From an uncultured delta proteobacterium (GTDB lineage Bacteria > Desulfobacterota > Binatia > Binatales > Binataceae), in the NCBI GenBank assembly GCA_963808235.1, contig CAWEEQ010000004.1:3104001-3168000 (forward strand): a DNA stretch of 64,000 nucleotides, read 5' to 3'. Positions 1 to 64,000 of this stretch are shown piece by piece. The notes beneath the pieces are model-generated. The model searched no databases, had not been told where the DNA came from, and worked only from the letters and a program-made list of their open reading frames with translations. Each line of letters opens with the position of its first letter. The first letter of the stretch is position 1. Both the position numbers and the translations under genes were made by a program.

Positions 1-569
1 TCGAGACCGGTAGGCTGCTCGGTGTCGGCGAAGGGTTGCCGAAGCTGGTGGAATTCGATCATACATTCTTCAGCGCCGACGGCTCGGTACTCGAACGCGC
101 GCATGTCGATCTGAGAACGGGCGCGTCGACCTGCACTCACACCAATGCCGGCGTCAGAAGCGACGCGTCGGCCGTGCTGCAATTCCCCGAAGACACCTGG
201 GCAGGCGCCAGCGTGGTGATCCCGATTCAGCACTTTCTCCGCAGCAGCGACAAGTCACTGCCGTCACTGCATGTCTTCAATTGTGCGCCGGAGCCAAAAA
301 TATTTGCGATCAGCCTGCAGACCGATCCCGGCCCCGCGGTATGGACGCCCTACGGCGGCAACGCGCTCCGGGTCGAGGCGCGGCCGGATTTCGGATGGCT
401 TAATTTGGTCGTTACCGCGTTCGTGCCCAGGCTGCACATCTGGTTCGATCCGGGCAATGAATGGACGTTTGTCGGCGATGAAGCGGCGCGATTCTACCAG
501 GGCACCAAGATCATGCTGGTGAAGTCGACTGTCGACGCGGCCGCTCCTCAGCTCAGCACCACTCGGTAG
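1..569 (+). CDS. Hypothetical protein, 5'-truncated by window edge
   Basis: Frame of ORF 36..569 stays open back to position 3; protein-like composition; no family recognised. Confidence 0.6.
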   Translation, partial: ETGRLLGVGEGLPKLVEFDHTFFSADGSVLERAHVDLRTGASTCTHTNAGVRSDASAVLQFPEDTWAGASVVIPIQHFLRSSDKSLPSLHVFNCAPEPKIFAISLQTDPGPAVWTPYGGNALRVEARPDFGWLNLVVTAFVPRLHIWFDPGNEWTFVGDEAARFYQGTKIMLVKSTVDAAAPQLSTTR

Positions 570-643
570 AGACGTCTGCCACGACGCGCTCGAATCGGAT
601 TCGCGCGCAGCCGCCGCTCTTCAAAACAAAATCGATGTGTTTT

Positions 644-889
644 CTAAAAGTGGACGATGCCCTCGCCCTCGGGATGCCGCACGTTTGAGGGCTTGGGCTT
701 TCGATACTGAAAGGAAGTGTTGCATTGATGGCAGGTGCCTTCGGGCTGCTGTCCGCTGCGCCGCACCAGCTTGACGTAGCGCACCGATCCGTCGCTGCAC
801 AGATGTCCCGCGACCGGGAAATCGTACACCGTCCGGACCGATACCCGCGCGGTTGACTGATCGCGCGCCACAGAAGTCTTCTCACTCAT
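644..889 (-). CDS. Small hypothetical protein, possible zinc ribbon
   Basis: 81 aa ATG ORF with HLC and CHQC motifs; upstream GAGGGAG/GGAAG RBS-like sequence. Confidence 0.5.
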   Translation of the reverse strand: MSEKTSVARDQSTARVSVRTVYDFPVAGHLCSDGSVRYVKLVRRSGQQPEGTCHQCNTSFQYRKPKPSNVRHPEGEGIVHF

Positions 890-1007
890 TCTTCCGCTAG
901 AGCTCCCTCATTTGAAATTTTCGCATTCCTTTCCTTGTACGTGTGGCGCCCCGTTTCGTTTCGGCCGCCGGTTCGAATGAAACAAGATAATGAAATTTCG
1001 TTTTCGA

Positions 1008-3827
1008 TCAATCCTTTTGATGCTCGAAAGATGAATTTATTTTCGCTGCCCGCCTCGGCCGAACCTCGAAGGTCAAAATCTGGAACGGCTTAAGCTCGAG
1101 CGCGAGTGCACCGTCGCGCGAGCGCTTTGCCGCGATGCTCTTCACCGCGCGTCCGGCAAGATCGACAATGCGCGCGCGGCTGCGGCTTCCAAATGTCAAT
1201 TTCGCACGCTCCGGATTCGGCGACGCGCTGTAAACGCGCACTTTGTACGCATTCGCGAGCGCTTGCGGACGCGCGGTGGAAAAAACGATCCGCGGATTGT
1301 CGCATCGGATCAGCGCGCCGAACTCGCCCAACGCGCCGACGTTGCAGCCCTGAAACAAGCGCGGCGCGGAAGTGTAGGCTTCGACCCGCTGGATCAGGTC
1401 GCCGTCAAGATAGCTGCCCCGAAAAGTCGTGACTGCAAATTCAAATCGATGTGCTCCCAGCTCCTGCGCATCAGGCGTCTCCAACTCCGGACCCGCCCCG
1501 CCCCGCCGCGTCGCGAGGTCGGATCGCGAGAGCCATCCAATGCATCGAAGCAACGTCAGCAGAATTGTCGAGCCCGCGGGCTCGGGGCGTGCTTCAACTT
1601 CAAGAATACCCCTGCTCATCAGAGCGGCGGAAAAATCCGCGCCCTCGACGGCGGTGAACGTCCGATGCGGCCCGGTTGGATATATAGCTTCGGCGCCGCG
1701 CGCCTCCGACGGCGTCAGACTACGGCGCAGCACGCCGAAGCTGGTGTCGTGAACCGCGTCGGATGCGCTGACGGGCGTGCGAAGCGCGGCGCGCAATCGA
1801 TGGTCTCGCGCGCGATTCGTGACTTCCGCGATAAAATCGATTCGTTCAAGGCCCGAATGAAGCGTGGCGCAGAGGTCGATTGACATTTTCTCGCGTTCCT
1901 GCGAGCGCGAGCGTCGATCGCCGGCAAGTCCGGCCGGCACATCGAATACCATCGCAACATTGATCCGCCTGCGATAACGACCATCGTCGAGTACGCGCGC
2001 CGATATCGACGCCGGCTCCACGATCGCGGCAGTCTCGGGCACCGGATCGAAGTTGTACTCGTCGCCGCGGTCGCCGTCGTCTTCGAAATACAATTCCATC
2101 GAGGAATTGTGTTTGAGATCGCGAATCTCCAGGCCGCGCGACGTCGGAGTCAGGCGGAAAAACTCATTTTCAATTGAACTGGCCGATTGCGGCCCAGCGA
2201 TCGCCTCGCTCGCGCGAGAATCGTCGCGAACCAGCCGATATGAGCTGAAGCCCGCTTGCGCAAGGTCGTCCGCGACGAAACTGAGTTTGCATCGCGGAGC
2301 ATTGAGCGCGTGAATCCGCACCGTTCCCGAATCCGGAATTTCGGCGCGGACGGCGTGCCTGAATCCTTCCAGATCCAGATCGCTGAAAGCGGCCCGGCTC
2401 ATAAAAAGGTTCACTTGCGCGCGCCCGTCGGACGCCTTCACGATCTCGTAGCGATTCACGGTGCGGCCGAAAATAGCCGGCTGGCTGAGCCCGCCCACGA
2501 TCGATTTGAATTCCGCAGCCGGCATCGTTGTGTCGAACGCTCGCTCGGCGCGAGCAACGTCAAGCGTGACGGGAATGTGTCGCCCGTCGGAAGTTTGCAC
2601 CGCGTAATGGGCATTCGGCTCGTCGATTTCGGCTTCGCCGCTCACCAGCGCGCGCCGCGCGAACGAAGGATTGAATACCGCAAACTCCGCGGCGCCCGCG
2701 GTCGACTCGGCGAGGCACGCGCGCGCCGCGCGGCGCGTCACCGTCTCCGCGAGCATCTGGGCCTGGTCGAAGCGATAGCGCATGTCGGTATGCACCTGGT
2801 CGACCGAGCATCCGCAGATCGAATCGTGCGGATGGTTCTGAATCTCCGTCCGCCATGCCATCTCGAGGTATGCGTCGAGTCCTTCGCTGCGTCCGAGCGC
2901 GTTCGCAAGCGCCGCCAGCGGGTCTGCATAACGCTCGAGCGCGCGGCAATTTTCAAAATCGCGCTGCTTGATCCAAGTGCGCGCGGAAGTTACCCCGGGC
3001 AGAAGATACGAGCGATACGGCGAGCGAAGTTCGCCGCGATGGCTTGGGGTGCCATCGAGAGCAAGCTCGGCAATTCGGCGGACATACGTTTCCAGCGGAC
3101 CTACTTCGAACGTCATCGCGGAAGTCTCACGCGCTTCGTTGACTCGGGTCATCAGGCGCGGGTCGGGGTCGGCGTGATCGGTCCCATTCATCACCAGGAT
3201 CGGCGCGCCGTTTGCGAACTCGCGCTCACGCTCCGCGATTTGTTCCGCGCGCGCAACGAAACTGTCGACCGATTCCAGCGGCAGGTTGGCGCCGTTCGCA
3301 TAGCTGTTGGGCAAATAAACAGTCAGCACCGACGAGCCGTCGAGCGCAGTCCAGGTAAAGCGATTCCGATCCACGTCGGCGCCGACTCCGCGCCACAGAA
3401 CCGCGGTCGTGAATCCGAACCCGGCGAGAATCTGCGGCATCTGCGCGATATGCCCAAACTGGTCGGGCAGGTACCCAACTTCTAGGTGCCGCCCGAAGCG
3501 GCGCGCAATCGCCATCCCGATCTCGAGATTGCGAATCAGCGACTCGCCGCTCACCAGGAAGCTGTCCGCGAGGACGTACCACGGACCGATTTGTATTTTG
3601 CCGGCCGCGACGAGCGCGCGAAGCCGCCGCTCGGCCTGCGGCCGCACTTCCAGATAATCCTCGAGCACGATCGTCTGCCCATCAAAATGAAAAAACGGAA
3701 TCGTGCCGCGCTCGACCAACGGGATCATTCGATCGGCCATGGCAACCAGCCGCGCGCGCATCTGCTGAAACGGCTGGTACCATTCGCGATCCCAATGGGT
3801 GTGAACGACGAAGTATAAACTATCCAT
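1008..3827 (-). CDS. Alpha-mannosidase, glycoside hydrolase family 38 (MngB-like)
   Basis: HTHWDREWY, DGQ, YLPDQFGH, NGTDH and HDSICGCS motifs of GH38. Confidence 0.92.
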   Translation of the reverse strand: MDSLYFVVHTHWDREWYQPFQQMRARLVAMADRMIPLVERGTIPFFHFDGQTIVLEDYLEVRPQAERRLRALVAAGKIQIGPWYVLADSFLVSGESLIRNLEIGMAIARRFGRHLEVGYLPDQFGHIAQMPQILAGFGFTTAVLWRGVGADVDRNRFTWTALDGSSVLTVYLPNSYANGANLPLESVDSFVARAEQIAEREREFANGAPILVMNGTDHADPDPRLMTRVNEARETSAMTFEVGPLETYVRRIAELALDGTPSHRGELRSPYRSYLLPGVTSARTWIKQRDFENCRALERYADPLAALANALGRSEGLDAYLEMAWRTEIQNHPHDSICGCSVDQVHTDMRYRFDQAQMLAETVTRRAARACLAESTAGAAEFAVFNPSFARRALVSGEAEIDEPNAHYAVQTSDGRHIPVTLDVARAERAFDTTMPAAEFKSIVGGLSQPAIFGRTVNRYEIVKASDGRAQVNLFMSRAAFSDLDLEGFRHAVRAEIPDSGTVRIHALNAPRCKLSFVADDLAQAGFSSYRLVRDDSRASEAIAGPQSASSIENEFFRLTPTSRGLEIRDLKHNSSMELYFEDDGDRGDEYNFDPVPETAAIVEPASISARVLDDGRYRRRINVAMVFDVPAGLAGDRRSRSQEREKMSIDLCATLHSGLERIDFIAEVTNRARDHRLRAALRTPVSASDAVHDTSFGVLRRSLTPSEARGAEAIYPTGPHRTFTAVEGADFSAALMSRGILEVEARPEPAGSTILLTLLRCIGWLSRSDLATRRGGAGPELETPDAQELGAHRFEFAVTTFRGSYLDGDLIQRVEAYTSAPRLFQGCNVGALGEFGALIRCDNPRIVFSTARPQALANAYKVRVYSASPNPERAKLTFGSRSRARIVDLAGRAVKSIAAKRSRDGALALELKPFQILTFEVRPRRAAKINSSFEHQKD

Positions 3828-3842
3828 GTGTCTCGATGCGGC

Positions 3843-4307
3843 TTAAGCGGGCCGCCGCGGAAGCAGAATTTTGCGCCGCAGAATCATGATCTCCTCGCCG
3901 CGCTGATTCAGCCCGCGCGTTTCGACATAGATCACGCCGCGATCGGGTTTCGATTTCGACGCCGTCGTCTCGAGCACCGTCGTCTCCGAGTAAAGCGTGT
4001 CGCCCGCAAATGTCGGCCCGCTGTGGCGCACCGATTCGTATTCAAGATTTGCGATCGCATTCTCGCTCACGTCCTTGACGCTCATGCCGACTACTGTCGC
4101 CATCACCAGCAAGCCGTTGACCAGCGGCCGCCCATGCTGCGTCGTCGCGGCGTAGGCTGCGTCGAAGTGAACGGGGTTGGTGTTCATGGTCATCAGGGTG
4201 AACCAGGTGTTGTCGAACTCGGTAATCGTGCGCCCAGGCCAATGCTTGAAAAGCTGGCCGGCGCTGAAATCCTCGAAGTAGCGTGTCATTCGAATCGGTT
4301 GCGGCAT
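3843..4307 (-). CDS. MaoC family dehydratase
   Basis: RYFEDF..G, GRTITEFDN, NTNPVHFDAAYA hot-dog motifs; start 4307 or 4289. Confidence 0.9.
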   Translation of the reverse strand: MPQPIRMTRYFEDFSAGQLFKHWPGRTITEFDNTWFTLMTMNTNPVHFDAAYAATTQHGRPLVNGLLVMATVVGMSVKDVSENAIANLEYESVRHSGPTFAGDTLYSETTVLETTASKSKPDRGVIYVETRGLNQRGEEIMILRRKILLPRRPA

Positions 4308-4414
4308 CCGCACGCGCCGCAGTTAGCGGAATTATAAGAACCGCGCCCCGGTTGCAATTCACGCGACGCACCGTATGTCAGTTTCGATTAATCATGGTAG
4401 CTTCGTCGCAATCA

Positions 4415-5917
4415 ATGAACCGCAAGCTCACCAAATTGCTCATCGCGAATCGCGGCGAAATCGCGCTCCGGATCATCCGCAGTGCGCGCCTCTTCGGTTT
4501 GCGGACGGTCGCGGTTTTTTCGGAGGCCGACGCGATGAGCACGCACGTCGCCGCCGCCGACGAAGCAATATTGATCGGCCCGGCGGAAGCGTCGAAGAGC
4601 TACCTGGACATCGCGAAAATAATCGCCGCCGCGAGACAATCCGGCGCCGATGCGATCCATCCCGGCTACGGATTTCTGTCCGAGCGTGCCGAATTTGCGC
4701 GCGCATCCGCCGATGCCGGAATCGTATTCGTGGGACCGCGACCCGAAGTGATGGCGGCGCTCGGCGACAAGGTCGCGGCGCGGAGAATCGCGTCCGCCGC
4801 CGGTGTGCCGGTCGTGCCCGGAATCGAAACCGCGGAAATTTCCGCGGCCCGCGAGTTCGCGCAGCAGGTCGATTATCCAATCCTGGTGAAAGCCGCGGCG
4901 GGCGGAGGCGGACGCGGGATGCGCGTGGTCGCGCAAGCCGCGCAGCTCGAAAGCGCGCTCGAAGCGGCTTCACATGAAGCGGCTGCTGCGTTCGGCGACG
5001 GCAGAATCTTCATCGAGAAATATCTCGCGCGCCCCCGCCACATAGAGGTGCAGATTCTCGGCGATGAAGCAGGCGGCGCAGTCGCCTTCGGCGAGCGCGA
5101 GTGCTCGATCCAGCGCCGACATCAGAAAATTATCGAAGAGTCGCCGGCCCCGGGACTCTCAGCGCCGATGCGCGCGAAGATAATCGATGCCGCGCTGAAT
5201 CTCGTTCGCGCTGCGAAATACAGCAACGCAGGTACGGTCGAGTTCCTGGTCGAGGGTGACAATTTCTATTTCCTCGAAGTGAATGCGCGCCTTCAGGTCG
5301 AGCATCCGGTAACCGAGATGCGTTTTGGATGCGACCTCGTGTGCGAGCAGTTGCGAATCGCGTCGGGCGGCAAGGTGCCGGAGGTCTTGCCGCCGCGCGG
5401 CGCCGCGATCGAGTGCCGAATCAACGCCGAAGATCCCGAGCACAACTTCCACCCGGCGACGGGGACCGTCCTTCATCTCAATGTCCCCGCCGGCCCCGGA
5501 GTGCGCTTTGACTCGCACCTTGCACTCGGCGCGGAAGTGACGCCGTGGTACGACGGCCTCCTCGGCAAGCTCGTTTGCTACGGCGCCGATCGCGAGGAAG
5601 CACGCCGCCGGATCGTCAACGCGCTCGACGAGTTCGCGCTGCTGGGCGTGACGAACAACGCCTCCTACTTGCGGGACATCGTTGCCGGCGATCAGTTTCG
5701 AGACGCGAAACTATCGACCCGGTTCATCGAGGAGTTTTTCTCGGAGTGGCATCCCGCCGAAGCGCAGATCGCGTCGGCGCTTGTTGCCGCTGCGATGACT
5801 GCCGACGGAGCGTTCGGCGATGCGCGACAATCCGCTGGCGCTGTATCGCCGAACGGCGCAAGTACATCGCCATGGGAGAGCCTCAGAAATTTTGAGCTCT
5901 GGGGATCGCGGCGATGA
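4415..5917 (+). CDS. Acyl-CoA carboxylase, biotin carboxylase subunit
   Basis: KLLIANRGEIA, IHPGYGFLSE, GGGGRGMR, ERECSIQRRHQK, FLEVNARLQVEHPVTE; start moved to ATG 4415. Confidence 0.93.
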   Translation: MNRKLTKLLIANRGEIALRIIRSARLFGLRTVAVFSEADAMSTHVAAADEAILIGPAEASKSYLDIAKIIAAARQSGADAIHPGYGFLSERAEFARASADAGIVFVGPRPEVMAALGDKVAARRIASAAGVPVVPGIETAEISAAREFAQQVDYPILVKAAAGGGGRGMRVVAQAAQLESALEAASHEAAAAFGDGRIFIEKYLARPRHIEVQILGDEAGGAVAFGERECSIQRRHQKIIEESPAPGLSAPMRAKIIDAALNLVRAAKYSNAGTVEFLVEGDNFYFLEVNARLQVEHPVTEMRFGCDLVCEQLRIASGGKVPEVLPPRGAAIECRINAEDPEHNFHPATGTVLHLNVPAGPGVRFDSHLALGAEVTPWYDGLLGKLVCYGADREEARRRIVNALDEFALLGVTNNASYLRDIVAGDQFRDAKLSTRFIEEFFSEWHPAEAQIASALVAAAMTADGAFGDARQSAGAVSPNGASTSPWESLRNFELWGSRR

Positions 5918-6444
5918 AACTGAAACGCGCGGGCGACGCCCGTGAATTCGACGTCGAGTTGATCTCGCGCGGAGCCGCGCTTCGAATACGCGTCGGCGAA
6001 AAGGAAATCACCGCGCAGTTCGCAGCGAACGCCGGACGCGGCGGCACTCTTACGATCGACGGACGTCGCTACCCAATTTTCGGCGTGCGGCGAAAAGATT
6101 CGATCCTTGTTTCCGTCGGCCCGGCATCCTTCGAATTCAAACCGGCTGAGGAATCTTCACGCCGCCGCCGCGCCCGCGGCCTCGCCGCGCCCGAGATAAC
6201 CGCGCCGATGCCGGGCAAGGTCCTGAGAGTCCTGGTGCGCGACGGCGATTTGGTCAAAGCCGGCCAGCCCCTGGTAGTAATCGAAGCAATGAAAATGGAG
6301 ACCACGCTCGCCGCCGAGAGCGACGCCCTCATCAGACGCGTTCGCGTCGGCGTCGGCCAGTCGGTCGATCACGGCGCGGTGCTGATCGATCTCAGTCCGC
6401 CTCCGGGTTCATCAACCGGCGAATCTGCTCCTCGAGCGTCGTGA
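5914..6444 (+). CDS. Biotin carboxyl carrier protein (biotinyl domain)
   Basis: APMPGKV...EAMKME biotinylation motif; ATGA overlap with the upstream carboxylase. Confidence 0.92.
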   Translation: MKLKRAGDAREFDVELISRGAALRIRVGEKEITAQFAANAGRGGTLTIDGRRYPIFGVRRKDSILVSVGPASFEFKPAEESSRRRRARGLAAPEITAPMPGKVLRVLVRDGDLVKAGQPLVVIEAMKMETTLAAESDALIRRVRVGVGQSVDHGAVLIDLSPPPGSSTGESAPRAS

Positions 6445-6625
6445 TCCACTCGTCGAATTCTGCGTCACGCTCGACCACGATCTCGAGCTTCCCGTCTTTC
6501 ATAATCGAGACGCGCCCCGGATGTTCCGTGCGCAGTGGAATCACCACTGCCTCGCGCGAGATGTTCATCGGATCGATGACCGCGAAAATTCTTTCGATTT
6601 CCTTGAGCGTAACCGCCTTCAGCAT
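6392..6625 (-). CDS. Small hypothetical protein
   Basis: 77 aa ATG ORF with globular-protein composition; convergent overlap with BCCP tail. Confidence 0.6.
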   Translation of the reverse strand: MLKAVTLKEIERIFAVIDPMNISREAVVIPLRTEHPGRVSIMKDGKLEIVVERDAEFDEWITTLEEQIRRLMNPEAD

Positions 6626-6694
6626 GCTCTTTACTTAAGCCGCACAGGTCGTAAGCTCAAGGCGTTGAACGCGATCGGCGGAGGAGGCTATCGA

Positions 6695-6898
6695 GTGTTT
6701 GGCACAATCAAGAAGGTGGTCAAGGACAAGGGCTTCGGTTTCATAACTCCCGATGACGGCGGCGATGAAGTTTTTTTTCATCGCTCGCGCCTGTCGCCCA
6801 AGGTTTATTTCGACGACCTGCGCGAGGGCACCGACGTTCAGTTCGAGATAAAGCCGGGCGAGAAAGGACGCCAAGCATTCAACTTGCGCTTAAGATAA
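6695..6898 (+). CDS. Cold-shock domain protein
   Basis: KGFGFITPDDGGDEVFFH RNP motifs; GGAGGAGG RBS before GTG 6695. Confidence 0.93.
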   Translation: MFGTIKKVVKDKGFGFITPDDGGDEVFFHRSRLSPKVYFDDLREGTDVQFEIKPGEKGRQAFNLRLR

Positions 6899-6934
6899 TT
6901 CGCATGAAGTCGATGAGTCACTGAAAAAAGCTGC

Positions 6935-8458
6935 TCATCGCGTTAACGCAAACCATCGCTTCATCAGTCCGGCAACGAACGGCGTGAGCCGGGTGCGCGT
7001 GTAGAGTCCGGCGGCGCGTCGGATTGCGTCGGCCTGGGTCGGGTACGGATGTATCACGTCGCCAAGCTTGCCGAGTCCGACGCCCGCGGCGATCGCCGTC
7101 GTCAGTTCCGAGATCATTTCGCCGGCGTGGCTCGCGACGATCGTAGCGCCGACTATCTGGTCGCTGCCCTTCCGAACGTGCACCTTGACGAATCCGTCCG
7201 TCTCCCCGTCCAGCACGGCGCGATCCACCTCCGACAGTTCCTGCGTGTAGGTACTGACTTCGATTCCGCGTTGTTTTGCTTCGGCTTCATATAGTCCGAC
7301 GTGCGCGATTTCAGGATCGGTGTACGTGCACCATGGAATAGTAAGTTGGCTGACGCGTTGACGGCCGAAGAATAGTGCGTTGCGGATAAGTATTCGCGCG
7401 TGCGCGTCTGACAGATGGGTGAACTTGTATGGCGACGCTACATCGCCGGCCGCGTACACCAATGGATTCGTGGTGCGCAGATAGTCGTCGACCTTGACGC
7501 CGTTTTGCTTGTCGTATTCGATCATCGCGGCTTCCAGGTTCAGGCCTTCGACGGCGGGGACGCGCCCGACCCCGATTAGGATTTCGTCGGCTGCGATCTC
7601 GCGGCGGACGCCTTCGTGCTCGGTAGCGATCACTTTCTCGGCACCGCGGCGCTCGACGCCGGTGATTTTGCATCCGGTGACGATATTCACGCCGTCGCGG
7701 ACGATCGCGCGCTCGACGCGCTCAGCCGCGTCACGATCTTCGCGGATCAGAATTTGCGGAGCGACTTCGAGCAAAGTTACTTCGGCTCCAAAGCGCTCGA
7801 ACACTTGCGCGAGTTCGCATCCGATTGGACCGGCGCCGATCACCGCGATTCGGCGCGGCAGCTCGGTCAGCGAAAAGACCGTCTCGTTGGTGAGGTAGCC
7901 GGCCTCCGCCAGGCCGGGAATCGGAAGCCCCGCGGCGCGAGCGCCGGTTGCGATCGCCGCTTTCTTGTAACGCAATTTTTTCCCGTCAACCTCGACACAG
8001 TCGGGCGCTATGAAACGGCCGTCGCCGATGAAGACGTCCACACCGAGACCGCGGAATCGATTGGCGGAGTCAATCGGACTCAGCCCCGCGCGCAGCTTGC
8101 GCATCCGTTCCATCACCGCCGGAAAATTGACCCGGGTGCCGGCAGGGACTTCGACGCCGAATCGACCAGCGTCGCGAACTTCCGCGGCGGCTCGCGCGGA
8201 GCGGATCAACGCTTTCGATGGAACGCATCCGAAGTTCAGGCAATCTCCGCCCATAAGATCGCGCTCGACCAGCGCAACCTTCGCGCCGAGTATCGCGGCG
8301 CCCGCCGCCGTCACGAGGCCGGCGGTGCCCGCGCCAATCACGACGATGTTGTAGCGCCGCGCCGGTTCCGGATTGACCCATCCCGCGGGATGCAGATTTT
8401 CGGTGAGGGTCTGGTTGTAGGTGTCGAGCGGCTCGTGTTTGAGCGCGTGCGATGCCAT
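6935..8458 (-). CDS. FAD-dependent pyridine nucleotide-disulfide oxidoreductase (MerA-like, no C-terminal Cys pair)
   Basis: GAGTAG, GGDCLNFGCVPSK, GAGPIG, HPYPTQ motifs. Confidence 0.88.
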   Translation of the reverse strand: MASHALKHEPLDTYNQTLTENLHPAGWVNPEPARRYNIVVIGAGTAGLVTAAGAAILGAKVALVERDLMGGDCLNFGCVPSKALIRSARAAAEVRDAGRFGVEVPAGTRVNFPAVMERMRKLRAGLSPIDSANRFRGLGVDVFIGDGRFIAPDCVEVDGKKLRYKKAAIATGARAAGLPIPGLAEAGYLTNETVFSLTELPRRIAVIGAGPIGCELAQVFERFGAEVTLLEVAPQILIREDRDAAERVERAIVRDGVNIVTGCKITGVERRGAEKVIATEHEGVRREIAADEILIGVGRVPAVEGLNLEAAMIEYDKQNGVKVDDYLRTTNPLVYAAGDVASPYKFTHLSDAHARILIRNALFFGRQRVSQLTIPWCTYTDPEIAHVGLYEAEAKQRGIEVSTYTQELSEVDRAVLDGETDGFVKVHVRKGSDQIVGATIVASHAGEMISELTTAIAAGVGLGKLGDVIHPYPTQADAIRRAAGLYTRTRLTPFVAGLMKRWFALTR

Positions 8459-8484
8459 CGGAATGCCTCTCTCGGTTCAGGTTT

Positions 8485-9195
8485 TCAGGTCTTTTCGCGC
8501 AGCGCCCGTGCGCCGATTCGCGTCGCGTACACGACGACTGCGACCGTCGCGATAAATCCGACCGCGTCGAGCGCCCATCCCGCGGGAGTTCGCGTCGCGC
8601 TGCCCGCTCCGGCGCCGGCGAGGTCGCCACTCAGCGAGCCGATATAAACATAGAGAATGGTGCCGGGAATCATCCCGACCCACGACGCGAAAAAGTAGTC
8701 GCGCAATGTCACGCGGGTCAGCCCGTACGCATAGTTGAGCAGGTTGAACGGGAACACCGGCGAGAGCCGCGTCAGGATGACGATTTTCCATCCCTCCCTG
8801 CCCACTGCTTCGTCAATCGCTTTGAACTTCGCGTTGCCTTCGAGTTTTTTTGCGATCCAGTCGCGCGCGAAATAGCGCCCGACGATAAATGCCGCCGTCG
8901 CACCGAGCGTCGCCGCGATCGAAACGTAAATCGAGCCGCGCACCACGCCGAAAATCACCCCCGCGCCGATCGTGAGAATCGAGCCGGGAAGAAACAGCAC
9001 GCAGGCCGCGATGTAGATTGCGATAAAAGCAACCGGCGCGAGCGCACCGAGCCCGCGAATCCAGTCGAGCGCATTCTTCAGGATCGGTCCCGCGCCCAGC
9101 CGATGGGCTCCGTACAGAATCGCGATCGCGATCAGAACGATCAGAATGACTTTCGGACGAAGCAATCCGGCAACTCGGCTGACGACAGTGGGCAT
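8485..9195 (-). CDS. TVP38/TMEM64 (VTT, DedA-like) membrane protein
   Basis: LFLPGSILTIGAG, LTRLSPVFPFNLLNYAYGLT, GMIPGT motifs. Confidence 0.9.
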   Translation of the reverse strand: MPTVVSRVAGLLRPKVILIVLIAIAILYGAHRLGAGPILKNALDWIRGLGALAPVAFIAIYIAACVLFLPGSILTIGAGVIFGVVRGSIYVSIAATLGATAAFIVGRYFARDWIAKKLEGNAKFKAIDEAVGREGWKIVILTRLSPVFPFNLLNYAYGLTRVTLRDYFFASWVGMIPGTILYVYIGSLSGDLAGAGAGSATRTPAGWALDAVGFIATVAVVVYATRIGARALREKT

Positions 9196-9320
9196 CGTGG
9201 AAGCTCCGGTATCCGAAATCCGCGAGCCGCGAAACGTTAAAAGTTAAAAGCGTTTCCGCATAAGCATCGCGGCCGCGGACTGCTTATAATGCCATCGAGG
9301 AATATGTAATCCTAACTCGC

Positions 9321-9818
9321 ATGTCCGTCCACGAGCACAAGCGCCACGCGCACACCAATCTCAAGGTCGGCGTGATTACCGCCAGCGATACGCGGACGCC
9401 GGAGACTGACGAGAGTGGCAAACTCATCCGGATGCTCTTCGAGGGCGCCGGCCATCAGGTGAGTTACTACGAAGTTCTGCCGGATGAGGGCGAGAAGATC
9501 TCAGCGGCGATCGTGAACAACCTGCCCGATCTCGATGCGATCGTGATCAACGGCGGCACTGGAATCAGCGCGCGCGACGGCGGCACCGAAGTTGTGAAGT
9601 CGCTGATAGACAAGGAGCTCGAGGGATTCGGCGAGATCTTCAGGATGCTCTCGTTCAACGAGATTGGCTCGGCGGCGATCATGAGCCGCGCGATCGCGGG
9701 CGTGCGCAGTGGCAAGTTCATCGCCGTTCTCCCCGGCTCGCCCGATGCGTGCCGCCTCGCGATGGAAAAACTTATCATCCCGGAAATTGGACACATAGTT
9801 TCTCTGCTCGGAAAATGA
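9321..9818 (+). CDS. moaB: Molybdenum cofactor biosynthesis protein MoaB/MogA
   Basis: VITASDTR, DESG, GGTGIS, SRAIAG, LPGSP motifs. Confidence 0.88.
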   Translation: MSVHEHKRHAHTNLKVGVITASDTRTPETDESGKLIRMLFEGAGHQVSYYEVLPDEGEKISAAIVNNLPDLDAIVINGGTGISARDGGTEVVKSLIDKELEGFGEIFRMLSFNEIGSAAIMSRAIAGVRSGKFIAVLPGSPDACRLAMEKLIIPEIGHIVSLLGK

Positions 9819-10513
9819 ATCGATTCACGCTCAAACTGTTCGCGACTCTTCGCGAGCGCGCCCACGCCGCCGAGCTGGTCCGCGAATTCCCCGACGGCAC
9901 GACGGTCGCGCAAATCTGGAAGCATCTGGTCGCCGAGTTTCCTGCGCTCGGCGGGCATCACGATTCGGTCGGCTTCGCCGTCAACCAGGAATACGTCGAG
10001 GGCGATTTCAAGCCGCGCCAGGGCGACGAGATCGCATTCATCCCGCCCGTGAGCGGTGGCACCGAGACATCGCGAGTCGGCACAATCACGATCGGCCGCA
10101 AACGTATCGACGTTGCCGCCCTTGAGCGCGAGGTCGCCGACCCTGCCGCAGGCGCGATCGTATCGTTCACCGGCACAACTCGCCGCGACAACGCAGGCCG
10201 CAAGGTGCTCCGCCTCGAGTACGAGGCTTACGAGCCGATGGCTCTCGCCGAGATGCGCAAGCTGGCGAGCGAGGCTGCCGAGCGATGGAAGCTCGTGCGC
10301 ATCGCGATCGCCCATCGCATCGGCGTCGTGGAAATCGGCGAGACGTCAGTAGCGATAGCGGTTTCCGCGGCGCATCGCGGAGAAGCATTCGAAGCCTGCC
10401 GATTCGCAATCGATCGGTTGAAGGAGATCGTACCGATCTGGAAGAAGGAATATTTCGAGGGTGGCGAAGTGTGGATCGGCTGCCAAACGTCGCATCCGCC
10501 AGCGGTCGAATGA
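9815..10513 (+). CDS. Fused molybdopterin synthase MoaD-MoaE (MoaX-like)
   Basis: LFATLRE...AVNQEY...IPPVSGG followed in frame by LEYEAYEPMA, HRIG, AAHR, LKEIVPIWKKE; ATGA overlap at 9815. Confidence 0.9.
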   Translation: MNRFTLKLFATLRERAHAAELVREFPDGTTVAQIWKHLVAEFPALGGHHDSVGFAVNQEYVEGDFKPRQGDEIAFIPPVSGGTETSRVGTITIGRKRIDVAALEREVADPAAGAIVSFTGTTRRDNAGRKVLRLEYEAYEPMALAEMRKLASEAAERWKLVRIAIAHRIGVVEIGETSVAIAVSAAHRGEAFEACRFAIDRLKEIVPIWKKEYFEGGEVWIGCQTSHPPAVE

Positions 10514-10606
10514 TGGCCGTAGATGCTTGCAAAAAATTCGGGCGTGCTGCACATCATCTGAAAAGAAAGATTGACCGGGCGGACAGCAACCAGTTACCTT
10601 GATAAG

Positions 10607-11547
10607 ATGGCGTTGAGCGTAACATTTGTCGAAAAGATCATCCTTGCCGAGCCGCGCGGCTTTTGCGCCGGCGTCGATCGCGCCGTCGAGGCCGTTCGCG
10701 GCGCGCTGCGTTCCTACGGCCGCCCGCTCTACGTGCGACATCAGATCGTGCATAACCGGTTTGTGCTCGAAGCCCTCGAGAAAGAAGGCGCGATTTTCGT
10801 CGAGAGCCTCGACGAGGTCCCCGAGGGCCAGCGCGTGATCTTCAGCGCCCACGGCGTCGCGCCCAGCGAATGGGACCGCGCCAAGGATCGCAAGCTCCGC
10901 GTTATCGACGCCACCTGCCCGCTGGTGACCAAGGTCCATCTCGAAGTCGAAAAGTATGACAACGAAGGCCGCACCGTGATCCTGATCGGCCATGCCGGCC
11001 ACGAGGAAGTGAAAGGCACTCTGGGAGTCGCGCCCGGCAAGGTCGTGCTGGTCGGCAGTGTCGACGAAGCGCGCACCGTGGAGGTCGAAAATCCCGAACG
11101 CATCGCCGCGGTCACACAGACCACGCTCAGCGTCGACGATACTCGCGACATCATGGATACGCTGAAGGAACGCTTCCCCGCGATGATCGCGCCCAAGACC
11201 GACGACATTTGCTACGCGACCCAGAATCGGCAGAACGCGGTCAAGGAACTCGTGCAGGTCACCGATGCGGTCCTCGTCGTCGGCTCGAAGCAGAGCTCCA
11301 ATGCGAACCGCCTGGTCGAAGTCGCCCGGATGCGCGGTGCGCGCGCGTTCCTGGTCGATTCGATTGCCGACGTCGAGCCCTCGATGCTCGACGGTGTGCG
11401 CGCGCTCGGACTCACCGCGAGCGCCTCTTCCCCGAATGGCTGGTCGAAGAAATTATCGGCGCGTTCGCCCGCTCCGGCGCGCAAGTCGAACTCCTGAGCG
11501 TCGCCAAGGAGCGCGTACATTTCCCACTCCCGATGCCGTCCGACTAG
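10607..11547 (+). CDS. ispH: 4-hydroxy-3-methylbut-2-enyl diphosphate reductase, frameshift near 11430
   Basis: PRGFCAGVDRA, IVHN, SAHG, DATCPLVTKVH, QTTLS, DICYATQNRQ, SSN; C-terminus PEWLVEEII...FPLP in another frame. Confidence 0.93.
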
Positions 11548-11563
11548 CGTCTAAATGTTTGCT

Positions 11564-11596
11564 CCCCTTCCCTCAAGGGAAGGGCCGGGGGTTAGG
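11564..11596 (+). repeat. Palindromic intergenic repeat, CCCCTTCCC..GGGAAGGG..GGGGTTAGG family
   Basis: Related copies at about 14046, 16790 and, reversed, 47345. Confidence 0.65.
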
Positions 11597-11710
11597 TTGC
11601 CCGGCTCCCGTACGCTCGCATCGCATCGCCTTGACAATTTCGCGCTATTGCCTAAAGGTTCATCCGGATTTCCCGCGGCCTGCGGCGAAACCATAAAAAG
11701 GAAGATACTG

Positions 11711-12571
11711 ATGCGAACAGCTATCGCGCGCGCGCTGCCAATGCTCCTCCTGCTGGCTATACCGGTGGTCAGCGGATGCCAGACCGAGGCGAAGAAGCAT
11801 CTCTACAAAGCCGAAGATCTGTTCGAAAAGCGCGACCTCGACGGCGCCAAAAAAGAATTGGAACTCTCGATCAAGGCTGATCCTAACAGTCTGGACGCGC
11901 ACAAGTCGCTCGCAAATATCGACGACGCGCTGGGTGATCAGGAAGGCGCCGCCCGCGAGTACGCGGCCGCATCGGCGCTCGATCCCACCGATCAGAAGCT
12001 CCTCGACAAGACCCGTCTCTACAAGCAGCTACAGGATCTCGCCAACTCTTCGGGCAAAGCGCTCGACGATATCAAGGCCGGAAAGGATGAGCAGGGAGTC
12101 GGCGAGCTGAAGGACGTGCTGGTTCAGACCAGGTTCGCCTCTGCCCGGGAAAAGGCGGTCGCCGCGCTCGCCGACGCGATCCCGATTATCGAGAAACAGG
12201 GCGACGATCAGATGCAGGCCAAGAAGTACTCGGACGCCGCCAACACTTATGAGCAGGGAGTGCGGGCCGCGATGCTGCTGTCGCGGGCGCGCAAGCTGGA
12301 TACACTGGGACCTGAGGCCGGGCCGCTGATGCATAAGGTCAACGAGGCGGCGAAAGCGGCGGGCACGCCGGACGCGACCTTCAAGCTGCTCAACGACGTG
12401 ATTGGCACCTATCCCGACGACAAGACCGCCAACCTCGAACTCGCGCAGGTCTATCTGCGCAAGTCGCCGCCTGATTACGACACCGCGGCGGATTTGGAAG
12501 AGCGCGGCGGCGCTCCTGACGACGAAGTTCGCAAACTTCGCGACGAAGCGAAGAAGCATCGCAAAAAGTGA
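11711..12571 (+). CDS. TPR-repeat lipoprotein
   Basis: Signal peptide with VSGC lipobox; helical TPR-like repeats (ADPNSLDAH, ALDPTD). Confidence 0.75.
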   Translation: MRTAIARALPMLLLLAIPVVSGCQTEAKKHLYKAEDLFEKRDLDGAKKELELSIKADPNSLDAHKSLANIDDALGDQEGAAREYAAASALDPTDQKLLDKTRLYKQLQDLANSSGKALDDIKAGKDEQGVGELKDVLVQTRFASAREKAVAALADAIPIIEKQGDDQMQAKKYSDAANTYEQGVRAAMLLSRARKLDTLGPEAGPLMHKVNEAAKAAGTPDATFKLLNDVIGTYPDDKTANLELAQVYLRKSPPDYDTAADLEERGGAPDDEVRKLRDEAKKHRKK

Positions 12572-12644
12572 TCGCCGCCGAGTCCCGCGCGCATCGACCG
12601 CCGCAAGCTGCGCGCTCGCGACACGGATGAAGTAGGGTCAGCCG

Positions 12645-13283
12645 ATGCGCCGGCGCGGCTATATCGCGGTCGAAGGGCCAATCGGAGTTGGCAAGACCAC
12701 TCTCGCACAGGCGCTCGCGCGCGAGCTCGGCGCCCGCCTCATGCTCGAGGACGCCGACAACAATCCCTTCCTGCCGCGCTTCTACCAGGACCCCGACAAG
12801 TACGCGTTTCCCGCCCAGCTCTACTTTCTGCTCACTCGGCACAGCCAGCAGCGCGAACTCAAGCAGCAGGATCTCTTCACGCAGGCGACCGTCGCCGATT
12901 ATTTGTTCGCCAAAGACAAAATTTTCGCCGCGATGAATCTTGCCCCCGACGAGCTCAAGCTCTACGACGGCGTCTACAAATTGCTCGACGCCGAGATGGC
13001 GAAGCCCGACCTGGTGGTCTACGTGCGCGCGACGATCGAGGTGCTCGCGGAGCGGCTGCGCAAACGCAACCGCAACTTCGAGCGCCATATCAGTTTCGAC
13101 TATCTCGAGCGCGTCTCCTCGGCGTATCGCGATTTCTTTTTCTACTACGACGAGGCGCCGCTGCTCGTCGTCGATACTTCGGAGATCGACTTCGTCGCAA
13201 ATCCTGAGGACCTCGGCGACCTGATTCGCGAGATCGATCGCGCCGGAACTGGCACCCAATATTTCGTCCCGCGCAAAAGCTGA
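12645..13283 (+). CDS. Deoxynucleoside kinase
   Basis: IAVEGPIGVGKTTLA P-loop, NPFLPRFY, QLYFLLTR, PDLVVY. Confidence 0.92.
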   Translation: MRRRGYIAVEGPIGVGKTTLAQALARELGARLMLEDADNNPFLPRFYQDPDKYAFPAQLYFLLTRHSQQRELKQQDLFTQATVADYLFAKDKIFAAMNLAPDELKLYDGVYKLLDAEMAKPDLVVYVRATIEVLAERLRKRNRNFERHISFDYLERVSSAYRDFFFYYDEAPLLVVDTSEIDFVANPEDLGDLIREIDRAGTGTQYFVPRKS

Positions 13284-13363
13284 AGCCCTTGACATAGAAG
13301 CGAAGAAATAGCGAAGATAGCTCCGCTCAAACTCCGCGTATCGAACAAGGAGGGTTAAATGCG

Positions 13364-13822
13364 ATGGTTAGTTGGAGCGTTTTCGAAAATGACGCGCCCG
13401 ATCTCGCCGAGGCGGGAAAAAAACTCCTCTACCAGTACGGCGTCGGCCTCGGCTTCCTGGCGACGCTCAGAAAGGACGGCGCCCCGCGCCTGCATCCGAT
13501 CTGCCCCACGGTCGTGGACGGCTGCCTTTATGCGCTCATCGGCCCGACTCCAAAACTCGCCGATTTAAAGCGCGACGGCCGCTACGCGCTCCACACTCTT
13601 CCGGGCGCCGAGGTTGACGACGAATTTCTCGTGATGGGCTGCGCGAAGTTCATCGACGATCCCGCCGTTGCCGACAAGGTGCGCAAGGACCTGGTCGCGC
13701 GAGGGATGACCAGCACCAACGATGAATGTCCGTTCGAGTTCGAAATCGAACGCGTGATGCACGCGAAATATCCGGGCGGTCACGGAACCTTGGCCCCGAA
13801 GTACTCAATCTGGAAAGGCTGA
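13364..13822 (+). CDS. Pyridoxamine 5'-phosphate oxidase-like (split-barrel) protein
   Basis: FLATLRKDGAPRLHP, KLADLKRDGRYALH; AAGGAGG RBS. Confidence 0.85.
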   Translation: MVSWSVFENDAPDLAEAGKKLLYQYGVGLGFLATLRKDGAPRLHPICPTVVDGCLYALIGPTPKLADLKRDGRYALHTLPGAEVDDEFLVMGCAKFIDDPAVADKVRKDLVARGMTSTNDECPFEFEIERVMHAKYPGGHGTLAPKYSIWKG

Positions 13823-13825
13823 TCC

Positions 13826-14290
13826 TAATAGCCTCTCCCTGACAGGAGACCTTTGCATAGCCGGTCGTAGTCGCCGCGTCCAATTTTGTCATTCTGAGCG
13901 CAGCGAAGAATCCCGGATCTTTCTCGGCGCGAAACACCTCGACGTTGCTTAGGGAATGCGAATATGCGCGGGCGCTCTCTCTGAGTTTTTCAGTTCTTAA
14001 CCGACTCCGAGCCCTCTCGTCGATTCGGGGCAACCCCACTCCGGTTCCCCTTCCACTAGAAGGGGTTAGGGGTTAGGTTTGCACGCATCGTTCGCAACGC
14101 ACGCACGCGATCTTTTTTTGTGTCATCCCGAGCGTAGCCGAGGGACCCCGGATCTTTCTCGGCGCGAAACACCTCGACTTCGCTTGGGGCACGCGTAGCC
14201 GAGCTGCTCCGAATCCAATTTGCAGTTATGCAAAGCTCTCCTGACAGGTAGAGGTCGCGCCGCGTCTTCGCGGCGCGGGTGAGAATCCGC
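13826..14290 (+). repeat. Cluster of REP-like palindromic elements
   Basis: GTCATTCTGAGCGCAGCGAAGAATCCCGGATCTTTCTC at 13888, GTCATCCCGAGCGTAGCCGAGGGACCCCGGATCTTTCTC at 14122, GAAGGGGTTAGGGGTTAGG near 14058, CCTGACAGG..GAG elements; all recur elsewhere in the window. Confidence 0.85.
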
Positions 14291-14304
14291 ATTCCAAATT
14301 CTGC

Positions 14305-14598
14305 CTACTCGTCGCGATCCCTAAACGCGATCTCGATATTATCCGCCAGCTTGAAGTCCTTGTCGGTCACGCCGCCCGCATCGTGCGTCGAGCAGGTGAA
14401 CGTGACACGCGTATAGTTGATCAGAATATCGGGATGATGGTCGGCGCCCTCGGCGATCTCGGCGACCTTCTGCACAAACTCGATCCCATGCAGGAATTCT
14501 TCGAACTTGAACGTTTTGCTGATGGCGTTGTCCTTGTACTTCCAGCCCGGCAACGTCTCCATCTTTTCCGCGATCTTCTCCGCACTGAGCTTCGCCAT
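14305..14598 (-). CDS. phhB: Pterin-4-alpha-carbinolamine dehydratase
   Basis: AEGADHHPDI, STHDAGGVTDKDF motifs; start moved to ATG 14598. Confidence 0.9.
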   Translation of the reverse strand: MAKLSAEKIAEKMETLPGWKYKDNAISKTFKFEEFLHGIEFVQKVAEIAEGADHHPDILINYTRVTFTCSTHDAGGVTDKDFKLADNIEIAFRDRDE

Positions 14599-14713
14599 TT
14601 TGGAATCCTCGGCTCCATCATAGTCCGGCGCGAGCGACACCCAAACTGTCGCGGGGTTATCTCCGGCACGCATAGCTGTGGTAAAAGATGCCCAGCCAGA
14701 CGTCGTTGAAAAA

Positions 14714-14783
14714 GATGCAGGTCATCCGAAAAACGCGAGGAGTGATGCACGTCATCTGAAAAAGATGCACATCATCTGAAAAA
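14714..14783. repeat. Three 20-bp direct repeats with GATG-N5-CATC dyad (putative operators)
   Basis: gatgcaggtcatccgaaaaa 14714, gatgcacgtcatctgaaaaa 14744, gatgcacatcatctgaaaaa 14764. Confidence 0.7.
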
Positions 14784-15232
14784 TGGCGAACAAATACGTT
14801 ACCGAGGAAGCGAAGAAACAAATCGGCAAAGTTTCCGAACCGCGCACCTATGAAGTCGAGCGCGGCGCGATCCGCCGGTTTGCCGAGGCGATCGGCGATC
14901 CGAATCCGCTCTTCAACAGCGAGCGCGAGGCGCGCAAGTCCCGCTTCGGCAGCATGATCGCGACTCCGACCTTCTGCCGTTCGATGGGCTCGCCGATCCC
15001 GGATATCAAGCTCGACATGAAGACCTTTCGCGGTCTCGACGGCGGCTCCGACTGGGAGTACCTGGTGCCGATTCGCCCCGGCGATCGAATTACGGTGCAA
15101 TCGAAGCTGGTGGACTTGCGCGAAGCCGCCGGCCGGCTCGGCCCGATGGTCTTCACAACCGTCGAAACCACGTACACCAACCAGTTCGGCGAAGTCTGCG
15201 TAATCCAGCGCTCAACTGGAATCCGCTACTAG
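14783..15232 (+). CDS. MaoC-type dehydratase N-terminal subunit (HadA-like)
   Basis: VERGAIRRFAEAIGDPNP, IATPTF, PIRPGD, YTNQFGE. Confidence 0.87.
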   Translation: MANKYVTEEAKKQIGKVSEPRTYEVERGAIRRFAEAIGDPNPLFNSEREARKSRFGSMIATPTFCRSMGSPIPDIKLDMKTFRGLDGGSDWEYLVPIRPGDRITVQSKLVDLREAAGRLGPMVFTTVETTYTNQFGEVCVIQRSTGIRY

Positions 15233-15252
15233 AAAAAACAAGGGCACTCACA

Positions 15253-15690
15253 ATGGCAAAGCAAACTTATTTCGAAGATGTAGAAGTTGGCACCGAAATC
15301 GGGCCTCTGGAAAAAGACCCAACAACTCAGCAACTGGTAAAATACGCGGGCGCGTCGGGCGATTTCTATCAGATCCACTACGACAAGGATTTCGCGCTCG
15401 GCAACGGACTTCCCGGCGTGATCCTGCACGGCGCGTTGAAGAACGGATTCCTCGGCCACTTGATGACCGACTTCGCCGGCGAGCATGGATGGCTCCGCAA
15501 ACTCGGCGTCCAATATCGCGGGATGGATCAGCCGGGAACTAAAGTGATCGCTCGCGGCAAGGTCTCAAAGAAATATACCGAAGGCAGCGATCACATGGTC
15601 GATTGCGAAATCTGGCTCGAAAACCATAAGGGCGAGAAGACCACTCCCGGCTCCGCCACGGTAATTCTACCCTCGCGCGGCGCGCGATAG
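15253..15690 (+). CDS. MaoC dehydratase catalytic subunit (HadB-like)
   Basis: YAGASGDFYQIHYD hydratase-2 motif, ILHG. Confidence 0.88.
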   Translation: MAKQTYFEDVEVGTEIGPLEKDPTTQQLVKYAGASGDFYQIHYDKDFALGNGLPGVILHGALKNGFLGHLMTDFAGEHGWLRKLGVQYRGMDQPGTKVIARGKVSKKYTEGSDHMVDCEIWLENHKGEKTTPGSATVILPSRGAR

Positions 15691-15697
15691 GGCGACG

Positions 15698-16462
15698 ATG
15701 CCGATCCGGCGCGAGTTTCTGCCGCGATCGTTGGACGCGTCCGCAATCCAGGAGGGCCGTGTCGATCAGCACTACGTCAAGGTGCTGATGCGGCTCCTCG
15801 CGGCGCACGCGATGGCGGAAAAGCTCACCGCGATCGGCTACCAGCGCGCGCTATCGACTATAGATAATCCGGCGCTCGCGCCGATCCTGGAAAAAAATTT
15901 CGTCGAAGAAAAAAAACATGCGCGGCTAGTCTACGACGCACTCGAAGAGATCGGGATGAGCCAGCAGGCGGCAGACCGCTCGATGATCATGGTGCTCAAG
16001 TCACCTTCCTTCGATGCGCCCAGCTACTTCGCGGGTAAAGCCACCGGCGAGCTCGACCTGTTGATGGCGTCGCTCAGTCTCGACACCACCGGACTAATCA
16101 TGATCGGCGTCAACTACAAGGATTCCAGCTACGCCCCGCACGCGCGCGCCGCCGATATAATTCTCGAAGAAGAGGCCGACCACGAAGTCTTCGCCTCGCG
16201 CCAACTAGGCGACGCGGTAGAACGTTTCGGCATCGACGCAGTGAACGCGGCCTTGCGAAACTGGATCCCGCGAGCAGTAAACTTCTTCGGCCCGCCGGGC
16301 ACCGGCTTCACCTACGACTGCATCCGCTACGGCCTGAAGACCCGCGACAACGAAGAACTGGCCGAACTATACACGACGATGATCGCCCGCCGCTGCGACC
16401 AACTAGGCCTCACGATGCCGCCGCTCACATCCGGATATCCCCACCACCTCGCCTTAACCTGA
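15698..16462 (+). CDS. Ferritin-like diiron protein (PaaA/PaaC/BoxB-like)
   Basis: Two ExxH motifs (EEKKH, EEADH), SSYAP, W.PRAVNFFG. Confidence 0.7.
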   Translation: MPIRREFLPRSLDASAIQEGRVDQHYVKVLMRLLAAHAMAEKLTAIGYQRALSTIDNPALAPILEKNFVEEKKHARLVYDALEEIGMSQQAADRSMIMVLKSPSFDAPSYFAGKATGELDLLMASLSLDTTGLIMIGVNYKDSSYAPHARAADIILEEEADHEVFASRQLGDAVERFGIDAVNAALRNWIPRAVNFFGPPGTGFTYDCIRYGLKTRDNEELAELYTTMIARRCDQLGLTMPPLTSGYPHHLALT

Positions 16463-16469
16463 CTGTCCC

Positions 16470-16980
16470 CCACATCTCCTTCGGGAGAGGTCGCCGCGCT
16501 ATTCGCGCAACGGGTGAGGGCGCACGACGCAAGCTCTCACTCAAACTCATAGTCCGCCCTCTCCGCCCAAGTTAGATCGTCCCGCAAGAAGTCCGTCGCC
16601 CCAGCGCCCGGTAAGCCGCAACCACGTCACTAACGATTTGGAATCCGCTCCCGTTGCGTACTTTTGTTTCCGTCATCTCAAGTTTTTGTGTTATCCCGAG
16701 CGAAGCCGAGGGACCCCGGATCTTTCTCAACGCCAACAACACCACGCCATCTCACTCACCAACCAATCATCCGACCCCCGCGCGATTGTTCCCCTTCCCA
16801 CATGGGAAGGGGTTAGGGGTTAGGTTTGCCGAGACTCGAGCACATTTCTCTCTTATTTTTTGGTTACCTCATTTTTGTGTCATTCTGAGCGCAGCGAAGA
16901 ACCCCGGATCTTTCTCGGCGTAAAACACCTGGACTTCGCTTGGGGCGCGCGTAGCCAAGCCGCTCCGAATCCAATGCTGA
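16470..16980 (+). repeat. Cluster of REP-like palindromic elements
   Basis: Elements at 16690, 16790 and 16879; the tail of 16879-16975 closely matches 14122-14218. Confidence 0.85.
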
Positions 16981-16983
16981 TCC

Positions 16984-17815
16984 TCAGCGCGATCCCTTCA
17001 CTCGTCCCCACTCGATTCGCGTCTGCACCGCGAAAGTGAGCATCCCCTTCCGCGCGTATGCCTGTTAGCAGCGCCGTCATCGCTGCGTCGAATTCAGCGC
17101 ACGCCTTCTCGCCAAGAACATCCTCCGACCACGTCGCGCGCGAATGCTGACAGCGCAGGTAATCCTCGATGCTCTGCGAGAACATGACCGGCGCGGAAAT
17201 CCGATGCTCAATTCGCTCGAACGCCGGATGCACCAGTATCGGCTCGGCAAATCGTTCGCTCACGGTCTTCCACCACTTCGGACGCCGTCCCTCGCGCGCG
17301 GCGACAAAGTCGATCATGAACGCGGTTTCTTCGCGCTCCCATGGCGCATCGACGGGAGCGTCTCCATCGAGCACCGCCAACATCGCGCCGTCGGCCAACG
17401 CATCGCCAAAGCGCGGCAGCACGCGATCGAGATCCATCCAATGGATACTCGATGCGGCCACGATCAACCCATAAGGCGGATCGAGCGAAGCATTCTCCAT
17501 CGTGGAGTGAATCCATCGGATTTTAAGGCTGTTCGCGCCCGCAAGAGAGCGCGCCACCCCTAGCATCGCCTCCGACGGATCCACCGCGTCAGCGCGATCG
17601 ACGTGATCGATCATGCCAAGCGTGATCTTCCCCGTGCCGCATCCCGCGTCAAGCAAAATCCGCGGACGCCCGCTCATCAGCTCCAGGAGCTTGTCATACA
17701 CCTCCGCCGGATAAGGAGGCCGAAACAAATAATTCTCCGCCATCCGCGCGGCAGAAAACCGCCGCCCCCGCGCCCGAAACGCCGCAACCTCGTCACTCAC
17801 GATTTCGGCATCCAT
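16984..17815 (-). CDS. Class I SAM-dependent methyltransferase, frameshift near 17063
   Basis: RPPYP, LDAGCGTG, VDPSEAML, SIHW; probable true end AYARKGMLTFAVQTRIEWG..TGA at 16984 in another frame. Confidence 0.85.
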
Positions 17816-17838
17816 TTCCTTGCGTCGATAGTTTTCGC

Positions 17839-17999
17839 GTCATCTCAAGTTTTCCCGTCATCTCAAGTTTTCCAGTCATCTCAAGTTTTCCGTCATCTCA
17901 AGTTTTTTCCGTCATCTCAAGTTTTTCCGTCATCTCAAGTTTTCCAGTCATTTCAAGTTTTTCCGTCATCTCAAGTTTTCCGTCATCTCAAGTCTTTGT
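17839..17999 (+). repeat. Tandem repeat, 9 copies of 17-19 bp GTCATCTCAAGT(T)nCC, abutting a REP-like element at 18000
   Basis: Units read directly at 17839, 17857, 17875, 17892, 17911, 17929, 17947, 17965, 17982. Confidence 0.95.
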
Positions 18000-18108
18000 G
18001 TCATCCCGAGCGAAGCCGAGGGACCCCGGATCTTTCTCAGTGCTTACCTCACCACGCCCTGCAGAGTCATCTCTATGTGCCAACACGATCTCCTCGCTCC
18101 CTCCGCCC

Positions 18109-19420
18109 TCACTCCTCCCCATCCATCGCCCGTACCGCCAACCCTCTCGCGACCGACGTAAACTCATCACCCATCCGAATTCTCTCCGCTCCGAATCTCT
18201 CCATAAAAATCCGCCGCACCGCCGGCACAAACGACGATCCTCCCGTCAAAAACACGCTGTCGATTCTCATCCGCCCCGATCGCAACCGCCTTCATCAACC
18301 GATCGACGCACTCCGCGATATGCCCCAAATAAGCGCGGATCCATCCCTCAAAATCCACCCGCGCCACAATCTCCTCGATCCGCACCGGCGGATCCGAAAA
18401 ATCGAACACTGTCGACTCAACGCCTGATAAATCGAGCTTGGTCTTTTCCACCGAACGAAACAAAAAATACCCGAGATCGTTCTCCACGATATGAATCAGC
18501 GCGCCGATCTTTTCCGGCTCGAACGATTCGCGCTTCAATTCTTCGAAACGGAGCATCGTGGCGCGCGCCTTCAGGAACGACAGGTAATGCCATCGTTCCA
18601 GCTTGGTGTACGGCCAGGTCGGCGCCGGCAACACCATCCCGTACGGCGAGCGGTATCGCGTGCCGCGGCCCAGCGCGGGCGCCACCAGATGACGCATCAC
18701 GCGGCCGTCGAACGCGTCGCCGGCGATTGCGACCCCGTCGTTGCCGAGGATTTCGTAGCGCGCCGCACCGTGCTTGGTCGCGGTGCGCGGTCGAAGGCGA
18801 AGCACCGAGAAGTCACTGGTCCCGCCGCCAAAGTCGGCAATCAGAACCGTCTCATCGCGCGCGATCCGCAGTGCGTAGTCATACGCCGCCGCAACCGGCT
18901 CGTACTCGAACGCCACGTCGCTCCATCCGGCGCGGCGAACTGCGATATCGAGACGGCTGCGCGCCAACGCCTCGTCGGGATTTCCGGCGGCCGCAAAATG
19001 CACCGGGCGGCCGACTACGATTCGCGGCGGCAACTCGCCGAATTGTGCGATCGCCGCGTCGCGCAGCGCCGAGATAATCGGCGCGATCAAGTCGCCGAGC
19101 GAATACATCTCGCCCATGATTTCGGTCGATTGAAACGATTTGTCCGCGAGAAACGACTTGAGCGATTGCACCAGACGCCCGTTGCCCCCGGCCGCCAGGT
19201 AGCGCCGAATTGCGTCGTTCCCGACCGCGACCGAAGCTTCCGTGCCGCCGGTTTCCTCCGGCGCCTCGAAGAACAGGATCGATCGGAATGTTTCCGTAAG
19301 CGCGCCACGCTCGGCATCGGGAAATTGCGCCAGGCGCGGCGCGCCCGCTTCGCCGACGATCGCGATCGCGCTGTTGGTGGTGCCGAAATCCAGACCGACC
19401 GCCCTTACTTTTTCGCTCAT
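18109..19420 (-). CDS. Hsp70 family protein (YegD-like), frameshift near 18265
   Basis: GLDFGTTNS, GRPVHF, EPVAAA, DFGGGTSDF; C-terminus IDSVFLTGGSSFVPAVR...DEFTSVARGLA in another frame. Confidence 0.9.
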
Positions 19421-19581
19421 CGGATCACTTTCCTCATGCGTTCACGATCGAGGGGATAGTGATCCTTGTCAACGTTGCGGGAACGGCATATGCTTGCCAA
19501 ACCCTCAGGATGACAACCGTCATCGATTCTGAAACTCGTCTCTAAGAAAAATTAACTCGCGGCGTCGTCAGCGGCGCGCGA

Positions 19582-19860
19582 TCAATACGCTTCGAAATTG
19601 TCCGAGTGGATCCGCGGATCGTCAGCGGCGATGCACTTCCCCGCCAACACGCGACTCTGCATCACAGAGTGGGTAACGTTCCCAGCAACGAGCACCGTCA
19701 GTTTATCAAGTTCCTTGCTGCACGCAGCGGCTGTGTCATAGGTACCAATAGTCTCCCACCGTGCAAGTGGAGCATTCTTCTCGACCAACTGGTGGTTTTG
19801 GGAAAGTGGCGGCATTATCAAGCACCAGCCCACAAGCGCCGCAAGGTGCCTTACATTCAT
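19582..19860 (-). CDS. Small secreted hypothetical protein
   Basis: Hydrophobic N-terminus (LAALVGWCLIMPP) and two Cys in the mature part; start uncertain. Confidence 0.6.
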   Translation of the reverse strand: MNVRHLAALVGWCLIMPPLSQNHQLVEKNAPLARWETIGTYDTAAACSKELDKLTVLVAGNVTHSVMQSRVLAGKCIAADDPRIHSDNFEAY

Positions 19861-19989
19861 CTCATCTGGCTCAAACGATTGCGATATTCGCAAAATCCAT
19901 GTTCAGGTGGTTGCGTCCGGGAATTTTAGCAGATAACGACACTGATTACGGAGCACTCGATTTCGTGATGAACAAAATGAGATCGCAAA

Positions 19990-20409
19990 ATGAGATCGAT
20001 AGTTAAGCTGGTTGGCGGCGGCGTCGGACTCGCTTGCCTGCTGATCCTTGCTGCGGGATGCGGCGTGGAGGGCGAGGCCTATCAGCCGCGGCCGGTTTCG
20101 GCTGAGAAGAGCGTCATCTACATCTACCGGCCGTACAACGTTTTAGGTTCGAGCGCGGCTCCGATGATCACTTGCGGCCACGACAGTATCGAGATGGAAC
20201 CGGGCGGCTACTATTCCTTCGATCAGGAAACCGGAACCGTTAGCTGCGCGGTGGCGGACGATCCGAAGGCTGGCCTGAAGTTCGAGGCGCGTCCCGGCGA
20301 GCAGTACTTCATCAAGGAAGACGTCGATGGAGGCACGCACTTCATTATGATGGACGCCGCTGTCGGGTCGGAGGAAATCAAGGATTGCCGCCGGCAAGGA
20401 ATTAAATAG
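19990..20409 (+). CDS. Lipoprotein, DUF2846-like
   Basis: AAGC lipobox, SVIYIYRP, GGYY, PGEQYFIK. Confidence 0.75.
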   Translation: MRSIVKLVGGGVGLACLLILAAGCGVEGEAYQPRPVSAEKSVIYIYRPYNVLGSSAAPMITCGHDSIEMEPGGYYSFDQETGTVSCAVADDPKAGLKFEARPGEQYFIKEDVDGGTHFIMMDAAVGSEEIKDCRRQGIK

Positions 20410-20441
20410 AGATTGCGCCGCCGGCAAGGAATTAAGTAGTG

Positions 20442-21356
20442 ATGCCACGAATCGTCACCCTGCTCCCGAGCGCAACCGAGATAGTGTGCGCGCTCGGCTT
20501 CGAAGCGCAGTTGATCGGGCGTTCGCATGAGTGCGATTTCCCACCGTCTGTCGCCCGCCTGCCCGCATTGACCGAGGCGAAGTTCAATCCCGAAGGCAGC
20601 AGCGCGGAAATCGATAAGCGGGTGAAAAAGATCGTCGCCGATGCGCTCTCGGTCTATCGCGTCGATGCGACGAAGCTCCGCGAACTGCGCCCCGACGTGA
20701 TCGTCACGCAATCGCAATGCGAAGTCTGCGCGGTCAGCGAGCGCGACGTCGAAGCCGCGGTCGCTGAGTGGCTGGGCGCGCAACCGCGAATCGTTTCGCT
20801 CGCACCATATTCACTCGAGGACGTCTTCACCGATATGCAGCGCGTGGCGGACGCGCTCGACGCATCGGCGCGCGGCCTCGAACTCGTCGCGAGTTTGCGC
20901 GCTCGTCTGTCGGCAATCGCGGAAAAAGCGCACAACGCCGCGTCACGACCAGGGGTCGCGACTATCGAGTGGATCGATCCGTTGATGGCGGCGGGAAACT
21001 GGATGCCCACGCTGGTCGAGATGGCCGGCGGCTCGAATCTGTTCGGAAGAGCCGGTGAGCATTCACCTTGGATGAAATTCGAAGAACTGGCCGCGAAAGA
21101 CCCTGACCTAATCCTGATCTCGCCATGCGGGTTCAACATGGATCGTGCGGCGAAAGATCTGCCGACGCTGACCAATCGCCCCGAATGGCCGCGCCTCAAA
21201 GCAGTGCGCAATCGACGCGTCTTCATGGCCGATGGCAATCAATACTTCAATCGTCCGGGTCCGCGAATCGCAGAGTCGATCGAAATTCTCGCCGAGATCG
21301 TGCATCCCGACTTGTTCCACTTCGGGCACGAAGGCTCCGGCTGGCGCCGATTGTAA
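20442..21356 (+). CDS. Cobalamin/Fe-siderophore-type ABC substrate-binding family protein (no signal peptide)
   Basis: RIVTLLPSATEIV, GRSHECDFP, PDVIVTQSQCEVCAV, YFNRPGPR. Confidence 0.85.
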   Translation: MPRIVTLLPSATEIVCALGFEAQLIGRSHECDFPPSVARLPALTEAKFNPEGSSAEIDKRVKKIVADALSVYRVDATKLRELRPDVIVTQSQCEVCAVSERDVEAAVAEWLGAQPRIVSLAPYSLEDVFTDMQRVADALDASARGLELVASLRARLSAIAEKAHNAASRPGVATIEWIDPLMAAGNWMPTLVEMAGGSNLFGRAGEHSPWMKFEELAAKDPDLILISPCGFNMDRAAKDLPTLTNRPEWPRLKAVRNRRVFMADGNQYFNRPGPRIAESIEILAEIVHPDLFHFGHEGSGWRRL

Positions 21357-21362
21357 CCCCAC

Positions 21363-22277
21363 CTACTTTTTCGAGAGATACGCCATCCCGACGCGCGCAG
21401 GCGTCAGTTTGATCCCGAACTCCTTCAACAGCAGTTGGTTGTCGCAGGCGTTGTCGGCGGTGACGAATGTAACCGCGTCGCGAGACAGCAACGGCTTGGG
21501 CAGCCTTTCCAAAAGCCCGCCGACCGCACGCATAACAGTTTCCGGAATATGAAACAGCAGCCGGCGATGACCGCTCGCGTCCATGATGACTTCCATCATC
21601 TGGTCGAAGGTCATCAGATCGGGACCGCCAATATCATAAGTCTCATTGCGGCCGCGCCCCGACAGCGCCAGCGCGACGCACGCCGCGAGATCATCGACCA
21701 GCACCGGCTGCACCCATTGCTGCCCAGTGCCTGGCACGCCAAACACCGGCGCATAGCGCAGCGCGCGCGCCAATCCATTGACGACCTTGTCCTCGGGGCC
21801 GTAGACGAGTGACGGGCGGAAGATCGTGAAAGTCAGACCCGACCCGCGAATCACGCGCTCGGCGCGTCCCTTGGCGCAAAAGCCGGGATGAGGGCTGTTC
21901 TCGTCCGCTGCGGCGCCGCTGATGTAGATGAACTGATCGACGCCGGCTTGTTTGGCCGCAGCGACCAGCGCGACCGTGCCGCCGTAGTCGATTCGCTCGA
22001 AGGTGAGGCCTCGGCGCGGATTTTCGATCGGGTAACCGTCGAACTGGATCGCATCGACGATCGCGCTCGCACCGGCGAGCGAGTCCTTGAGCGTCGATCT
22101 GTCAACAATATCGCCGCGAACGAACTCAAGGCCCGGCAAGTCAAGTCGCGCTCGCGCCGCGTCGGGATTTCGCGTGAGCACGCGTACTTTTATCTCACCC
22201 GTGGCGGCGAGCCGGCGCGCGATCGCACGTCCGATAAATCCTGAGCCACCAGCTATGACAACGGTTTTTGCTGGCAT
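21363..22277 (-). CDS. NAD-dependent epimerase / NDUFA9-like atypical SDR
   Basis: IAGGSGFIG, FRPSLVYGPED, QPVLVDDLA, IGGPD. Confidence 0.88.
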   Translation of the reverse strand: MPAKTVVIAGGSGFIGRAIARRLAATGEIKVRVLTRNPDAARARLDLPGLEFVRGDIVDRSTLKDSLAGASAIVDAIQFDGYPIENPRRGLTFERIDYGGTVALVAAAKQAGVDQFIYISGAAADENSPHPGFCAKGRAERVIRGSGLTFTIFRPSLVYGPEDKVVNGLARALRYAPVFGVPGTGQQWVQPVLVDDLAACVALALSGRGRNETYDIGGPDLMTFDQMMEVIMDASGHRRLLFHIPETVMRAVGGLLERLPKPLLSRDAVTFVTADNACDNQLLLKEFGIKLTPARVGMAYLSKK

Positions 22278-22290
22278 CAGATTTCCCCGG

Positions 22291-23673
22291 CTACTGGCTT
22301 CGCCAATCTGGCGAGAACCGGGCGCGCGCGATGAATTCGCCGCGGCCGCGGGTCGCATCGACCTTGCGATCAGCAGCTATCGCAACGCCGCGCGAGATTG
22401 TCAGCCTTGGCCAACCATTAACTTCGAATCCTTCGAAGGGATCGTAGTCTGACCGGGAGTGCATCTCGCGGCTCTTGATCACGACGGTTCGCTTCGGATC
22501 GAAAACCACCAGGTCGGCGTCGGCGCCTTCGACGATCGCGCCCTTTTTCGGATACATGCCGAAAATTTTCGCCGCATTGGTTGCGATCAGTTCGACCCAT
22601 CGCGAGATCGAAAGCCGTCCTTTCGCGACGCCTTCGGAATAGAGCATCGGCACCAGGGTTTCGAGATTCGACATCCCCGGCATCATGCGCGTGAAACGAT
22701 CCGCGGACAGCTTGTTCGCGAGCGACCAGCTGCAATGATCGGTCGCGACCACGTCGATGGTGCCGTCGGAGAGCGCTTCCCAGATTGCGTCGCGATGCTC
22801 CGCGCTGCGCAGCGGCGGATAGCCGACATACTTTGCGCCGTCCTTTTCGAGAAACCGTTCTTCAGTCAAGTAGAGATAGATCGGCCGCGTTTCCGCAAGT
22901 ACAGCGCGGCCGGATGCGCGTGCGCGCCGAATTTCAGCGATCGCGTCGCGACTCGACAGATGAACGAAGTAGGCGGGCGCTCCGGACAACTCGGTCATCG
23001 CAAGTGCGCGCCTGACCGCGGCGGCTTCCGAGAGCGGCGGGCGACTGGCGGCGAAATGAGTGACATCGGCCTTGCCGGCGGCGAGCAGGCGTTCGGTGCA
23101 GAACCCAATCAGGTGCTCGTCCTCGGCGTGAATCGTGAGCATCGCACCACTTTCGGCGGCGACTTTGAACGCGCGGAGGTAATCGCGCGCACGATTTTCG
23201 AAACCCAACATCATAAAGATTTTGAAACTCGTGACGCCGCGATCGACGACGCGCGGAATTTCCGCGATCGCTTCCTGGGTTGGATCGAGCAGCGCGACAT
23301 GAAATCCGTAGTCGATCATCGCGTGGTCGTGCGCCTTCGCATTCCATTTTTCGATCGCGCCGGCAAGCGATCCGCCTTGCGCCTGAAATGCGTAATCGAC
23401 AATCGTCGTGACGCCTCCGGCGGCGGCCGCGACCGTGCCCGATTCAAAGTCATCGATCGTGTGCAGCGAAAACATTTCCGCATCGAGATGCGTATGCGGA
23501 TCGACCGCGCCTGGAATCAGCAGCATGTCGTGCGCGTCGATCGTGCGATGCGCTGATTCGAGCGTGCCGGGCGGCGCGACTCTTGCGATTTTTTCTCCGC
23601 TTACGCCGACATCGCCAAGTGCCACGCCCGAGGGCGTTACGATTGTTGCGCCGACGATCGCGAGATCGAGCAT
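22291..23673 (-). CDS. hydA: Dihydropyrimidinase (D-hydantoinase)
   Basis: PGAVDPHTH, GGVTTIVDYA, SFKIFM, HAED, VHLSS, PPLR, ATDHC. Confidence 0.88.
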   Translation of the reverse strand: MLDLAIVGATIVTPSGVALGDVGVSGEKIARVAPPGTLESAHRTIDAHDMLLIPGAVDPHTHLDAEMFSLHTIDDFESGTVAAAAGGVTTIVDYAFQAQGGSLAGAIEKWNAKAHDHAMIDYGFHVALLDPTQEAIAEIPRVVDRGVTSFKIFMMLGFENRARDYLRAFKVAAESGAMLTIHAEDEHLIGFCTERLLAAGKADVTHFAASRPPLSEAAAVRRALAMTELSGAPAYFVHLSSRDAIAEIRRARASGRAVLAETRPIYLYLTEERFLEKDGAKYVGYPPLRSAEHRDAIWEALSDGTIDVVATDHCSWSLANKLSADRFTRMMPGMSNLETLVPMLYSEGVAKGRLSISRWVELIATNAAKIFGMYPKKGAIVEGADADLVVFDPKRTVVIKSREMHSRSDYDPFEGFEVNGWPRLTISRGVAIAADRKVDATRGRGEFIARARFSPDWRSQ

Positions 23674-23691
23674 CGCGGCGGACCTCCGCGA

Positions 23692-24699
23692 CTAGACGTG
23701 CTTGCGATGCGGCCGGGGAGAGACTGGCCGCGGTGTTCGGCGGCGACGGACGCGTTTCGGCGGCCGCGATTTCCCGATCGGCGCAGCCTTGGCGCCATGA
23801 ACGCTTTCCACGAAAGGTGTCAGCGTGAAGCGCGATACTTCGGGCGGACAATTGATGCGGATGCGGAGCCAGAACGTGCCGAGACCGCGATTCGTATAGA
23901 TGTAGAAATCTTCGTAGCGGTTCAGGCCCGAGTAAAACTGTTTTCCGATTCTCAAAATCGACTTGAGCGGCGAACCGTAGAACGGAATCCGCACGACGCC
24001 GCCATGAGTGTGTCCGGAGAGCATCACGCCGGGTTTCAGATGCCGCGCGTACAGAGCGGTGTCGGGATTGTGCGCGAGAACGATTGTGCAGTCGGTGCTC
24101 TTTACGTCGGCGAACGCGCGTGCGGGCTCGGCGCGCCGCGACCACAGGTCGTCGATGCCGACCACCATCAACTCTTCGTTGCGAAGGGTGAGTCGACGGC
24201 TCTCATTGGCGAGCACATCGGCGCCGGCGCGCTTGAGCGCATCGGTGATTCGATCGGCCGACGACCAATGATCGTGATTGCCGAGAATCGCGATGACTCC
24301 GGACTGCGGCCGCAAATTCCTGAGCGCATCGCGAAACGCGCCGAGATAGCGATTCATTGTGTCGGGACCGGAAAAATAATCGCCGGTAAGAAACACGAGA
24401 TCGGGATGCTGCTGATTGATGGTCTCGACTGCGAGCGCCAATCGCTCGAGGTCCTCGTCGCGATCGACATGAAAGTCACTGATCTGACACGCGACGAGAC
24501 CGCGAAGCGCGCTCGGCAGATCGCGCACCGGCAGATCTACCGGCGACACTTGAATATCGTCGATCGTTCTCCGCCACATCCGATGCAACGGACGCAGCGC
24601 GAGCGGAGGCTTCACTCGCGCCGGCGCGACATGCTTGGCGGGCTTGTCGCGAACCGGCTTGTCGTGCGGCGAGTGGTCTATGAGTTCAGCGGTCGACAT
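23692..24699 (-). CDS. Metallophosphoesterase (YkuE/YaeI-like)
   Basis: SDFH, TGDY, GNHD, LAHNPD, SGHTHGG, TNRGLG. Confidence 0.9.
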   Translation of the reverse strand: MSTAELIDHSPHDKPVRDKPAKHVAPARVKPPLALRPLHRMWRRTIDDIQVSPVDLPVRDLPSALRGLVACQISDFHVDRDEDLERLALAVETINQQHPDLVFLTGDYFSGPDTMNRYLGAFRDALRNLRPQSGVIAILGNHDHWSSADRITDALKRAGADVLANESRRLTLRNEELMVVGIDDLWSRRAEPARAFADVKSTDCTIVLAHNPDTALYARHLKPGVMLSGHTHGGVVRIPFYGSPLKSILRIGKQFYSGLNRYEDFYIYTNRGLGTFWLRIRINCPPEVSRFTLTPFVESVHGAKAAPIGKSRPPKRVRRRRTPRPVSPRPHRKHV

Positions 24700-24712
24700 C
24701 GAAACAGCAATA

Positions 24713-25414
24713 CTAGAATACTTCGACCAGCCTGCGAAAGGACGTGAGTTCGATAATCATCCCGTCAGCCTCCGCGATTTCCTCGTGCTCGAGTTCCCAG
24801 GTGTGCGGATGCGGTATATAAACGGCACGCAATCCCGCTCGCACCGCGGGATTGATATCCGACTTGGGGCTGTTGCCGATCATAAAAGTCGTGGACGGAT
24901 TCAGATCCGCATCGCGAACGAGTTGCCGGTACGCGTCGACGTCCTTCTCCCGCGGCGTCTCGACGCGATCGAACAGCGGCGCGAGTCCCGACCGCGCGAG
25001 CTTTTGCAATTGCTCGTCGCGCTGTCCCTTGGTGAACATCAGAAGCCGATGCCGCTGCGAGAGTTCGCGCAATGTCGGTTCGACGTCCGGCAGCAATGCG
25101 CAATCGCGATCGATCAGACACGCGCCGATTCGTTCGATCTCGTCGCGCAAGTTACTGTCCGACGGCGCAAGCTCCTGGGCCGCATGATGCAGCGCCATCA
25201 CGTAAGGCCGGCGTCCGTAGCCGAGCGATTTGATCAAGTGAATTTCAGCGCGGCGGACTGCGTCCTGAATTTTCACGCGAGAGAGGCCAAGGCCCGAGTT
25301 CTCGACCGCCGCAGCGAAGGAATCGAACGCCTCGAGAAAATGGATGTTCGAATCCCAGAGCGTATCGTCAGCGTCGAAAATCAGATTGAGAGAATCAGTC
25401 GCAGAAGAAGACAT
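24713..25414 (-). CDS. HAD family hydrolase
   Basis: FDADDTLW, TKG, MIGNSPKSDINP. Confidence 0.9.
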   Translation of the reverse strand: MSSSATDSLNLIFDADDTLWDSNIHFLEAFDSFAAAVENSGLGLSRVKIQDAVRRAEIHLIKSLGYGRRPYVMALHHAAQELAPSDSNLRDEIERIGACLIDRDCALLPDVEPTLRELSQRHRLLMFTKGQRDEQLQKLARSGLAPLFDRVETPREKDVDAYRQLVRDADLNPSTTFMIGNSPKSDINPAVRAGLRAVYIPHPHTWELEHEEIAEADGMIIELTSFRRLVEVF

Positions 25415-25464
25415 CTATCTATAGGGTAGCTGCCCGCGACGAAGCGGGCAAATGAGTATCGAAA

Positions 25465-27330
25465 TTATCCGCGCGCAGCGGACGGAGGGGCCGGTAGAAT
25501 CATCAAGCCACCAGTCGACGGATTGCGTCCTACATACACGCCGGTTTCGTAAACACGCTCGAGATTTTCCGCGGTCAGCACCTCGTCCGGCGTTCCGTAC
25601 GCGACCGAGTTGCCGTCGCTCAGCAGCAGCACGCGATCGGCATAGAGCGCGGCGGCGTTGAGATCGTGAAGGGTCGCAATCACGGTCATCCCGCGCTCGG
25701 TGGAGAGTTCGCGAAAGCGCGCGAAAATTTCGGCGACGTGCTTCAAGTCGAGAAATGCGGTCGGCTCGTCGAGCAGCGCAATCTTCGGCTCCTGCGCCAG
25801 CGCGCGCGCAAGGAATACGCGCTTGCGTTCGCCGCCGCTTAGCTCCTGCACGTGGCGTCCCGCAAGATGGGTCAGGTCGAAGCGCTCGAGCGCCGCGAAT
25901 GCAATTTCGAGATCGTGGCGACTCTCGAATCTGAATGCTCCAAGATGCGGCGCGCGTCCCATCAACACGATCTCGAGCACGGTGAAGCGAAATGCAACCG
26001 CGTTTTCCTGGCCGACCGACGCAACCGTGCGCGCAAGATCGCGGCGCTCGATTGAATCAAGCGGGCGGCCGAAAAGTTCGACGCTTCCGGCGGTCGCCTT
26101 CATCGAACCGCCCAGCACCTTGAGCAGCGTGGATTTGCCGGCGCCGTTCGGACCTACGATCGCCAGCATCTCGCCCGCCGCCACTTCGAGCGAGACGCCG
26201 TGAAGCACCGGCACGCCGGGGTATCCAGCGCGAATGGCACTCGCACGAATCGCGGTCTGAGAATTGGCGACCGTCATATCTAACGAGAGCGGCCTCCTTC
26301 CTTCGCGGCGCAGCATATAGATGAAGAACGGACCGCCGCAGAGCGCGGTGATCGCGCCGACCGGAATCTCGGCGGGAGCAATCGCGACTCGCGCGACCAG
26401 ATCCGCAGCGACCATGAACGCGGCGCCGCCGATCAGCGAAGCGGGAAGCAGCAGCCGATGATCGGCGCCGAAGACCAATCTCAGCGTGTGAGGAACGATT
26501 AGTCCGACGAAAGAAATTATTCCGCTGACCGATACTGCCGCGCCGATCATCACCGAAGTCGCGACGAAGATTGTCCGCCGCAGCGCGTCTACATCGACGC
26601 CGAGTTCCGCCGCCGACTCGTCGCCCAGGCTCAGAAGGTTCATATCTCGCGCGCGAAACATCAGGACGGCAAAGCCGCCGACCCCGAATACTGCGACGAT
26701 CGCCACTTCGCGATAGGTGGGAGCTTCGAGACTTCCCATCAGCCAGAACAGGATGCTGTGCGCGAAGTAAAAGTTCACCGCGCTGTTCACGAGCATGATC
26801 GCCGCCCCCCAGAACGCGTTGAAGATCACGCCGACTAACAGCAGCGTGAACGGCTCAAGCTGTCCGTCGACCATCGCGAGCCGATAAACGGCTACCGTCG
26901 AAAGCAGCGAGGCGGCAAACGCGCAGAGCGGAACCGCCGCTTCGCCGCCGCCGAGTCTCGCGAACATCACCAGCGCGATTATCGCGCCGAGTGCGCCGCC
27001 GCCCGAGATTCCCAGGATGCCTCCCTCGGCCAGCGGATTTCTGACCAATGCTTGCAGAGCGGCTCCCACTGCGGCCAGGACCGCGCCGACGACGATGCCC
27101 ATCAGCACGCGCGGCAGTCGCGCGCCAAAGAAAATTGCGTGGTCGGCACTCAGCGGATCGGTGAACGCGCGCGAGAAGCTGATATGCGCGCTGCCGAACG
27201 ACGCCGCCACGCCGGCGCATACGATCAACACGACGAACAGCGCGCCAAGGATCGAGAGCATTCGCGCGCGCGTCAGATGCGCCGCCGCGACCCGCTCCGC
27301 ATGCGCCGGATTGTCGGCGGTCGCACTCAC
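25465..27330 (-). CDS. FecCD/BtuC permease in frame with FecE/BtuD ABC ATPase
   Basis: RLPR, RNPLAE, GIISFVGLIVPH, GGPFF, then GPNGAGKST, LSGGE, LLDEPT; ATPase Met at 26277. Confidence 0.88.
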   Translation of the reverse strand: MSATADNPAHAERVAAAHLTRARMLSILGALFVVLIVCAGVAASFGSAHISFSRAFTDPLSADHAIFFGARLPRVLMGIVVGAVLAAVGAALQALVRNPLAEGGILGISGGGALGAIIALVMFARLGGGEAAVPLCAFAASLLSTVAVYRLAMVDGQLEPFTLLLVGVIFNAFWGAAIMLVNSAVNFYFAHSILFWLMGSLEAPTYREVAIVAVFGVGGFAVLMFRARDMNLLSLGDESAAELGVDVDALRRTIFVATSVMIGAAVSVSGIISFVGLIVPHTLRLVFGADHRLLLPASLIGGAAFMVAADLVARVAIAPAEIPVGAITALCGGPFFIYMLRREGRRPLSLDMTVANSQTAIRASAIRAGYPGVPVLHGVSLEVAAGEMLAIVGPNGAGKSTLLKVLGGSMKATAGSVELFGRPLDSIERRDLARTVASVGQENAVAFRFTVLEIVLMGRAPHLGAFRFESRHDLEIAFAALERFDLTHLAGRHVQELSGGERKRVFLARALAQEPKIALLDEPTAFLDLKHVAEIFARFRELSTERGMTVIATLHDLNAAALYADRVLLLSDGNSVAYGTPDEVLTAENLERVYETGVYVGRNPSTGGLMILPAPPSAARG

Positions 27331-28194
27331 TTAACGCCACCCGGTGCATCGCGCCACGCCTCCGGATGGATCATCCGCGCGATCATCTCGAGTGAGTCGC
27401 CCACTCGCGGGCCGGAATGAAGAATCGGACTTTCCGGGTAACCGAAAATTCGATGCTCCCGAACGGCCGGGATCGCGGGATACATATCCCAGAAGCCGCT
27501 CGACAACGTCGTGTCATTGCCCATCGAACCGTCGAGGATCACCTCGGGACGCATCGCGATAATGTACTCCATGCTGAGATGCGGCCACTCCTCGTTCGCC
27601 GGCGCAGCGATATTTTCGGCGTGCGCGATTTGCAACAGCTCGTCGAGATAGGTGCCGCGCCCGACCGCGACGATAGGCTGATGACCCACCAGCATCAGCG
27701 CGCGCTCGGATTTTACCGTAGATAGACGCGCGCGCACCGAGTCGATCTGCGCGCTGATTTGCGCTACCAGGCGGCGCGCTTCAGCCTCGCGGCCGATTCG
27801 CGCACCGACTGCTTCGATACTCGCATCGATTTCCTCTAGCGAGCCGTCACGGACCAGCAGCACCGGATAGCCCATCGATTTGAGCGCTCGTATCTGCCGC
27901 ACGTCCGACGATAGTCCAAGCCCAATCACTAGGGTGGGACGAAGCGCGATTATCGCTTCGAGATTTGGCGTCAGGAACGAACCGACTCGCGGCAGAGCTC
28001 GCACCGCGGGAGGATAGTCGCAGTAATCCGACACGCCGGCCACGCTCGGCCCGGCGCCCAGCGCAAACAGAGTCTCAGTCACCGACGGCGCCAGCGAAAC
28101 GATTCGCATCGGCGGGGCCGCATACGACCGGCGACACGACCGCAAGTGCGAAGAGCAAGAACGCGGCGACGGCCGCGAGGCGATGCGAAATCAC
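27327..28194 (-). CDS. BtuF-like periplasmic binding protein, frameshift near 28128
   Basis: RIVSLAPSVTETLFALG, VSDYCDYP, PNLEAIIALRP; signal peptide VISHRLAAVAAFLLFALA in adjacent frame from GTG 28194. Confidence 0.85.
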
Positions 28195-28323
28195 ATCCGC
28201 GAAACTACCTGATCGTGCCCGCGTCCGTAAGCCGTAAAAAAGGCAACCTTGTTTGTTGCATCGGGTCTTTGTTGCATCCAGTCACGGCGCTCAACTAGCC
28301 TCGACCCGACAAGGAGTGTCGCA

Positions 28324-30148
28324 GTGCTCAAGATTGCCGTTTGCATCAAGCAGATCCCGCTCGTCGAAGAGGCCAACTTCGACGCCACCACCAGGACCAT
28401 CAAGCGTGACGGGCCTAACGTTATCAGCGCGTACGATCTGCGCGCCGTGTCGCTTGCGATCGAGCTGAAAAATCGCCATGGCGCGACAACGACCGTGGTG
28501 ACGATGGGACCGCCGCAGGCGCGCGCGCGCGCTCGTCGACGCGCTCGCGATGGGCATGGACCGCGCGGTGCATCTCGAAGATCGCGCGTTCGCCGGCGCG
28601 GATACACTCGCCACGGCGCGCGCGCTCGCGATTTGGCTGGCGCGCGAAAACTTCGATCTGATCCTGCTCGGCAAATACTCGCTCGACGCGGAGACCGGAC
28701 AGGTCGGTCCCGAAATCGCGGAGTTGATCGGCGCAGCACAGATAACCGGGGCTCGAAAGCTCGAGCTCGACGGAACGATGCTTCGTGCCGAGCGAGAGAG
28801 TGATGAAGGATTCGAGGAAGTCGAGGCTGCGATGCCCGCGGTGATCACCTGCGCCGAACGGATCGCGCAGCCGATCAAAGTCAAGCCGGGCGCTTCAGAC
28901 GAGGCGAAGACCAAGGCTGTCGAATCGGTGCGAGCATCGGAGCTCAGCACCAATCCCAGAGATTTCGGGCTTGCGGGATCGCCGACCTGGGTGCAGGAGG
29001 TTCGCGTTGTCGAGACGCCGAAGACGGAATGCAAATTTATCGACGCAAAGGATCCTGAACGCGCCGCGGCGGAGGTAGTTTCGCAGCTCGAAGAACTGGG
29101 CGCACTCGACCCACGCGTCCACCAGCGCCGGCCGATTCAGGAAGTCCGCCGCGCGAGCAAGCGCAGTCGCGACGTTTGGATAATTTGCGAGACGAATCTC
29201 GAGGGCCACATCACGCGCGGTACCCTGGAACTGCTCTCGCGCGGAGATGAACTCGCGACGCGGCTCGGCGGCGCGCTGGTCGCGGTTGGGTTTGGCGGCA
29301 CGATGACGCATCACGCCGGCCTCCTTGCGAGTTTCGGCGCCGACCAGGTGCTGCAAGTAGATCATCGTGCGCTCGAGTCGTACACACCCGAGGCTGCGGC
29401 TGAAGCCGTGGCGCAACTCGTTTCATCGCACGCGCCGTGGGGAATTTTGCTCGGCGCGACCGAGCACGGACGCGACTGGGGACCACGCCTCGCCGCGCGC
29501 ATGGGGCTCGGGCTCACCGGCGACGCGATCGACATCGAGCTGGACTCGGAAGATCGGATGGTCGCGCTCAAGCCGGCGTTTGGCGGAAATATCGTCGCGC
29601 CTATCTACTCCAAAACCTTCCCGCAGATGGCGACCGTGCGTCCGGGCGTGCTCGAACTCGCGGCACCGTCGGAAAGTAAACAGGCGGAGATCAAGACTGT
29701 GCGGCCCGAGATCGGTGCGCCGAAGAGCCGCCTTATCAAAACGCATTCACTGCTCGACACCACGATCGCGCCGCTCGAAGGCGCTGAAGTCGTGGTGGGT
29801 CTAGGCACGGGAGTGGGCGGGCCCGACGGCGTCACGAAGGCGGCGGAGTTCGCGCGGATGCTCGGCGCTGCGATCTGCGCGACGCGCCGCGTGACGGATC
29901 TCGGATGGGTGCCGCGTCAGTTGCAGGTCGGCTTGACCGGCAAGTCGATCGATCCGCGTCTGTATATCGCGATCGGAGTGCGCGGCGCGCCCAACCACAC
30001 CTGCGGCCTCAAGCGCGCGCAGACGATCGTTGCCATCAACAACGACGCCGACGCACTCATCTTCGAGCGCGCAAATATTGGGCTCGTCGCCGATTGGCAG
30101 GCTATCCTGCCGGCACTTCAAGACAGTTTTCTGCGTCGCCTCGCGTAG
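28324..30148 (+). CDS. Fused electron transfer flavoprotein beta-alpha (EtfBA/FixAB), frameshift in GC run near 28525
   Basis: KIAVCIKQIP, TMGPPQA, GADTLATARAL, DAETGQVG, GSPTWV, then KPAFGG, QVGLTGK, IVAINND; AAGGAG RBS. Confidence 0.9.
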
Positions 30149-30169
30149 CCCGTTAGCAAGTTAGCCGCA

Positions 30170-31247
30170 TTACGCTTGAATTTCGTACAGCGCGGAGAAC
30201 AAATCTTCGATCGGCAGCCGGCGAAAGTGCTTGAAGCCCGCTGCTGCAACGAGTTCGCGAGCTTTCGCTTCGCCCATGCATGCGCCGATTCCGGCTCCGC
30301 CGTGCGCAAGCGAGGTCGTCATGCAGTAAAGCGTGCTCATCGAATACATCAGCCGTCCCATCGGGTTGATGTTGTCCTCGAGATTCGACGAGACGTTCAC
30401 CTCGACCATCAGGTAGGTGCCGCCGGGCCTAAGCGCGTTGCGAATCGACTTGAGGAGTGCGTCGGGATCGACCGAGTCATGCACCACGTCAAAGGTGGAA
30501 ATGAAGTCAAACTCGGCAGTCGGCAGCTTCGTGCAGTCGACAACGTCGAATTTGATTCGATCGCCCAAGCCGGCCTCCCTGGCATTCGCGCGTGCGCGCT
30601 CGAGCGATCCGGCATGCGCATCGAAGCCGAAGACCCTCGGCTTTGGGAAACGCAGTCGCAATCGCGATCGCCGCACGTCCGCTCCCACAGCCAACGTCGA
30701 GCGACGATCCACCCTCGCTCAACTTCGCCACCACCTGCGGCATTGTGGGCAGCCACTTGCGAATCAACTGATGCCGGTACATCGAGGCCGACGAACGCTC
30801 CATCGCCTCCCAAGTCTCGGGTGGATACTCGCTCTGCGCCACGCCGCGCCCGTCCTTGAACGACTGCATGACTCTGGGTGCGATCGACATTTGCGGGACG
30901 ATCATTTCGATAAACCCGCCGGCGAAAAACGGCGAGTCGTCGCGCGCGAGGACCATCGCGTGCTCGGCCGGCATCGCATAAGTCTTTGCCGCGGGATCGT
31001 AGTTTACGTATCCAGCCGCCGTCATCGCGCCGAGCCATTCGCGCAGATACCGCTCACTTAACCCCGTCCGCTCTGCAAGATTCGCGCTGGTGACGGAACC
31101 TGCTTCGGCAAGCGCGCGGAAGATTCCCAGCCGATCGCCGATATAACTCAGCGCTCCCAACATCGCCGCGCCGATATCAGTCGAAACTTGCTTCGAGAAA
31201 TTTTTAATTTTGTTCCAGTCGAGTTGCGATTTGTCGTCTGCCATCAT
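30170..31247 (-). CDS. Winged-HTH plus SAM methyltransferase (Rv2258c-like), frameshift near 30637
   Basis: IGDRLGIF, ERYLREWL, LDVGCGSG, FDVVHD, STLYCMTTSLA. Confidence 0.88.
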
Positions 31248-31292
31248 TTTCCTCCGCGCAAGTGCAGTATCGATCAATTCAGGCTTCCGCGG

Positions 31293-31742
31293 CTAGGCTT
31301 TCCAGACCTGCGGCTTTTGACCCTCCCACATCGCGGGCTGAGTACCAAGTTCAACTCGCAGCGGATCTATATGAATTAGAGACAAGTCTTTCGAATCCGG
31401 TCCCGAAGGCCAAAACTCTCTGAGGTCGTATCCGAAGATCCGCAGATTCCACACGCGGATCTTTTCCTCAAGATCATCGACGAGTCGCGCTTTTCCAGTA
31501 ACCGTAAGATGAGTTATCGGGCGCTTGCTCCCGACTTCATAGAAAAGTTCGACTCTGGAATCGCGCGCGATCTGGAGCGCTTTCGGGGAGGTCGGCTTGG
31601 TCGCAATCCAGACAGCGCGGCCCTCGAACCCCGGAAACACCACTCGGACCTTGGGTTGGCCGTTGTCGGTCGTGGCCAGGTAAGCACGGTTCGAGTTCCG
31701 TGCCACCGCATGAACTCTCTCCCAGAATTCTGAATCGGCCAT
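31293..31742 (-). CDS. Pyridoxamine 5'-phosphate oxidase-like protein
   Basis: AYLATTDNGQPKVR, SPKALQI, VTGKARLVDD; start moved to ATG 31742. Confidence 0.82.
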   Translation of the reverse strand: MADSEFWERVHAVARNSNRAYLATTDNGQPKVRVVFPGFEGRAVWIATKPTSPKALQIARDSRVELFYEVGSKRPITHLTVTGKARLVDDLEEKIRVWNLRIFGYDLREFWPSGPDSKDLSLIHIDPLRVELGTQPAMWEGQKPQVWKA

Positions 31743-31746
31743 CGCG

Positions 31747-34083
31747 CTACTCTTCCGGCTCGACCGCCGGCTCCTCTGATTTGGTTTGCGGCGTATCGAA
31801 CATGGAAAGCTGAACCGGTTTGCCTTCGTCCTCATCGGCCGGCACGAACAGGCCGGGCTTATCGACAAAGATGCGAAATTTTTCGTACAGCTCGGCAAGC
31901 TTGGCCTGGTAGTAGTAAACATTTTCATCGGGATCGGCCGGATCGTACTCCGACGCCATCTTTGCGGCGGTATTCACGGTCGCGCTCGCTCTGCGCCCGG
32001 TCACGTAGTACGAAATCTGATCGCCGGGCAGATATGGGCGCTCAGCCTGGAGCGCGAGTTCGTACGCCGCCGCAAGATTGCGCCGGTTCTCGCCGATTTT
32101 GCTCCGATAGGTGTCGAGCGAGTCCTGCAGCGTCTCGGTCTTCATCAGGTCGGCGATTCCGATTTCATGGCGGGACAAGCGTTCGCGATAGTCGTCGTGA
32201 AGTTTCGCGATCTCACCGCGACGATCGTGCAGCAAATGCTGAAACATCTCTTCCATGAAACGGCGCTGAAAGCGCTCGAGTCCGCGCGATCGCAGTCCGG
32301 AGCCGCGAATCGTCATCTTGCCCGATTCGTCCATTAGCACGTAGTTCTTCATCTTGTAGGAGAACATCGCGGCGTATCGACCGTCGATTTCGAGCCGGAT
32401 TCCCTCAGTCATGATCGACGCCACCTGCTCCAGGAGCGCCTCGGCGCCGCGTTCGTCCGCCGCCGACGGTGGCGGCACGAAATAGATCCCGTCGGTATCG
32501 ACTTCGATCACCTGCGCACCGCCCGCTTCGAGTTCCGCTACCGCGCGCTGGATCAGATCGCGCCCGCGCCGGGTTACGTCGTTGGCCGCGCCGAAGTCAT
32601 TGAAATGACCGAGCGAAAATCCAAGATAGCCGTAAAACGAATTGATCAGAATCTTGAACGTCTGCTGGAGCGCCTCGGCATTGCGCCGCTCCACGCCCTT
32701 GAGTTCGCGCGCCAACGCCTTGGCCTGCACGCGAAAACTGCGCAAGTCGTTCAACATCTTGAGGAACACGCCCAGGCGATCTGCCGCGGGCGCGTGCTGA
32801 TACTGGAGCATCAGCGACGGATACAGCGAGGTAACGTCGCAGTGCAGAACACCGTGCGCGACGCCGCTCCGGCGCATCTCGGTATATCCGCCGGCGACCG
32901 GCGCCGGTTCCGACGGGGCGGGAATCGAGTGACCGGCGGCGAGATACGCACGCATCATGAGCGCGTCGATTTTGGTCGCGTTCCCGCGCAGCGCCGCACT
33001 CTGGTACGAGTACGGAAAAATCTGCGCTTGCACGAAGTAGCTGGGCGAGAGCGTTTCCGCGAGCCCGCGGGTTTCGCGAGCGTCGTCGAGTGCGTACTCG
33101 TACAGTTTTTCCGGCTCGTGTTCGAAATAGTGGCTGATCTTCGACGCGTCGATATAAACACGGCCCTTGCGCGCGAGCCCGAAATGCTGCGCGAGCTGCT
33201 TGAGCCCCAGGCTTTCGAGTTCGCGGCTGCCGATATCGTAGTGCTGCGCGAGAATCCAGGTGTCGATAATGCTGCGCCCGGGAATGTCGTAACGGCGATA
33301 CGCGATCGATCGTTCCGCGATCTGCATCCGCGATGGTCGCGCGCGAAGCTCGCCGCCGCCGCGCCCGAGTCCGAGCGTCACTCGACGCCGCCGTGCGCGC
33401 GCTTCCAGGTATTCGAGATCGAAGCGAAAAAAATTGTGCCCTTCGATCACATCAGGATCCCTTTCCGCAACGATGCGCACCATTTCTTCGAGCATCGCGC
33501 GCTCGTCCATCTCGGTGCCTTTGAGCAGTCGCTCGAAGCCGGTCGAGTCGGTGAGCGAAATCGCAATCACCCGATCGCCCTCGCGCGCCGCCGACGGAAA
33601 TTCAAAGCCCGGCGAGATGTAAGTCTCGATATCGAGTTGCAGGCGGCGCAGATCGCTGAAGTCCATCCCGATAAAAAAACTGGTTCCGGTCAGCATCAGG
33701 TGCTGCTCGACGGGATCGGCAAGGACGAAATACGGCGCGTCCGGAACGTTTACGGGTTTGCCCGTGACATTGCGCAGATGGCGCTTGCTGGCTTCCATAG
33801 CGTCGATCGAGTCGAACGTAACCAGAACGCCATAGCGAAAGCCGCCGGCAAGCTCGCGCGTCTGATGCGGCGCATTGAAGCCCGCCAGCAGCGCCGCGTC
33901 CTCGAGCAGTAGAAACAACTTCAGCGGACGACGCTCGCGGCTGAGCTTGCCGCCAATGCGCTTGTACACATCGATCTCGGTTCTCGATGCGATCTCGACT
34001 GCCACCACGCCCGGATCCGCGGGATCGCCGAAGAGCAGCCGGTTGCTGTAAAACTGCGCCGAAATTTCCTGGTAGGTAGTCAT
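31747..34083 (-). CDS. Family B DNA polymerase with 3'-5' exonuclease
   Basis: Exo DIET, GHNFFRFD, YALDD; Pol DVTSLYPS, KILINSFYGYLG, DTDG, KNY. Confidence 0.93.
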   Translation of the reverse strand: MTTYQEISAQFYSNRLLFGDPADPGVVAVEIASRTEIDVYKRIGGKLSRERRPLKLFLLLEDAALLAGFNAPHQTRELAGGFRYGVLVTFDSIDAMEASKRHLRNVTGKPVNVPDAPYFVLADPVEQHLMLTGTSFFIGMDFSDLRRLQLDIETYISPGFEFPSAAREGDRVIAISLTDSTGFERLLKGTEMDERAMLEEMVRIVAERDPDVIEGHNFFRFDLEYLEARARRRRVTLGLGRGGGELRARPSRMQIAERSIAYRRYDIPGRSIIDTWILAQHYDIGSRELESLGLKQLAQHFGLARKGRVYIDASKISHYFEHEPEKLYEYALDDARETRGLAETLSPSYFVQAQIFPYSYQSAALRGNATKIDALMMRAYLAAGHSIPAPSEPAPVAGGYTEMRRSGVAHGVLHCDVTSLYPSLMLQYQHAPAADRLGVFLKMLNDLRSFRVQAKALARELKGVERRNAEALQQTFKILINSFYGYLGFSLGHFNDFGAANDVTRRGRDLIQRAVAELEAGGAQVIEVDTDGIYFVPPPSAADERGAEALLEQVASIMTEGIRLEIDGRYAAMFSYKMKNYVLMDESGKMTIRGSGLRSRGLERFQRRFMEEMFQHLLHDRRGEIAKLHDDYRERLSRHEIGIADLMKTETLQDSLDTYRSKIGENRRNLAAAYELALQAERPYLPGDQISYYVTGRRASATVNTAAKMASEYDPADPDENVYYYQAKLAELYEKFRIFVDKPGLFVPADEDEGKPVQLSMFDTPQTKSEEPAVEPEE

Positions 34084-34174
34084 CGCCGCGCGCGCTCAAG
34101 ATTTTGCGATTGCCAATTTCACTGCATCTCGAGCCGCGCGTCAAACAACGCGTCACAGTGTCACACGCGAGATT

Positions 34175-35194
34175 TCAGAACGCGCCCAAACGCACGAGCC
34201 CGGCTATGAAGACCGCGTATGCCGCTCCGCCAATCGCGAGCGTCGGCGTTCCCAGCTTTGAGTCTCGCAGGTTGATGAAGAGAATCGCCGCCGACGCGAG
34301 CGCGATCGTCCCGGCCAGCAACTCGGGATTGGTCAAATGCCATGGTGAAAACGCGAGTCCAAGCGCGACTGGGATGCACGACTGGAAAACCATCGCACCG
34401 GTGATGTTGGCGAGCGCGAGGTGATCCTTGCCCTGCCGGATCCAGATTACCGAGTTGTATTTTTCCGGCAGCTCAGTCGCGAGCGGACTCAGCATCAGCG
34501 ACAGCACACCGGGATTCAGATGCGCGTGGGCGGAGAACACGATGATCTGATCGACGAACTCGATCGCGCCGACGAGTATCGCTCCCACTCCGACGACTAC
34601 CTGCGCGGCCGTCGTCCATACCCTCGGGCGTAGCGAATTTCCCCCGATGATCGCCTCGAAGTAGAGCCCGTGTTCCACGTGCGCGTCGGCCGCGCGCTTC
34701 AGGCGCAGCATCACCACGATGTAGCTGGCGTATACGATCAGAAGTGCGACGGCGATAAGATGGCGAACAAAAGGGTCCGTCTCGATCGTCCCTACGATCA
34801 CCAGCGCCAGAAAAACCGGAATGAAAAATGCCAGGTCGCGGCGCGCATCTTCGCGAACGACCTGAAGCGCAATCCTGCCCCGGCGTTTGCGAAACGCGAG
34901 CGCCGCCACCCCCATCACAAACAGCGCCACCGTCGAGAGCATCAGCGGCGCGCCGACTATCGCGCCGAGGCCCACCGCAGTGTGCGCCGACGGTGAGTCG
35001 CGCCCCGTCAGCAGTGCGACCGCCGGCACGAACGTCTCCGGCAACGCAGTCCCGACCGCCGCGAAAACGCTTCCGACCGCAGCCTCGGCGACGCCCAGCC
35101 GGTGCCCGGCCCATTCGACGCCGTTGGTGAAGAGCTCCGAGCCGGTAAGGATTATCGCGAAGCTAAGCGCGAGGATAAGCGCGTGTATTGCCAA
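34175..35194 (-). CDS. Sodium:calcium antiporter (CaCA family)
   Basis: Alpha repeats AVGTALPE and PLATELPE; multiple TM segments. Confidence 0.9.
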   Translation of the reverse strand: MAIHALILALSFAIILTGSELFTNGVEWAGHRLGVAEAAVGSVFAAVGTALPETFVPAVALLTGRDSPSAHTAVGLGAIVGAPLMLSTVALFVMGVAALAFRKRRGRIALQVVREDARRDLAFFIPVFLALVIVGTIETDPFVRHLIAVALLIVYASYIVVMLRLKRAADAHVEHGLYFEAIIGGNSLRPRVWTTAAQVVVGVGAILVGAIEFVDQIIVFSAHAHLNPGVLSLMLSPLATELPEKYNSVIWIRQGKDHLALANITGAMVFQSCIPVALGLAFSPWHLTNPELLAGTIALASAAILFINLRDSKLGTPTLAIGGAAYAVFIAGLVRLGAF

Positions 35195-35464
35195 AACTGC
35201 TCCGATGCCGGGTTCTGTGTGCTGCGAGGCTCTCTCTCATTAGCGAGGCCGCCGCTCGATTTCCAGCGCGTTTGCGCGCGCACCGCTCACAATCTCACTC
35301 GCGATGCAGCCAAACGGGCAAACGATGCGTATAATATCATTGATGGTGTTGGTTACGGTCGGAATTGTGGAGAATTGACCATCGAAAACTACAACTAGAA
35401 GCGACTGGCGATTCGTCAGTTGACTTGGATACAGGTGACCCCTAAACTGGATTCTTTGGCGTCC

Positions 35465-35500
35465 TTGCACTTGCCTTTGAAATCTCGTCTGTATAAATGA
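35465..35500 (+). promoter_or_regulatory. Possible sigma70 promoter of rpoD
   Basis: TTGCAC/TTGCCT and TGTATAAAT in AT-rich intergenic DNA about 90 nt upstream of the ATG; spacing not optimal. Confidence 0.35.
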
Positions 35501-35587
35501 GGCTACCTGACTCCCCGCTTGCGGTCGTAATTTCGGCCGGGTTGCGCGCACTCGATCAACGCCCTCGCAGGACGGAAGCTTAAACGA

Positions 35588-37351
<1,764 letters not shown>

Positions 37352-37369
37352 CCGCGCGCAATTTTCACC

Positions 37370-37598
37370 AATAGCCTCGCCCTGTCAGGGAGAGGCCGAC
37401 GCTCGTCTTCGAGCGGCCGGTGAGGGTCCAGGTTCCAAAATTTCTGCGCGCTCCATTTTTTCGTGTCATCCCGAGCGAAGCCGAGGGACCCCGAATCTTT
37501 CTCAACGCCGATCTCACCACACCATCCCTCGCACCCGGCGACACGCCAAATGTATCCCCTCCGGTCCGTTTTTTTGTGCTACGAAAGCGGTGAGGCTC
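37370..37598 (+). repeat. 229-bp direct repeat, copy 1 (composite REP-like element)
   Basis: Aligns end to end with 38078-38306. Confidence 0.92.
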
Positions 37599-37744
37599 TT
37601 TCCGTTCGACACGCGCTGAGCTTCAGCTCTTGCCGACTCCAACTCTCTCGAATTCCGCGCGCTCTGTCCTTTGCCAGGCAATCGTGGAGGAATGAGTGCC
37701 TTGCGTCCGCTAACGAAGGCCGCGACACCGACGAGAAAAAATTC

Positions 37745-38029
37745 ATGACCTTTACGAAGCGCCTTCGCGCGCCAATCATGCGCGGCGAAATCACCTGCAG
37801 TGTGCGGATTTGGCAATCGCCCCACGTCAAGGTCGGCGGACACTACATGCTGGGCGAGGGGTTCATCGAGGTGACCTCGATAAGGCGGATCACGATCGCC
37901 GATATCACCCCCGACCTCGCGAGACGCTCCGGATTTTCTGGAGTCATCGATCTTCTGAAAGTCGCCAAACACGGCCCCGGAGAAAACGTCTACCTGATCG
38001 ACTTCGAGTACCACGACCAAAGAACTTAA
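37745..38029 (+). CDS. ASCH/PUA-like domain protein
   Basis: F...IMRGEITCSVRIW..P.VKVGG, ITPDLARRSGF, VYLIDF. Confidence 0.75.
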   Translation: MTFTKRLRAPIMRGEITCSVRIWQSPHVKVGGHYMLGEGFIEVTSIRRITIADITPDLARRSGFSGVIDLLKVAKHGPGENVYLIDFEYHDQRT

Positions 38030-38077
38030 CCGCGAATTCAAAAGGACACTACCTAACAGCTGAGATGCATCCCTCGT

Positions 38078-38306
38078 AATAGCCTCGCCCTGACAGGGAG
38101 AGGCCGACGCTCGTCGTCGAGCGGCGGGTGAGGGTCCAAATCCCAAATTCCGCTCACTCCCATTTTTTCGTGTCATCCCGAGCGAAGCCGAGGGACCCCG
38201 AATCTTTCTCAGCGCCGATCTCACCACACCATCCCTCGCACCCGGCGACACGCCAACGTATCCCCTCCGGTCCGTCTTTTTTTGTGATACGAAATCGGTG
38301 AGGCTC
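38078..38306 (+). repeat. 229-bp direct repeat, copy 2
   Basis: Aligns end to end with 37370-37598. Confidence 0.92.
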
Positions 38307-38323
38307 ATCGCAAAGTTTTCAAA

Positions 38324-39706
38324 ATGACCGACCACCCCAACATCATCCTCATAATCGCCGACGACATGGGCTACGGCGACTTCGGATGCTTCAACCACGG
38401 CCTCTCCCGCACCCCGACCCTCGACCATCTCGTCAGCGAAGGCACCTGCCTGACCCAGCACTACTCCGCGTCGCCGGTATGCGCCCCCGCGCGCGCCTCC
38501 CTGATGACCGGCCGCTACCCGCATCGCACCGGCGTCATCGACACCCTCGAAACGCGCGGCCTCGATCGCCTTGCTCTCCGTGAGATAACGATCGCCGAAC
38601 TCCTGAAACGCGCCGGCTACGCAACGGGCCTCGTCGGCAAATGGCACAATGGCGCGTACGACCAGCGCTATCATCCGAACCGCCGCGGCTTCGACGAGTT
38701 CGCCGGTTTTTCCGGAGGATGGCAGCCCTACTACCAATGGAATCTCGATCGCAACGGCTCGATCTCGCGCGGCGACGGCCGCTACCTCACCGATGTATTC
38801 ACCGCCGAGGCGACCGAGTTCATCGATCGCCATCGCGCTGACAAATTCTTTCTCTATCTCGCCTACAACGCGCCCCACTTCCCGTTCGAAGCAATCGAGG
38901 CCGATGCTGCCCCGTACAAGGAGACCGGCAACTTCACGCTCGCGGTGAGCCAGATCTACGCGATGATCGAATGCATGGATCGCGGCGTCGCGCGCGTGCT
39001 CGAGGAACTCAAACGAGCCGGCCTCGCCGACAATACTTTGGTAATGTTCTCCAGCGACAACGGTCCCCAGTTCGGCGGCAAAGGCGACCTATGCACCGAT
39101 CGCTTCAACTGCGGTTTCGCCGGCGCGAAAACTTTGGTCTATGAGGGCGGCATCCGGCTCCCGATGGTTCTCCGCTGGCCCGCAGGCCTCGACGGCCGCC
39201 GCCAAATTCACGAAATGATCCACTTCACCGACTGGCTCCCGACGATCCTCGCACTGGCCGGCGTCGAACCTCCGCCCGATCTCAAGCTAGATGGAATAAA
39301 CGCGATAGCTTCTATACGCGGCGAGCGCGGCAAGGTGCCCGATCAACGCTTCTGGCAATGGAACCGCTATACCCCCGACGCCGAATGCAACGCCGCAATG
39401 CGCGACGGCCGATGGAAACTAGTCCGCCCCGCAATCCGCGAACTGATGCAGGTATCCAAGGAAGACCTCGCGATGGACATCCAGTCCAAGTACAACCCCG
39501 AAAAATTCCACGACATCCTCCGCACCCCCGCCCCACCCCGCATCAAACCCACCCCACCCCCCGCCCAACTCTTCGACATAACAACCGACCCCTCCGAACA
39601 AACCGATCTAGCCACAACAGACCCAGGTCACGTTTCGCGCATGACGAATGCCCTGGCCAGATGGTTCGAAGAAGTCGACCAAGACCGCCGCACAATCCAC
39701 GACTGA
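38324..39706 (+). CDS. Arylsulfatase (Cys-type, formylglycine-dependent)
   Basis: PNIILIIADDMG, CAPARASLMTGR, GKWH, APHFP, SDNG, YEGGIR. Confidence 0.94.
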   Translation: MTDHPNIILIIADDMGYGDFGCFNHGLSRTPTLDHLVSEGTCLTQHYSASPVCAPARASLMTGRYPHRTGVIDTLETRGLDRLALREITIAELLKRAGYATGLVGKWHNGAYDQRYHPNRRGFDEFAGFSGGWQPYYQWNLDRNGSISRGDGRYLTDVFTAEATEFIDRHRADKFFLYLAYNAPHFPFEAIEADAAPYKETGNFTLAVSQIYAMIECMDRGVARVLEELKRAGLADNTLVMFSSDNGPQFGGKGDLCTDRFNCGFAGAKTLVYEGGIRLPMVLRWPAGLDGRRQIHEMIHFTDWLPTILALAGVEPPPDLKLDGINAIASIRGERGKVPDQRFWQWNRYTPDAECNAAMRDGRWKLVRPAIRELMQVSKEDLAMDIQSKYNPEKFHDILRTPAPPRIKPTPPPAQLFDITTDPSEQTDLATTDPGHVSRMTNALARWFEEVDQDRRTIHD

Positions 39707-39715
39707 TTCATCCTA

Positions 39716-40335
39716 CCTTCCCCTTGTCCGAGGGGAGGTCGGAGCGCGCCAAAGGAGCGCTCCGGGAGAGGTGCAACGCCCGACAGCGCACACACGCCGA
39801 CTCGTCTAACCACTGTTCACTCGCTACAGGTGCCGCCAAGTCTGTCATCCTGACGAAGCGAACAACCCGAGCGGATGAAAGGACCTCAGCGTCCGCGCCC
39901 TCCTGTCATCCTGACCGAAGCTCGCAACGCGAGCGGAGCGGATCTGGCTTCTGGCCTCCGGACAGCGTCGCGCCAGCGCCGCCGGTTCCGGTTTCGAGTC
40001 GCCGCTTCCAACTCCTTGTGGCACTGCCTCCCAAGTGGCACGGGCGTCCCTGCCCGTGATTGACCCGCCCTCCTGTCATCCTGACCGAAGCGAGCGGCAA
40101 CGCTCGCGGAGAGGAACTGGCTTCTGGCCTCCGGACAGCGTCGCGCCAGCGCCGCCGGTTCCGGTTCCGAGTCGCCACATCCACCATTAGCAACCCTAAT
40201 CCCCCGGATCGCCACGAGAGTTCAGGGATGAACTGTTCAGCCTGATTCAAACCCAAATTCCGTGAGACCCTAACCCTGATGAACTACTCCCCGTGTCATT
40301 CTGAAGCGCAGCCGAAGAATCCCGGATCTTTCTCG
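39716..40335 (+). repeat. REP-like cluster including two ~110-bp direct repeats (39896-40003, 40066-40176)
   Basis: GTCATCCTGA starts at 39844, 39905, 40075; GTCATTCTGA at 40295; GTGGCACGGGCGTCCCTGCCCGTG at 40035. Confidence 0.85.
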
Positions 40336-40480
40336 ATGCCCACAACACCACGCCATGCGCGCACCGCCGACGCGCCCCGGCCGAAATCGATCCTCGCCCT
40401 CCGCTGGATTGAATTCATCCGCGATGGTCTGATTTAAGTGTCTGTCACAGGCACCTCCGCGCGGTCCTGATGGAGCGCAA

Positions 40481-42623
40481 ATGAACGAGCAAGTCACCCG
40501 CCAGATCCTCTGGAACGTCCCCGTTCCCTTCATCGTTCTGATGTACAGCCTGCTCGCGATGCTGATCGTCGGATGCGTCTACGCGTTCCTGAAATGGTAC
40601 CGCCTCGTGAGCCTCGGCGTCTCGGAAAATCGCCTCGACCATCCTGTCCAGCGCCTGGTCCTCGCGATGCGCGATTCGTTCGGCCAGGGCAACGTGATTC
40701 GCGAGACCTGGGGATGGATGCACTACGCATTCTACGTCGCGTTCGTCGGACTGTTCATCGGCACGACCATCGTTCTGATCAACAGCGACTTGCGCGATCT
40801 GTTCGCCCTGTTCGGACTCGATTTCTACTTCTACTACGGCGATTTCTATCTCTACTTCAAAGCCGCGATGGACACCTTCTTCCTGCTCCTGATCCTCGGC
40901 GTCCTGATGGAAGGTGCGCGCCGCGCAGTCCGCAAGCCGACCGTGCTCAACGATCCGCCCGCCGAAAAAGTGAATGACAACCTCGAGAACCGCCTCGGCT
41001 ACTGGTTCCCGATGTCGATGATGGTGCTGGCCGCGCTCACCGGCCTGATGCTCGAGGGCGCGCGCATCAACGCCGCGCATCCCGCATTTACCGAATGGGC
41101 CTACGTCGGGCGAGTCGTCGGCCGCATCGAAGGCGGCCTCGGCGCCGGCGTCACCTATCATCGATGGCTCTGGCTGACCCACGTGCTGCTGGTGTTCGTG
41201 CTGCTCTTCTGTTTCCCGTTCACCAAGCTGCGCCATCTGATCTTCGGCCCATTGAATCTATTCTTCCGCAACATGGGCCCGCGCGGCCGCCTCGCCCCAA
41301 TCAAGGATTTCGAAAACGCCGAAACCTTCGGCGTCTCGCAAGTCGAGCAGTACACATGGAAACAACTGCTCGACATGGGCTCGTGCCTCGAGTGCGGCCG
41401 ATGCACCATCAACTGCCCGACCGTCGCCACCGGCAAGACCCTCAACCCGAAATATCTCGTGATCGAACAGCGCGAACACCTGCTGGCTAAAGCTCCCTTC
41501 CTGCTCGCCGCAAAAGCAAACGGCAAGAGTCGGCAAGGCGACGAAAATCAGGAAAATGGCAAAAACCGGCAAGGCGCGGAGGCTCCCGCCTGGGACGGTC
41601 CCGACATGATCACGCAGGTCGCGACCGAGGAAGCAGTGTGGGCGTGCACGTCGTGCGGATGGTGCGAAGAAGGATGCCCGGTCGGCATCGAGCACATCCA
41701 GCGAATCGTCGACATGCGGCGCTACGACGTTCTGATGGAATCGCGATTCCCGACTCAGATCACCGGCGCATTCAAAGGAATCGAGAACCAGGGAAATCCG
41801 TGGGGACTCGCGCAGGAAAAGCGCGCCGAGTGGGCCGCCGGCATGGAGATCGCCGGAGATCGCGGCGCTCGACGATCCGTCAGATATCGACGTGCTGTAC
41901 TGGGTGGGATGCGCCGGCTCTTACGACGAGCGCAATCAGCGCGTCAGCAAGTCATTCGCAGGCCTGATGAAACAGGCCGGGGTCAAGTTTGCGATCCTCG
42001 GCCGCGAGGAAACCTGCACCGGCGACCCGGCGCGCCGGCTCGGCAACGAATACTTGTATGCGACCGTCGCCGCGCAAAACGTCGAGACCCTCAACAAGTA
42101 CAAGCCGCGCCGAATAGTCACTCAATGTCCGCATTGTTTTCACAATTTGAAAAACGAGTACCCGGACTTCGGCGGAAACTATACCGTTCTGCACGAGGCG
42201 GAATTTATCGACGAGCTGATCCAGGCCGGACGCCTGAAACCTCGCGGCGAGATAAGCGAGCGGATCACCTATCACGACCCGTGCTACATGGCGCGGCACA
42301 ATCGCAAATGGGACAGCGCACGCAGCGCGCTCAACGCGATTCCGGGCACCGAAGTCGCCGAGGTCGAGCAGTCGAAGAACCGCACCTTCTGCTGCGGCGC
42401 CGGCGGCGGATGCTTCTGGAAGGAAGAGCACGAGGGCACCCGGATCAATCAGAAGCGTTTCGATCAATTGAACGAGGCCAAGCCCAAGTGCGTCGCGGTC
42501 GGATGCCCATTCTGCATGACGATGATGGAAGACGCGGTGAAATCGCGCTCGCTCGAGGAAACCATGCGAGTCCGCGATCTCGCGGAACTAGTCGCCGAAT
42601 CGACCGGCGCGAACACGAAATGA
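40481..42623 (+). CDS. Membrane Fe-S oxidoreductase (FadF/HdrED-like, CCG domains), frameshift near 41855
   Basis: NarI-like TM part with KLRH; CLECGRCTINCP, CTSCGWCEEGCP; CTGD, CPHC, YHDPCY, CCGAGGG, CPFC. Confidence 0.92.
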
Positions 42624-42640
42624 TCGAGCCCGTGATAACT

Positions 42641-43300
42641 TCAAATTTGTTTGCCCCAGGAATCCAGATACGTGAGCTGCTCGATCGGACGGCGGATGAG
42701 CGGGCCGTGGCCGCGCCCGACCGGATATCCGATCGGAATCGCCGCCGCGGTATACCAGGGATCCGGGATTGCGAGCAGGCGGCGCACTTCGGGCTCGGAT
42801 TCGCACAGAAGCGTCGTGAGCACGCATCCGAGACCTTCGGCGCGGCACGCGAGCAAAAGATTCTCGACCGCGGTGTAAACCGATCCGCCGCCGACCACCG
42901 ATACTCGATCCTGCTTCGCGTCGGTGATTGCCATGTTCTTCGGATTGAAGCAGAAGACTGCGACCACCGGCGACTCGCCGAAGTGCGCCGCGAGATAGTC
43001 GCCGGCCGCAAGCGTCCGCTCGGCGCGCGCGCGAACTTCCTGCGCAACGCTGGCCGGTATCTGGGTGCGATATTGCTTCGAGTACGCCGCCCACCTTTCG
43101 GCGTAGAGCTTGCCCAGCGGTTCTTTGAGCGCGCGATCTTTTACCACCACAATTCGCCACGGCTGCACGTTGCCTCCGGTCGGGGCCCAGGTAGCCGCTT
43201 CGAGCACGCGGCGTAGCACATCGGCCGGTATCGGGTCGGGCCGCAACCGCCGGACCGCGCGCAACGTGCGCATCGTTTCGTAAATTCCCATTTCCGCCAT
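42641..43300 (-). CDS. Nitroreductase family protein
   Basis: RAVRRL, WAPTGGNVQPW, AVENLLLACRAEGLG, IPIGYP. Confidence 0.92.
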   Translation of the reverse strand: MAEMGIYETMRTLRAVRRLRPDPIPADVLRRVLEAATWAPTGGNVQPWRIVVVKDRALKEPLGKLYAERWAAYSKQYRTQIPASVAQEVRARAERTLAAGDYLAAHFGESPVVAVFCFNPKNMAITDAKQDRVSVVGGGSVYTAVENLLLACRAEGLGCVLTTLLCESEPEVRRLLAIPDPWYTAAAIPIGYPVGRGHGPLIRRPIEQLTYLDSWGKQI

Positions 43301-43334
43301 GGTTGATTCTCCTATCGTCAAAGATAGATCTCGA

Positions 43335-44204
43335 TCATCGGGCGCCTAGATGCGATCGGCCGATTGCCGCGAGCGCGAACAGTGCGGAGTCCATCGCGGC
43401 GTGCGCGATCATCGAGGCCTCGAGCCCGCGCCTCAGGTACAGGCGCCCGAATACGATTCCTTCCCACGTTTGTGGCATCAGCAATCCGGCGAGCAGAAGT
43501 CTCGGAGTAGAGTGAAACATCGATCCAGCCAGCGGGACCAGGTGAACCATCCCGAAGGCATAGGCTTGCAGGATAGTAGCGAACCAGAGTGCGCCGCGAC
43601 TGGACTCGCCGGACGAGTCGCGCGTAATCAATCGCGCGATCCATGTGAAGACGGCGAACAAGACCAGTCGAAACTGGATTTCCTCGCTGACCGCGGCGGG
43701 GATCGCGACCAAAGCGCCTGCGAACGCGATACGGCCTGGCGCGAGTTTCATCATCGGCGGGGTCGGCAGATTCAGGCCGCCACCATGCAGATGCATCATG
43801 AGAATCGGCACGATCACCAGGCCCAGAACTAACGCGCCCGATGCGCCGGCGAGCAACGCGTAGCCCATCGATATCCTGAGCAGGCTGCGGATGCCGAAGT
43901 GCAACCGCTCGCCCGCTATCTTTGCCGCGATCAGTGGAGCGCCGGGGAGTCCCAGCCGCGGATTGATTCGGATTGCAAACGGCACCATCGAGGTGAGTCC
44001 GATCGCGATCGCGAGAACCGGGAATGTGCGACTGACTTCCGCGCGAGTGATGAACTTGAACGCGAGCGCGAACGGGAACTCCAACGCCACGCCGACAATC
44101 GCAAGCACTATCAGCAGCGCGGACTCGCGCCGCCGTGTCGCGCGATCCGACGCCGTACTTTGCGGCATCGCGGCGGGCGCACCGCTGCTTGCGGCTTCGC
44201 TCAC
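43335..44204 (-). CDS. CPBP (CAAX/Abi) intramembrane metalloprotease
   Basis: SEEIQFR, FGMVH, GLEASMIAHAAMD. Confidence 0.85.
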   Translation of the reverse strand: MSEAASSGAPAAMPQSTASDRATRRRESALLIVLAIVGVALEFPFALAFKFITRAEVSRTFPVLAIAIGLTSMVPFAIRINPRLGLPGAPLIAAKIAGERLHFGIRSLLRISMGYALLAGASGALVLGLVIVPILMMHLHGGGLNLPTPPMMKLAPGRIAFAGALVAIPAAVSEEIQFRLVLFAVFTWIARLITRDSSGESSRGALWFATILQAYAFGMVHLVPLAGSMFHSTPRLLLAGLLMPQTWEGIVFGRLYLRRGLEASMIAHAAMDSALFALAAIGRSHLGAR

Positions 44205-45025
44205 TTGATCGGCGGGATGAATTCGGGCACGTCCTTCGAGGGCTTCATCTTCCAGGCCGGCTTTCGCTTCTCCATGAATGCGCTCACGCCTTCATATGCG
44301 TCCGGCTGCTTGCCCGCCCACACGAATGCCTTCGTATCGACCGCCTGCGCCTTTTCGGCTTCCGGCTCCGCGAGCAAGCCGTAGATCAGCCGCTTGGTGA
44401 TCGCGACTGATACCGGCGCGGTGTTCTGCGCGATATCGGTCGCCATCTCCCGCACCCGGGTCATGAACTCCGCATCGGGCCATACGTGGCTCACGATTCC
44501 GAACTCGAGCGCCTCGCGCGCGGTGATGATTCTGCCGGTCATCAGCAGTTCATTCGCCTTGGCGAGTCCGATCATCCGCGGCACGGTCCACAGACTGAGC
44601 GCTTCCGGAATAACTCCGCGCCGCACGAACACGAAACCGATTCGCGCGCTCTCGGCCGCGACCCGGATGTCCCATTGCATCGGCAGCGTGATTCCCATCC
44701 CAACCGCCGGCCCGTTGATCGCCGCGATGATCGGTTTGCGCACGTTCCACGGGCGTATCGCAGGTGCCGGCCGCTCCCGACGCTCAGCGCGCGCATCAGC
44801 GTCAAAAGTATTGCCACCGCTCGACAGATCCGCGCCTGCACTGAACGCGCGACCCGCGCCGGTGACGACGATCACGCGGACTTCATCATTGGCATCGAAG
44901 TCGGCGAAGCCCTGGTACAGTTCCGCCGCCATCGAACCTGAGAATGCGTTCAGCTTCTCGGGACGATTGAGCGTGATAGTCGCAACGCCGTCCTTGATTT
45001 CGGTAAGAATGTGCCCGCTCGCCAT
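44201..45025 (-). CDS. Enoyl-CoA hydratase/isomerase
   Basis: LNRPEKLNA, FSAGADL, KPIIAAINGPAVG. Confidence 0.93.
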   Translation of the reverse strand: MASGHILTEIKDGVATITLNRPEKLNAFSGSMAAELYQGFADFDANDEVRVIVVTGAGRAFSAGADLSSGGNTFDADARAERRERPAPAIRPWNVRKPIIAAINGPAVGMGITLPMQWDIRVAAESARIGFVFVRRGVIPEALSLWTVPRMIGLAKANELLMTGRIITAREALEFGIVSHVWPDAEFMTRVREMATDIAQNTAPVSVAITKRLIYGLLAEPEAEKAQAVDTKAFVWAGKQPDAYEGVSAFMEKRKPAWKMKPSKDVPEFIPPIK

Positions 45026-45113
45026 GATTGGATCCTCCGCGCGAATAAAACTTTCCTATGCGGTCGTTTATAACCCGACCCGCCACGTTCGTGAAAGTCG
45101 GCGACGCGAGCGT

Positions 45114-45596
45114 CTACTTGGTGAAATCGATTGGTTGGGGGCAGGCGTTGCCGCCGGCGTTGTAGTCGTAGACCATCCGGCCGCCGAGATCGGCGCCGGC
45201 GGCCATCGCAATCATGATCGCCAACAAGCCGGCGAGGAAAACGTAGCGGCCGCGGGTCGGCATCGGGCGCGCGGCAAGAGCCCATGCGGTCAGGACGCCG
45301 GTCGCTACGGACGCGGCAATCATCAGATGCTTGTGGTGCGCCAGCAGTTGATCGCGGACCGACTGCGATACCATCAGCCCGGCCGCCGCGTAGAGTCCGG
45401 TCGCGAGCGATACGGCTGCGCCGAGCGCTCCCAGAGCCAGCATCCAGAGGCCCGCCCATTGGAGCGACTCGCTGGCGCGAACCCATGCAAGGAAATAAAG
45501 AAGCGCCGCGCCGTAGATAAACGCGATTGGGAAATGTACGAACAGCGGATGCAGATTCTGCAGGTGCGATGCGCCCGGCAGAATGCGCTGGATCAC
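45114..45596 (-). CDS. DUF2231-like membrane protein
   Basis: HPLFVHFPIA, ATGL, H in TM3, GGRMVY. Confidence 0.8.
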   Translation of the reverse strand: MIQRILPGASHLQNLHPLFVHFPIAFIYGAALLYFLAWVRASESLQWAGLWMLALGALGAAVSLATGLYAAAGLMVSQSVRDQLLAHHKHLMIAASVATGVLTAWALAARPMPTRGRYVFLAGLLAIMIAMAAGADLGGRMVYDYNAGGNACPQPIDFTK

Positions 45597-45614
45597 AATA
45601 CTATCCGCGCGGCG

Positions 45615-45974
45615 CTACTTCACTGATTCGACGACCAGGTAATCGACGCCGTTCTTGCTGTATTCCTTGCCGGTGACCGTCACCTGATCTTCCATCCGCG
45701 AAATCACGGTATCGGGGAGCGGCGACGCGTCCTTGTTGGGCAGCAGGATATAGGACTTCGCGGTGCCGCTTTCGATGAGCGTCACCGGAATTCCCTTCGA
45801 CGCGCACTTTATCGCGCACGCTTTATGTCCGGCGCCCTTCGCGCCCATCGTGCCGTAGCAGTAAGTATCTTCGAGATTGCCGGTGACCGACTTCGTCGCA
45901 TCGGCGGCGATGCTCACGCCGGTCATGCTGGTCGCGAGCACGAGTGCGAGCCCAAGATTCGCAAGCCGATTCAT
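45615..45974 (-). CDS. Secreted Cys/His-motif hypothetical protein
   Basis: Signal peptide; DTYCY...HKACAIKC; GGAGG RBS. Confidence 0.8.
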   Translation of the reverse strand: MNRLANLGLALVLATSMTGVSIAADATKSVTGNLEDTYCYGTMGAKGAGHKACAIKCASKGIPVTLIESGTAKSYILLPNKDASPLPDTVISRMEDQVTVTGKEYSKNGVDYLVVESVK

Positions 45975-45994
45975 CGCTCACCTCCCGGCGAACG

Positions 45995-46192
45995 TCAGTG
46001 CGACGCCGCATGCAACATGCAATGTGCTCCCATCGTATGGCTGCCGCCGGAGCAACACGATGCGCTCGGGCAGCATCCCTGCTTTTTCAGGCAGCACTCG
46101 GGCGTATCCGAGGTGCGCGTGCCGGTCGCGGTCATTCCTAACGGCGCAATCATCACGGTTGCGAGCAGGGCCAGGAACGCAAATTTTTTCAC
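45995..46192 (-). CDS. Secreted Cys-rich peptide, 65 aa
   Basis: AGGAG RBS before GTG 46192; MKKFAFLALLA signal; CC-x5-CC-x4-CC and His/Met tail. Confidence 0.72.
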   Translation of the reverse strand: MKKFAFLALLATVMIAPLGMTATGTRTSDTPECCLKKQGCCPSASCCSGGSHTMGAHCMLHAASH

Positions 46193-46215
46193 GATGAAAC
46201 TCTCCTGATGCAGAG

Positions 46216-47198
46216 TTAGCGGCGATACGAACGCGCTTCGACCGCCGAGTTGACGTCGCTTCCAGTGAGTAGTTCGCGCCATCCCTTGCGTCGGCGAGCA
46301 CCGGGCAATCGCGCGCCCATTCGATTCAGATGAAACTCGAGAATCTGCTTGAGTTCTTCGTTGAGACGTTCGATCTCGATTTCCTCGGGCATCTTGGGCC
46401 GCGGCTGTCCCTCGGTGATTCCGCCGCGGCGGCGCCCGTAGAGTTGCTGCAAGCGCAACTCCGCCTTCGCGATCATCGCCTTGTACTTGTAATCGAGGCG
46501 GCTGAGCGCGTCGGTCATTTCGGCCAGCGCCACGAACCTGCGCCGCATTCGCCACCATTCAAACAGCGTCACCACCATCACGCCGAACATGATGATCGCG
46601 AGGACGCCGAGGCTAATCGCAGTCGCGCGCCACCATGGCAGCAGCCTGGCCTCCAGTTGCGATTCCTGGTTGTCGCCGGTCAGTTCCTGCACCTGCGCCT
46701 GCAGCGATTTGATTTTTTCTTCCGCCGAGTCGGCCTTTTGCTGCGCGGCTTGTCCCTGCGCGCTCAGCGTCTCGACCTGAGATTTCAGCGTCTCGACTTC
46801 GCTGGTGAACGGATGCGGAACTTTCAGCACCTCGTCGACCATCAACTCGTCATCGGGATGCATCCGGTTGGCGTGCGCTAGTTCGTCGGGCGTGACGCCG
46901 AACATCTGCGCGATGGAACCGAGAGTGTCTCCGGGCCGTATCGTGTACGGAATGACATTGGCGGGATGACTCGGCTTGACGACCGGCGCCGACGACTCAT
47001 CTTGCGCCGTCTGATCTCTTCGCGAGCTTCAGACGGTGCCTCGGCGCCTGGAGCACGGATAATTCTCGAGGGCGGCGCGGACGGGGGGATGGTACGTTCG
47101 TTGAAGTCGGCTTGAGCGAACGCAAGTCCGCAGCCGGCAACTATAAGGGCCACCGCGAGGGCCAGTCTGGATGACCTTAAGCCGCGTCGCGCGTTCAC
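46216..47198 (-). CDS. LysM, coiled-coil and TM protein; frameshifted near 46960-47015
   Basis: PYTIRPGDTLGSIAQMFGVTPDELAHAN LysM motif; signal peptide in the 46878..47279 frame. Confidence 0.78.
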
Positions 47199-47344
47199 AA
47201 TGGGCGTCCTTTTGCCAGCGAGCCAGACACTAGTATCTATCAGAACCGAATTAGGGTCTAGGAGGCGGGTAAAAAGCAATTCTAATAGCGGCTCCCTGGT
47301 CTGCGATCTGGTCGGATGTAGTGCCGCGTGCCGCTGGAATCAAG

Positions 47345-47492
47345 AACCTAACCCCTACCTCTTCCTCAGGAAGGGGAAAATATTTAAGATCTCGGAGGGG
47401 AAATTTCTAATTTGTGACCCTCACCCGCCGCTCGTTTTTTCACTAAGTCGCTACGCGATGAGCGTCGGCCTCTCCCTGTCAGGGAGAGGCTA
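47345..47492 (-). repeat. Reverse-oriented copies of intergenic palindromic repeats
   Basis: 47418-47492 is reverse complementary to the start of the 38078 repeat; AACCTAACCCC..GGAAGGGG at 47345. Confidence 0.8.
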
Positions 47493-48465
47493 TTAGGGGT
47501 GCAGCGCTGCGTACGCGGCGCCGACCACTCCGCCGTGGGCTCCCAGAGCGGCGCGGACGATTTTCACCTGTGCCGAGATCGCGCTGAAGGCGCGCTCGCG
47601 GACCTGGGCAAGCATCGTTTTGCGCATGTAGGGCAGCGCGCCGGCGACTCCGCCGCCGATCACGACCAACTCGGGATTGAAGATGTTGAGGAACGACGCG
47701 ATTGCGATTCCGAGGTAGTGGCCTGCGATCGCGAACGTCTCGAGCGCGATGCGATCGCCGCGCGCGCGCCTGCGCGGACAGCGCCGCGCACTGAGAAATT
47801 TCCTTCTTCGTCGAGGACTGTGGCGGGCAACTGCGCGCCTGCCCGCAATCCCAGCCGATCGCGCGAAGCAGGCCGCGCAGGCCGGACGCCGACGCATACG
47901 CTTCGAGGCATCCGCGCGCGCCGCAATCGCATGGCGGACCGTCGGGCTCGACGGTCACGTGTCCGAGTTCGCCGGCCATGCCGCTGCGTCCGTGAACGAA
48001 TTTGCCATCGACGATAATTCCGCCGCCGACTCCGGTGCCGAGCGTGAGCAGCACCACGTCGCGATGTCCGCGCGCGGCGCCGCGCCAGAACTCGCCGAGC
48101 GCCCACGCGTTGGCGTCGTTCTCGAGCACGATCGAGCGCCCGATCAGCGTTTCGAGCTTGCGCCTGAGCGGATATCCGCGCCATGCCGCGACGTGCGGCG
48201 CCGCCATCACGACTCCGCGAGTGCACGTCGAGCGGACCGGGCACCGCGACTCCGATCGCGCGCGGCGAGCCGAGTCCGCGCTCGCGCGCGCGTATCGAGC
48301 AGATGAAGAAGCTGAGTCGCGATATTTTCGGCGACGTCGCCGGCCTGGCGCGACGCGTGCGACGGCGCCGCGCTCCATCAGGATGACCTCGCCGGTCGCG
48401 GATACGGCCGCGCATCGGATATTGGTGCCACCCATATCCAGGCCGACCGCCCACGCCCGCTTCAT
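47493..48465 (-). CDS. ROK family sugar kinase (glucokinase), multiple frameshifts
   Basis: GLDMGGTN, LENDANA, LTLGTGVGGG, GELGH, CDCGARGCLEAYAS, NIFNPELVVIGGG. Confidence 0.9.
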
Positions 48466-49253
48466 CGCCCGGAAGTCGCCCGGGAATTTCATCAACGCGA
48501 GATACTCGCGATTTCCGGCCGCGCCTTCGATCGGCGATTCGAGCGTGCCGACGACCGTCAAGTCCGATCTTCTCCGCGAACTCGACGATCCCCGCGACCG
48601 CTTCGCGCCGCAGCTTTTCGTCCTTGACCACGCCGCCCTTGCCGACCTTGCCCTTGCCGACTTCGAACTGCGGCTTGATAAGCGCGACTATCTCCGCGCG
48701 CGGGGCGAGCAGCGCGAGCACCGCGGGGATCACCAGCCGAAGCGAGATAAAGCTGGTATCGATCGTCACGAGCTCGGGCTCGTAGGGCAAGTCGCTCGGC
48801 GAGGCGAGGCGGATATTCATGCGATCGAGCACGGTGACGCGCGGATCCTCGCGCAGCTTCAGCACCAGCTGCCCGTAGCCGACGTCCATCGCGATGACGC
48901 CTTTTGCGCCGCGGCGCAGCAGCACGTCGGTGAAGCCGCCGGTCGATGCGCCCACGTCCATCGCGAGCTTGCCTTCGACCGAGAGTCCGAAGTGCTCGAG
49001 CGCGGCGATCAGCTTGTACGCCCCGCGCGAGGCGAACTGCGGCGCACCCGCCATCAGCGCGATGTCGCGTCTCGGAATCGACCTTGAGATCGGCCTTGTA
49101 CGCCGGGCGCGAATCGACGCGCACGCGCCCCGCCATTATGAGGCGCTGCGCAATCTCGCGGCTGTCGGCAAGGCCGCGCCGCGCCATCTCGGCGTCGAGC
49201 CGAAATCGCGCCAGAGGCGCCGATGCGCGCCGCGGCCGTTGAGCCGGAACCAT
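48462..49253 (-). CDS. tlyA: TlyA family rRNA methyltransferase, multiple frameshifts
   Basis: S4 domain RLD..RGLADSR, SRGAYKL, DVGASTGGFTD, SFISL, IKPQFE, SPIEG..GNREYL. Confidence 0.92.
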
Positions 49254-49301
49254 TCCTAGAAGGGTGTTTCGTCGTCGTCCTTTGCGCCGGCGGGTTGTTC
49301 G

Positions 49302-49532
49302 TCAGCTCTCTTCGAAAGGCGCCGTGCGCAGTTCGCCGCCGGCGCTCCGCGTTAGCAATTCGACCTTGCGCTCGACTTCGTCGAGTTTCTGATTGAGCGC
49401 CTTGACCAGCATGACGCCGCGCTCGAAGGCGCTGATGGATTCTTCGAGGGTCAATTCGCCGGAATCGATTTGGCTCACGATCGTTTCGAGGTCCTTTAAT
49501 TCGTCTTCGAACTTTTTTGTTTTGGTGGTCAT
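49302..49532 (-). CDS. xseB: Exodeoxyribonuclease VII small subunit
   Basis: FEDELKDLETIV..GELTLEESISAFERG. Confidence 0.93.
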   Translation of the reverse strand: MTTKTKKFEDELKDLETIVSQIDSGELTLEESISAFERGVMLVKALNQKLDEVERKVELLTRSAGGELRTAPFEES

Positions 49533-49535
49533 GAT

Positions 49536-50893
49536 TCAGACAGTGCGGGCCGGTAGCGCGCGCGGTCAGCCGCCCTTTCGCGAGGCGAATATCGAGTTCC
49601 TCGCCAACGTTTACCGATGCCGCGTCGAGCACCGCGCGCGAATCGCGCAAGTTAGTAACCACTGCGTAGCCGCGATCGAGAACTTTCAGCGGCGAGAGCG
49701 CATCGAGTCTGCCCGCGAGCGCGCCGACCTGTCGGCGGCGCTTTTCAGAGCTGACGACACTCCCCCTGCGCGATATTGATGTCGAGTCTGGCGATGCGGA
49801 GCCGCATGTCTCGCACCGTCGCATCAGGACTGCGAAGCCTCAAGCGCAACTCGCGGATACAGCGGCGGCAATCGTCGATTCGCGATTCGATTGCGGCGCC
49901 GAGTTCCGCGCGAGTGCTCTCGACGCGCTCGCGCGCATCGGCGATCACGCTCGCCGGGATGCCGTATTCTTTCGCCGAGATCGTCGACCGTTTCGCGCAT
50001 CCCCGCGAGTTCACGCTCCATCGCGTTCACCAGCGCCGCCGCATTCGAGGCGACCCGCTCTTTCAGCTCCGCCATGCTCGGAACGACCATCTGCGCGGCG
50101 GCGGTGGGAGTGGGCGCGCGCATATCGGCGACAAAATCCGCAATGGTGTAATCGATCTCGTGGCCGACCGCGGAGATCACCGCGATCGACGAGCGGAAAA
50201 TCGCGCGCGCGACAACCTCTTCGTTGAACGCCCACAAATCTTCGAGCGAACCGCCGCCGCGGCCGACGATCAGCACCTCGGCGCGTCCGTCGCGATTCAG
50301 ATCCGCGATCGCTGGCGCGATCTCATTCGCCGCACCGTCGCCCTGCACTTTCGCCGGCCGGAAAATTACCCGCACATTGGGAAACCGATCGAACAGGATG
50401 CGCAGCATGTCGCGCAGGCCTGCTCCGCCACGCGCGGTTACGATTCCAATCGTCCGCGGCAGAACGGAATCGCGCGCTTGCGCGCCCGATCGAACAAGCC
50501 TTCCGCCTCGAGGCGGCTCTTGAGCTGTTCGAAAGCGACCTGAAGAGCGCCGGCTCCGCGCGGCTCCATTTCCTCCGCGTAGAGTTGCAGCGCGCCGCGT
50601 TGCTCGAATACTTTGACCCGTCCGCGGACGATTACTTCCATCCCGTCGGTCACTTTGAACCGCATCCGGTTGAACGCCGACTTGAACATCACGACGTTGA
50701 TCGCACTGCGCTCATCTTTGAGCGTGAAATAGAAATGATTCGACGGCGCCAGGCGTGCGTTGGAGACTTCGCCGACCACCCAGCACTCAGGCAGGTTGGT
50801 CTCGAGGGTATCGCGAACCATCCGCACCAGGTCCGATACGCTGATGAGGCCGCTCCGATGGCCTCGGAGCGAGAGGTCGAGCTGCCCGTCCAT
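49536..50893 (-). CDS. xseA: Exodeoxyribonuclease VII large subunit, multiple frameshifts
   Basis: WVVGEVSN, HFYFTLKD, RGGGSLEDLWAFNEE, AVGHEIDYTIADFVAD.RAPTPTAAA, LSPLKVLDRGYA. Confidence 0.93.
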
Positions 50894-50939
50894 CGCCAAA
50901 GCTTAGCAGAACGCGTCGGAAAGCTCCTATGCGCAGCGT

Positions 50940-51584
50940 CTAGGATAAGATGCGTCGACGATTGACTTGGCGAGCGGCTCGCGATGGCGCATCCGGCCAA
51001 GGTAGGTGCGCTCATGAGTCGATTCAGAGTGGCCTCGTTGCATCCGCGGCGGGTGACGGGACCGGTTCGAAATCGCAAAAAATATAGCCCGCAATTGTCG
51101 AGCCCGCGGCTCTGCAGCGTGTTATCGTCGAGCGTCGTGGCGTCGACGCATCCGGCGCGGTTACCGACCACGATGATAACTTCGAGTCCGAGCATCGACG
51201 CGAGATCGGCGAAGTCGGTGTTCCCGCTGATGGGCGTGGCGATTCTGCCGGCGGTTTCGAGCAGCATAACGTCGCTCTCCGCGGCGATATCGCGAAAGCA
51301 TCGCGCGATATTCGTCGAGATCGGTGGCGGCGGCGGCGCCATCCGCGAGCGGTAACGATACGGGCAAATCAAGTCGATCTCAGCGACGATGATGCTGCAA
51401 GCGCCAGCGCACGCGCGTCGGCTGAATCCAGCTTGCCTTCGACCTCGACGCATCCCGTGTCGATTGGCTTCATCACGCCGACCCGCATCCCGCGCGCCCG
51501 CATCGCAAACCCGAGCGCGCATCCGACGGTGGTCTTGCCCACGCCTTTGTCAGTGCCGGTGATAAGGAAACGTCGACCATTCAA
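50940..51584 (-). CDS. bioD: Dethiobiotin synthase, multiple frameshifts
   Basis: FLITGTDKGVGKT, VMKPIDTG, ICPYRY, LLETAG. Confidence 0.82.
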
Positions 51585-51696
51585 TCGACAGTTGCGACTC
51601 TAATTCGCAGCGAGCACATGATTTCGCGAAGCGACGATGATTTCCGAAGCGATAAAGATATCATCGAGAATTCTCATCGCGGGAGCGAATCCGGAA

Positions 51697-52223
51697 TGAG
51701 CCAACCCAAGCTCAACATCACCGAAAAATGGGAACGCGCGCGCATTCGCCACAGCCATCGGCATCCGCCAGTCAAGAACATCAATCGAGATTCAAGCCGA
51801 GGAAATGACCACCGGCCAGCGAATCGCCGACGGCTCGCGGCGGTGATGGGCAGTTGGCCGTTCATCATTGTGCAATCATTCATACTTGCGATCTGGATCG
51901 GCTGAACGTCGTCGCATAGGATCAATCACTGGGATCCCTATCCGTTCATCCTGCTCAACCTGGCGCTGAGTTTTCAGGCGGCCTATGCGGCGCCGATCAT
52001 CATGATGTCGCAGAATCGGCAGGCCGCGAAGGATCGCCTGATGGCCGAGCAGGACTACGTCGTGAACATCAAGGCCGAGGAAGAGGTGAAATCGATCATG
52101 GCTCATCTCGAGCAGCAGGACGAAGTGATGATCGACATCCTGCGCCGAATCGAGTCGCAGCATCAGGTGATCATGACCAAGCTGGAAGTTCCCCAGCCGG
52201 ACGGAACTGCCCGCGCCCGGTGA
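51697..52223 (+). CDS. DUF1003 membrane protein, frameshifted
   Basis: MGSWPFII, WDPYPFILLNL, AAPIIMMSQNRQ. Confidence 0.85.
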
Positions 52224-52235
52224 TCTGAATCCTCG

Positions 52236-52275
52236 AAAAAGAAAGCGCCGGACATCTCGCTGATGCCCGGCGCTT
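52236..52275 (-). terminator. Intrinsic terminator between convergent genes
   Basis: AAGCGCCGGACATC/GATGCCCGGCGCTT stem followed by a U-rich tract on the minus strand. Confidence 0.75.
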
Positions 52276-52297
52276 CGATCGCAATCTGTAACGTTGC

Positions 52298-53746
52298 TTA
52301 GTCGCCTTTCGACTTGACGTCTTGCTCTGCGACAACGGCCTGCATCGATTCGCCCTTCGCGAGCTGGACCTTGTATGTGCTCCAGTGCTTCAGGATGTTG
52401 ATCGCGCGATCGAGCTGCACATCTTTCTCTTCTTTCGGCTTGCCGCCCTTGGCGCCGGGGCCCTTGTCGCCCTTATCGTTGCCGGGCGCTGGTACCGTGC
52501 TCACGCCGGTCGAATATCGGTATCTTTGGCCTTTTCCTTCTTGCCCATTCTGGAAGTGATGCGGCAGGTCGGCCTCGTGGATTTCCGGGTTCTCGTTGAT
52601 CTCGGCGCCCTGTAGCTTGAGCGAGGCGAGCGTTTCCTTGGGCGGCTCGACATCGACGTCGGGGGTGATTCCGACTGCCTGGATCGAGCGGCCGGTCGGC
52701 GTGTAGTAGCGCGCCGTGGTCAGCCTAGCGCCGAATGATCGTCGAGCGGCAGAATCGTCTGCACCGAGCCTTTGCCGAAGGTCTGGGTGCCGAGGATCAC
52801 TGCGCGCTTCTGGTCCTGCAACGCGCCGGCGACGATTTCACTCGCGCTCGCGCTGCCGCCATTCACCAGCACCACCATCGGGTACTCCGAGAAATCTTTT
52901 TTCTTGTGCGAGAAATACTTCTGCTGCTGATTTTCCTGCGCGGCCCTGCGTATAGACGATAAGTCCGCCGTCCAGGAAATCGTCCGAGACTTTCACCGCC
53001 TGGTTCAGCAGCCCACCCGGATTGTCACGCAGGTCGAACACGATTCCCTTGACCTTGCCGTGATCCTTCGCTTCGAATTCGTCGATCGCTTTCTCGACGC
53101 CGTCGCCGGTGTTCTCCTGGAAAGTCGTGACGCGGATATAGCCGTAGCCGCCGTCGAGCATCTTCGACTTCACCGACTGGATCTTGATCACGTCGCGCGC
53201 GAGCGTAACCGTGAACAGCTCGGGTACTCCGTTGCGATGCAGCGTCAGCTTGATCTTGCTGCCCTTGGGCCCGCGCATCCGCTTGACCGCTTCGGTCAGC
53301 GACATGTCCTTGGTGAAGTCGTCATCGATCTTGATGATCTGATCGCCGGCCTTGAGTCCGCCGCGAAACGCCGGCGTATCTTCGATCGGCGCGACGACAG
53401 TGAGCGCGCCGTTCTTAATAGTTATCTCGATTCCAAGTCCGCCAAAGCTGCCCCGCGTCTCGACCTCGAGATCGCGATACAAGTCTGGAGTCAGATACGC
53501 GCTATGCGGATCGAGCGACGCCAGCATCCCGGTTATCGCACCGTCGATCAGCCGCTTCGTCGACACCGGCTCGACGTAGTTCTTCTGCACGATCGCAAGC
53601 ACGCTCGCGAAGGTATCGAGCTCCTGGTAGGTGTCGTTCGGAAGTGCCTGCGCCCGGCGAACTGCAACTTCCTGTAACGCCAGGAACGAAGTGGTTAGAC
53701 AAATCGCTAAGGTGATGGACCATCGATGTCGTTTAATCATTGACAT
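52298..53746 (-). CDS. ctpA: S41 carboxyl-terminal processing protease, frameshifts near 52935 and 52735
   Basis: [60 protein letters not shown]. Confidence 0.92.
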
Positions 53747-53876
53747 TACTACTATCGCCGCGATCTCGAGATTATGAGTTTATACATTTAAGCAGATGGA
53801 GCCGCGTGATGCATACGGCTGCGACTGCCGCCCTTGCCAAATTTCAGCCGCCCGTTCCTGCCCCGCCCGCTTTTGT

Positions 53877-53996
53877 CCCGCTTTCGAATCTAACAACTGC
53901 TGAAGCGCGTTCTTCACGCCCGGTCGTGACCAATCCAACGCGCCGATATGATGAGCCGCGATTTGGCCCTTGCCGTTTATTATAGGTGTCTCCGGG
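53877..53996 (-). pseudogene. Diverged duplicate of the tlpA 3' end
   Basis: 102/120 identity by hand alignment to 54838-54957. Confidence 0.85.
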
Positions 53997-54101
53997 CCAT
54001 GTCGCGAGAGCCGCTCTGTGAGCCCATATCGACGCGATCTATGGTTCTGCCGGGGTGACATTTGGCAAACAGCGACGCGCTCGGATAGCATCGCCGGGCA
54101 G

Positions 54102-54848
54102 ATGAGCTTCTCGGAACTGCTGATCAGGCCCTCGATTATCGCGGCCATTCTCGAAAGGCGCAGACTTCGGGCGGCCTTCAGGGAAGTTTACCGTAAATTC
54201 CGCCCCTACACGATGATTCACGAGGACCGGTACGTGGAAAACCTCGGACTCTGCGCCAAATTCGGGGCTACGCCCGGCTGCGTAGTGGAGTGCGGAGTGT
54301 GGCGCGGGGGAATGATCGCAGGGATGGTTGCGGTGCTCGGCGCCGGGCGGCAGTACTTTCTGTTCGACAGCTTCGAGGGATTGCCACCCGCAAGCGAAGA
54401 GCTGGACGGCGCGTCGGCGATCGCATGGCAAAGCAACACCAGGTCGGCGGCCTACTACAACAACCTCACCGCCGCGGAGGAAGAAGCCGCGGCAGCGATG
54501 AAGCTTTCCGGCGCGACTTCGTTCTCGATAGTAAAGGGCTGGTTCAATGAAACGATTCCGCGTTTTGCACCTCCATCCGAGATCGCGGTTCTGCGACTCG
54601 ATGGCGATTGGTACGAATCGACCCGGGTCTGCCTGGAAAATCTTTATCCTCACCTTGCGCCGGGCGGAATAATAATTATCGACGACTATTACGACTGGAA
54701 CGGGTGTGCACGGGCCGTCAATGAATTCCTTTCAGGTCTCGCGTCGCCGAATGTTGTTCCGAGGCTCAGCCAGTTCCACGACCGGATCGCCTACCTGGTC
54801 AAACCCGGTCTGGCGCGGTCCCTGATGAACGGTCTATCCAGCTTTTGA
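54102..54848 (+). CDS. TylF/MycF/NovP family O-methyltransferase
   Basis: YTMI, VVECGVWRGG, LFDSFEGLP, KGWFNET, LRLDGDWYEST, IIDDY. Confidence 0.92.
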   Translation: MSFSELLIRPSIIAAILERRRLRAAFREVYRKFRPYTMIHEDRYVENLGLCAKFGATPGCVVECGVWRGGMIAGMVAVLGAGRQYFLFDSFEGLPPASEELDGASAIAWQSNTRSAAYYNNLTAAEEEAAAAMKLSGATSFSIVKGWFNETIPRFAPPSEIAVLRLDGDWYESTRVCLENLYPHLAPGGIIIIDDYYDWNGCARAVNEFLSGLASPNVVPRLSQFHDRIAYLVKPGLARSLMNGLSSF

Positions 54849-55412
54849 ATCCAGCAACTGCTGAAGCGCGTCCTTCACGTCCGGCCGCGACCAGTCGAAC
54901 GCGCCCATATGATGGGCCACGATTTGGCCCTTGCGGTCGATTATAAATGTCTCCGGGACCCCGCTCATTTCGTAAGTCTCGCTGATCTTGTTCTCGGGGT
55001 CGAGCAGGATTGTGAAGTGAAAGCCGTTCTTTTCGACGTACGGCGCCACCATCGCGCGGCCTTTGGTGTCCTGGCTGACCGCCAGCATCACGAAGTCCTT
55101 GTTGTTCTTGAAGTCCTCGTACAGCGTCTCCATCGAGGGCATTTCCTCGCGGCAGGGTCCGCACCAGGTCGCCCACACGTTTAGAAAAATCACCTTTCCG
55201 CGCAGCGACTCGAGCGATACGGTATGACCGTCAAGCGCCTCGAGCTTGAAATTTGCCGCCTGGCTTCCCGCCGCGACGGTCGCATCCGATTGCGACTGTT
55301 CGCTACCCAGCGGCGCACGCGTTCCCTGACGCCCGGAGATCGCAACCAGCGCGATTCCGACAACCACCACGACCGCTGCGACCGCGTAGAGAATCTTGTT
55401 CGTGGAATCCAT
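54834..55412 (-). CDS. TlpA/ResA membrane-anchored thiol-disulfide reductase
   Basis: N-terminal TM, NVWATWCGPCREEMP, GVPETFIID. Confidence 0.93.
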   Translation of the reverse strand: MDSTNKILYAVAAVVVVVGIALVAISGRQGTRAPLGSEQSQSDATVAAGSQAANFKLEALDGHTVSLESLRGKVIFLNVWATWCGPCREEMPSMETLYEDFKNNKDFVMLAVSQDTKGRAMVAPYVEKNGFHFTILLDPENKISETYEMSGVPETFIIDRKGQIVAHHMGAFDWSRPDVKDALQQLLDSKAG

Positions 55413-55415
55413 CGC

Positions 55416-56282
55416 TCAGGCTCGAAGCGCGTCCTTGGCGGGCTGCGCGTCTTTCGCGGGATGACTGTCCATTTGCGCAGGCGTGCTGCGTTTCGCGGTG
55501 AGCGCCAATCCGAGCGCGCCCAGGACCATCATCGCGAACGCGATCAGTTGCGCCTCGCTGAGTCCATAGAAAACTCGCGGATTGATGCGCACGAACTCGA
55601 CGAGGAAGCGCGCGGCTCCGCCCAGCACCAGGTACCAATAGATCAGGTGACCCGCCGGAGCGCGCTTGCGCATCGACCACAAGATCGCGAACACGCCAAG
55701 GTAGAGGAGAGTTTCGTAAACGGGCGCGGGATGCACTCGCACACCGGGAAAATATCCGGAAACGAGGCGGTAGTGTTCGTCCAGCTTGAGGACCGTCTCC
55801 GAGTTCCAGCCTACGATAGCCTTTGGATAGGCCATCGCCCACGGCAGCGTGGACGGCAGGCCCCAGTCACCGTCGCCCGACAGTTGGCATCCCATTCGGC
55901 CGATCGCCTGCCCGATCGCAAGCGCCGGTCCGCACATGTCCATCGTCACGGCAAATGAGATCCGATACCAGCGCGAGACCAGGTACGCGCCCAGGATTCC
56001 GCCGATCATGCCGCCGTAAAAGACGAAGCCGGAGCCGGAAAAGATCATCGTCTTGGGATCGGCAAGATAGGTCGGCAGGTCGTCGAGGATCGCGTAGATT
56101 CGCGAGCCTGCGATCCCGAGGACGGCGGCGGTGATCACGATTGAAGACGAATATTCGGGATCCAGACCGCGCCGCGTGCATTCGAGACGGATAACGTAGT
56201 CGGCGGCCAGAAAGCCGAGCGCCATCATCATGCCGTAGCTGTAAACAGTCAGCGGGCCCAGGTGGAACAGGATTGGTATCAT
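55416..56282 (-). CDS. lgt: Prolipoprotein diacylglyceryl transferase
   Basis: YSYG, FYGGMIGG, QAIGRMGC, HPAPVYE, RFLVEFVR. Confidence 0.93.
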   Translation of the reverse strand: MIPILFHLGPLTVYSYGMMMALGFLAADYVIRLECTRRGLDPEYSSSIVITAAVLGIAGSRIYAILDDLPTYLADPKTMIFSGSGFVFYGGMIGGILGAYLVSRWYRISFAVTMDMCGPALAIGQAIGRMGCQLSGDGDWGLPSTLPWAMAYPKAIVGWNSETVLKLDEHYRLVSGYFPGVRVHPAPVYETLLYLGVFAILWSMRKRAPAGHLIYWYLVLGGAARFLVEFVRINPRVFYGLSEAQLIAFAMMVLGALGLALTAKRSTPAQMDSHPAKDAQPAKDALRA

Positions 56283-56421
56283 TGTTGAGGTGAGACGGGA
56301 ATCATTATCAGTTGCAAGGCCGGAATCATCTTCGCCTGCTAGTATATTACGCGGCGGCTCGCGGTGGCCACAGATAGTTTCGCCTTGCGCCCGAGAGGCT
56401 CCCCATTTATAGGACGCATTT

Positions 56422-56874
56422 ATGCGCGCAGTTCTTCAACGGGTCAGCCGGGGCGAGGTACGGTCCGGCGGCCAGGTCCTCGGTCAAATCGGGCGCGGCT
56501 TTGTGGTTTTGCTCGGAGTTGCCCGCGACGACACCGAGGCGGACGCCGCCAAGCTGGCCGATAGAATCCTCGGGATTCGGGTATTTGCCGATTCCAATGG
56601 CAAGATGAATTGCGCACTCGCGGCGGTCGGCGGCGAACTTCTGGTGGTGTCGCAATTCACTCTGCTAGCCGATACCGACTCAGGACGACGGCCGTCGTTC
56701 ACCGGTGCCGCGACTCCCGACGAAGCGCGCCGCCTGTATGAGCACTTTGTCTCGCTCGTACGCAGCAGCGATGTTGATGTCAGAGTTGCGACCGGCCAGT
56801 TCGGCGCGACGATGGAAGTCGAGCTGGTGAACGATGGGCCGGTAACGATCATCCTCGACAGCCGCGCGAATTGA
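56422..56874 (+). CDS. dtd: D-aminoacyl-tRNA deacylase
   Basis: MRAVLQRV, SQFTL, GRRPSF, NDGPVT. Confidence 0.96.
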   Translation: MRAVLQRVSRGEVRSGGQVLGQIGRGFVVLLGVARDDTEADAAKLADRILGIRVFADSNGKMNCALAAVGGELLVVSQFTLLADTDSGRRPSFTGAATPDEARRLYEHFVSLVRSSDVDVRVATGQFGATMEVELVNDGPVTIILDSRAN

Positions 56875-56991
56875 AGAATCCGGAAAAGAAAAGTTGAAAC
56901 GCGAGTTTCGTCGCCTCCTCTACGCTGAGATTCAAAGGGCGCCTCTGAGTTATATGATGGCACGTTTGAGGCGGCATTTTCTGAGGCGCGG

Positions 56992-57387
56992 GTGGAGAAA
57001 CCCCATTTGGCTCGTTATTATCCTCGGGCGCTAGAGCGGAAGGCCAAAGGCGAGGATCAGCCCGAATTAGTCCCAAACGAAGAGGAAGAAGAAATTAACT
57101 TGGAGCACATTTTACCGGAGCAGCCGGAGCAGAACTGGCCAGATATCGCGCCGGAAATGGCCGAGGCCTACTACAATCGGATAGGCAACATGGCGCTGCT
57201 CCAAGCGAAGAAAAATTCCACGATTGGGAACGCGCCGTTCGACGACAAACGGAAAGTTTTCGGGCAATCGGCATACATACTGACGGCAGAAGTGGGTGCT
57301 AAAACCAAATGGACTACGACTGAGGTTCAACAGCGGCAAAAGCATCTTGCGCAGCGTGCGGTTGAGACTTGGCCGTTGGCGGTATGA
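56992..57387 (+). pseudogene. DUF1524-like HNH domain fragment (GmrSD C-terminus)
   Basis: LEHILP...RIGNMALL...KN..IGNAPF..K...WT....RQ; no upstream DUF262. Confidence 0.7.
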
Positions 57388-57713
57388 AGCCGCGTCAGGT
57401 CACCGCGCTCGCGCTTGTGGGCTTCTTCGCGCTGATCGTTATGACCGGCTGCTTAGCCCCTTGGAACTTTAGTTATTATCCAGACCCAAGCGCTCACACG
57501 GCTGGCTATAAATGCCCACCGCCCGAGGAGATGAGTCATTTTGTTGTGACCAAGACTGCGCCGTGTACCTGGATACCGGGAGAGATGTTCGCTGCGTCCT
57601 GTTGGGACGAGGAAATTGCAGCTATGAATGAAGGACGCGGCTGCGTTCCCGAGCCCAGTCCGACACCGACAGCGACACCCACTTCTACTGCGACTCCAAC
57701 CGTGAGTTCGTAA
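57384..57713 (+). CDS. Hypothetical lipoprotein with Pro/Thr-rich tail
   Basis: MTGC lipobox, four further Cys, PSPTPTATPT tail. Confidence 0.65.
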   Translation: MKPRQVTALALVGFFALIVMTGCLAPWNFSYYPDPSAHTAGYKCPPPEEMSHFVVTKTAPCTWIPGEMFAASCWDEEIAAMNEGRGCVPEPSPTPTATPTSTATPTVSS

Positions 57714-57844
57714 ATTAAGCCACTTCGCTTTTCAAATGACGCTACTCGATCCTAAAGGCGCTCGAATGACGCCAGTAGCTGGGGTAGCCGTTCTATTGTC
57801 ATGCGGTTGGGCGAGTAGTATTGCTTCTCTTGCCGATTAGGCGG

Positions 57845-57942
57845 CTACCTGTCCGCGGAAAGGGCTGAGCCCACCATAAAGTTTTCGGATTTTTACGTAA
57901 CTCTTCTGCCCGTTTGCGGACGCCGGGCAAGAAGGAAGGGTT
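57845..57942 (+). promoter_or_regulatory. Putative structured cis-regulatory leader RNA
   Basis: Hairpin 57903-57912/57924-57934 overlapping the RBS; its loop TTGCGGAC is complementary to GTCCGCGG 57851-57858. Confidence 0.5.
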
Positions 57943-59085
57943 ATGTCTGCAACTCAATCCTCGCCAAAATCACTGCCTGCAAATCCCAGCGCGGAGTACC
58001 TGCGTAAGGAGGCCAAGCGTCTCGCGCGCGATGAGGCGATCCAGCTTACCGCCGCGCAGCGCCGGCTGGCACATGAGTACGGTTACAGAAGCTGGGCCGA
58101 ATTGATGACGGCGGTGCAGAAGATGGCGTCGGCGGGCGGCGCCGGCATCGGCGCCAATCCTTCTAAGCCGGTTGGCTCGACTCCAGTTAGCGACAGCGGT
58201 GCGAATGTCTTCCCGTTGCTGCCGTTGCGCGGACTGGTTGCGTTCCCTCACGTTTCCTATCCGATCTTTGTCGGGAGACCGACGTCGATAAAGGCGGTCC
58301 AATGCGCGAAGGATCGAGAAGTTCCGATCTTCCTGGCTGCGCAAAGAGATCCGAAAAGCACGGACCCATCGAGCTCCGAGATGTACCAGGTTGGCAGTCT
58401 CGGAAGGGTGATCGAAGCGATGCAGTTCCCCGACGGGAGCGTCAAAACCATCATCGAAGCCGACCGACGGGCGCGGGTGAATCGCTTCATCTTCGATACG
58501 GATTTCTCCAAGGCCGAAGTCGAGGAGATCGAAGAGACCGCGATTTCCGAGGCGAGGATCGAGGACCTGGTTCCCCTGGTGATTTCGGCGTTCATGAGGA
58601 GACGCGCCAAACCATTGCGCCAAAAAAAATTCCATCGCATTCGATCGAGGTCCCGAGGGAAAATCGAAGTGCTGGTCGGTGGCGGGAGCGTCGAGGCACC
58701 GCTCGAGCCGCTCAACGAGCGCCTGTCCAAGCCGGTCGAAGGGCTGCGCATTTCGGTTCGCGCCCTCAAGGGCCTGCGGACCGCGGATATCAAGTGCGTC
58801 CGCGATCTGGTCCAGCGCACCGAGGAGGACATGCTCAAGATCAAAAACTTCGGCCGCAAGGTGCTCGACGAGATCAAGGAGATACTGGCCAGCATGGGGC
58901 TGACACTGGGCATGCCCGAGGCGTGGGTTGTGGCGGGAACAGATGCCGGCAGCGCCTCGGCGCTCGCCGATCGGATCGCGAGCGAGCTGCCGATGGAACT
59001 CGCATGGAAACAGGAGCTGCTGGAGCTTCTCAACCCGGCCCACCGGCTGGAGAAACTCTTAGCCTACTTGAATGTGCTGCGCTGA
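57943..59085 (+). CDS. Chimeric protein: helical N-domain plus Lon substrate-binding domain with inserted RNAP alpha-CTD
   Basis: LPANPSAEYLRKEAK..AQRRLAHEYGYRSW; PLLPLRGLVAFP..IFVGR; ISVRA...IKNFGRKVLDEIKEILASMGLTLGM; LADRIAS..KQELLE..RLEKL. Confidence 0.85.
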   Translation: MSATQSSPKSLPANPSAEYLRKEAKRLARDEAIQLTAAQRRLAHEYGYRSWAELMTAVQKMASAGGAGIGANPSKPVGSTPVSDSGANVFPLLPLRGLVAFPHVSYPIFVGRPTSIKAVQCAKDREVPIFLAAQRDPKSTDPSSSEMYQVGSLGRVIEAMQFPDGSVKTIIEADRRARVNRFIFDTDFSKAEVEEIEETAISEARIEDLVPLVISAFMRRRAKPLRQKKFHRIRSRSRGKIEVLVGGGSVEAPLEPLNERLSKPVEGLRISVRALKGLRTADIKCVRDLVQRTEEDMLKIKNFGRKVLDEIKEILASMGLTLGMPEAWVVAGTDAGSASALADRIASELPMELAWKQELLELLNPAHRLEKLLAYLNVLR

Positions 59086-59114
59086 TTCGGGAGGACATCG
59101 AAAAAGGGAAAAAG

Positions 59115-59140
59115 ACACAGGCAGGGACGCCCGTGCCACA
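59115..59140 (-). repeat. REP-like element, reverse copy of 40035-40058
   Basis: CACAGGCAGGGACGCCCGTGCCAC versus GTGGCACGGGCGTCCCTGCCCGTG. Confidence 0.7.
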
Positions 59141-59202
59141 GGAATTTGGAAAGACAGTTCCTTTGCCACTAGAATGTCCCGGTGCTCGGAGGCGAGAGAA
59201 CT

Positions 59203-60036
59203 ATGCCGGAAGACAAATTTGTTCAGGTCAACGAGATGCGGCTTCACTACCGAGACTTCGGAAGCGAAGGCAAACCTGCCCTGCTCTTCATGCACGGTCT
59301 GACGGGGAATGCGCACTGCTTCGATCACGTCGCGCCGGAGTTCGTCGGCACGCATCACGTGCTCGCGCTGGATTTTCGCGGCCATGGAGACAGCGAGTGG
59401 CATCGCGACGGAGAATACGCTTTTCAGCGTCAGGTGAGTGACGCGGTTGGGTTTCTCGAAGCGCTGAACGTCTCGAAGGTCAGTTTGATCGGAAGCTCTC
59501 TTGGCGGCGCGCTCGCGATGGTCCTCGGCGCGATAAAGCCGGACTTCGTCGAGCGAGTAGTGCTTAACGACATCGGGCCGGAAATCAATCTTCCCGAACC
59601 TGATGAAGCGGCGGAAGCTCTGGACCTGCTAAACCAGCAGTTCTCGGACGCAGCCGAAGCGCTCGACTACTACAGGCGATGCTACCCTCCAGCGCGAGTG
59701 CTTCCAGATACCGTCGCGATCGAATTCGTACGCAACTCATTGCGAGTCGCCGATGGCGGGTCTCTGCGCTGGAAAGCAGATCCTCGCGTTCAGGCGGTCG
59801 CGCCGACCTCCAGCACTTCAGGTTCCTCGCCGGGGATGTGGCCGCTGTTCGACGCGGTCAAAGCTCCAATCCTGGTGATTCGCGGTGCCGAGAGCGAGAC
59901 GTTGCTCGCGAGTACAGTCGCGAAGATGGTTGCGCGTCGGTCCGGTATCCGCGCGGTTGAGGTTCCCGGAGTGGGTCATACTCCATGGTTGTCTGAGCCA
60001 ACGGCGCTGGCCGCGCTGCGAGAGTTCTTGCGCTAG
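59203..60036 (+). CDS. Alpha/beta hydrolase
   Basis: HGLTG, DFRGHGDS, GSSLGG, GAESE, GVGHTP. Confidence 0.92.
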   Translation: MPEDKFVQVNEMRLHYRDFGSEGKPALLFMHGLTGNAHCFDHVAPEFVGTHHVLALDFRGHGDSEWHRDGEYAFQRQVSDAVGFLEALNVSKVSLIGSSLGGALAMVLGAIKPDFVERVVLNDIGPEINLPEPDEAAEALDLLNQQFSDAAEALDYYRRCYPPARVLPDTVAIEFVRNSLRVADGGSLRWKADPRVQAVAPTSSTSGSSPGMWPLFDAVKAPILVIRGAESETLLASTVAKMVARRSGIRAVEVPGVGHTPWLSEPTALAALREFLR

Positions 60037-60096
60037 AGTTCTTGCGCTGAGGAAGTCCCTTCCGATCTTTTCCTGCGTGCTGTAAGTAAACTCTCT

Positions 60097-60945
60097 ATGC
60101 CGAAGATATGGCCGGTGCATTACGCTCTCGGGATGGCGGGAGTAGCTGTCCTCCGAAACTGGATGTCTGGCGACGAAACCGCTCGGGCATCCGCGGAGGA
60201 ACTCCGGACGCTGGCCAACAGATTCAGCGAAGATCCCTCGCTCAGCTTTCAGCTCGACATACCCGACATGGACGTAGAGAGCGGCTACCGTCTTTGGGCT
60301 GACACATACGACGATTTGCATAATCCGCTGATCGCCATCGAAGAGCCGATCATCCGGGCGCTGATCGATGCGATCCCGCCCGGTCGCGCTCTGGATGCCG
60401 CATGCGGAACGGGGCGCTATGCTCGCCTTCTGAGTGAGCGTGGCCATCAGGTCGCCGCAGTCGATTTGTCCGCCGAGATGATCGAAAGAGCGCGCGCGAG
60501 CTCACCGGACGTCGAGTTCAAGCAGGGAAGCCTCGAGGCGCTACCGTTTGATGACGAGCGGTTTGATCTCGTGATGTGCGGACTTGCGTTGACTCATCTG
60601 CCCGAAATATCACGCGCGATTTCCGAAATCCGGCGCGTGCTGAAGGTCGGCGGCATCGCAGTGATCGCGGACCATCATCCGATGGCCGGTTTCCTGGGCG
60701 GCAGCGCCATCTTTCAAGACAAGGAGCGCTACTATCGGAACGTTAGGAGTTTCGTTCATGCGCATTCTGAATACGTTTCGGCATTCGTCGCCGCGGGCCT
60801 TGAAATACGGGAATGCCACGAGCCGCTAACGACAGAGGAACTGGCATCCAAGGGCCCATTGTTCGCGGTGTCTCCCAAAGCTTTCCTGGAAGGAACGGTC
60901 GGAATGCCGCTCGCGCTGATCTGGCGGGTGGTCCGCAATCGGTGA
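60097..60945 (+). CDS. Class I SAM-dependent methyltransferase
   Basis: LDAACGTGR, VDLSAEM, LPFDDERFDLV, LKVGG. Confidence 0.92.
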   Translation: MPKIWPVHYALGMAGVAVLRNWMSGDETARASAEELRTLANRFSEDPSLSFQLDIPDMDVESGYRLWADTYDDLHNPLIAIEEPIIRALIDAIPPGRALDAACGTGRYARLLSERGHQVAAVDLSAEMIERARASSPDVEFKQGSLEALPFDDERFDLVMCGLALTHLPEISRAISEIRRVLKVGGIAVIADHHPMAGFLGGSAIFQDKERYYRNVRSFVHAHSEYVSAFVAAGLEIRECHEPLTTEELASKGPLFAVSPKAFLEGTVGMPLALIWRVVRNR

Positions 60946-61469
60946 GGAAGAGCCGAGCCGCGGCGCCCGAGATTCTTGGCGTCGATCACATCTATTTGAG
61001 CGTCGCGGAATTTGCGCGGTCGCGAATCTTTTACGACCGCCTGATGAAATCGCTCGGCTTCAAGAAAGGGACTTTCCCCGTCGGCGGTGAACCTCATTGC
61101 CACTATTACAATCGCAACTTCCAGATAACGATTCGGCCGGCACGCAGCCGAAGATCAAAACACGATTCCTTTTCACCGGGGCTACATCATCTATGTCTTC
61201 GGGTGGCGAATCGTGCGGCGGTAGATGACATCGCCGGCCGGTTGCGCGCGATGAGAATCGCGATCGAGGGACCTCGGTTGTGGCCGGAATACGCAAACGA
61301 CTATTACGCGGTGTTCTTTTCCGATCCCAATGGAATTCGGTTAGAAGTAATGAATCACATCGAGCGGCGGAAGACGGTGCGCAGGTTATGGAACCAGCTG
61401 GAAGGCTTCAACAATCCACTTGATCGGCTGGCGCGAAAGGCGCGACGATCCAGGAAGAAAGGAAACTAA
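60942..61469 (+). CDS. VOC/glyoxalase family protein
   Basis: GVDHIYLSV, PGLHHLCL, YYAVFFSDPNGIRLE; GTGA overlap. Confidence 0.9.
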   Translation: MRKSRAAAPEILGVDHIYLSVAEFARSRIFYDRLMKSLGFKKGTFPVGGEPHCHYYNRNFQITIRPARSRRSKHDSFSPGLHHLCLRVANRAAVDDIAGRLRAMRIAIEGPRLWPEYANDYYAVFFSDPNGIRLEVMNHIERRKTVRRLWNQLEGFNNPLDRLARKARRSRKKGN

Positions 61470-61488
61470 CCGAGGACTCTGAACTGCG

Positions 61489-61980
61489 ATGCCACGGGCG
61501 GGTTTCTATACTGTCGAATCGGGAAAAATTTCGTTTCGGCGCGACGGCAACTGGTACAGCGACGATGAGCGGATCGACAATCCGCGGATCGCGCTGCTGT
61601 TCAGCCAGAGTATCAAGCGAAATCCCGACGGCAGCTACTATCTGCAGGTCGCCGAAGAGCGCGCATCGATCACCGTCGAGGACACGCCTTACGTGGTGAA
61701 ATCGCTCGAAGACGATCAGCTCGGCGGTTTCATGATGGTGCTGAACGACGAGACTCGCGAACCGCTGAATCCCGCGGAGCTGGAAATCGGCGCGGATAAC
61801 GTGCTCTACGCTCGCGTCAAAGGCGGGGAATCGCGCGCGCGATTCCTGCGCACCGCGTATTATCATCTGAGCGACTGCTTCGAATCCGACGCCGACGGCC
61901 GCTTCTATCTGAACATTCGCGGCAAACGGCATCCGCTGAAAGCTGGTTCAGTCAATCGCGCGACCGCGTCGCCATCCTGA
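61489..61980 (+). CDS. DUF1285-like protein
   Basis: DGNWY, LFS, ITVEDTPYVV, LYARVK, ARFLRTAYY. Confidence 0.78.
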   Translation: MPRAGFYTVESGKISFRRDGNWYSDDERIDNPRIALLFSQSIKRNPDGSYYLQVAEERASITVEDTPYVVKSLEDDQLGGFMMVLNDETREPLNPAELEIGADNVLYARVKGGESRARFLRTAYYHLSDCFESDADGRFYLNIRGKRHPLKAGSVNRATASPS

Positions 61981-61987
61981 AAATAAC

Positions 61988-62476
61988 ATCGAGCCCAATC
62001 TTCACATCGTTCTGGTTCGCCCCGAAATTCCGCAGAACACCGGATCGATCGCGCGGCTTGCCGCGGCGATCAAGGCGCGGCTGCATCTGATCGGGCCGCT
62101 CGGCTTCTCGCTCGAAGATCGCTATCTGAAGCGCGCCGGTCTGGACTACTGGCCGCTGGTAGATTTGCGCACTTACAAGGAGTGGGACGAGTTCGCGGCG
62201 GCGCATCCGAATCCGCACGCCGCCAAATTCTTTTCGACGCACGCCGACAAGTCCTATCTCGAAGCGGTTTACTCGCGTGGAGATTTTCTTTTCTTCGGCT
62301 GCGAGACCGAGGGCCTGGGCCGCGAGTTCGTCGCGGAAAGAATCGACCGCGCATACCGGATTCCAATCTTCGAACCCGGCGTCCGCAGCCTGAATCTCTC
62401 CAACGCAGTTTCGATCGTAGTCTACGAAGCACTCCGCCAGACCGGCCTGCTAATCGTTAACCGCGGCCCAGATTGA
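61988..62476 (+). CDS. trmL: tRNA (cytidine/uridine(34)-2'-O)-methyltransferase, no canonical start codon
   Basis: LHIVLVRPEIPQNTGSIAR, RAGLDYW, FGCETEGL, RSLNLSNAV in one frame from about 61988. Confidence 0.92.
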   Translation: MEPNLHIVLVRPEIPQNTGSIARLAAAIKARLHLIGPLGFSLEDRYLKRAGLDYWPLVDLRTYKEWDEFAAAHPNPHAAKFFSTHADKSYLEAVYSRGDFLFFGCETEGLGREFVAERIDRAYRIPIFEPGVRSLNLSNAVSIVVYEALRQTGLLIVNRGPD

Positions 62477-62501
62477 AGGAATATGGTAAATATGCCATAT
62501 T
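62473..62501 (+). promoter_or_regulatory. Putative TA promoter/operator palindrome
   Basis: AATATGG-N8-CCATATT at 62480-62501; TTGAAG-17-CATATT. Confidence 0.6.
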
Positions 62502-62506
62502 AGGCA

Positions 62507-62860
62507 ATGGCCCCGTTCCCAAGGCCGGTCATTTGGGTCGGCAGCAGCAAGGATGACATATCGGCCCTGCCCGGACCCGTGAAAGCCTCTTTCGGCCATC
62601 GTTTGCGGCAGGTGCAAGACGGCGAAACGCCGCTCGACATGAAACCGCTTACGCAGTTTGGGACTGGCGTGTTCGAGCTACGCGAGCGCTTCGACAAAAA
62701 TGCCTATCGGTTGGTTTACGCGGTGAATCTCAAAAGGGCGATCTATGTGTTGCACGCTTTCATGAAAAGATCGAAGTCTGGAATCGGGTTGCCGAAACGG
62801 GATGCGGAATTAATCGAAACGCGCCTGAAGCGCGCACATGCAATAGACGCGGAGGATTGA
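62507..62860 (+). CDS. Type II TA toxin, RelE/HigB (Gp49-like)
   Basis: WVGSSKDD, GVFELR, YRLVY, IYVLHAFMKRSK. Confidence 0.9.
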   Translation: MAPFPRPVIWVGSSKDDISALPGPVKASFGHRLRQVQDGETPLDMKPLTQFGTGVFELRERFDKNAYRLVYAVNLKRAIYVLHAFMKRSKSGIGLPKRDAELIETRLKRAHAIDAED

Positions 62861-62864
62861 AAAA

Positions 62865-63194
62865 GTGGCCGAGATTCCTGTTCACAAGAGCAGCGGTAAC
62901 GTGTTCGTTGACATTGGCTTTTCGCCTGCCGAAGCGGCCGAGCTCACCGCGAAAAGCAAACTCATCAGCGCCATTGGCGAGACTATCAAGCGGCGCCGAC
63001 TCACGCAGTCGGAGGCCGCGCGGCGTTGCGGAACGGACCAACCTACACTTTCCAAGGTCCTTCGTGGGCGTATGGAGAGCGTGACGATCGACCGGCTCAC
63101 GGCGTGGCTCATGGCACTCGGACGCACGGTCGAAATTCGCGTGCGCCCATACGACGCAAAAGCGAAAAAGGGGCACCTTGTCGCAACCGGTTGA
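62865..63194 (+). CDS. XRE-family HTH antitoxin (HigA-like)
   Basis: SSGNVF.DIG, LTQSEAA..GTDQPTLS, LGRTVEIRV. Confidence 0.9.
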   Translation: MAEIPVHKSSGNVFVDIGFSPAEAAELTAKSKLISAIGETIKRRRLTQSEAARRCGTDQPTLSKVLRGRMESVTIDRLTAWLMALGRTVEIRVRPYDAKAKKGHLVATG

Positions 63195-63249
63195 ACCAAT
63201 GCGGCGACGATCCGGCAACAGCCACAGGGCGCGGATGAAGGATTATCCG

Positions 63250-63936
63250 TCACCTCCAGAACGACACGACGGTGCCCAACACGAGGAACGCGACCACCAG
63301 CGCACCGGCCGCCAGAAGGAATCCGATCAGCACGGTCAAAAATGCGCGCCATGCGGAGAATCGATGCACTTCGCCAAGACACTTGAACGATACGATCCAC
63401 CACCACAGCGTTAGCGGCGCGGAAATAATTATCGACGGCAGCATCGAACGCCAGTAGGCCAGCGCGGTATGCATCGTCACGAGCGCCGGAGGTTGGTGGG
63501 GTGGCGGGAGCAGAAATCCAATTGCGAGATTGACGAGGGCTATCGGGACAGTCACCACAGAAGCCCAGGCGATGGCGGCGCGAACTTCCACCGCCTTCGC
63601 AGTGCCGCCGAGCAGCGACCCGGTCCATCGAAGCAACGCGCCGTTGATATACAGGAATGGGACCGCCAGCAGCGGCCATGCGGCGAGCGTCCAGAGTTTC
63701 ATCAACTGTGCGGAATGGGGCGCCATCGCCGGAATTGGCTTGCCCGCGATTGTGAAAGCGGTGGGGTTGTAATTGTTGCCGTGAATAGCGTTCGCTATTG
63801 CGACGATCACCGCCGTGATGAGCACGATTGCTATGACCCGATCTCTCGGGTCGCGATCGACGATCGTGCGGATAGTGGCGCGCGGGCGGATGCAAATGCT
63901 TACGTATGGCGAATCAGTCCAGTTGGCCGGCTCCAT
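63250..63936 (-). CDS. Yip1 family membrane protein
   Basis: IRPRATIR, WTGSLLGG, EVRAAIAWA, LGEVHRFSAWRA. Confidence 0.82.
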   Translation of the reverse strand: MEPANWTDSPYVSICIRPRATIRTIVDRDPRDRVIAIVLITAVIVAIANAIHGNNYNPTAFTIAGKPIPAMAPHSAQLMKLWTLAAWPLLAVPFLYINGALLRWTGSLLGGTAKAVEVRAAIAWASVVTVPIALVNLAIGFLLPPPHQPPALVTMHTALAYWRSMLPSIIISAPLTLWWWIVSFKCLGEVHRFSAWRAFLTVLIGFLLAAGALVVAFLVLGTVVSFWR

Positions 63937-64000
63937 CGAATGCTCCCCCTCTCATTTTTTTGCAGGCGCTTCGCGATACGGCAGCGCCTTGCGATAAAGA

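Follow-up and report, generated by a model that had tools for sequence, protein, structure and literature searches.

An RNA polymerase alpha-CTD inserted within a stand-alone Lon N domain protein

The locus and its domain layout

The window (the whole 64,000-nucleotide stretch of DNA that was analysed) carries a gene whose product, P0001, consists of an N-terminal helical motif (N-motif) and a Lon N domain, with an rpoA linker and RNA polymerase alpha subunit C-terminal domain (alpha-CTD) lying between both halves of the Lon N domain (Table 1). A first-pass annotation had described a single uninterrupted ORF in which an alpha-CTD splits Lon N and which has no AAA+ or protease domain. All of this was borne out, and its coordinates were correct to within a few bases. 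A promoter and terminator scan returned nothing upstream of the gene, and the ORF downstream encodes an alpha/beta hydrolase.

Table 1. Features of the gene and its surroundings, in window coordinates
Feature	Coordinates	Strand	Remarks
4.6-kb strain-specific segment holding the gene, between dtd and the DUF1285 gene	56865..61481		absent there in same-genus relatives
GmrSD / HEC-06-type defence nuclease, truncated C-terminal remnant, upstream neighbour	56992..57387	+	GmrSD_C
Shine-Dalgarno-like purine-rich stretch (AGAAGGAAGG)	57930..57939	+	read directly; 3 nt upstream of ATG
Whole ORF, 380 aa + stop (protein P0001)	57943..59085	+	ATG start, uninterrupted
N-terminal three-helix motif, residues ~9-62 (LPxNPSxEYLRKEAKRLAR...AQRRLAHEYGYRSWAELM)	57967..58128	+	
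Gly/Ser/Pro linker, low-complexity, residues 63-88	58129..58206	+	pLDDT <50 in both models
Lon N beta-rich subdomain and first long helix, residues 89-225	58207..58617	+	Pfam PF02190
Upstream tether of insert, residues 226-255	58618..58707	+	pLDDT <50 in both models
Inserted alpha-CTD, residues 256-324	58708..58914	+	Pfam PF03118
Lon N closing helical subdomain, residues 325-380	58915..59082	+	match to 3ljc residues 168-207

Both domains scored above their Pfam cut-offs. LON_substr_bdg covered residues 90-377 (E 3.5e-36; 125.5 bits, cut-off 28.7; profile positions 2-199 of 200) and RNA_pol_A_CTD was nested within it at residues 258-316 (E 8.2e-21; 73.9 bits, cut-off 23.8). E. coli Lon N (3ljc) aligned to P0001 in two separate blocks (residues 90-217 and 337-376), thus the insert interrupts the Lon N domain; the beta-rich part matched 3ljc residues 18-145 at E 6.7e-27. 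In the alignment with insert-free relatives, an insert of about 99 residues (226-324) stands in place of about four.

Homology to the N domain of LonA (E. coli 3ljc, B. subtilis 3m65) extends across both subdomains. Unlike LonA, P0001 lacks the AAA+ and Ser-Lys protease domains that follow, has an inter-subdomain loop longer by about 99 residues and carries the 60-residue N-terminal motif. Pfam reported no AAA+ or protease family in the ORF, AAA and Lon_C included, and the NCBIfam endopeptidase La model scored 93 bits against a cut-off of 891; P0001 is not a Lon protease. PF02190 is its sole Lon-derived domain and its length lies within about 200-400 aa, which places it among the stand-alone Lon-N proteins. 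The insert resembles the RpoA CTD in that it passes the PF03118 cut-off and partly retains the rpoA linker. Unlike RpoA, P0001 has no Pfam match to the alpha N-terminal dimerisation/assembly domain, and N268, S299 and R317/L318 are altered; the rpoA models of NCBIfam cover only residues ~253-324, with scores far below their cut-offs.

Two AlphaFold2 (AF2) models were obtained, each good for one part of the protein only, and no claim is made on inter-domain geometry. In the first, the Lon N domain and N-motif reached pLDDT >90 (about 96 for the closing Lon N helices at residues 335-348, 353-361 and 365-378), and the insert was poorly modelled because only 4 alignment rows covered it. In the second, which used an alignment with alpha-CTD rows, the alpha-CTD reached pLDDT 87-89 and Lon N, with 5 rows there, was not folded. 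A mixed alignment was dropped, as it misplaced alpha-CTD rows onto the Lon N helices. The predicted complex of an insert-free relative (P0005) with the linker and CTD of the genome's rpoA scored 0.00 (mark 0.32) and was counted neither way.

The N-motif proposed in the first-pass annotation is real, being modelled as three helices (residues 17-31, 35-45 and 51-64; pLDDT 92-98). It occurs once in this genome and is the best-conserved part of an unnamed family, defined in this analysis, in which it precedes Lon N; P0001 fits the scaffold-family pattern LPxxPSxEYLRKxAKRLAR...AQRRLAxEYGYxxW, then Lon N. Its occurrence on other effectors, also proposed, held for ankyrin: among 67 matches, 50 carried PF02190, 15 were ankyrin-repeat proteins and one was a GNAT, and glyoxalase appeared only as a sub-threshold Pfam match (E 0.1). 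The motif also matched the N-terminus of NCBIfam PRK05973 (E 8e-6), and the ESM Atlas gave only unnamed clusters at 0.82-0.83, below the lead level.

Origin, conservation and residues of the inserted alpha-CTD

The insert is 72% identical in amino acids and 77% in nucleotides to the CTD of the genome's own rpoA (360 aa, at C4:458 kb, after rpsD), and its nucleotide identity to rpoA genes of the same order is 77-83%; PDB alpha-CTD chains match it down to E 2.9e-14. Of 151 genomes of the order, 9 also carry stand-alone alpha-CTD frames of 69-112 aa, with no shared neighbour context. Kinship to the order's rpoA is clear, and the route is split between tree and DNA: the protein tree favours an origin via the stand-alone mini-genes (95/81), whereas identity at the DNA level and at third codon positions points to rpoA as the direct source (0.51-0.73 at third positions to rpoA versus 0.42-0.49 to the stand-alone genes). 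AU tests reject neither origin (p 0.12-0.46).

Homologues both with and without the insert were found. The loop form comprises three full-length proteins (P0002, P0003, P0004) and one fragment (P0007) from other metagenome contigs (JGI, ENA), 78-82% identical and with the insert common to all; with P0001 this is 5 among the 120 relatives listed, one small clade whose representative stands alone at 50% clustering. A chimeric assembly was ruled out by the shared architecture of these proteins. Pairwise identity of the four full-length members averaged 0.80 for the alpha-CTD and 0.79-0.85 for the Lon N parts, and was lower in the linkers (0.64 for the Gly/Ser/Pro linker; 0.49, with indels, for the upstream tether). 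The members have diverged to 78-83% overall without frame breaks. These patterns indicate that the gene is real and under constraint. The upstream junction between Lon N and insert is bridged by a 426-nt Logan contig from run X1 (58430-58855, 2 differences), which may be the sample that yielded the genome; among the low-depth Logan contigs, no listed piece bridged the downstream junction (58914/58915), and no RNA dataset holding the locus was listed in Logan.

Residues were checked against the rpoA of the lineage using the E. coli alpha-CTD numbering, which agrees with that in PMC11434276. P0001 R273, K276, G277, N302, G304, K306 and V307 are equivalent to E. coli R265, N268, C269, N294, G296, K298 and S299. 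The first-pass annotation was right that R265, N294, G296 and K298 are kept and that N268 and S299 are changed (to K and V, respectively). The change of C269 to G is not specific to the inserted copy, because the organism's own rpoA likewise has G there. Judged from sequence alone, the insert lacks the full 265 determinant (R265, N268, C269, G296, K298, S299), and other residues take the place of R317/L318 at the return into Lon N.

The N268 change is general among the paralogous alpha-CTDs. This residue is kept in 13/13 rpoA and 4/4 outgroup alpha-CTDs and in 0 of 28 paralogous copies (27 distinct), several of which have T at the position, and R265, G296 and K298 are retained in all 28; S299 is changed in each of the five loop copies. 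In E. coli, N268A and N268W abolish UP-element activation and N268T abolishes PBAD activity (PMC11434276). The upstream tether is basic in its first half (KKFHRIRSRSRGK), and the other half can be aligned to the inter-domain linker of rpoA (EAR..P.LNE). Since R265, G296 and K298 are kept, N268 has become Lys and the tether is basic, some nucleic-acid binding is conceivable.

Relatives and genomic setting

Related fusions occur in sister branches. The alpha-CTD lies between the N-motif and Lon N in 15 of the 120 relatives listed; five of these were taken as having a C-terminal tail, which was read in four, and that of P0085 matches the NusG CTD (1nz9, E 4.8e-13; TIGR00922, E 7.9e-16). In P0057, sigma-54 region I occupies the same Lon N loop (PF00309; 42.2 bits, cut-off 23.8). 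On the Lon N tree (105 rows), the loop alpha-CTD, the alpha-CTD at the other position (some with a NusG-KOW tail) and sigma-54 region I fall into three separate starred clades, with insert-free forms around each of them. This host-domain tree indicates that the two alpha-CTD placements were captured independently, which the alpha-CTD tree does not establish (one clade holding every fused copy has AU p 0.38).

The Lon N-alpha-CTD fusion is patchy, occurring in only 2 of the order's 151 genomes. Within the order, the full-length proteins most closely related to P0001 are one of the two Lon paralogues (identity 45-49%, residues 83-218), and a genome-contig search with the single protein gave only two distant matches, to Lon or rpoA. 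Among the matches listed, proteins of 666-2000 aa were only ordinary Lon proteases, and PF03118 was present in 0 of the 120 such proteins listed, which is weak evidence. Insert-free relatives adjoin the housekeeping-type genes ileS and PCMT. In the closest insert-free subfamily, 10 of 55 loci have a same-strand PCMT-type methyltransferase gene at position +1, with one fusion (P0090); this genome has a PCMT-like homologue at C4:3069210-3070112, 92 kb from the gene. The two N-terminal-form loci compared had no neighbour in common, and no viral-contig relative was found. The order- and genus-level tallies include genomes flagged unpublished (G010, G027, G028, G065, G079, G102, G113), and no sequence or specific claim rests on these. 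The lineage is a soil one, and one relative is labelled Binataceae by its source.

The strain-specific segment that holds the gene has neither flanking repeats nor a compositional shift at its boundaries. In 5/5 relatives' loci (L125-L129), dtd is followed after 8-64 bp by sequence matching window position 61482 onward. Across 45 same-genus genomes, no listed syntenic piece extends past window position ~56880, and some have only shorter pieces. The nuclease remnant matched Pfam GmrSD_C (E 9.5e-25) and PADLOC HEC-06 (E 1.6e-40), the latter at profile positions 432-556 of 558 only. PADLOC gave no family for P0001 (at E <= 0.01), P0005, P0085 or P0057; P0056 weakly matches part of PglW (E 4e-6). 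An island beside a defence-gene remnant is as compatible with an accessory or conflict role as with a regulatory one.

Possible function

We tentatively prefer, while rating it short of probable, the reading that P0001 is a bait or adaptor that captures alpha-CTD-docking proteins and couples them to Lon-type quality control. The product would be an accessory protein, soluble and cytoplasmic, in which a portable three-helix motif precedes a stand-alone Lon N scaffold. A diverged alpha-CTD, acquired along with a portion of the linker from an rpoA gene of the order, would be displayed from a surface loop between the beta-rich and helical Lon N halves, where it would fold independently and be held by flexible tethers. 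Probably no longer a canonical reader of UP-element DNA, it would act as bait for the usual alpha-CTD ligands, such as transcription activators, and the scaffold would couple the caught proteins to protein quality control. The most likely route would be through the cell's Lon protease, to which P0001 would deliver its catch or which it would modulate in the manner of LotP, with simple sequestration as the alternative. The analysis shows the domain layout, where the insert came from, how well it is conserved, its residue pattern, the island setting and the parallel fusions of relatives; the bait function, the partners and the Lon link are the parts of this proposal that we infer.

Regulators act on bacterial RNA polymerase mainly through three tethered docking points, namely the alpha-CTD, sigma-54 region I and NusG-KOW. 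All three are modules that dock proteins, and their presence in the sister branches, together with the loss of N268 and the LotP precedent, makes the decoy or adaptor role suggested in the first-pass annotation more plausible. LotP of 'Candidatus Liberibacter asiaticus', the one standalone Lon-N protein that has been studied, binds Lon and chaperones and increases Lon degradation of a SulA reporter, according to PMC8371691. Like P0001, it is described there as a Lon N-type domain with no AAA+ or protease modules, and it serves here as a borrowed working model; unlike P0001, it has no inserted domain and is not reported to have the N-motif, the comparison being by description and not by sequence. 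A second precedent is SoxS, a protein under Lon control that makes contact with the alpha-CTD at its 265 determinant (PMC9638938). The functional class proposed is that of the Lon adaptors and activators SmiA, HspQ and LarA, small accessory proteins that alter Lon's choice of substrate; these are not known to be Lon-N domain proteins, and homology to P0001 is not expected. Gene context speaks against the link to Lon, since what the insert-free relatives have as their conserved neighbour is a PCMT-type methyltransferase and not Lon.

A wider reading, which we consider doubtful as a whole, treats the N-motif plus Lon N proteins of this lineage as a family of modular mimics of the transcription machinery. 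The bait would vary by branch, with alpha-CTD for class I-type activators, sigma-54 region I for enhancer-binding AAA+ proteins and NusG-KOW for Rho or ribosomal S10, and the captured regulators and motors would pass to Lon-type proteolysis or PCMT-type repair.

It is unlikely, in our judgement, that the alpha-CTD and its basic tether bind DNA with altered specificity and so place the Lon N scaffold, along with anything it recruits, on the nucleoid or at promoters. Lon itself is a DNA-binding protease, R265, G296 and K298 persist in 28/28 paralogous copies, the replacement of N268 by Lys adds positive charge, and residues 221-240 are Arg/Lys-rich with a KKF.RIR stretch that recurs among loop-form members. 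However, N268 is lost in the same 28 copies, at a position where substitutions including T abolish DNA-dependent alpha-CTD function in E. coli in the mutant data above, S299 is changed in 5/5 loop copies, and the sigma-54 region I and NusG-KOW modules dock proteins rather than read DNA. The N268 loss and the separate clades that speak for the adaptor reading would serve equally for an anti-activator that titrates alpha-CTD ligands off RNA polymerase with no proteolysis, Lon N being only a stable or oligomerising scaffold. This seems to us rather unlikely, because the stand-alone alpha-CTD frames in 9/151 genomes imply that such a decoy needs no Lon N scaffold, and the recurrence of the alpha-CTD on that scaffold at two positions in two clades suggests that the scaffold has a function.

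The displayed modules could instead mimic host targets of phage or plasmid hijackers, which the scaffold would sense or neutralise. Plant NLR integrated decoys, sensor proteins with a built-in copy of a host domain that pathogens target, are an analogy only, as P0001 has no immune signalling or effector domain. The patchy distribution (2/151 genomes), the 4.6-kb strain-specific island beside a truncated GmrSD/HEC-06 nuclease, the weak PglW match of P0056 and the retention in all copies of R265, the residue ADP-ribosylated by T4 Alt/ModA, are in keeping with such a role. We nevertheless judge it quite improbable, given that P0001, P0005, P0085 and P0057 have no PADLOC family, that there is no effector-like domain, that the search for viral-contig relatives was negative, and that insert-free relatives lie beside ileS and PCMT and the two N-terminal-form loci share no neighbour. 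Least credible is a functionless insertion, a recent accident tolerated in an accessory gene, which we hold to be very improbable even though the loop form is limited to one small clade (5 among the 120 relatives listed) with a lone representative at 50% clustering, and the gene sits in a strain-specific island. The insert is conserved like the host domains (0.80 versus 0.79-0.85) and well above the tether (0.49), the frame is unbroken, the directional changes are common to all five copies, and comparable fusions lie in two other branches of the Lon N tree.

Literature searches found no published description of the architecture, in agreement with the first-pass annotation. One substrate-recognition scaffold with copies of docking modules in three tree branches points to an unnoticed link between quality control and transcription regulators. 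If the adaptor reading is true, these proteins would be natural affinity reagents with which an uncultured phylum's ligands of alpha-CTD, sigma-54 and NusG could be identified, and the first adaptors based on Lon-N whose specificity module can be read; if the wider mimic reading is true, they would form an undescribed layer of post-translational control, or a guard system, on RNA polymerase inputs. The gene is also a clean natural case of nested domain insertion, in which the donor gene and its linker are still recognisable.

Nested architecture of P0001

The gene of P0001, the 380-aa protein under study, is a single unbroken ORF starting with ATG, preceded by a Shine-Dalgarno-like purine-rich stretch whose end lies 3 nt before the start codon. 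The first-pass annotation had placed an RNA polymerase alpha C-terminal domain (alpha-CTD, PF03118) inside a stand-alone Lon substrate-binding domain (Lon N, PF02190), and the Pfam searches bear this out, with one match nested in the other and both above cut-off (see table). NCBIfam models of endopeptidase La and RpoA hit the same two parts, at scores far under their full-length cut-offs, and a comparison with PDB structures aligned E. coli Lon N (3ljc) in two pieces (residues 90-217 and 337-376) and many alpha-CTD chains with residues 257-330. At the insert site, insert-free relatives read RRAKTFGEDNPEAW where P0001 has RRAKPL[about 99 residues]PEAW, and the insert was delimited from this uninterrupted reading. 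No AAA+ or protease domain was found downstream of Lon N, as the annotation had stated, the next ORF being an alpha/beta hydrolase; P0001 is therefore not a Lon protease and, having no alpha N-terminal domain, is not an RNA polymerase alpha subunit either.

AlphaFold run with 94 family rows gave pLDDT >90 for both Lon N halves and for the N-terminal three-helix motif (N-motif; helices 17-31, 35-45 and 51-64), and modelled the insert poorly. With an alignment that included alpha-CTD rows, residues 260-320 reached 87-89 and Lon N was poorly modelled, while the tether (226-254) stayed below 50 in either run. We read these predictions as a separately folded alpha-CTD held by flexible tethers, and claim no inter-domain geometry.

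A search of 5.8 billion proteins gave 120 relatives among the matches listed. Over the full length, P0001 shares 78-82% identity with P0002 (383 aa), P0003 (376 aa) and P0004 (380 aa), and it shares 82% with the fragment P0007; each of the four lies on a separate JGI/ENA contig and shows the same nested architecture. The four full-length proteins of this loop form (alpha-CTD between the two Lon N halves) had a mean pairwise identity of 0.88 for the N-motif, 0.85 for the Lon N beta part, 0.79 for its first helix, 0.80 for the inserted alpha-CTD, 0.84 for the closing helices, 0.64 for the linker (63-88) and 0.49 for the insert tether. Judged from these comparisons, the gene is genuine and has kept its insert, whose alpha-CTD changes at the pace of the host domain, unlike a spacer. 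Public reads yielded only one low-depth contig, which spans the upstream insert junction.

Scaffold family and donor of the insert

Soil metagenomes commonly encode the scaffold of N-motif and Lon N (about 265-290 aa), and one such relative carries the source label Candidatus Binataceae. PF03118 is carried by 20 of the 120 relatives listed, within the loop in five (the clade of P0001) and between N-motif and Lon N (the N-terminal form) in 15. A C-terminal tail was assigned to five of these 15 and its sequence read in four; that of P0085, the only one with Pfam KOW above cut-off, matches the NusG CTD (1nz9, E 4.8e-13; TIGR00922, E 7.9e-16), the best 20 of its 23 PDB matches all being NusG. In P0057 the Lon N loop that holds the alpha-CTD in P0001 is occupied by sigma-54 region I (PF00309, 42.2 bits, cut-off 23.8), which also matches RpoN models (positions 6-48).

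In a Lon N tree (beta part only, 105 rows, quick method), the loop clade (SH-aLRT 97) falls inside a 28-row clade (98) whose 24 remaining rows have no insert, the N-terminal forms make up a separate 21-row clade (96) and the sigma-54 pair a third (100). As far as this tree goes, the family is one scaffold with three module-bearing branches; the alpha-CTD tree alone does not reject one common origin for every fused copy (AU p 0.38). In P0084, of the clade of P0057, the loop runs on into a segment with a weak, sub-threshold GAF-like match (E 0.007), on a contig that is perhaps cut. P0091, P0093, P0095 and four more form a clade nested among the KOW-tailed forms, with a segment of ~60 residues in the N-terminal alpha-CTD slot that gave no Pfam or NCBIfam hit and represents either a decayed alpha-CTD or another kind of module. 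P0121 (1031 aa), P0159 (900 aa), P0144, P0141 and P0136, all long proteins of other metagenomes, contain numerous alpha-CTD-like repeats in tandem (as many as 11-13 matched stretches).

The source genome has an ordinary 360-aa rpoA after rpsD, with whose CTD the insert shares 72% protein and 77% DNA identity; with rpoA genes from elsewhere in the order DNA identity reaches 78-83%, and at the protein level the CTD hardly varies among the 13 rpoA genes compared from this order. The stretch immediately upstream of the inserted alpha-CTD aligns to the rpoA inter-domain linker (EAR-P-LNE). A protein tree places the loop copies beside stand-alone alpha-CTD frames (95/81), and AU tests reject neither this placement nor the rpoA side (p 0.12-0.46). 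At the DNA level the insert is 77-83% identical to rpoA versus 69-73% to the stand-alone frames, and at third codon positions 0.51-0.73 versus 0.42-0.49. We conclude that the donor was an rpoA of the same lineage or a close derivative.

The N-motif occurs once in the source genome; among 67 hits of an N-motif search, 15 ankyrin-repeat proteins and one GNAT acetyltransferase begin with it (P0265-P0281). The N-terminal part of the NCBIfam model PRK05973 'DNA helicase' matches it as well.

Genomic setting and distribution

Syntenic pieces listed from 45 same-genus genomes stop by the end of dtd (window ~56880), and in all five relatives checked within the genus, sequence matching the window from 61482 onward begins no more than 8-64 bp after dtd. 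As these relatives join the flanks almost directly, the intervening segment is strain-specific. Besides the P0001 gene it holds a family-less small ORF, the hydrolase, a SAM methyltransferase, a VOC protein and a nuclease remnant that matches no more than the final ~125 positions of defence nucleases of ~560 aa; neither flanking repeats nor a compositional or GC shift were found.

Coordinates of features (window positions unless marked; C4, contig CAWEEQ010000004.1)
Feature	Position	Strand	Detail
Extra sequence	~53996-54833		about 0.84 kb between blocks contiguous in relatives
Repeat, ~120 bp	54837-54957		85% identical to C4:3157876-3157996
Island	56865-61481		4.6 kb, dtd to DUF1285 gene
Truncated GmrSD/HEC-06/Orf5 nuclease remnant	56992-57387	+	131-aa ORF
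P0001 gene	57943-59085	+	
LON_substr_bdg	P0001 residues 90-377		125.5 bits, cut-off 28.7, profile 2-199 of 200
RNA_pol_A_CTD	P0001 residues 258-316		73.9 bits, cut-off 23.8
Insert	58618-58914		P0001 residues ~226-324
PCMT-like homologue, source genome	C4:3069210-3070112		92 kb from P0001 gene
Lon paralogue nearest P0001 Lon N, source genome	C4:626521-627112	-	outside window
PCMT-type methyltransferase after 285-aa subfamily	L120 7911-8783		and nine other loci
Mini-gene loci	L130, L131, L132, L133, L136, L137, L156, L158, L159		
Mini-gene genomes	G012, G025, G082, G085, G051, G055, G123, G108, G061		

A second PF03118 match was found in 12 of 151 genomes of the order. Two hold Lon N-alpha-CTD fusions (the source genome and G105, with the N-terminal form), nine hold stand-alone alpha-CTD mini-genes (open frames 69-112 aa, called ORFs 69-90 aa), and one holds an apparent second rpoA in a bin with 7% contamination. 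The neighbours of the mini-genes, examined at four loci (L156-L159), showed no common context. Of 55 family loci, ileS follows the 265-aa subfamily in 15, and in 10 the insert-free 285-aa subfamily, which is nearest to P0001, has a PCMT-type methyltransferase immediately after it; in P0090 a protein of the latter subfamily is fused to this methyltransferase. The PF02190 match of the Lon paralogue in the table is split over two frames (positions 1-161 and 160-199), which suggests a frameshift or sequencing error.

Residue pattern and readings of P0001

Residues are given in the E. coli numbering of the alpha-CTD, in agreement with PMC11434276 and PMC1874639. Across 28 paralogous alpha-CTDs (5 loop, 12 N-terminal, 5 N-terminal with KOW tail, 6 stand-alone; 27 distinct), R265, G296 and K298 are retained throughout. 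N268 is retained in 13/13 rpoA and 4/4 outgroup copies and in none of the 28, all six stand-alone copies included, being K in P0001 and K, T, A, I, S, E, Y, Q or H elsewhere. S299 is A or V in all five loop copies and mostly retained in other paralogues. The annotation had read all five of these positions in P0001 correctly; it had also listed C269 as changed, which holds (G), but the lineage's rpoA likewise has G there, so the change is not peculiar to this copy. The '287' surface (TEQDM) is almost unaltered in loop copies, and R317/L318 are lost where the chain re-enters Lon N. According to PMC11434276, R265 and N268 make their DNA contacts at the backbone and minor groove, N268A and N268W abolish UP element activation and N268T abolishes PBAD activity. 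The paralogues thus retain the fold without a residue needed for canonical DNA reading.

Lon N serves in substrate recognition for proteolysis, and the alpha-CTD, sigma-54 region I and NusG-KOW are all tethered protein-docking modules of the transcription apparatus. LotP, the one stand-alone Lon-N protein that has been studied, binds Lon and speeds degradation (PMC8371691), and at least one alpha-CTD-binding activator, SoxS, is under Lon control and contacts the 265 determinant (PMC9638938). Because docking modules sit on a substrate-recognition scaffold, N268 is lost and these two precedents exist, we tentatively favour the reading that P0001 may be a bait or adaptor capturing alpha-CTD ligands and coupling them to Lon-type quality control.

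A putative DNA anchor would draw on the kept R265, G296 and K298 and face the loss of N268, and we consider it unlikely. A putative pure decoy, in which Lon N would be no more than a scaffold, seems to us improbable. Still more doubtful is a putative decoy of a conflict system: the nuclease remnant lies in the same island, no PADLOC defence family matches P0001 and no relatives were found on viral contigs. (Residues 49-142 of the relative P0056 gave a weak PADLOC PglW match, E 4e-6, model positions 767-859.) A functionless insertion, against which the alpha-CTD speaks by being far more conserved than its tether, is very improbable.

No description of Lon N joined to any of these modules (alpha-CTD, sigma-54 region I, NusG-KOW) was found in the literature searched. 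Set beside LotP, P0001 is likewise a stand-alone Lon-N protein, the nested alpha-CTD and the N-motif being its own additions.
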